Shown here: positions 1 to 32,000 of the stretch, piece after piece | How positions within the stretch are numbered: the first letter of the stretch is position 1 | Layout: every line of letters begins with the position of its first letter | Assembly (NCBI RefSeq): GCF_019646055.1 | Contig: NZ_JAESFE010000001.1 | Location: forward strand, 418,466-450,465 | Length of the DNA: 32,000 bases | Origin: Sodalis sp. CWE | GTDB taxonomy: Bacteria; Pseudomonadota; Gammaproteobacteria; Enterobacterales; Enterobacteriaceae | Direction: 5' to 3' | Translations under genes and position numbers: made by a program | Notes under the pieces: generated by a model | Told to the model about the DNA's origin: nothing | What the model saw: the letters and a program-made list of their open reading frames with translations, nothing else | Databases searched by the model: none

Positions 1-98
1 AATTTTATGTAATCAAAAAGCGATCTTATACATTTGTTAAAATGAATGACAATTATAATTAGCCATTCGTTTAATATTTTAATTAAAAAAAATTAATT

Positions 99-812
99 AT
101 GAAAATTGGAATTATTGCTGCAATGGAACAAGAAATTGCGTTATTACGTAATCGTATGAGTAATTTTTCTGTTTGGCGTAAAGCGGGATGTAACATTTAT
201 ATAGGTAAATTATTTGGTATTGAAGTTGCACTAATAAAATCGGGCGTTGGAAAAGTTTCTGCTGCGTTAGGAACAACGTTACTTCTCAATTTTTTTCAGC
301 CAAATCTAATTATCAATACTGGTTCTGCTGGAAGTCTAAAATCTTCTCCAAAAATTGGAGATATTGTAGTACCATACAAAGTGGGTTATCACGATGTAAA
401 TCTTACTGTTTTTGGCTATAAAGAAGGACAAATGGCAAAATGTCCTAAAGAATTTAAAAGCGATCCTTTTTTAACAACCCTAGCAAATAAAATTGCCGTT
501 AATTGCCTGAAGGTAAATTCAATTCATCATGGTATGATAGTCACTGGTGATACGTTTATAAATAACTCTGTTGACCTGGCCTGTATTCAAAGAAGGTTCC
601 CATCAGCTATCGCCGTAGAAATGGAAGCTGCGGCAGTAGCTCACATTTGTTATCGATTCAACGTTTCTTTCATTATAACTCGTGCAATCACAGATTTTTC
701 AAATCAAACATCTCACCTTTTTTTTAAAAAGTTTCTTATCGTTGCGTCAAAAAACTCCTCCCTCCTGGTGGAGGAGATAATAAAGTCATTAAAAATGAAT
801 CATGTTGCTTAA
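99..812 (+). CDS. mtnN: 5'-methylthioadenosine/S-adenosylhomocysteine nucleosidase
   Basis: 237-aa ORF, collinear over its full length with E. coli MtnN/Pfs as I recall it. N-terminus MKIGIIAAMEQEIALLR vs MKIGIIGAMEEEVTLLR. Shared blocks SGVGKVSAALGTTLLL, INTGSAGS and AVEMEAAAVAHIC. Confidence 0.93.
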   Translation: MKIGIIAAMEQEIALLRNRMSNFSVWRKAGCNIYIGKLFGIEVALIKSGVGKVSAALGTTLLLNFFQPNLIINTGSAGSLKSSPKIGDIVVPYKVGYHDVNLTVFGYKEGQMAKCPKEFKSDPFLTTLANKIAVNCLKVNSIHHGMIVTGDTFINNSVDLACIQRRFPSAIAVEMEAAAVAHICYRFNVSFIITRAITDFSNQTSHLFFKKFLIVASKNSSLLVEEIIKSLKMNHVA

Positions 813-892
813 TTAAATATAATCAAAGATCTATTTTAAACTTTGCATAAACACAAGTGCACCTTAAACATTTTTGTCTAAATTTTTATATT

Positions 893-1240
893 TTAGATGC
901 TAAAAGATAGTCCACAACTACAAGTAGTTTTAACGTTAGGATTAATGACAATAAATCTAGATCCCTCTAATCCTTCGTCATAATCGACAGATCCTCCTGT
1001 CAAATACTGTAAACTCATAGAATCTACGATTAATGAAACTCCTTGTTTTTTAGTAACAAAATCATCACGATTGATTTTATCATCAAAAATGAAGCGATAT
1101 TGAAAGCCGCTGCAACCACCTCCAGTGATATATACTCGTAGTTTTAAGTTTTTATTTTTTTCTTTTGAAATAAGATTTTTGACTTTAAAAGCTGCTGAGT
1201 CAGTAAAATTCAATGTTAGAGCTGTTGGTTTATTGTTCAT
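893..1240 (-). CDS. erpA: iron-sulfur cluster insertion protein ErpA (A-type carrier)
   Basis: 115-aa ORF collinear with E. coli ErpA. Shared blocks [38 protein letters not shown] and C-terminal [10 protein letters not shown]. The three ligand Cys are present. Confidence 0.93.
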
Positions 1241-1793
1241 AGCGTCACCCTAGATTTTATAACTCAATTAAGAATTGACTTGTTTGATATAAAAATATTC
1301 AAATTTTTACCTGAAATACTAGAAATATAGAATTTCATCCTTTAAAAAGGAAGTAGTTAACTAAGTAAAAATTTTTTGTTATAAACATTTTATTTTTTTT
1401 GTAAAAAACTAATTTAATTTTCTTGATAAGAAAAAAGAAAAGGACGTTGAGACATAATTATTTTTTCTGAGTTAAATACAAGTGTATTTTTATGTTTCCA
1501 TAGTTTTTTATCATATTTGATAATTCTAGATTTATTAAATGTAATTCTGTACTTTTATCCCATCAAAATGAAAGGAAGTATAAATGTAAGTCTTTAAAAA
1601 TTTTAATTAAAGATTAAAATAGTTAGTTTTTAATTAAATTAAATTTAAATTCACTTAAACAAATAACTTAATTGATTGACTCTAAATTTTTGGAAGATAA
1701 ACGCTTTTGTTAATTAAATACAAAAAAACTAACCTGTTTATCAGACTTCTATTATTTTTAAGTGAAGACAGGATCTTTCGATATTAAAGGTAC

Positions 1794-2078
1794 TTAAGAA
1801 CGAATAAAATCAACATGGGTTAATTTTAGTTTAAACGGATGAAATTGGACCTCCTGCACTCGCACTTTATTCTCTTTACCATCAATCACAAGGACAAGAG
1901 GTTCAGTATAAAAAATTTTTTTATCTTGCATGTTTAAAATATGATCATAACGAATCTCAATCATAGTCGGTTTTTCAGCACCGCCATAGATAATAGCGGG
2001 AATTTTGTTCTTTAAACGTAATCGTCTGCTTACGCTTTTTCCACGAGAGCTACGGACCTTTGCATTTAAGTATAGCAT
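1794..2078 (-). CDS. rplY: 50S ribosomal protein L25
   Basis: 94-aa ORF, same length as E. coli L25. Matches SRRLR..NK.PAIIYGG near the N-terminus and the HP.K.KL.H.DF.R C-terminus. Confidence 0.93.
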   Translation of the reverse strand: MLYLNAKVRSSRGKSVSRRLRLKNKIPAIIYGGAEKPTMIEIRYDHILNMQDKKIFYTEPLVLVIDGKENKVRVQEVQFHPFKLKLTHVDFIRS

Positions 2079-2805
2079 ATATTTTTATATTCTAATTTGT
2101 TTTGCCTTCATTTTAAAGGAGGCAGTTAACTTAAATCAAGTTAAAATTAACTTAATAATCACATCTATTCAGATTAATAAAATTTATTTGTATATGAGAA
2201 CCACTTTTATGCAGTATGAACAATTTCTCAATATAATTTCATTAAAAATACTTAATTTCAGTACGTCTATCGTAATTCTGTAAAAACTTTAAAATTATTT
2301 AAGACAAATAAAGACATTTATTTGTTGTGTCCATCAATAATTTTCTGTTAAAAATTTCTTATGATAAAAAGATATTATTTATACCTTCATAAATTATGAT
2401 TTACCATTTCATAAAAAAATTAAAAAATCAATAATCTGCAATTAAGTTTCGAATTGAAATTCATACACGTTCTTTAATTTAGAAATGAGCGTGTTGATTC
2501 TTAATAAGAAACGCTTTGCTAAAAGCGAAATGTTGTTTTAATGAGAGTTAAATATAATCCTAAAGGGAAGAAGATATAGATTTTTTCAATAAAAAAATAC
2601 ATTAAATATACATATGATTCAGCACTTTGATTTTTCTTTTCGAAAAGAGTTGCTAACGTAAATTAAATTTAATTATAGTTAATAACCTTTAAATTAAACT
2701 TATTAATCAATTTTTACTTTTTAAATCATAGTTAAATATAAAATTTTTGACTAAAATCAAAAATTATCTCTAAGTTGTTAAGCAAGTAAAAAATTCTTAC
2801 AGTTT

Positions 2806-2882
2806 CGGCATGTAGCGCAGTTTGGTAGCGCGCCGTCATGGGGTGTCGGAGGTCGGAGGTTCAAATCCTCTCATGCCGATCA
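2806..2882 (+). tRNA. proL: tRNA-Pro (anticodon GGG); 3' CCA not encoded
   Basis: Cloverleaf read by hand. Acceptor CGGCATG/CATGCCG (7 bp), D stem GCGC/GCGC, anticodon loop ATGGGGT (anticodon GGG), T arm GGAGG-TTCAAAT-CCTCT, discriminator A at 2879. It differs at only a few positions from E. coli proL as I recall it. The next 3 nt (2880-2882) are TCA, not CCA. It lies between rplY and the porin, as proL lies between rplY and ompC in E. coli. Confidence 0.9.
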
Positions 2883-2900
2883 AGATCTTATATCGCAATG

Positions 2901-2932
2901 TACTAATTAAGATTTCAGCTAATTAGTATTTT
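2901..2932 (+). terminator. candidate intrinsic terminator after tRNA-Pro
   Basis: TACTAATTA (2901-2909) pairs with TAATTAGTA (2920-2928): 9-bp stem with one G:C pair, 10-nt loop, followed by TTTT. It starts 19 nt after the tRNA. Confidence 0.4.
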
Positions 2933-3177
2933 CAGACATTAATTCTAAGAATGATACTAATCATAAATTTTTCAATTAAAAGTTGTACCCTAAACAACAC
3001 ATCTAATATCGACCATTCCAACCTAATGCAAGATTTTATCCAACATTAAAATTTTATTAAAAAAACCCTTAAAAAGGAAAAGGTGAAACGACCTTTTTAT
3101 TTAGTTTTTCCATTATCAGTGATAGCATGAAAAATTTATCAAAATAATTGTAAGTAAGTAAAAATTTTCTAGTTCAA

Positions 3178-3217
3178 ACAAAAAAAATCCCTCACTAATA
3201 TAAGGCACCAGTGAGGG
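3178..3217 (-). terminator. intrinsic terminator of the porin gene
   Basis: CCCTCACT (3189-3196) pairs with AGTGAGGG (3210-3217): 8-bp stem with 5 G:C pairs and a 13-nt loop. On the minus strand it is followed by A then T8 (complement of 3180-3188). It lies about 110 nt downstream of the porin stop and is the most G+C-rich hairpin in this neighbourhood. Confidence 0.65.
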
Positions 3218-3326
3218 TGAAAAAAAGAAAACAAAAAATTCATTACTAAACGATTAATTTTTATTGTTGCTAATTTTTCTTTGTTTTAATTTGAAAAAAT
3301 TAGATATTTTTAATTTTTAAAATTGT

Positions 3327-4424
3327 TCAGAATGTGTAAGTCATCCCTACTGCAATAGTATTATTTGTAGGTAATTTTGTATCTTGAACAAAACTATTTT
3401 TCGATAGTAAATTAATACGATAATCAACAAACGTTAAGGCATTTTTACTAAAATTGTAACTAGCTCCCATCCCAATGTATTTTTTCATATCTTGTCTATT
3501 GCTCTGATAGTTACGATTGATAGTTGATTGTAAATAACCAATCGAAGGGTGTAGACCAAAATCAAAGTCATACCTCGCAACTAATTCAATGTTGTGAGTT
3601 TTTTTAGCAAAATCCTGCTTTTTTTCTTTTGAATCTACAGTTTTATTGTACAAAACTGCATTGTGTGTTTCAAGATACAGTGCTGCCAGATACAAATTAT
3701 CTGCATCATATTTTAATCCTAAAGAATATCCCTCAGCCTTTTTGTTATTTTTTAATAAACGCTGCTCAAGAGCACGATTACTACTACTATAAGCAGCACC
3801 TATGGACATACCATTCCATAAATCATATGTTATAGACATACCATAACCGTCGCCGTTTGCTTCGTGTACTTCTTGTTTTTCTTTATTTTTGATTAAATCA
3901 TTTTTACCTTGATATTGCAGTGCAAAATTTAGTCCGTCAGTTGTTCCAAAAAAGTTATTATTGCGATAAGTAAGCACTCCGCTTGAACTTCCAATTATAA
4001 AGTTATCAGTAGCAGTAGCAGTAACATTATTAATCGTTGGCATAATACTAGTCCAACTGCCAATATCATGTAATATTCCGTAATTACGTCCGTAATCAAT
4101 ACTGACTGTATCATTAAACTTCATGCCAACTAAACCTAGACGGGTTGATTTACTTTTTCCTTCACCTTCAATAGGATTCAATTTAAATCCCTGTTCTAAA
4201 ACTCCAAAACCTGTGAATCCTTCACCAAGCTGAGCTTCTCCACTGAGACCATACAGAAAAAAGGAGCAGTCCCCAGCGTTACTACCAGACATATAACGTC
4301 CACCATTAAATTTGCCAAAAAGATCTATTTTATTACCACCTCTATTATAAATTTCTGTTGCCTCAATACTGCCAGCTATAGCCATAGCTGAAATAACCAC
4401 CAATCGATACCAAAATAGTTTCAT
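3327..4424 (-). CDS. general outer-membrane porin, OmpC/OmpF/PhoE family
   Basis: 365-aa ORF with signal peptide (..AIAGSIEA|TEIYN). Mature N-terminus EIYNRGGNKIDLFGK vs E. coli AE(I/V)YNKDGNK(V/L)DLYGK. Also DYGRNYG, GLNFALQYQGKN, LKYDADNLYLAA, YDFDFGLHPSIGYLQS and a terminal ..VGMTYTF. Diagnostic segments are split between OmpF-like (KKAE, ETHNA) and OmpC-like (KF.D, SWT), so no paralog symbol is given; synteny with rplY-proL favours ompC. SD AGAGGA (4438-4433) lies 8 nt before the ATG. Confidence 0.9.
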   Translation of the reverse strand: MKLFWYRLVVISAMAIAGSIEATEIYNRGGNKIDLFGKFNGGRYMSGSNAGDCSFFLYGLSGEAQLGEGFTGFGVLEQGFKLNPIEGEGKSKSTRLGLVGMKFNDTVSIDYGRNYGILHDIGSWTSIMPTINNVTATATDNFIIGSSSGVLTYRNNNFFGTTDGLNFALQYQGKNDLIKNKEKQEVHEANGDGYGMSITYDLWNGMSIGAAYSSSNRALEQRLLKNNKKAEGYSLGLKYDADNLYLAALYLETHNAVLYNKTVDSKEKKQDFAKKTHNIELVARYDFDFGLHPSIGYLQSTINRNYQSNRQDMKKYIGMGASYNFSKNALTFVDYRINLLSKNSFVQDTKLPTNNTIAVGMTYTF

Positions 4425-4524
4425 ACTTAAATTCCTCTTCCCGTTATCTTTGTTCTGACATTTTAGTTTGATACTTAAAGATCAGTAATTTCTAAATATT
4501 TCTTTTTATCTAAAAACGCGCTTA

Positions 4525-4553
4525 ATTATACTTGAAAGATTCTGACATTTAAA
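4525..4553 (-). promoter_or_regulatory. candidate sigma70 promoter for the porin gene
   Basis: The minus strand reads TTTAAA (4553-4548), 17 nt, then TATAAT (4530-4525), about 100 nt upstream of the porin ATG. That UTR length is similar to E. coli ompC. Such hexamers are common by chance in DNA this AT-rich. Confidence 0.25.
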
Positions 4554-6106
4554 AGAATTTATTTTTCACATATTAAAATAACGGGGAATACAAAAACCTG
4601 TTAACTCTACAGTTAGAAATTTATAATTAGCCTGAATGAAATATTTAAAGAACAATTTTTTATTTAAAAGCTAAACTGATACGTGACTAATCCTTTAACA
4701 TATCATTGTTATGTTGTAAAGTAATTACATTGATTCGCTAATTCCTATCAATAACTGATTTAAAGATATTTATGAGTGCGCAAGTTAATCATATATTCTG
4801 GTTCTTTATTTAAAGAAGTTGCCTAATGATGATCAAAATTTATTTTTTAAAGATTATTAAAAATAATTTAAAGCTAATGTGCTAGCATGTTCTAAATTAT
4901 TTAGATAACTTTCTAAGTTAGAAACTACCATTAAAAGAGATGGAAATTTTTTTTAATTAAAGCGCTAAAAAAGCGGTTTTATTGAATAGATTTATTACAA
5001 TCACCCTATTCCATAGTAATTTTCTTGTTTTGAAACTTTGACTCTATTTTTTTTCAGATACTCTTTTCAAGACCTTTCTTTCTAAGAGCTTTAAATTTAC
5101 GAGTTAAAGATTTATCAAGTTTTGTGCATACGCAATGTGCTTTGAAAAAGTTGAAACATGAAAGATATGCCTTTGACAAATCAAATTTCTTCAAGATATT
5201 CGTAAAATATTGTTAATTTAAATTGACATCTAATAAAGGCTAATTTTTTTTCAAAAAATTGATTTGTTAATAACAAAAAATCTTAAAGTTATTTGAATAT
5301 TTCAAGTATAATTTGGGGCTATCTATATATTTTTTATAGCAAAAAAATTTAGGGCTATTAACTATAATTAACACATAAGGAAAAACTTTTTACATATCCT
5401 AACTAAAAAGAAAGAGTTCAGTTGTTACAATTTTTAGATTAACCGTAAAAAAATTATCGCTTTTAACGAAAACTTTCAGAACCTTCAGAAGAAATTTTTA
5501 ATTTTTAATTTTAAACGAATTATCAATGATAATTTTGCCTTGGTGAAGCTATCTACTATATAGTTGAAGCTGAGCATTTTTTTAGTAATTGTTATCTAGT
5601 AATTGATTTTTTGTATACTTTAATTCTTAAGATCAGTTAACTCTCAATATAGTTTGAATGTCAAAAAATGACAGTCAATAATGCTTTTTATAAATTCTTA
5701 TTTTTTCTATTTAATCAGGTTGCATTATTTATATCAGTGACTTACTACTTAATAAAAGTGTGTTAATTTATTTTAACAAATACTAGCAATACTAAAACAA
5801 GACTATTTACTTATATAGAATCTTTAAATTAAAATGGCGGTGTTAAATAAATTCTCCCTAAAAAAGCAGATCTAGTTTCTTTAGAAGACTAGAAGTCTTA
5901 TATTATTTATATTAGAATCAAAATAGCAAGTCAGTTTAGTGTTTAAAAAAAATAACAATTCTTTCTTGTTTTAAGAAGTGTTAGTATCTATCTAGATTAC
6001 AAGCTGTTTTTCTTCTGGAAGGCGCTTAAAATTAAGCTAAATCTAATTAAATATTAGTAATTTTAAAATAATGGTCAATTTTTGAAATATTTGGAGATTT
6101 AAATTT

Positions 6107-6520
6107 ATGCGTAATTTTGACTTTTCACCCCTATATCGTTCTGCTATAGGGTTTGATCGTTTAGTAAATTTACTTGAATCAGGTCAAAGTCAAGGAAACG
6201 GTGGTTATCCTCCTTATAACGTTGAATTAGTAAGTGAGAATCAATACCGAATAGCCATTGCGGTTGCTGGATTCGCTGAAAATGAATTAGAGATCACTGC
6301 TAATGATAACTTACTAACAGTAAAAGGTATTCATACTAATGTTCAAAATGAACGCAACTATTTATATCAAGGTATTTCTGAACGCAACTTTGAACGTACG
6401 TTTCAGTTAGCTGAACATATACAAATACGAGGTGCTAAATTATACAATGGTTTGTTGTTTATTGATTTAGAACGTAAAGTGCCGGACACCTTAAAGCCAA
6501 GAAGAATTGAAATTAAATAA
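6107..6520 (+). CDS. ibpA: small heat-shock protein IbpA (alpha-crystallin family)
   Basis: 137-aa ORF, same length as E. coli IbpA and nearly collinear with it. Shared blocks [56 protein letters not shown] and YLYQGI.ERNFER.FQLAE. GGAG lies 10 nt before the ATG. No ibpB follows. Confidence 0.95.
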
Positions 6521-6544
6521 TTGTTAATTTTTTGAAATCTTTTT

Positions 6545-6595
6545 CAAGTTCCTATCTGTAATCTTGGAAGATAGTCTTCCTTATAAAGGAACTTG
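6545..6595 (+). terminator. candidate ibpA terminator (compound stem-loop)
   Basis: Outer stem CAAGTTCCT (6545-6553) / AGGAACTTG (6587-6595), 9 bp. It encloses GGAAGA-TAG-TCTTCC (6566-6580). It starts 25 nt after the ibpA stop. No clean T-run follows (TATTATAA). Confidence 0.4.
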
Positions 6596-6638
6596 TATTA
6601 TAACAGTTAAAAAATTAATTTTAGTAACACTAAGTTTC

Positions 6639-6728
6639 GAACAAGACGCAAACATTTAATTAAATCAAGAAGATTTTTATTTTTTTCTTGATCAAATAAT
6701 ACAGATTTCATCAGGTCGCGTCTTGTTC
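6639..6728. repeat. nested inverted repeat (11-bp outer arms, 8-bp inner hairpin)
   Basis: GAACAAGACGC (6639-6649) is the perfect reverse complement of GCGTCTTGTTC (6718-6728), with 6 G:C pairs. Inside it, ATCAAGAA (6664-6671) pairs with TTCTTGAT (6685-6692). Confidence 0.6.
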
Positions 6729-6899
6729 CATACTTGAATAATTTTAATCATAATTATCATGTTTAATTTTACTGAATTTGGTAAGTTATTATGAAGATAA
6801 ATAAATTTCTTTTTTATTATTTCCAATAACGAGGCTTTTTAAGTAAATGAAATTTTGACAATTTAAATAAAACAATCTGTTTGTTTTAGATAGATAAAA

Positions 6900-7910
6900 T
6901 CAGATAATGTTTCTTGCTCGTAATTCTGTTTTTAAATAAGCATAATAAATTGGTGCTACTACCAATCCTCTTAATCCGAAGATTTCTTCAAAAATAAGCA
7001 TTGCCAACAATAACTCCCAAGATTTTGCGTTAATACAATTTCCAACAATTTTTGCATTCAAGAAATATTCTAACTTATGAATTGAAACAAGATATATTAT
7101 CATTATTCCTCCTAAACCTAAAGAAATTGAAAGCGCAGAAATTATAATCATAAAATTTGATATAAGATTGCCTATAATTGGCAAAAGACCACAGATAAAA
7201 GTAGCTATAACTAACGTGTTACTTAATGGTAAATGAATTCCAAACAGTGGGAGGAGCAATAAGATCATAATTGATGTTAACAATGTATTAACCAACGATA
7301 CTTTAATTTGTGCATAAATAATATTACGAAAAGCTTGTGAAAGATAATATAAACGTTCCAGTAACTGATTCGTAAAGTATGTCCCATGACCAGAAGGTTG
7401 ATTCAGTGAGATCACAGTGCCAATGACAAATCCAATAAAAACAGTAATTATTCCATGTAATAAGGAACGGCCCATTTTTCGAATAATTATTAGGTTTGAC
7501 TCAATTAATAAAAAAAGTTGATCTTTTAATTCTTCCGCACTTTCAGGAAAAAAAAAAGGTAAGTGATCAGGAATATGACTTTTTACATCAGAAAAAATGC
7601 GATCTATTTTAGATATAACATCAATACCGAATTTAATATCCGAAGTTAGAAAATGTATCAAACCCATTACACATAATATAGTAACTAACATAACCAATAT
7701 TATAATCATTGTCGCTACTAACAACCGCGCACGAATACCGCTTGCTAAGTTTTCAACCAAGGGAGTTAGAGAAATAATCGCTTCATATACTAAAAATCCA
7801 GCAATAAAACAAGGAAACAGATTTAATGGAATAATTAAGATAATAAAAGAAAACATTAATAAATAAGAAACAGCTTTTAGCCACCTTTTACTTGTTTTCA
7901 TCTCCAGCAT
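6900..7910 (-). CDS. AI-2E family transporter (UPF0118; PerM/YhhT/YdiK/TqsA-like inner-membrane permease)
   Basis: 336-aa strongly hydrophobic ORF with about 8 predicted TM stretches by eye. Its C-terminal pattern is typical of the family: LLPIIGNLIS.., KLEYFLNAKIVGN.I, ..FGLRGLVVAPI. The MLEM N-terminus resembles E. coli PerM, but I cannot assign the paralog. It contains an in-frame T10 run (complement of 7548-7557). Confidence 0.75.
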   Translation of the reverse strand: MLEMKTSKRWLKAVSYLLMFSFIILIIPLNLFPCFIAGFLVYEAIISLTPLVENLASGIRARLLVATMIIILVMLVTILCVMGLIHFLTSDIKFGIDVISKIDRIFSDVKSHIPDHLPFFFPESAEELKDQLFLLIESNLIIIRKMGRSLLHGIITVFIGFVIGTVISLNQPSGHGTYFTNQLLERLYYLSQAFRNIIYAQIKVSLVNTLLTSIMILLLLPLFGIHLPLSNTLVIATFICGLLPIIGNLISNFMIIISALSISLGLGGIMIIYLVSIHKLEYFLNAKIVGNCINAKSWELLLAMLIFEEIFGLRGLVVAPIYYAYLKTELRARNII

Positions 7911-8246
7911 AGAAATTCCTTTATCGAGTAAACAACGGATTGTTATAACAATTGATTTAGAAAATCGAATTTTATTTCGTCATTTTCTTCTATATTAATT
8001 TGAAGATATTCGTCTTAATATAAATCGACCTTAAATAAATCTTTATTTATTGCATGATAATCGAAAAGTTTTTTGGACTATTTTAAATAAAAGTTTTTTA
8101 CATCTTTATTAGTAAGTAGTGTATTTATACAATTGCTGGATTTTGATGCAAGCAGAAAGTTTGCTAGTGATTTTTTCTATTTAGAAAAAAATTTAATAAG
8201 ATCGATACAGAAGTATTTAAATGCTAGATAAATTAATCTTCTATCC

Positions 8247-8299
8247 TTCAACTGAAATTATAAATGATTATATCAGTAGCTTAATCAATTTCAGTTGAA
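8247..8299. repeat. 13-bp perfect inverted repeat with 27-nt loop
   Basis: TTCAACTGAAATT (8247-8259) is the reverse complement of AATTTCAGTTGAA (8287-8299). It lies in the 1.1-kb divergent spacer between the permease and glyQ. Confidence 0.5.
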
Positions 8300-9008
8300 A
8301 AAATTTAGTATTTAAGTAATTAAAAACACTTTTTATATAAAGAAACAATTCGATTGGTTAATCAATTTGCATTACTTTTCTTACGTTAAGAAGATTTATA
8401 TTCTTGTACGAGTAATATACTCATTACTCTAATGAAATTGATTAAATTTTTCATAGTTATTATGAATAATTTTTTACAGTTAGTTATTATTGAAATAATG
8501 CTGGGTTTGATCTTTCTTTCATTTATTTTTAATTTACTTTATTCTAAATAAAAAGGTCGATTTTTCTGAAAAAGTTATTCTAAAATGCTAAATAAATACC
8601 TTATATTCGCATGATTAATCAACTTTAAAATTAATAAAAATGATATAAAGAAGATAATCTCTTCATTAAGCACTTTACTATTTTTTTTGAAAAATGTAAT
8701 AAATTATTAAAAAGATATTTATACTAATTTTTATATTTATTTCATGGGTTTCATGAAAGTAGTATGAAAAGATACTCTTCTCTTGTTAAGAGATGCATGC
8801 TATTTGAATAATTAATTTTTACAAAGTTAAACGTTAAACGTAATTGTTCTTGATTTAGAAAAAATTGATAAATATATTTGCAGTATCAAAATAATCGTTA
8901 CCTTTGTCTTTTAAATTAACTAATGCGATATTTATGCACGTAAATTGCATCTTAACTATAAGATAAGTTAAATTTTTTTATCGTATCTCATGATATACAT
9001 TAAATATA

Positions 9009-9893
9009 ATGATAGGAAAATTTAATCCAAAGGTTTTTCAAGGTTTAATTTTAACGCTCCAAAACTATTGGGCCAAAAACGGATGTGCCATTTTTCAACC
9101 TCTGGATATGGAGGTTGGTGCAGGAACCTCTCATCCTATAACTTGCCTTCGAGCTCTCGGTCCAAAACCTATTTCAGTTGTCTATGTACAACCGTCTCGA
9201 CGTCCTACAGATGGACGCTATGGAAAAAATCCAAATCGATTGCAACATTATTATCAATTTCAAGTTATTATTAAACCTTCTCCTATAAACATTCAAGAAC
9301 TGTATCTCAATTCACTAAAAGAAGTCGGAATAGATCTAACTGTGCATGATGTACGATTTATAGAAAATAATTGGGAAAATCAAACACTTGGTGCTTGGGG
9401 TTTAGGTTGGGAAGTTTGGTTAGATGGAATGGAAGTGACGCAATTTACTTATTTTCAACAAGTTGGTGGTTTTGAATGTCGACCTGTCACAGGAGAAATT
9501 ACATATGGGCTTGAACGTTTATCCATGTATTTACAAGATGTAGATAACGTTTATGATTTGGTATGGGCTGATAGTCCATCAGGACCTATTACGTACAAAG
9601 ATATTTTTTTCCAAAATGAAATTGAACAATCTGCTTATAATTTTGAATATGCTAGTGTAGATTATTTATCTATTTGTTTTGAACAATATAAAAAAGAAGC
9701 CCAGAGTTTACTGAATTTAAAAAAACCGCTATCACTACCAGCTTACGAATGTATTCTAAAAGCAGCACACACTTTCAACTTGCTCGATGCTCGTAAAGCA
9801 ATTTCTATTACAGAACGCCAGAATTACATTCTGCAAATTTGTGCTTTAACAAAGGCCGCTGCAAAAGCCTATGTTGCTTCTCAGAATAAGTAA
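9009..9893 (+). CDS. glyQ: glycine--tRNA ligase alpha subunit
   Basis: 294-aa ORF collinear with E. coli GlyQ. Shared blocks [74 protein letters not shown] and [10 protein letters not shown]. Confidence 0.96.
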
Positions 9894-9956
9894 TGAATTT
9901 TTGAATACGTAGAACAGAAAAACAAATGACGATGAAATAATACAGGTAGAATCATA

Positions 9957-12035
9957 ATGAAACACACTTTTCTGGTGGAAATTGGTACAGAGGAATTACC
10001 TTCTAAAGATCTACGTGCTTTAGGAGAGGCTTTTTCTGCTCATATTGCAAGCGAACTCGATATAGCCAAAATTCATCATGGTGAAATTAAATGGTTTGCT
10101 ACTCCATTACGTCTTGCTGTTAAAATTACTTCTCTCAGTAATACGCAATCCTGTTACAACATTGAGAAACGTGGTCCAGCAATTTCGAAATCATTCGATT
10201 CTTATGGTCGTCCTACAAAAGAAGCAGAAAGTTGGGCACGCAGTTGTGGCATTACACTTAATCAAGCAACACGACGTATGATTGGTAAGAAAGAATGGCT
10301 AGTTTATTGTTCTAAAATAAAAGGAGAAAAAGTAAAAAATTTGCTATGCAATATAATTATCCGCGCCATTGAAAAATTACCGATTACCAAAATGATGCAA
10401 TGGAACAATTGTGAAGTTCAATTTATTCGTCCAGTTCATTCGATAGCCATGTTATTAGATAACGATGTTGTCGTCGGTAATATTCTTGGAATTAAAACAG
10501 ATCGTGTTATTTATGGACACCGATTTATGGGAAAAAGGAAAATTATTTTAAACCATGCTAATGAATATCCAAAAATATTGTTAGATCATGGTCGAGTAAT
10601 GGCAGATTATTTAAAACGTAAAGAAATAATTCGAAAATCTGTAGAAACAGTGGCTAAACAGTTAGGGGGTATAGTTAACTTAAACGAAAATCTTTTAGAA
10701 GAAGTAACTTCATTAGTAGAATGGCCTGTAGTGCTTAGCGCTAGATTTGAAGAAAAATTTTTATCAGTACCAATAGATGTGTTGATTTATACTATGCAAA
10801 ATAGTCAAAAATATTTTCCTGTATATGACAGCTCTAAAGGTAGTTTACTACCTTATTTTATATTCGTTGCTAATATCGAATCAAAAAAACCAAAGAAAAT
10901 TATTGCGGGTAACGAAAAAGTTATTCGTTCACGACTAGCTGATGCAAAGTTTTTTTTTACAACCGATCGTAAAAAAAAATTACAAGACTACCTGCCTCGT
11001 CTTAATACCATTGTTTTTCAAAATCAGCTTGGTTCTTTACGTGATAAAAGTAAGCGAATTGAAACTTTAGCAGCTTGGATTGCAGATAAAATTGGCGCTA
11101 ATATTTCTCAGGCTAGTCGTGCTGGTCTGTTATCTAAATGTGACTTAGTAACAAACATGGTATCTGAGTTTTCTGAAATGCAAGGAATAATAGGAATGCA
11201 CTACGCTCGCTATGACGGAGAATCAGAAGAAGTAGCTCTAGCACAAAAAGAGCAATATCAACCGCAATTCTTTGGAGATTTACTTCCAACAACGCTTGTC
11301 TCTTGCTCGGTCTCTATTGCTGATAAGATGGATACGTTAGTTGGTATTTTTGGAACTGGTTATTCCCCAAAGGGGGATAAGGATCCATTTGCATTGCGTC
11401 GTGCAGCACTTGGAGTGCTACGCATAATTATAGAAAAAAAACTTTTTCTTGACTTGGAAATTCTAACAAAGCAAGCAGTACAACTTTTTGGAAAAAAATT
11501 GGCTCATACCACTTTTTTAATAAAAAAAATTATTGATTTTATTCTTAGTCGTTTTTTCTTTTGGTATCAAGAAAAAGGATATAACGTTGATGTTATTCAG
11601 GCCGTTTTATCATGTCATTCTACTGTTCCAACAGACCTTGATGCGCGTATACGTGCGATAAATTCTTTTTGTATGCTTAAAGAAGCAAAATCTTTAGTAT
11701 TGGTTAATAAAAGGATATCAAAGATTTTAATTAAATCATCTAATCTAATTAGCAATAAAAATATAAATTTTTCCCTTTTTAAGAAACCTGAAGAAATTAA
11801 GTTAGCAATCTGTTTCATTAGATTACAGAAAACACTTAAACCACTGCTTGAATCTGGTCGATATCAAGATGCGTTGAAGGAACTACTATCAATTGACAAA
11901 CCAGTCAATTTCTTTTTTGAAAGAATTACAATAATGTCGGATGATTTTGAAATTCGTACCAATCGTATTTTTCTGCTAAAAAAATTACAAGAACTAATTC
12001 TAAAAATTGCAGATATTTCGTTTCTTCAAATATAG
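9957..12035 (+). CDS. glyS: glycine--tRNA ligase beta subunit
   Basis: 692-aa ORF collinear with E. coli GlyS (689 aa). Shared blocks TFLVEIGTEELP, SLVEWPVVL, QKYFPVY, FIFVANIES, GDKDPFALRRAALGVLRII, and a C-terminus ending ADIS.LQ. It follows glyQ after a 63-nt gap. Confidence 0.96.
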   Translation: MKHTFLVEIGTEELPSKDLRALGEAFSAHIASELDIAKIHHGEIKWFATPLRLAVKITSLSNTQSCYNIEKRGPAISKSFDSYGRPTKEAESWARSCGITLNQATRRMIGKKEWLVYCSKIKGEKVKNLLCNIIIRAIEKLPITKMMQWNNCEVQFIRPVHSIAMLLDNDVVVGNILGIKTDRVIYGHRFMGKRKIILNHANEYPKILLDHGRVMADYLKRKEIIRKSVETVAKQLGGIVNLNENLLEEVTSLVEWPVVLSARFEEKFLSVPIDVLIYTMQNSQKYFPVYDSSKGSLLPYFIFVANIESKKPKKIIAGNEKVIRSRLADAKFFFTTDRKKKLQDYLPRLNTIVFQNQLGSLRDKSKRIETLAAWIADKIGANISQASRAGLLSKCDLVTNMVSEFSEMQGIIGMHYARYDGESEEVALAQKEQYQPQFFGDLLPTTLVSCSVSIADKMDTLVGIFGTGYSPKGDKDPFALRRAALGVLRIIIEKKLFLDLEILTKQAVQLFGKKLAHTTFLIKKIIDFILSRFFFWYQEKGYNVDVIQAVLSCHSTVPTDLDARIRAINSFCMLKEAKSLVLVNKRISKILIKSSNLISNKNINFSLFKKPEEIKLAICFIRLQKTLKPLLESGRYQDALKELLSIDKPVNFFFERITIMSDDFEIRTNRIFLLKKLQELILKIADISFLQI

Positions 12036-12180
12036 CAATTACTGACTCACATGATTAATTAGGTTAACATCTTGTTGATATTTTACTAGAGCCAAATCAC
12101 TCGTAGATACTTTTTATATAAAAGTGTGTTAAGCAAAAAAATAATTATAAACTACACTTCTATAATCTGAAATTTCAGAG

Positions 12181-12798
12181 TTAGGAATTAAAACGTACAG
12201 CCGCTTCGTCCCAATTTACTACATTCCAAAATGACTTAACATAATCTAGACGACGATTCTGATATTTTAGATAATAAGCGTGCTCCCAGATATCTAATCC
12301 GATAATCGGATTACCTGAAGTGCCAGAGATATTCTCACCCATTAATGGATTATCTTGATTCATAGTAGATGTTACGAATAAAGTTTCGTTATTTTTAATA
12401 AGCCAAGTCCAGCCAGATCCGAAATGCATTAAAGCCGTTTTTTCAAAAAATTCCTGAAATTTACTAACGCTTCCAAAACTATTTTCAATAGCGTTTTTTA
12501 ATTTCCCGCATAAAAAAGTGCCTCCTGGTTTTAGGCCCTTCCAGAAAAAACTATGATTGAAATGTCCTCCAACATTATTGCGTAGTTCGTTTCTTTTTTT
12601 AATTGGAACTTTGTCTAATTTCTGAAGCAAATTATCTATTGGTATATTATCAAACTCTGGTAGTTGATCTAAAATAGCATTAGCGTTATTAATATATGTT
12701 AGATGGTGCTTTTTATGATGAATTTCCATTGTTTCTTTATCAAAAGAAGGTTCTAAAGCATCATAGTCATATGATAGGGAAGGTAGTATAAAACTCAT
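12181..12798 (-). CDS. sodA: superoxide dismutase (Mn type)
   Basis: 205-aa ORF collinear with E. coli SodA. N-terminus [20 protein letters not shown] vs MSYTLPSLPYAYDALEPHFD. Also HHKKHH, FGSGW.WL and [15 protein letters not shown]...[13 protein letters not shown]. Confidence 0.95.
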
Positions 12799-15274
12799 AA
12801 ATATCTCTCCGTTTTAGTATGAATCAATTTCTTCATTTTCCTTTTGAAAGAAGAATAAGAAAAACAATAATAAAACTTAATTATTGTTTATTAACAATAA
12901 AAAAAAGAACATGATTCTTATCATTAAACGACTGTTAATCAAGTTTGATTCACATCAACTTATCAGGATTAATTGTACGAATCAATTGTTTCATTTTTTT
13001 TCATTTTTTAAAAACTTAGGTTCCTCGAGAAGAGGGAGTATAGCAGCACTAAAAAATAAAAGCAAGCATAAATATATCCTTTAATTAGGAAATCTCTTAA
13101 TAAGGAATTGTTTATATATGCTATATGGATAATCTAAAAAACGTGTAAGTTTTCTTTATTTAGGAAGGGTTCTTTTTAATTTTTAATTAAAATGAATATA
13201 TTTCATATGTTAATAATTATTATATTTAAAGTTTATTCATAAATAATATAAAATATTATTCTAATATAAATAGACGTGGCTTAAAATTTTCTCAATGCAG
13301 GAGTTTTTATCTTTTCTCTAAAAAAGTCGATAAACTACCAACAATTAATTTCTATTATAAATAGACATATTTAATTTAAATTAAAAGTTACATTATTTAA
13401 CATAAAAAACTTATTTTCTTTGCATATTAAAAATAATATTAATTAATTTAACGACTAAAAGATAAATATTAATAGTTTATACGAAAAGGTGTATTTTGGT
13501 ATGTTTTGATAGTTTTTGAAAAACTTTATAGAGTTCTCAATTAACTTATTAGTTAGCTTTTATTTGAAACTTTTTCACATTGAATATTATCTAAATATTT
13601 TTAGATGTTCTAATTTTTCTTTTTTAAAGACTGTTCAATTGAACAATTGAATGTTTTAATATTATTTTCAAGCTAACTTATTATTTATTTTCTTAAATAT
13701 TAAACTTTTATTTATATATTTTTTTAGCAAAATTAGTTAGTTAACAGTGAATAATTAATATAAGTTTTGATTTTTATATTTCTATGAAATAGAAATTTTT
13801 TCAATAAATCTCATTGAAGTTCAATAAGCTAATTTTTTATCAGAAAATAAAAATAATAGTTGTTATATAATTTTATCATAAAACTTGTTTTGATTTATTA
13901 TCAATGGTTATTTAATTTTTTATTAATTAATTATTATTGAGTCTTCTAATAAGAAGATTAGTTCTAACTATTCAGTCAGAGATATAGCGAAGCTGTTACG
14001 TAAAAAATAAAATTTTAATTGTCAAAAGAATTTGAATAAGCGTTAGAACTTGAATAATTTTTTTAAAACGATTATTAATTATGATTAGCTAGTTCCTCTT
14101 TCTTTATTAAAAAGCCAGTGCAATAATTTTTAGAAATTACATTTTATTATGCAAGTAAATTAGGACTAGTGTTATGGTAAGCAAATAAGCTAATAAAACA
14201 TATTTATCTCAATGAGATAGATCAGAAGTTCAAATTTTCTCTTACCAACTGTTTTTAGTTTTAATATTTAAAATAAATAAATCTTCTAAACTAAGAGCTT
14301 CTATAATTTGATGAAATTTTAAAAAAATTCGAATTATATCATAACATGATCTTACTTAATAATGGTTTTATTCTTTTTTTAAGAAGAAAATTATTAATCA
14401 AATAAATAAAAGGTAATATATTTTAATTTTCTAAAAAATTTTCATTTCTAGATATTTAATCAGGCTATACGTAACCATTTATATGTTTTATATTTAATTT
14501 GACATAATCCATGAAATTAATAATTAAGTTAATTTAATTAAATACTAAATTAAACATTTTTAATAAAAAATTAAAATAACTATTTTCTTTTATTGGTTTT
14601 AATTATTAATTTTAATATTATTAGATTAATTTTAAATAGACTGATTGAAATCCATTTATACTAAAGTATAGTAAAAGCAATGGTTTAAGATCGTCAATAA
14701 TTTAATGTTTATAAAAAATGAGCTGCTTACTAATTTTTAGTTAAATTTAATAGTAAAACCATCTGAATTAACAAAAAAATACCTAGAATGACTATTTATT
14801 CTAAATTTGACTAAAAATCAAAATTAATAGAAATATTGACAAATCATAAACATGACTATTTTGTATGAAAAAACTATCAATGCATTCACTAGGAAGTGAA
14901 TGTTTAACAAAAAAAGTCTATTTATAACAAAATATTATTAATAATAAACTGTTTAATAAATTTTAATGATTTTTCTCTTCTTAAAGAGAAGTCGCTTTGT
15001 AACTAATATTATTTAGAATAAACGAGAGTTAGTATTTAATTAATTAAGCTAAAATTTAAGCATTTCGAATAGTTTTAGAGAATTTATATTTTATAAACTT
15101 TTCAAACTGCTTATTTAAACAAACATTAATATTTTTAATGTAGATTTTTATAAATTTAGGTAAGAGTAACTAATTCTATCTATATAGAAAAGGATTGTTT
15201 ACTAAAACAATTATAGAGAACTGTTTACTAAAAGCGTTTATTTTAAAAATAATTTTTATAGGACCTTTTCATTT

Positions 15275-17728
<2,454 letters not shown>

Positions 17729-18220
17729 TTAAAGGTATCTCCTTTTTTTTATTTTAAATGTTTTGTTTTTTATTGGAAATATTAGAGATTTGATTTAACT
17801 GTCAGTGGCATTTAGAATTTACTAGTCACTAGTAACCTTAGGTATTTTATCAAAAATTGCTAATATCTAAAATATAGTTCAGCATATAAAGTTACTAAAT
17901 AAGTAAAGATTTCACTGGCCATTTCGGCGAAACATAAGATTTTGTCCTTAAATCAAGAAGAAATTTACAAACTAATAATTTCAACTAACGTCTTGAGATA
18001 ATTTACAAATTTTTTAGGGCTTATAGCAAGAGTTTTTAAATTGTTTTTATGCGAACTAAATTCAATATAAATTAGAAACAATTGGATCAAAATAATTTTT
18101 TATTAATTTTCTGAGAAAGCTTTTTTGTCCCAGCCATATTAAAAAACAAAGTTAGTGAAATCAGCAAATTTGACAGATTTAGTTTTATGAAATTGCATAT
18201 TGATAAATGTAATAAAATTA

Positions 18221-18239
18221 CTTTCTCTTTCTGAGAAAG
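18221..18239 (-). terminator. candidate terminator hairpin immediately after dnaN
   Basis: The minus strand reads TGA(stop) TTTTT CTTTCTC AGAAA GAGAAAG TAATTTTATT: 7-bp stem, 5-nt loop, U-rich tail. The stem has only 2 G:C pairs. Confidence 0.3.
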
Positions 18240-18244
18240 AAAAA

Positions 18245-19354
18245 TCAGATTTGCATAGGCATAACAATGTAAATAGCACTTTGATTAGAACTATCTTCAA
18301 TTTGAACTCCAGATGTACAATTCATAAAACTTAGTCGGATTTTTTCACATCTTAACACATTTAATATATCAAGTATGTAATTAACATTAAAGCCAATTTC
18401 TGCTTCATTGCCTTCATAGAAAATATCTAGAATTTCTTCTGCTTCTTCCTGTTTTGTGTTATTAGCAGTAATCTTCAACCTTGTAGAACTAAAATGTAAA
18501 CGTACCCCACGGAATCTCTCATTAGAAAAAATGGCAGCTCGAATAAGAGATTGTCTAAACTTATTACAGTCAATTTCTAATATATTGTTTTTATTTTTTG
18601 GCAGTACACGACGATAATCTGGAAAACATCCATCAATCAATCTAGAAGTGAAAATATAATCCCCAATAATAATTCGCAGATTATTGTTACCAATTTGAAA
18701 TCTTACAATATTTTCATCAATAACATCCAAAATTCGTATTAACTCTATTACTCCTCGCCGTGGCATAATAATAGAATGAAATGGAAGACGATCCGAACTA
18801 ATAGGCATACTGCATATTGCCAGGCGATGTCCATCAGTAGCTATTGTGCTTAATTTTTCATCCTCAATTTCAAATAATAAACCGTTAAGACAATAACGTA
18901 TATCTTGTTGAGCCATAGAAAAATATGTCGATTCAATTAATTGCTTTAATACAGATCGCATTAAACTAAATTCTATTTTTTTTTGCCATTTTTTTAGACA
19001 AGGAAAATCCGATGCAGGTAATGTAGAAAGTAAATAACGGCTTTGTCCTGAATGAATTAATAATTTTTCACCTTCAAGTTTCATTGAAACCTTAGCTTCT
19101 TTGGGCAAACTACGAAAAATATCAAAGAGCTTTCGTGCTGGTACCGTAACAGCACCTAATTCATAGGTGGTATCTATTAACATAACTTGAGTAATAATTT
19201 CTACTTCTAGATTGGTGCTAATTAATAACAAAGTACCTTTAGATACTTGCAATAGTAAATTAGCTAGAATTGGCAAGTGTAAAGAACTTCTTAACGGATT
19301 ATTAAGGTACTGTAATGGTTTGAGCAATCTATCTCGTTCAATAGTAAATTTCAT
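18245..19354 (-). CDS. dnaN: DNA polymerase III beta sliding clamp
   Basis: 369-aa ORF collinear with E. coli DnaN (366 aa). Shared blocks MKFT.ER..LLKPLQ, LPIL.NLLLQV, TVPARK.FDI.R.LP, ATDGHRLA.CSMPI, DG.FPDYRRVLPKN and RGVRL......LKITANN..QEEAEE. C-terminus YIVMPMQI vs YVVMPMRL. Confidence 0.97.
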   Translation of the reverse strand: MKFTIERDRLLKPLQYLNNPLRSSLHLPILANLLLQVSKGTLLLISTNLEVEIITQVMLIDTTYELGAVTVPARKLFDIFRSLPKEAKVSMKLEGEKLLIHSGQSRYLLSTLPASDFPCLKKWQKKIEFSLMRSVLKQLIESTYFSMAQQDIRYCLNGLLFEIEDEKLSTIATDGHRLAICSMPISSDRLPFHSIIMPRRGVIELIRILDVIDENIVRFQIGNNNLRIIIGDYIFTSRLIDGCFPDYRRVLPKNKNNILEIDCNKFRQSLIRAAIFSNERFRGVRLHFSSTRLKITANNTKQEEAEEILDIFYEGNEAEIGFNVNYILDILNVLRCEKIRLSFMNCTSGVQIEDSSNQSAIYIVMPMQI

Positions 19355-20228
19355 TAATGATCATAAAAAAAATATTTTCTACTAAAAAATTTTGTTTTTT
19401 TTGACTCACGCATTGAGTTATTTTCTTTATTTAAGAACGAAATGCAATACTGCTTAGTCATTGTACTTAAATTTCAACTTTTACTAAAAAGTAATTATCC
19501 AAGCAACATTAATATATGGAATAAAATTGAGTTTTACGATAATTTTTTTGCTATAACTCTCAAAATTAGCTTTTATCTAAAGCAGATAGGATGCACATTA
19601 ATGCTAAGTTGCTAGAAATTTTAGTCTACAGTACAGAGTATTCAAATACTTTTTTAGAGTATGTTAATTATGTAATTTAAAATCTAATTTCGTTATTTTT
19701 ACTTGATCCCCCATTTCTAACGGTTAAGTTTAATATATAATGAAAATAAACCACATGAGTGAAAGATTAATTACTTGGATTAAGAACAATATTGCACAAT
19801 ATCAAAATTTAATCTAAAAATATTTAGTCATTGTAATATTATTTGATCTATCTTTGATAGTTCTTTTTGAAAGATTAAATAAAAGTTGAAAATAATATTG
19901 TTAAATAACAAATGTGAAATACTATAAGTAAAAATGAAAATTAAACACATATAACTAACAGTATATTTATCTTCTTAGGAGCAGAGAAACGGTAAACGCA
20001 TTAGAAATATAAAATGTATACAAAATGAGTCTTACTTAAGAGCACTTAAAAACAGAGAAGTTACGCTAAAAATAGATTTAATTTTTTTAAAAATTTAAAT
20101 TTTTGACTGAATATTGCAGGCATAACTCTAATTTTTAGAAAAAACAGTCTAAGATTTAACTCTTTGTGTATATTGTTTATTCAATGAAAGATATTAAGAA
20201 ATATATATCTGTATTGCAAGTAGAGAAT

Positions 20229-20257
20229 TTGACTTAAAGCTTTAATTTGTTTACATT
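20229..20257 (+). promoter_or_regulatory. candidate sigma70 promoter for rpmH-rnpA-yidD-yidC
   Basis: TTGACT (20229-20234), 17 nt, then TACATT (20252-20257), about 100 nt upstream of the rpmH ATG. Motif-only evidence in AT-rich DNA. Confidence 0.25.
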
Positions 20258-20358
20258 TTCTTTATATCCTTGAAACGTTTTATAGTTAGGAGAAGCAGAT
20301 ACTTGAAATTTATAAAAGATTTTCAAAATTAACCAAATAAAAAAAAGTAAACTTCATT

Positions 20359-20502
20359 ATGAAACGCACATTTCAACCATCTGTATTAAAAAGAAATCGT
20401 TCTCATGGCTTTCGTATACGTATGAAAAAAAAAAGCGGACGTCGCATTCTATCGCGTCGACGTGCAAAAGGCAGAATGCGCTTGACTTCATCTTCTAAAT
20501 GA
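20359..20502 (+). CDS. rpmH: 50S ribosomal protein L34
   Basis: Not in the ORF track (47 codons); translated by hand. [47 protein letters not shown], then TGA at 20500-20502. The first 19 residues are identical to E. coli L34 as I recall it. It sits directly upstream of rnpA, as in virtually all bacteria. Confidence 0.95.
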
Positions 20503-20870
20503 GTTTCGTGATGATGAGGCTTATGTTTTCACGAAAATTAAGATTATTAACTTCTGCGCACTTTGCTTTTGTATTTCAAAAACCAAAAAAAGTAAGTGCA
20601 TTAAATATTAGTATTTTCGGTCGACTAAATACCTTGGCATATCCACGGATTGGGATTACAATCGCCAAGAAACATGTAAAACAAGCTCATGAAAGAAATC
20701 GAATAAAACGTCTTGTGCGGGAAAGTTTTCGTTTGTTTCAACATGCTTTACCTGCAATGGATTTTGTAATTACTGTCAAAAAAAATATATCCAATTTGGA
20801 TAACCGTTCCCTAACGGAGACGTTAGGAAAATTATGGCATTTCTATTTTCTTTTCTCTCAAATCCACTGA
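20499..20870 (+). CDS. rnpA: RNase P protein component
   Basis: 123-aa ORF collinear with E. coli RnpA (119 aa). Shared blocks R.LRLLT...[39 protein letters not shown] and L..LW. The ATG at 20499 overlaps the rpmH stop (ATGA). Alignment length would also fit a start at ATG 20511 or 20514. Confidence 0.9.
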
Positions 20871-21079
20871 CTAAATTGATACGTGTGTATCAACTCACAA
20901 TTAGTCCATTATTTGGACCAAATTGTAGGTTTACGCCTACATGTTCGCAGTATGGAATTGAGTCGATAAGCAAATTTGGTATGTTGAAAGGTGGTTGGTT
21001 AACAGTAAAACGCGTATTGAAATGTCACTCTTTACATGAAGGCGGCAAAGATCCCGTACCACCTAAATTTTGGAAATAG
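20834..21079 (+). CDS. yidD: membrane protein insertion efficiency factor YidD
   Basis: 81-aa ORF collinear with E. coli YidD. Shared blocks LIRVYQ..ISPL.GP.CRF.PTCS.YGIE and G.WLTVKR.LKCH.LH.GG.DPVPP. It overlaps the rnpA 3' end by 37 nt. Confidence 0.9.
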
Positions 21080-21093
21080 AGAACATTAATACT

Positions 21094-22725
21094 ATGGATG
21101 TGCAACGTAATCTTTTCGTCATAGCTTTACTATTCGTATCTTTTATAATTTGGCAAACATGGCAAATCGACCATAATTTTAAGCCTGCTACTCAATTTGA
21201 AAATACTACTACCTTAGTAGACTTAGATAGACAAGCACCAATAGCGAGTAAAGAAAAAAAAATTATTTCAATTAAAACTGATGTGCTCTTGCTAAATATT
21301 AATGCTTATGGTGGTGATATTGAAGATGCTTTTTTACTGTCTTATCCAAAGGAACTAAATTCGTTGCAACCCTTCCATTTATTGGAAACTTCTTCTAAGT
21401 TTATTTATCAAGCACAAAGTGGATTTACTGGAAAAAATGGTCCGGATAATCCTGTTAATGGTGTTCGTCCTCTGTTTATCACAGATCAGAGTACATATGT
21501 ACTAAAAAAAGATCAAACAAAACTAGTTGTACCACTAACTTATATGTCTTTAGACGGAGTTAAATATACTAAAACCTTTGTTTTAAAACGCGGCAATTTT
21601 GCACTAGATATCATTTTTTCCATTAAAAATACTAGCGTTAAACCAGTTGAATTAACACTTTTTGGACAACTGAAACAATCCATTAATTTACCTAAGTCGC
21701 ATGACAGTAAACGTCATAATTTTGCATTACATGCTTACCGTGGAGCGGCTTACTCTACTATTAATGAAAAATATCAGAAATATAGCTTTAAAGATATAAA
21801 AAACAAAAATTTAAATATTGATAGTAACGGCGGTTGGATAGCTATGCTACAACAATATTTCGTTGCAGCTTGGATTCCTTCCATTCTGGATAAAAATACT
21901 TTTTACACGTCAGAATTAAACAATAACTTAGCAATAATTGGATTTAAGTCTCCTTCTTTTACTGTTCTGCCAAACAGTCAAAGCGAAATGAAATCTGTAC
22001 TTTGGATCGGTCCTAATATTCAAGATAAATTAGCATCTGTCGCTCCGCATTTAGATTTAACGGTTGATTACGGTTGGTTATGGTTTATTTCTCAACCATT
22101 ATTTAAATTATTAAAGTTTATTTACAGCTATGTTGGTAACTGGGGTTTTTCTATAATCATCATTACATTTATTGTACGTGGGATCATGTATCCTTTAACT
22201 AAAACACAATATATTTCGGTAGCAAGAATGCGTGTACTGCAACCAAAACTGATAGCAATACGTGAACGACTAAGTAATAATAAACAACAACAAAGTCAAG
22301 AAATAATGGCGCTTTACAAGAAAGAAAAAGTTAACCCATTAGGTGGATGTCTTCCTTTTTTAATTCAGATGCCTATATTTTTAGCTCTATATTATATGCT
22401 ATCAAGTTCTGTTGAGTTACGTCATGCACCATTTGCATTATGGATTTATGATTTGTCATCACAAGATCCGTATTACGTTCTTCCAGTTTTAATGGGGGTT
22501 ACTATGCTTTTTATACAAAAAATGTCTCCTTCTACTATTACTGATCCAGTGCAACGAAAATTTATAACCTTTATGCCGGTAATTTTTACTTTATTTTTTT
22601 TATGGTTTCCTTCAGGATTAGTTTTATACTATATAGTCAGCAACTTAGTAACTATCATTCAACAACAACTAATTTTTCGTGGTTTAGAAAAACATGGTCT
22701 ATATAACAAAAAGAAAAAACATTAA
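21094..22725 (+). CDS. yidC: membrane protein insertase YidC
   Basis: The track ORF starts at TTG 21070. ATG 21094 instead gives [21 protein letters not shown], matching the E. coli YidC N-terminus [21 protein letters not shown]. The rest is collinear: [82 protein letters not shown] and [31 protein letters not shown]. Confidence 0.96.
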
Positions 22726-22801
22726 AAAAACCACAAATTTGAAAAATATATATTTTTATTGATGATAAAACTATTGATTAGTCTGTTTTAATTTAAAATA
22801 A

Positions 22802-24199
22802 ATGCAATGTAAAAAATCTTTCCCATTCAATCAAACAGACACTATTGCTGCTCTTGCCACTCCACCAGGGGTTGGAGGAGTGGGTATTTTACGTGTTTCT
22901 GGATCGTTAACTGTTCAAGTGGCTCATGCATTACTCGGAAGAGTTCCCAGTCCTCGACAGGCCGAATATTTACCATTTCGCAATAAAAAAGGTGAAACGA
23001 TTGATCAGGGAATTGCGATATTCTTTCCACATCCTCACTCCCTTACAGGAGAGGATATCTTGGAATTACATGGGCACGGAGGCCCAGTTGTACTCGATTT
23101 GCTGTTAGAGCATATTGTTGGAGTACATGGAGTACGTATTGCGCGCCCTGGTGAATTTTTAGAACGCGCTTTCCTTAATGACAAGCTAGATTTAGTTCAA
23201 GCTGAAGCTGTCGCTGATCTTATCAATGCCAGTTCAGTTCAAGCTGCACGTTTAGCAGTAAATTCATTACAAGGTATATTTTCCAATCATATTCAAGAAA
23301 TAGTCAAATCAATTACTAAATTGCGCATTCATATTGAAGTGGATATTGATTTTCCTAACGAAGAAAAAACTGACTATTCTTTATCTAAAGATAAAATTAA
23401 CACGGATCTAAATAAAATTATTTTTCAACTTAATCAAACGTATGACAAAGCGAATCAAGGCAATTTACTGCGCGAAGGAATAAAAGTAGTAATAGCCGGA
23501 AAACCAAATGTCGGTAAGTCCAGTTTACTAAATATCCTGGTTGGACGTGAAGCAGCAATTGTCACTAGTATTGCTGGTACGACGCGCGACGTTATAAGAG
23601 AAAATATCCATATTAACGGAATACCATTAAATATTGTTGATACTGCTGGGCTTCGAAAGACTAGTGATGAAATAGAACGCATTGGCATTGAGCGAGCTAA
23701 AGCCGAAATTGAACAAGCAGATCATATACTTTTTGTTGTAGACAAAACCGTTACATCTCTTAATGATTTAAACAAACTCAGTTCTGAACTTATTAATTTT
23801 TCTCAACCCATGTCAGTACCAGTCACCATTATACAAAATAAAGCAGATCTTACTGGAGAAAATGTTAGATGTAGGAAAATAGGTAATCATCCCTGCATTA
23901 TTTTATCAGCACGATCTGGTGCAGGAGTAAATCTATTGCTTTCTCATTTGAGAATGAGCGTTGGTTTTAAGAAAAATATAGAGGGAATTTTTCTAACCAG
24001 ACGTCGTCATTTGCATGCATTGAAAGCAGCCATTTTCCATTTACAAAATGGAAGGAAACAGTTATCGACTAATCACTTTCATGAATTATTAGCTGAAAAT
24101 CTTCGTTTAGCGCAACAATCTTTAAATGAGATTACTGGTGAATTTAAAACTAATGATTTACTTGACGAAATTTTTTCCAAATTTTGTATTGGAAAATAA
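22802..24199 (+). CDS. mnmE: tRNA modification GTPase MnmE (TrmE/ThdF)
   Basis: 465-aa ORF collinear with E. coli MnmE (454 aa). Shared blocks [72 protein letters not shown]-domain G.PN.GKSSLLN and DTAGLR, and C-terminal FCIGK. Confidence 0.96.
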
Positions 24200-24300
24200 T
24201 GCTTATCTTTAATTAAGATATATAAAATAGTCATTAAGAGGTTAATTCCATTAAGAAAAGTCGCTCTTATTTTAAATACTATCAAGATAAAACTTTTCTG

Positions 24301-24325
24301 AAATAAAAAAGCAGCTAATTAGCTC
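24301..24325 (-). terminator. weak candidate terminator after bamC
   Basis: The minus strand reads TGA(stop) TTATG AGCTAATTAGCT GC TTTTTTATTT: a 12-nt perfect palindrome (24313-24324) followed by a T-rich run. The usable stem is only 4-5 bp. Confidence 0.25.
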
Positions 24326-24329
24326 ATAA

Positions 24330-24644
24330 TCATTCGCAATAACAATCTAGGTGAAAATTGTCTAAAGGTTCTAGTGATTTTGGAGGTCTAATATCTAGTT
24401 TTTTGCCTATTTTACCATTATATAGAACAGTAGGAATTTCGTAATCATTGTTATATTCCGGTAAGAAAATTGAATTAGGTAAATAAATAAGTGCCCGCAA
24501 AGAAGGTGTTTGTAAATATCTTTCGTGATCATTCGCTTGGGTATTACAATCATAATGATACAAAGAGCATGACTCAGTTAACATAGTCACGCTTGCTAAA
24601 GCAAGCGCTAGCTTTGATATCCGAAAAATGAATATTTTAAACAT
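24330..24644 (-). CDS. bamC: truncated outer-membrane assembly lipoprotein BamC (NlpB), N-terminal BamD-binding segment only
   Basis: 104-aa ORF 21 nt downstream of dapA, the position bamC/nlpB occupies in E. coli. It has a signal peptide plus Cys (..VTMLTESC). YLQTPSLRALIYLPNSIFLPEYNNDYEIPTVLYNGKIGKKLDIRPP aligns with E. coli BamC [45 protein letters not shown]. E. coli BamC is 344 aa; this ORF stops 14 codons after DIRPP. Confidence 0.7.
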   Translation of the reverse strand: MFKIFIFRISKLALALASVTMLTESCSLYHYDCNTQANDHERYLQTPSLRALIYLPNSIFLPEYNNDYEIPTVLYNGKIGKKLDIRPPKSLEPLDNFHLDCYCE

Positions 24645-24665
24645 AACATAAGTTCTCTAGAGAGT

Positions 24666-25586
24666 TTAAATTAAACCTGCGTGTAATAATGCTTTCTTTA
24701 GTATAAGACGCCCAGATTTCTTTAGTGAAGTCATTGGCAGGCGTAGTGTATCCTTTTCAATTAATCCTACTACTTTGCAAGCCCACTTAATAGGTATCGG
24801 ATTAGTTTCATAAAAAAGATTGCGATGTAAAGGTATCAACTTTTTATTAAGACATCGTGCTTCGGCTAAACTACCTCTAGCAACTAAAGTGCAAATTTTT
24901 GCTATTTCCTTTGCTGCGACATTTGCAGTTACGGAAATTACTCCTTTGCCACCTAATTGCATAAAATCTAATGCGCTTTCATCATCACCGCTCAAAAGTA
25001 TAAAATTATCACTAACTAACTCTTGAATTTGATTAACGCGCTTCAGGTCTCCTGTTGCATCCTTAATACCAACAATATTTTTAATATTTGCTAAACGAGC
25101 AACGGTAGATGGCAAAATATCGCAACCGGTTCGTATTGGAACATTATATAAAATTTGCGGTAGGTCACTGTTTTCAGCAATAGCCTTAAAATGATAAAAA
25201 AGTCCTTTTTGATTTGGACAATTGAAATAAGGAGTAACAATAAGATATCCCATTACACCACTATCATTAAATCTCTTAGCTATTAAAATTGCTTCGTTGG
25301 TAGAGTTTGTACTTATTCCGCTAATGATAGGAATACGCCCTTCACTAATTTCAATGGACCAAGTTACTAGTTTATAATATTCCTCATGAGTGAGAGTAGA
25401 TATTTCTCCAGTTGTTCCTGCTATCACAATTGCTGTGGTACCACTTTCAATATGGTAATTAATCAGTTTGTTCAAACTGATCTGATCAATAGCACCATAC
25501 TCATTCATCGGAGTAATCAAAGCAACTAAACTACCCTTAAGGTAAGTTATCATTGATTTTTTATTATCAATTAAAGAATACGACAT
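24666..25586 (-). CDS. dapA: 4-hydroxy-tetrahydrodipicolinate synthase
   Basis: 306-aa ORF collinear with E. coli DapA (292 aa). Shared blocks TPM.E.G, GTTGE..TL.H.E, RIP.I.G.. and [70 protein letters not shown]. By alignment the true start is probably the internal ATG at 25553 ([16 protein letters not shown]); neither ATG has a clear SD. Confidence 0.94.
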
Positions 25587-26053
25587 TGGCTGCTTTTAAA
25601 AATAAAAAATTCATTGAAATCATCCGTCAATATAGTTTCACTGAAATAATCAAAACTTATTGTTTAATTTCGCTTCGAAATCTTAATTGAAAAAGAGAAA
25701 TCTTTACTCTGTTGATTTAGTGAAAGGTTACTTATTTGTTACCAGAATATATATAGATCTTTTTAAGAAAATTTAGTTGTTAATTTTACTGTACATTTAC
25801 AGTTTTTTCTCTCTCTGATGAAAAATTATTTCATCTTTCGTTCCAGTAAAAATTTATTTATAGTGCAAAGACTACGCTAAAAATGTTTTCTAAACATACG
25901 TTCGCATTTATTTTTTATCCATGGTATCATATAATCTTTATCCCATAAATAAATAAAGTAATCTGTCAATTTGCTCTTACATATTAAGAAAGCAGTTAAA
26001 AAAAGAAACAAAATTTTGATGGTTTTTCTTAAATCAAATAAATCAAAAGTTAA

Positions 26054-26073
26054 CTCTCTCTTAAAAGAGAGAG
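26054..26073. repeat. 20-nt near-perfect palindrome CTCTCTCTT-AA-AAGAGAGAG
   Basis: 9-bp arms with 4 G:C pairs, read directly. It is immediately followed by the palindrome AGCTAGCT. It lies mid-spacer between dapA and upp. Confidence 0.55.
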
Positions 26074-26791
26074 CTAGCTTTGTATGGTTGCATCTTCTTC
26101 ATTGCGATTTAATTAAAAAGTAAGTTTTAGAAAAAATTTCTCGAAAACAAAATTAAAAGTTTTATTAGTTTCTAATTTATATCTAATAAAATTAGATTGA
26201 TACGTGCATAATTTACATGTTAATACGAATCCGCGCCACGACAACTGAAATACAATAATATTTTGTATTTTCTCTTTTCTAGAAGAGAATTAATTCCAAT
26301 TATTTTACTAACAATTGCTAGATAATTTTTTCTATTATAAAATAGAATTTTTATGCAGAATTTAGTTGACCCGATTTTGCTACCTAAAAAATTTAGTGTA
26401 TAAATTATAATTTAGCTGATAATATAATTTTGCTTTAAACTATCTATTTTAGACTTTACGTGAAATAACATTTTTAGTTATTTTGAATATTTTTCACTAC
26501 GTTCTTTCTTTACGAGAAATCAGAAAAAATTTTAAAGTAAGCCTGTACAACCTATTATTTGAATAAACAATTCCAGTTATAAAAGATATTTTCTTTTAGT
26601 CAAAAGAATAAATATAATAGGAGCTAATAGTTTTTTTTAATTAAAAAAGCACTGAAATTATTTCAAAGCGTTTCTTTTTAAAAGAAAAATATAACAAATT
26701 TAGACAATTAAAAAATTTACATTGATGTTTAAAAAATATTAAAATAATAAACTTGTTTCAAACAATATTGAAAGCAATCTACTAGCGTAAC

Positions 26792-26834
26792 TTTGCTCTT
26801 TTACATATAAAATTTTATGTTGCAAAAGAGCAAA
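26792..26834. repeat. extended interrupted hairpin (11 bp + 5 bp)
   Basis: TTTGCTCTTTT (26792-26802) pairs with AAAAGAGCAAA (26824-26834), including 4 G:C pairs. The inner stem is ACATA (26803-26807) / TATGT (26816-26820), with a 3-nt bulge TGC. It lies about 200 nt downstream of the upp stop, and no U-run follows on either strand. Confidence 0.5.
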
Positions 26835-27036
26835 AGTAAAAAGTTAATAACAATTAATAACGCTTTATTTTAGAAAAATTTTGTTAATGATACGTTGGCT
26901 CTATTAAAAACTAATAAAATTATTTCTTAATAATAAGAAAATAAAAAAATAAAAGACATTTATTAATAAATTTTTTGAATATTTTAATGGAAAAACAATT
27001 AATGATTTGTCTTAGTAAAGATTTAAAAATTAGAAT

Positions 27037-27663
27037 TTATTTTGTTCCAAAAATTTTATCACCAGCATCACCTAGTCCAGGAATAATGTATCCTTTTTCA
27101 TCCAATCCTTTATCGATAGCTGCTATGTAAAGTTCTATATCAGGATGTGCTTTTTTTAATGCAGCAATACCTTCAGGCGCTGCTACTAGTACCAGAGCTC
27201 TGATGCATGTACAACCCGCTTTTTTTAATAAATTAATAACAGTAATTATCGAGCCTCCAGTTGCCAACATTAAATCCATTACTAATGCCATCCGTTCATT
27301 TATATTTGATACCAGCTTGTGAAAATAAGGAACTGGTGTTAGAGTATTTTTTTCACGATAAATGCCAACTACGCTAATGCGCGCACTAGGTAGATTTTCT
27401 AAAATTCCATCCATCATTCCTAATCCAGCTCGTAATATAGGTACAACTGTAACTTTTTTTCCTTTAATTTGATCAATTTCAACAGGACCACACCATCCAT
27501 CAATGGTAACTTTTCCAGTTTCCATATCAGTGGTTGCAACATAAGTCAATAAACCACCTACTTCTGAAGCAAGCTCGCGAAAACGTTTCGTACTAATATC
27601 ATGAGCACGCATCAATCCAAGTTTATGTTTCACTAATGGATGTTTAACTTCAATAATTTTCAT
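27037..27663 (-). CDS. upp: uracil phosphoribosyltransferase
   Basis: Collinear with E. coli Upp (208 aa). N-terminus [36 protein letters not shown] vs [36 protein letters not shown]; C-terminus [17 protein letters not shown] is identical. The track ORF starts 4 codons earlier (27675). That extension contains GGAG 6 nt upstream of ATG 27663, so I take 27663 as the start. Confidence 0.96.
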
Positions 27664-28839
27664 ATATCTCTCCATAGAGCAACGAAAGATTCAATTTTTA
27701 AGAAATTATAACGTGTTTGTATATGATTAGATATTATGAATTAATTCTTAGTTTTACTTAAATCAATTTACGTGACATACAATATATCTCATTGTAAAGT
27801 GATTTTTTTAAAAATCTTCGATTGCAAGATATAATTTTTAAGTTTGGAATATTTTTATATCATTAAATAACTGAAAATTCTTTTTCATGTTAAAACTTTC
27901 AAATCTAATAGTTGCAAAGTTATATTTGAATCATCAGGTTCTTCTTAAAGAAGACCCATTTAAATAAAAATATTGGAATTTTCATTCATAAAATGAAATA
28001 ATGTTTTATATCTATTAAGCTTCAGTAAAAAGATATTATTTATTTTATTTACTTGTTCAAATATGGCATGCCTTTATAGAAGGTAAACATATTAAACTAT
28101 ATAAGCAATCAGGACTTTAAATATAAAAAAGTATATTAATATTCATTTTTTAAATGATTGTTAAATTTAATTAACCAAAAATTAAGAAAAAGATATTTAA
28201 GCAAATTTTGCTTTAGCAAGCATTACCAAAATTATTTATATAGCAATTGAAATTAAAAAATTTAACTAAAATTTTTTTTCTAGAAACTCAAATTTTTTAG
28301 TAAAATTTTCTTATAAAGAATTATAATTTATCTGAGTTAAAATTCATATGTATAATTTTAATTAATCTCTTAAAACATTATTAACTTGAATAAGCTGAAG
28401 TAATATTTATTAATAATATTAAATTTGCTCGTTAATTGATGCATGTTTGATTTTGATATTTATTCAAGTCGATAAATAATTACTTGCAAATTAAGTAAAT
28501 CTTTTTAGGTCTAAAAAAATTTTTAGTATAATAAAATATATCGTTATTGTGAATTTATACTTTATATAAGCGTATTTAATTGTAAATGTACTTTACAAAA
28601 CAAATTGTTGCCGTAATTAACAAAGTTAACTATAAAATTCATCAAATTTCTTTTTTACTTTTAATAAAAATAAAGACAGAGGTAAAATTATCTTCTTCTT
28701 AAAAGAAATTTTAAGAAAAAGTTTGAGTTAGCTATATAACAAGTAAACACAAATAATTAATAGAAAAATCGAAAAATAAACTAATTATATTTATCTAATC
28801 GTCAAATTAGATTTTTAAGTCATTTTATAAGAAAAATGT

Positions 28840-30414
28840 CTACTCCCATTCAATCGTGGAAGGGGGTTTATTAGAAATGTCATACACAACGCGAGAAATA
28901 CCTTCGACCTCATTAATAATCCGGTTGGAAACATGATTTAAAAAATCATAAGGCAAATATGCCCAATTTGCTGTCATAAAGTTGACAGTTTCAATTGCGC
29001 GAAGAGAAATAGTCCAATCATATCTGCGAATATCTCCCATAATGCCAACAGAACGTACAGGTAAAAATATCGTAAAAGCCTGACTTATTTTAGAGTACAA
29101 GTTTTCTTTTATTAGTTCTTCAATAAAAATTGCATCGGTGCGACGCAATAAATCACAATACTCTTTTTTTACTTCACCTAGCACGCGTACGCTAAATCCA
29201 GGACCAGGAAAAGGATGACAATAAAGCATCTCGTAAGGCAATCCAAGCTCCAAACCTATTTTACGCACTTCGTCTTTAAAAAGCCCTTTGAGGGGTTCTA
29301 CTAAACCCATTTTTATATTTTTTGGCATACCACCAACATTATGATGTGATTTAATGACGTTATATCTATTGCCAATAATTGAAGAGGATTCAATTATATC
29401 TGGATAAATAGTTCCTTGTGCCAGCCATTTTACATTGGTGAGCTGCATTGCTTGTTCGTAAAATATTTCCATAAAAACTCTACCAATGGATTTTCGCTTT
29501 TCCTCTGGATCAATAATGCCAGCCAATGCAGAAAAAAATCTATCTTCTGCAAGAATATGAATGATTTTCAAACCGTAGCGATATCCGAATGTTCTTATTA
29601 ATTGATTCGATTGATCGTGATGCAGGAGTCCATTATCAATAAATACGCAAGTAAGCTGATCACCAATAGCTCGGTGCAACAGCATTGCAGTTACTGACGA
29701 ATCTACACCGCCAGACAATCCGAGGATCACTCCATCATTTTTAACTTGTTTTCGAATGCGAATTATAACATCATCAATTACTTTAACTGAAGTCCAAAAT
29801 GTTGAACATTTGCAAATATTAAAAATAAAACGTTCAAAGATGCGGGTTCCTTGTTTAGTATGCGTAACTTCAGGATGAAATTGTATTCCATATAATTGTT
29901 TTTTTTCATTAGCCATAATAACACATGGGCAAACTTTAGTACTGGCGATGATAGAAAAACCTTTTGGAACACTGACAACCATATCATTATGACTCATCCA
30001 AACATCTAACAATGGTGTTCCGTTAGAACTAACATTATCTTGAATATTACGTATTAGAGGACTATTAATTAATATTTCTACTTGAGCGGAACCAAATTCA
30101 CCTTTCGATGCATTACAAACCGTTCCTCCGAGTTGGACTGCTATAATATGCATACCGTAACAAATACCAAGCACTGGTATTCCAGCACGGAAGATGTAAT
30201 CTGATACACGTAAGCTGCTATGTTCAGTTATACTTTCTGGACTTCCAGACAGTATAATCCCTCTAGGTTTAAGATTACGTATTTGTATCTCAGTTGTATT
30301 CCATGACCAAAGCTTACAATGAACTCCTAATGCATGTATTTGATTTGCAATTAGTTGAGTATATTGGGAGCCAAAATCTAAGAGAAGAATTCCGTTGTAG
30401 ATATTACTTTTCAT
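28840..30414 (-). CDS. guaA: GMP synthase (glutamine-hydrolysing)
   Basis: 524-aa ORF collinear with E. coli GuaA (525 aa). Shared blocks [90 protein letters not shown] and [32 protein letters not shown]-terminus RVVYDIS.KPP.TIEWE. Confidence 0.97.
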
Positions 30415-30431
30415 TAATCATCTGTCATGCT

Positions 30432-31874
30432 TTAAGTTACTTCTTTTACCTTTTTTGATTTAGCTAGAAAGCAATTATTCGACCAGTTTCGAATCTTGGA
30501 TTTTCTTTTGACTCTGTTAGGAAAAGGATTTTTGCTTTCATTAAATTGAATATGTATAGGTACGCCAACAATATTAAGTATTCGACGAAAATAATTTATT
30601 AAGTATTGTTTATAATTATTAGGCAGTTTTTTGACTTGTGAACCATGAATTATTATGGCTAGCGGATTGTATCCACCAACATGAGCATATTTAGGTTTTA
30701 TGCGATACCCTCCTTGTATTAATGGTGGCTGATGTTCTTTTATAGCCATGCGCATAATACGAGTCAGATATGCTGTATTTATTCTTTTAATAGAACACAA
30801 ATATGCTTCTTCTACAGAAGAAAACAAATTTTCCATCCCAGTACCGTATAATGCAGAGACGTAATGTATACGGATAAAATTAACAAATTTTAGACGCTGC
30901 TCTAGTATTTCTTTTTCTTCTTCGTTTGATTTATGTTCGGATACTTGATCCCACTTATTTGCTATAATTACTAGACAGCGACCGCTGTTAAGTATTAACT
31001 TAAGCAATGAAAAATCTTGATTACAAATACCTTCGTAAGCATCAATCACTAACAAGACAACATTAGTATTTTCAATAGTTTGTAATGTTTTAATAACAGA
31101 AAACTTTTCTACGGTTTCTTTAATTTTACAACACTTACGTACTCCAGCAGTATCAATTAAAACGTATTTCTTTCTATTTCGTACTATAGGTACGTGTATA
31201 CAATCGCGCGTAGTACCAGGAGTATCGTAAACTACCATACGTTCTTTTCCGAGAATTCGATTTATCAACGTAGATTTGCCGACATTAGGGCGTCCTATAA
31301 TTGCAACTTTTATCGGATTAGATTTTGAAATTAAAAACTCTTCTTTTGATTTGTTAGGTTCTGCAAATAAGATATTCCTTATTAAGGGCAATAAAGTTTC
31401 TTTAACAAGAATGTTTATACTTTTTTCGCATAAAGCAGAAATAAAAACAATCTTTCCAACTGTACATATAGAAAAAAAGTCTTTTTCTAGATTGAGAACA
31501 CTGTTTTTTTCAGTTTTATTAATAGCAATTACTACAGATTTTTTACGGTTATATAAATATTTAGCAATACTTTTATCGTTTTCTATCAATCCAATTTGTC
31601 CATCTATAACAAACAAAATAATATCAGCTTCATCAATTGCTATCATAGATTGCTGGGTTATACAAGCCTCTATTTCTTTGCAGCTACCATTTATTCCACC
31701 AGTGTCAATAACAATAAATGCATAACCATTCCATTCAGCAAAACCGTAATTGCGATCGCGTGTTAGGCCAGAAAAATTTGCTACCAGCGCATGGCGAGTA
31801 CCCGTTAATTTATTAAATAGAGTAGATTTACCTACATTTGATCTGCCAATCAACGCTATAACTGGTATTGTCAT
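30432..31874 (-). CDS. der: ribosome-associated GTPase Der (EngA), tandem GTPase domains
   Basis: 480-aa ORF collinear with E. coli Der (490 aa). N-terminus PV.AL.GR.NVGKSTLFN.LT.TR.ALVA.F.GLTRDR.YG and DTGG. The second G domain has IIGRPNVGKSTL.NR.LG.ER..VYD.PGTTRD and DTAG.R. It ends 17 nt upstream of guaA. Confidence 0.96.
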   Translation of the reverse strand: MTIPVIALIGRSNVGKSTLFNKLTGTRHALVANFSGLTRDRNYGFAEWNGYAFIVIDTGGINGSCKEIEACITQQSMIAIDEADIILFVIDGQIGLIENDKSIAKYLYNRKKSVVIAINKTEKNSVLNLEKDFFSICTVGKIVFISALCEKSINILVKETLLPLIRNILFAEPNKSKEEFLISKSNPIKVAIIGRPNVGKSTLINRILGKERMVVYDTPGTTRDCIHVPIVRNRKKYVLIDTAGVRKCCKIKETVEKFSVIKTLQTIENTNVVLLVIDAYEGICNQDFSLLKLILNSGRCLVIIANKWDQVSEHKSNEEEKEILEQRLKFVNFIRIHYVSALYGTGMENLFSSVEEAYLCSIKRINTAYLTRIMRMAIKEHQPPLIQGGYRIKPKYAHVGGYNPLAIIIHGSQVKKLPNNYKQYLINYFRRILNIVGVPIHIQFNESKNPFPNRVKRKSKIRNWSNNCFLAKSKKVKEVT

Positions 31875-32000
31875 TATTTAATTTTAAATAACTCCTCAGC
31901 ATACTTTATTAAGACGGAAAATGACCACCTTCAATATTTTTTAAGGGATGGTTTTTCCGAAATGTATTAAAAATTTAGCTTTTTTAAAGCTAAGCTACAA

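Follow-up and report, generated by a model that had tools for sequence, protein, structure and literature searches.

Loss of the replication initiator gene dnaA from its ancestral position beside dnaN in the feather louse endosymbiont Sodalis sp. CWE

The DNA analysed here is a 32-kb window from the genome of Sodalis sp. CWE, an obligate endosymbiont that lives in the feather louse Columbicola wolffhuegeli. On the minus strand the locus of interest contains gyrB (15275..17695), an intact gene for an 806-aa product, which has an orthologous position in the Sodalis glossinidius locus and is the final gene of the ancestral cluster dnaA-dnaN-recF-gyrB. This is followed, at increasing coordinates on the same strand, by a recF pseudogene remnant (17744..18234), found by frameshift-tolerant alignment and corresponding to RecF residues 192-355, and by dnaN (18245..19354), which is intact and encodes a beta sliding clamp of 369 aa with the canonical N-terminus MKFTIERD and three beta-clamp Pfam domains (~E 1e-37). 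On the plus strand lies rpmH (20359..20502), an intact gene for ribosomal protein L34 with a canonical N-terminus and a TIGR01030 match at E 1.6e-21, and downstream of it rnpA (20499-20870), yidD (20834-21079), yidC (21070-22725) and mnmE (22802-24199), all plus-strand, intact, identified by NCBIfam equivalog matches and arranged in the ancestral order seen in S. glossinidius. Between dnaN and rpmH there is an AT-rich spacer of 1,004 bp without genes (19355..20358), at the site where the rpmH-dnaA intergenic region and dnaA itself are expected. The gene boundaries and gap length given by a first-pass annotation of this DNA were exact, and the two genes bordering the gap are intact and divergent.

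Two further observations concern these genes. The yidC ORF as listed begins at a TTG inside the yidD overlap (21070-21096) and the YidC model aligns only from residue 9, so that the true start is probably the ATG at ~21094 (compare MDSQRNLLVIALLF in Sodalis). Among the matches listed, the DnaN of the window shares 100% identity with the one recorded for Sodalis sp. CWE, and every DnaN protein from outside CWE is at most 61% identical, which places CWE on a long, isolated branch.

The ancestral state of the locus can be read from S. glossinidius, where mnmE-yidC-yidD-rnpA-rpmH is divergent from dnaA-dnaN-recF-gyrB. There dnaA encodes a product of 464 aa, and the rpmH-dnaA intergenic region of 624 bp contains one perfect DnaA box (TTATCCACA) and one 8/9 box. 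CWE shares the genes that flank this site, in the same order and orientation, but dnaA and the promoter region with the DnaA boxes are gone and recF has been cut to a remnant of 491 bp. The distances between the retained genes have contracted, from 2,033 bp in S. glossinidius to 1,004 bp in CWE between rpmH and dnaN, and from 1,139 bp to 549 bp between dnaN and gyrB.

The GC content of the spacer is 22.5%, compared with 16-27% for the other spacers of the window and 33.6% for coding DNA. The window as a whole (28.9% GC, 62% coding) fits an obligate, heritable insect symbiont whose genome is reduced and rich in AT. As the first-pass annotation had reported, the spacer has no ORF of 60 or more codons and the minus-strand frame translated there is broken by stops; all ORFs touching it are at most 57 aa and of low complexity, and each of the six frames contains 25-35 stops. 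The lack of an ORF is what chance predicts for non-coding DNA at 22.5% GC, and it is the position of the spacer that is informative. The earlier statement that the spacer has no full DnaA box also held, as TTATCCACA was not found in it even at ≤1 mismatch, and the relaxed box TTWTNCACA does not occur in 19355-20358 either. Across the window, eight 8/9 boxes were found against 9.6 expected, scattered and at chance level. In enterobacteria oriC adjoins mnmG, and both mnmG and oriC lie outside the 32-kb window, so that the lack of DnaA boxes in the spacer says nothing about the origin.

Similarity searches returned no trace of dnaA. tblastn with Shewanella and Sodalis DnaA queries at relaxed settings gave no match in the spacer, and over the whole window the best DnaA match had an E value of 0.4 or worse, with all matches falling in unrelated genes. 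At the DNA level, comparing the spacer by blastn with the rpmH-dnaA region of Sodalis produced short, non-collinear chance matches only. No ORF of about 450 aa with the AAA+ and C-terminal DNA-binding domains of an intact DnaA is present, and a Pfam search of the six spacer frames returned no match, Bac_DnaA and Bac_DnaA_C included. The Pfam search is a weak test, since our own DnaA and RecF profiles, run per frame with hmmsearch --max, missed even the recF remnant, which indicates that per-frame power is low. The decisive test was a purpose-written local protein-to-DNA alignment tolerant of frameshifts and stops, with dinucleotide shuffles as the null. On the minus strand of the spacer Sodalis DnaA scored 30, compared with a null of 33.5 ± 3.2, and z ranged from -1.2 to +1.5 over four penalty sets. 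None of 11 window spacers gave a DnaA signal on either strand.

The same alignment gave a very different result for recF. Sodalis RecF scored 92 against the dnaN-gyrB spacer (17696-18244), compared with 29.6 ± 3.9 for the shuffles (z 9-17), and the traceback over 18234..17744 on the minus strand comprised 51 identities in 160 positions (32%), 7 frameshifts and 6 stops. Weak collinear tblastn matches agree with this remnant. Judging from the alignment, recF is a decayed pseudogene at its syntenic position, of which the dnaN-proximal, N-terminal half is deleted and the C-terminal part alone survives. Its recovery indicates that the alignment method detects heavily decayed genes in the CWE genome, and with the recF yield of about 0.58 score units per residue as a guide, ~75 or more residues of an equally decayed dnaA would be detectable. 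As the recF region has shrunk by a similar proportion and is still recognisable, dnaA appears to have been mostly deleted, or else inactivated much earlier than recF.

The central claim of the first-pass annotation, that the canonical rpmH / dnaA-dnaN site no longer carries dnaA, is therefore borne out by a spacer with no ORF longer than 57 aa and no DnaA similarity in either tblastn or frameshift-tolerant alignment. That annotation had also considered an intact frame that might be recovered by correcting one or two frameshifts; at the z values given above no DnaA homology remains, and because the recF remnant was recovered where no dnaA remnant was, dnaA is evidently beyond repair by a few frameshifts. 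Read from the sequence, dnaA is deleted or eroded past recognition at the dnaN locus, and its loss from this position is certain. Overall, the account that best explains these observations, and which we regard as highly likely, is that dnaA was lost from the rpmH / dnaA-dnaN-recF-gyrB cluster in the course of genome reduction.

Whether this loss extends to the whole genome is a separate matter. The CWE assembly (GCF_019646055.1; coding density 68%, PMC12175528) consists of contigs of 594,011 and 203,407 bp, totals 797,418 bp at 30% GC and is ~95% complete (PMC8173840). The window covers 32 kb of these 797 kb, and neither its genes nor its spacers gave a DnaA signal. An intact dnaA may therefore reside elsewhere, whether on the 203-kb contig, at another place on the 594-kb one or in a gap of the assembly. 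Only the linkage to dnaN would then have been lost, and replication would still depend on DnaA. This possibility gains some credit from the two-contig, incomplete state of the assembly and the limited span of the search, from the rearrangement of the CWE genome relative to Sodalis, which means that genes have moved in this lineage, and from the genome paper, which says nothing of a missing dnaA (PMC8173840). A later comparison of louse symbionts likewise leaves dnaA unmentioned, and a study of Columbicola Sodalis symbionts refers to DnaA loss in general terms only (PMC11137140). Against relocation, rpmH and dnaN have kept both their adjacency and the divergent arrangement of the ancestor, dnaA alone having disappeared from between them, and a move would have required breaks precisely at both ends of dnaA and a rejoining of its flanks. 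The ancestral intergenic region has lost its autoregulatory DnaA boxes as well, and the known enterobacterial symbionts without dnaA beside dnaN lack the gene entirely (PMC4389277, PMC1472245, PMC3280448). We consider relocation unlikely on these grounds. The precise excision between two still-adjacent, correctly oriented neighbours makes genome-wide loss far likelier than relocation, and from the position at the dnaN locus we infer that dnaA has probably been lost from the whole CWE genome.

A second alternative is that the spacer has a role beyond supplying promoters, for instance by encoding a small RNA or a small protein, or by serving as an origin or initiation zone that does not need DnaA. 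Its AT-richness and a local trough in cumulative GC skew at ~19.0-19.3 kb would suit such a role, and in the most speculative version the AT-rich spacer itself would have turned into a DnaA-independent initiation zone. However, the trough sits where gene orientation switches, and the curve then declines again with no sustained turn. Skew in the window tracks the coding strand, most genes having more G than C on their sense strand, and no replication-related switch occurs across the 32 kb, over which cumulative skew runs from ~0 to -327. Rfam gave no match on the spacer at E up to 1, a survey of repeats, self-similarity and structured elements returned only short AT-rich chance matches, the base composition is that of the other window spacers, and the ORFs present (≤57 aa) are of low complexity. 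A dedicated function for the spacer is accordingly very improbable. The idea that frameshifts or sequencing errors in the spacer disguise a dnaA that a few corrections would restore has the spacer's position and nothing else in its favour and can be given practically no weight, as 1,004 bp are present where about 2,030 bp would be needed, stops crowd every frame, and no DnaA likeness emerges under free frameshifts that sufficed to find a recF with 7 frameshifts and 6 stops.

If dnaA was lost through reduction, the course of events may be outlined as follows. Genome reduction in the CWE lineage would have removed dnaA from the cluster rpmH / dnaA-dnaN-recF-gyrB and left a spacer that is probably a non-functional residue, made up of remains of the ~620-bp intergenic region and at most a few hundred unrecognisable bases of dnaA. 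recF would be decaying in the same way while still recognisable, and dnaN, gyrB and the rpmH-rnpA-yidD-yidC-mnmE group would have been kept intact. In E. coli the dnaN promoters are located inside dnaA, and in CWE dnaN would now be transcribed from a promoter within the spacer. The promoter scan identified two sigma-70-like hexamer pairs facing dnaN on the minus strand (19645..19618 and 19563..19536) as candidate dnaN promoters, and a plus-strand sigma-70-like site, TTGACT-17-TACATT (20229..20257), ~100 bp upstream of rpmH as a candidate rpmH promoter, itself not above chance. These sites are to be taken as leads rather than evidence, as the region holds five promoter-like sites against a shuffle expectation of 8.8 and the scan for promoters and terminators found nothing above chance in it. 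Chromosome replication would then start without DnaA, as has been proposed for other DnaA-less insect symbionts, and candidate routes of initiation are priming by recombination or by an R-loop, or a start that depends on recBCD, priA or host factors.

Precedents for such a loss are well documented. The loss of dnaA was first reported in Wigglesworthia, where the gene is absent from both sequenced strains (PMC3280448), and in Blochmannia four symbionts of Camponotus lack it, B. obliquus has it as a pseudogene and B. turneri keeps it intact (PMC4389277). The first-pass annotation had described loss of the initiator as known from only a few symbionts; the Wigglesworthia and Blochmannia precedents that it named are sound, but its rarity was somewhat overrated, given that dnaA has also been lost in Baumannia, Blattabacterium, Carsonella, Sulcia and others, including a termite-protist symbiont (PMC4389277; PMC1472245). 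With regard to what replaces DnaA, routes through priA or recA were judged insufficient because no species without DnaA has both of these genes, and recBCD was proposed instead (PMC1472245). The idea that host control requires loss of dnaA was weakened by B. turneri (PMC4389277).

The closest parallels to CWE are Wigglesworthia glossinidia, the Camponotus Blochmannia and Baumannia cicadellinicola, all of them obligate, AT-rich and reduced gammaproteobacterial symbionts with genomes of 0.7-0.8 Mb. In these three the initiator gene is gone and dnaN, gyrB and other replication genes are kept, and the CWE locus is alike in this respect. CWE differs from them in belonging to the Sodalis clade and in its feather louse host, and thus represents an independent lineage. 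Its coding density is also much lower (62% of the window; 68% reported) with pseudogene debris still visible. In addition, genome-wide absence in Wigglesworthia, Blochmannia and Baumannia was shown from complete genomes, whereas in CWE it is inferred from the dnaN locus. The parallel decay of recF-type repair genes in louse Sodalis symbionts (PMC11137140) is matched in CWE by the recF remnant. B. obliquus resembles CWE as a reduced symbiont in which dnaA was inactivated at its ancestral position, but its pseudogene is an intermediate stage that BLASTX still detects (PMC4389277), and in CWE no similarity is left. This difference suggests that the loss in CWE is either complete or much older.

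CWE is likely to be an independent and so far unreported case of complete dnaA loss within the Sodalis clade. Nearly all bacteria have and require DnaA, and each independent loss is a natural experiment in replication without the initiator and in possible host control of symbiont replication. At the same time, the loss has already been documented in several obligate insect symbionts and is unsurprising for an obligate symbiont of 0.8 Mb. If true, it would add a Sodalis-clade louse symbiont to the DnaA-less set. The Sodalis clade includes close relatives that live freely as well as dozens of sister symbionts in varied stages of decay, and its free-living members, like those acquired recently, have been well characterised. 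The order of losses around initiation (dnaA, recF, priA, recA, hda, seqA, dam) could then be reconstructed, and comparison with other Columbicola Sodalis symbionts could reveal which genes change once DnaA-dependent initiation is abandoned.

Several minor observations were made elsewhere in the window. On one side of the locus (12181-15274), gyrB is preceded by sodA and glyQS and not by the yidA/dgo region as in S. glossinidius, and on the other side (24200-25586) mnmE is followed by bamC-dapA-upp-guaA-der, a synteny break relative to S. glossinidius; by gene order, the CWE genome is rearranged as well as reduced. Upstream of dapA, a 104-aa ORF on the minus strand (24330-24644) matches the first ~86 of 345 positions of the BamC model NF008674, with 57 bits against a cutoff of 371, and positions 2-55 of 323 of Pfam Lipoprotein_18, and bamC appears from these partial matches to be truncated or pseudogenised. 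Large gene-free spacers of 1.1-2.5 kb and 19-24% GC occur at 12799-15274, 4425-6106, 25587-27036, 27676-28839 and 7911-9008 and are presumably the remains of lost genes; screening them for dnaA remnants gave none. Finally, a 336-aa ORF on the minus strand (6900-7910) has no NCBIfam match and a weak full-length match to Pfam AI-2E_transport (49.6 bits), and resembles a membrane transporter that has diverged strongly.

Follow-up and report, generated by a model that had tools for sequence, protein, structure and literature searches.

The gene that follows dapA in Sodalis sp. CWE has been reduced to a short open reading frame, here called bamC′, that encodes the signal peptide, the cysteine and the BamD-binding ‘lasso’ of BamC followed by a brief tail, and we lean towards the view that it is a working minimal BamC. 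We also consider it likely that the conserved unit of function in BamC is the lasso, that a lasso-only lipoprotein of ~60-120 aa is a natural form widespread in Gammaproteobacteria, and that at least six independent insect-symbiont lineages, including Buchnera, have converged on it, losing one helix-grip domain or both as purifying selection preserved the BamD-binding segment. Because cut-down forms of BamC recur under selection in many bacteria, the lasso looks like the part of the protein that matters. The ORF was brought to attention by a sequence-only reading of the window (the whole 32,000-nucleotide stretch of DNA that was analysed), whose main claims are taken up where the results bear on them.

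The bamC′ locus

The sequence-only reading had described a 104-aa ORF directly downstream of dapA, with 130 bp left before the convergent mnmE stop. Both statements are exact, in that the ORF lies on the same strand as dapA after a gap of 21 nt and the remaining 130 bp occupy positions 24200-24329 (Table 1). The stop, which had been placed 14 codons beyond DIRPP, is by our count 16 codons beyond it. The first ~9 residues of the resulting tail are similar to BamC residues ~88-97, and the last 7 (HLDCYCE) have no counterpart. No strong ribosome-binding site was seen ahead of bamC′. A pattern scan found no terminator after its stop, and a small hairpin with a T-run noticed there by eye is no better than shuffled sequences (z 0.48).

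Table 1. Features of the bamC′ locus, with positions counted from the first nucleotide of the window
Feature	Positions	Strand	Remarks
bamC′ ORF: signal peptide, Cys, BamC lasso and 16-residue tail	24330..24644	-	104 codons; ATG start; TGA stop at 24330-24332
bamC′ signal peptide, residues 1-25	24570..24644	-	n-region with K3, R8 and K11; hydrophobic core LALALASVTML
Degenerate lipobox T-E-S-C, residues 23-26	24567..24578	-	Cys26 aligned to the invariant lipid-anchor Cys
Lasso, residues 27-88	24381..24566	-	ends in GKKLDIRPP; from alignment and PMC5056442 (lasso = E. coli 32-85)
16-residue tail beyond PP	24333..24380	-	from alignment
dapA-bamC′ spacer, 21 nt	24645..24665	-	weak GAGA stretch resembling a Shine-Dalgarno sequence, ~9 nt ahead of the ATG, judged by eye
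dapA, 4-hydroxy-tetrahydrodipicolinate synthase	24666..25586	-	Pfam DHDPS, E 2e-102; conserved upstream partner of bamC
Spacer, 130 bp	24200..24329	.	23% GC, non-coding composition; site expected for the helix-grip domains and purC
mnmE	22802..24199	+	convergent to bamC′

In free-living relatives purC follows bamC and mnmE does not adjoin it. Given that the 3′ end of bamC′ abuts mnmE of the yidC-mnmE cluster, a rearrangement breakpoint falls within the 130-bp spacer, which is the junction of the rearrangement or deletion that joined bamC′ to mnmE.

Homology to BamC

The claim that the ORF matches the N-terminus of BamC is borne out by profile and pairwise comparisons that agree on E. coli residues ~11-86. 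With the Pfam model PF06804 (NlpB/DapX), bamC′ reaches 33.5 bits (cut-off 25), and the match is confined to the N-terminal region of the model (positions 2-55 of 323), as the HMM check proposed in the sequence-only reading had anticipated. The NCBIfam BamC equivalog NF008674 is matched at positions 13-86 of 345 with 57 bits, far short of its cut-off of 371 for the full-length protein, and a phmmer search against BamC chains of the PDB (E 6e-7) places bamC′ residues 10-89 on E. coli BamC 11-86. From these extents, bamC′ comprises a signal peptide, a Cys aligned to that of BamC and the sequence up to GKKLDIRPP. All near-invariant lasso positions are kept, namely Y43, L49, L52, P56, L61, P62, Y68, K81, D84, I85, P87 and P88. 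By its family-model match and its slot directly after dapA, bamC′ belongs to BamC/NlpB, with a score short of that expected of a full-length equivalog; and with an ORF that ends no more than ~20 residues past PP, and no helix-grip DNA, it belongs to the lasso-only mini-BamC forms described below.

Compared with the 344-aa BamC (NlpB) of E. coli, bamC′ has the same slot after dapA, a signal peptide, a lipid-anchor Cys and the lasso (~32-85 in E. coli), including the motifs YL, LP, Y-IP and GK-LDIRPP. It differs in being without both helix-grip domains (~250 aa), in carrying T-E-S-C rather than L-A-A-C, and in having convergent mnmE rather than purC as its next gene. A search for homologues of similar length with the bamC′ ORF as sole query returned only bamC′ itself, and the same search with an alignment as query returned at least 13 short proteins, a number limited by the word matching of the search. 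In an AlphaFold2 monomer model (alignment A1; pTM 0.28), the signal peptide alone is predicted as a confident helix and the rest as disordered. The absence of a globular fold in this model fits a segment that becomes ordered only on BamD.

Loss of the helix-grip domains

The sequence-only reading held that the helix-grip domains had been deleted physically and not merely frameshifted, and our searches sustain this. Searching the 130-bp spacer by tblastn with 20 full-length BamC proteins gave no match, and neither tblastn nor a custom HMM of full-length BamC, run on the six-frame translation, turned up a C-terminal BamC fragment in the rest of the 797-kb genome. The one weak match that appeared repeatedly was rejected, as it falls inside mreB/mreC.

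The surrounding region has been similarly emptied. Other genes lost from a 20-kb ancestral-like region, as represented by the free-living Sodalis-like relative G005, include purN, purM, uraA, bepA, bcp, gcvR, purC and others, and tblastn detected no trace of them in the Sodalis sp. CWE genome. By contrast, codons 9-89 of bamC persist in the same tblastn comparison at E 2e-12 and with no stop. Among the ancestral neighbours gone without a tblastn trace are purC downstream and gcvR, bcp and bepA upstream (24200-24329, 25587-27000).

Partners and a proposed role for the lasso

The Sodalis sp. CWE genome (797,418 bp in two contigs of 594,011 and 203,407 bp) is the published genome of the Sodalis-allied endosymbiont of the feather louse Columbicola wolffhuegeli, in whose description BAM is not discussed (PMC8173840). 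BamA, BamD, Lgt, LspA, Lnt, LolA and LolB are intact, which means that the cell has both a BamA-BamD core and a pathway that takes lipoproteins to the outer membrane. BamB (TIGR03300) and BamE (PF04355) were not found in this genome. The BAM machine of Sodalis sp. CWE is BamA-BamD plus the lasso ORF, and the earlier suggestion of a BamD-capping peptide, which presupposed that bamA and bamD had survived, keeps its intended partners.

Structures of BAM show BamC ordered only over the lasso (residues 32-85), which lies on BamD (PMC5056442), its globular domains being mobile or not visible (PMC5056442; PMC13067283). Many BamC chains in the PDB hold just 56-67 residues. Kim et al. 2011, cited in PMC3359395, showed that BamC contacts BamD through its N-terminal segment. 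Since the lasso is the ordered, BamD-contacting part in these structures, the likeliest model for bamC′ is a peptide, anchored by lipid or at any rate exported, that would cap or stabilise BamD. In this model, bamC′ would be exported by means of its signal peptide, probably anchored at Cys26 and sorted to the outer membrane, where a disordered lasso of ~60 residues would wind around the TPR surface of BamD within a BamA-BamD core left without BamB and BamE. The lasso might stabilise or tune BamD, or the contact between BamA and BamD, and the two helix-grip domains would have been dispensable and lost when the locus was joined to mnmE by deletion or rearrangement. Homology confined to the lasso, physical loss of the domains, presence of the partners and the lipoprotein pathway, and selection on this architecture in other lineages are established, and we infer expression, lipidation, BamD binding and current selection of bamC′ in Sodalis sp. 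CWE.

Lasso-only BamC in other symbionts

Among about 400 genomes surveyed from the same GTDB family, BamC in reduced genomes falls into three size classes: the full protein (~345 aa), the lasso with the first helix-grip domain (~211-266 aa) and the lasso only (76-141 aa). No trace of BamC was found in 95 of the 401 genomes sampled, and most of these 95 genomes are tiny. Lasso-only BamC occurs in at least six other symbiont lineages, each time with a canonical lipobox: Pantoea sp. Aalb (82 aa, with purC starting 107 bp past the stop), Ca. Hartigia pinicola (89 aa), Ca. Curculioniphilus buchneri (83 aa), the Blochmannia of Polyrhachis (86 aa), Buchnera (84-86 aa) and the secondary symbiont of Heteropsylla cubana (90 aa). 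In a DapA tree, the truncated forms fall in separate supported clades beside relatives with full-length BamC; the tree is a quick, single-gene one with many unresolved forks and was used, together with organism names, solely for the separateness of the truncated forms. A pairing of Sodalis sp. CWE with G165 in this tree (support 81) may be due to long-branch attraction and is not relied on.

Codon models were fitted to two of these lineages. In the Buchnera genus (that of G326, two members of which are named Buchnera aphidicola at the source), the ORF is kept between dapA and convergent dapE in 35 of 37 species and is open in 33 of those 35. The 28 aligned ORFs with an ATG start encode 76-91 aa with an L-I-T-S-C-type box, and all except one stop a single residue beyond PP. 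A maximum-likelihood fit (GY+F3X4, 28 taxa, a tree of 16 substitutions per codon) gives an omega of 0.255, with a 2dlnL of 191 against omega = 1; dapA, for comparison, gives 0.050. In the Blochmannia genus (that of G169), lasso-only BamC of 86-117 aa is kept in 11 of 16 species, with an omega of 0.217 under the same model and a 2dlnL against omega = 1 of 114. The 10 species from hosts other than Polyrhachis also share a conserved tail of 17 residues past PP that ends in S-C-L-I-N-I-E-D. Lasso-only BamC is therefore under purifying selection in Buchnera and Blochmannia. Pairwise Nei-Gojobori dN/dS values for Buchnera were noisy (0.1-0.9) and distorted by AT bias, and were dropped in favour of the maximum-likelihood codon models.

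A second line of evidence comes from bamC loci caught in the course of decay. In 11 such loci with visible 3′ debris, there are no stops in the first 88 codons and 47 in the aligned downstream codons, with 10 downstream stops in each of two loci. The product of the per-locus probabilities under uniform placement is 8e-12, a figure that covers all loci from the stop-tolerant searches, some of which might share ancestry even though their stop positions differ.

These symbiont ORFs resemble bamC′ in length (76-117 aa), in their place after dapA, in ending 1-18 residues past PP and in the deletion of the helix-grip domains. They differ from it in their canonical lipoboxes and in that purifying selection has been measured directly for Buchnera and Blochmannia. 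Several of the short symbiont proteins are already named BamC in NCBI annotation, the Buchnera lasso ORFs carry the label hypothetical in GenBank, and BamC has been listed as lost in Buchnera (PMC3246468). Inventories that score BamC as absent from Buchnera need correcting. Our literature searches found no description of lasso-only BamC.

Short lipoproteins in genomes of free-living size

Short forms also appear to occur beyond the symbionts. We inspected the dapA loci of 20 genomes from different families of Gammaproteobacteria, 18 of them without a Pfam BamC match and two with weak matches only. In 12 of the 20 loci, the gene after dapA encodes a lipoprotein of 58-145 aa; its lipobox is canonical, and its lasso-like motifs run up to PP. 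When 11 of these mini-lipoproteins are combined into a profile, it aligns with the enterobacterial lasso profile over 67 columns from Cys to PP (hhalign probability 96.9%, E 1.8e-10), a score to which the signal peptide contributes part. Like bamC′, these proteins occupy the slot next to dapA, carry lasso-like motifs up to PP and show profile homology to the lasso. Unlike bamC′, they are encoded in genomes of free-living size, where the short form is apparently the normal state and not a recent truncation, and they are missed by PF06804. Pfam-based censuses thus overlook short BamC forms.

A working gene or a remnant

Considering these findings together, the earlier proposal that selection keeps exactly the BamD-binding segment has strong support as a general rule, given the omega values for Buchnera and Blochmannia, the placement of stops in the 11 decaying loci and the mini-lipoproteins. 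For Sodalis sp. CWE itself, the support is indirect and comes from composition, relative divergence and the erasure of neighbouring genes. It is on this ground that the main rival must be met, which is that bamC was cut by the event that brought mnmE alongside and that the remaining 315 bp are a non-functional 5′ piece, a young pseudogene that owes its conservation to earlier selection on the full-length gene. We regard this account as possible, though doubtful. A large deletion made in one step leaves no debris that could be dated, and a single recent event could spare an intact 5′ piece. The coding density of the genome is also low (66% in ORFs of 150 aa or more), so gene remnants are not purged at once. 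In addition, of the BAM lipoproteins of E. coli, BamC matters least and its loss is mild (PMC13067283). The absence of a BamC trace from 95 sampled genomes of the family and of a terminator or strong ribosome-binding site at bamC′ also weigh against a working gene.

Several features of bamC′ nonetheless speak against a dead gene. The frame is open for 104 codons in a genome of 31% GC, and its GC content at codon positions 1/2/3 is 0.40/0.33/0.23, compared with 0.46/0.36/0.23 in the genome's long ORFs and 0.23-0.24 in non-coding DNA, a gradient that indicates that the ORF has not relaxed to spacer composition. From Cys to PP, bamC′ is 56% identical to its counterpart in the free-living relative G005 (DapA 67%), and its lasso/DapA divergence ratio of 1.3 shows no acceleration, lying within the 1.1-1.9 of genomes with intact BamC. 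Relatives G112, G190 and G106 have ratios of ~3.3-3.6, and this faster evolution of the lasso shows that relaxation does occur in this clade, which lends the pseudogene account some weight. It is countered by the erasure of all other dead genes of the region, by selection for the same truncated state in other lineages and by the avoidance of the lasso by stops in the decaying loci.

The lipobox

The most troubling feature of bamC′ is its lipobox, which the sequence-only reading correctly called degenerate: T-E-S-C has Glu at -2 and Thr at -3. Glu at -2 is barred by the PROSITE PS51257 lipobox rule. The genuine lipoproteins of the genome, as represented by Lpp, LptE, BamD (M-S-S-C) and one further lipoprotein, have canonical lipoboxes, and this disparity also favours a pseudogene. 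With T-E-S-C in this position, the lipidation of bamC′ and hence its function are uncertain. The Cys column is invariant in the BamC lasso alignment, and bamC′ is probably anchored at Cys26, subject to that uncertainty about lipidation.

The substitution is neither large nor peculiar to this genome. The Glu codon (GAG) is one change away from the GCG (Ala) of G005, and position -2 is variable in this clade (A, E, T, P, G, S, L). Glu occupies it in four Sodalis-allied symbionts (Sodalis sp. CWE, G106, G190 and G167), as L-L-E-A-C or T-E-S-C. In G106, G190 and G167, the lasso is still open and the sequence downstream is decaying, an arrangement that speaks against the pseudogene account.

Readings other than a minimal BamC or an undecayed remnant are, taken together, improbable in our estimation. 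One of these holds that the altered box blocks Lgt/LspA and that the lasso is functional as a periplasmic peptide released by signal peptidase I, or as one tethered to the inner membrane, that still binds BamD. The recurrence of Glu at -2 in four symbionts with open lasso frames, the variability of that position in the clade and an A-L-A motif ahead of Ser18 in the signal peptide would all suit such a peptide. We know of no functional BamC lasso that is not a lipoprotein, all other lasso-only forms examined have a canonical lipobox, the Cys column does not vary and the hydrophobic core before A-L-A is short, all of which makes this alternative quite unlikely. It is less plausible still that the DNA is kept for a nucleic-acid role, such as a dapA 3′ end, mRNA stability or a promoter, and not for its protein. 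The ORF lies 21 nt from dapA and is probably co-transcribed with it, but conservation is at the amino-acid level at positions common to all BamC lassos, codon-position GC is coding-like and no significant RNA structure or terminator was found.

Implications for the function of BamC

BamC has been called the ‘most mysterious’ BAM lipoprotein (2026 review, PMC13067283). Its knockout in E. coli is nearly silent, and its globular domains are rarely resolved. Genome reduction offers a natural deletion series, in which the helix-grip domains go and the lasso stays, even where BamB and BamE are gone as well. The retention of the lasso in so many lineages indicates that capping or stabilisation of BamD by this segment is the selected activity. 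This leads to the prediction that a lasso-only allele supplies what BamC supplies in sensitised E. coli backgrounds.

A comparable arrangement has been described for BamF of alphaproteobacteria (Anwari et al. 2012, PMC3359395), a small BAM lipoprotein whose disordered N-terminus carries a motif related to the N-terminus of BamC. We liken it to bamC′ by its description, the shared idea being a short, membrane-proximal docking segment. BamF differs from bamC′ in belonging to another family (DUF3035) and another lineage.

Other truncated forms of BamC

A second truncation, to the lasso plus the first helix-grip domain (~211-266 aa), is also recurrent (G015, G020, G060, G124, G151, G157, G126, G082 and G007), with Ca. 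Profftia and Ca. Providencia siddallii among the examples. In G151, purC begins 25 bp past the stop of such a gene. The size classes suggest that the loss of BamC is stepwise and proceeds domain by domain from the C-terminus.

Two further cases come from genomes of 0.8 Mb. In G167, the flanking dapA and purC are frameshifted pseudogenes, and the lasso frame of bamC is open (133 aa) with six stops downstream. In G082, a 220-aa BamC with the lasso and one domain lacks any lipobox Cys that could be recognised where the alignment would place it, shows only 26% lasso identity and may be a decaying or re-purposed copy.

In a sample of the class, many families have BamC proteins of ~190-250 aa whose match to the Pfam model is limited to its C-terminal helix-grip part (e.g. 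G506, G549, G469 and G498). Two unpublished genomes in this sample (G577 and G499) add two full-length cases to the tally, and no claim made here depends on them. The G506 protein, for instance, matches model positions 1-38 plus 206-318. One-domain BamC seems to be common outside Enterobacterales.
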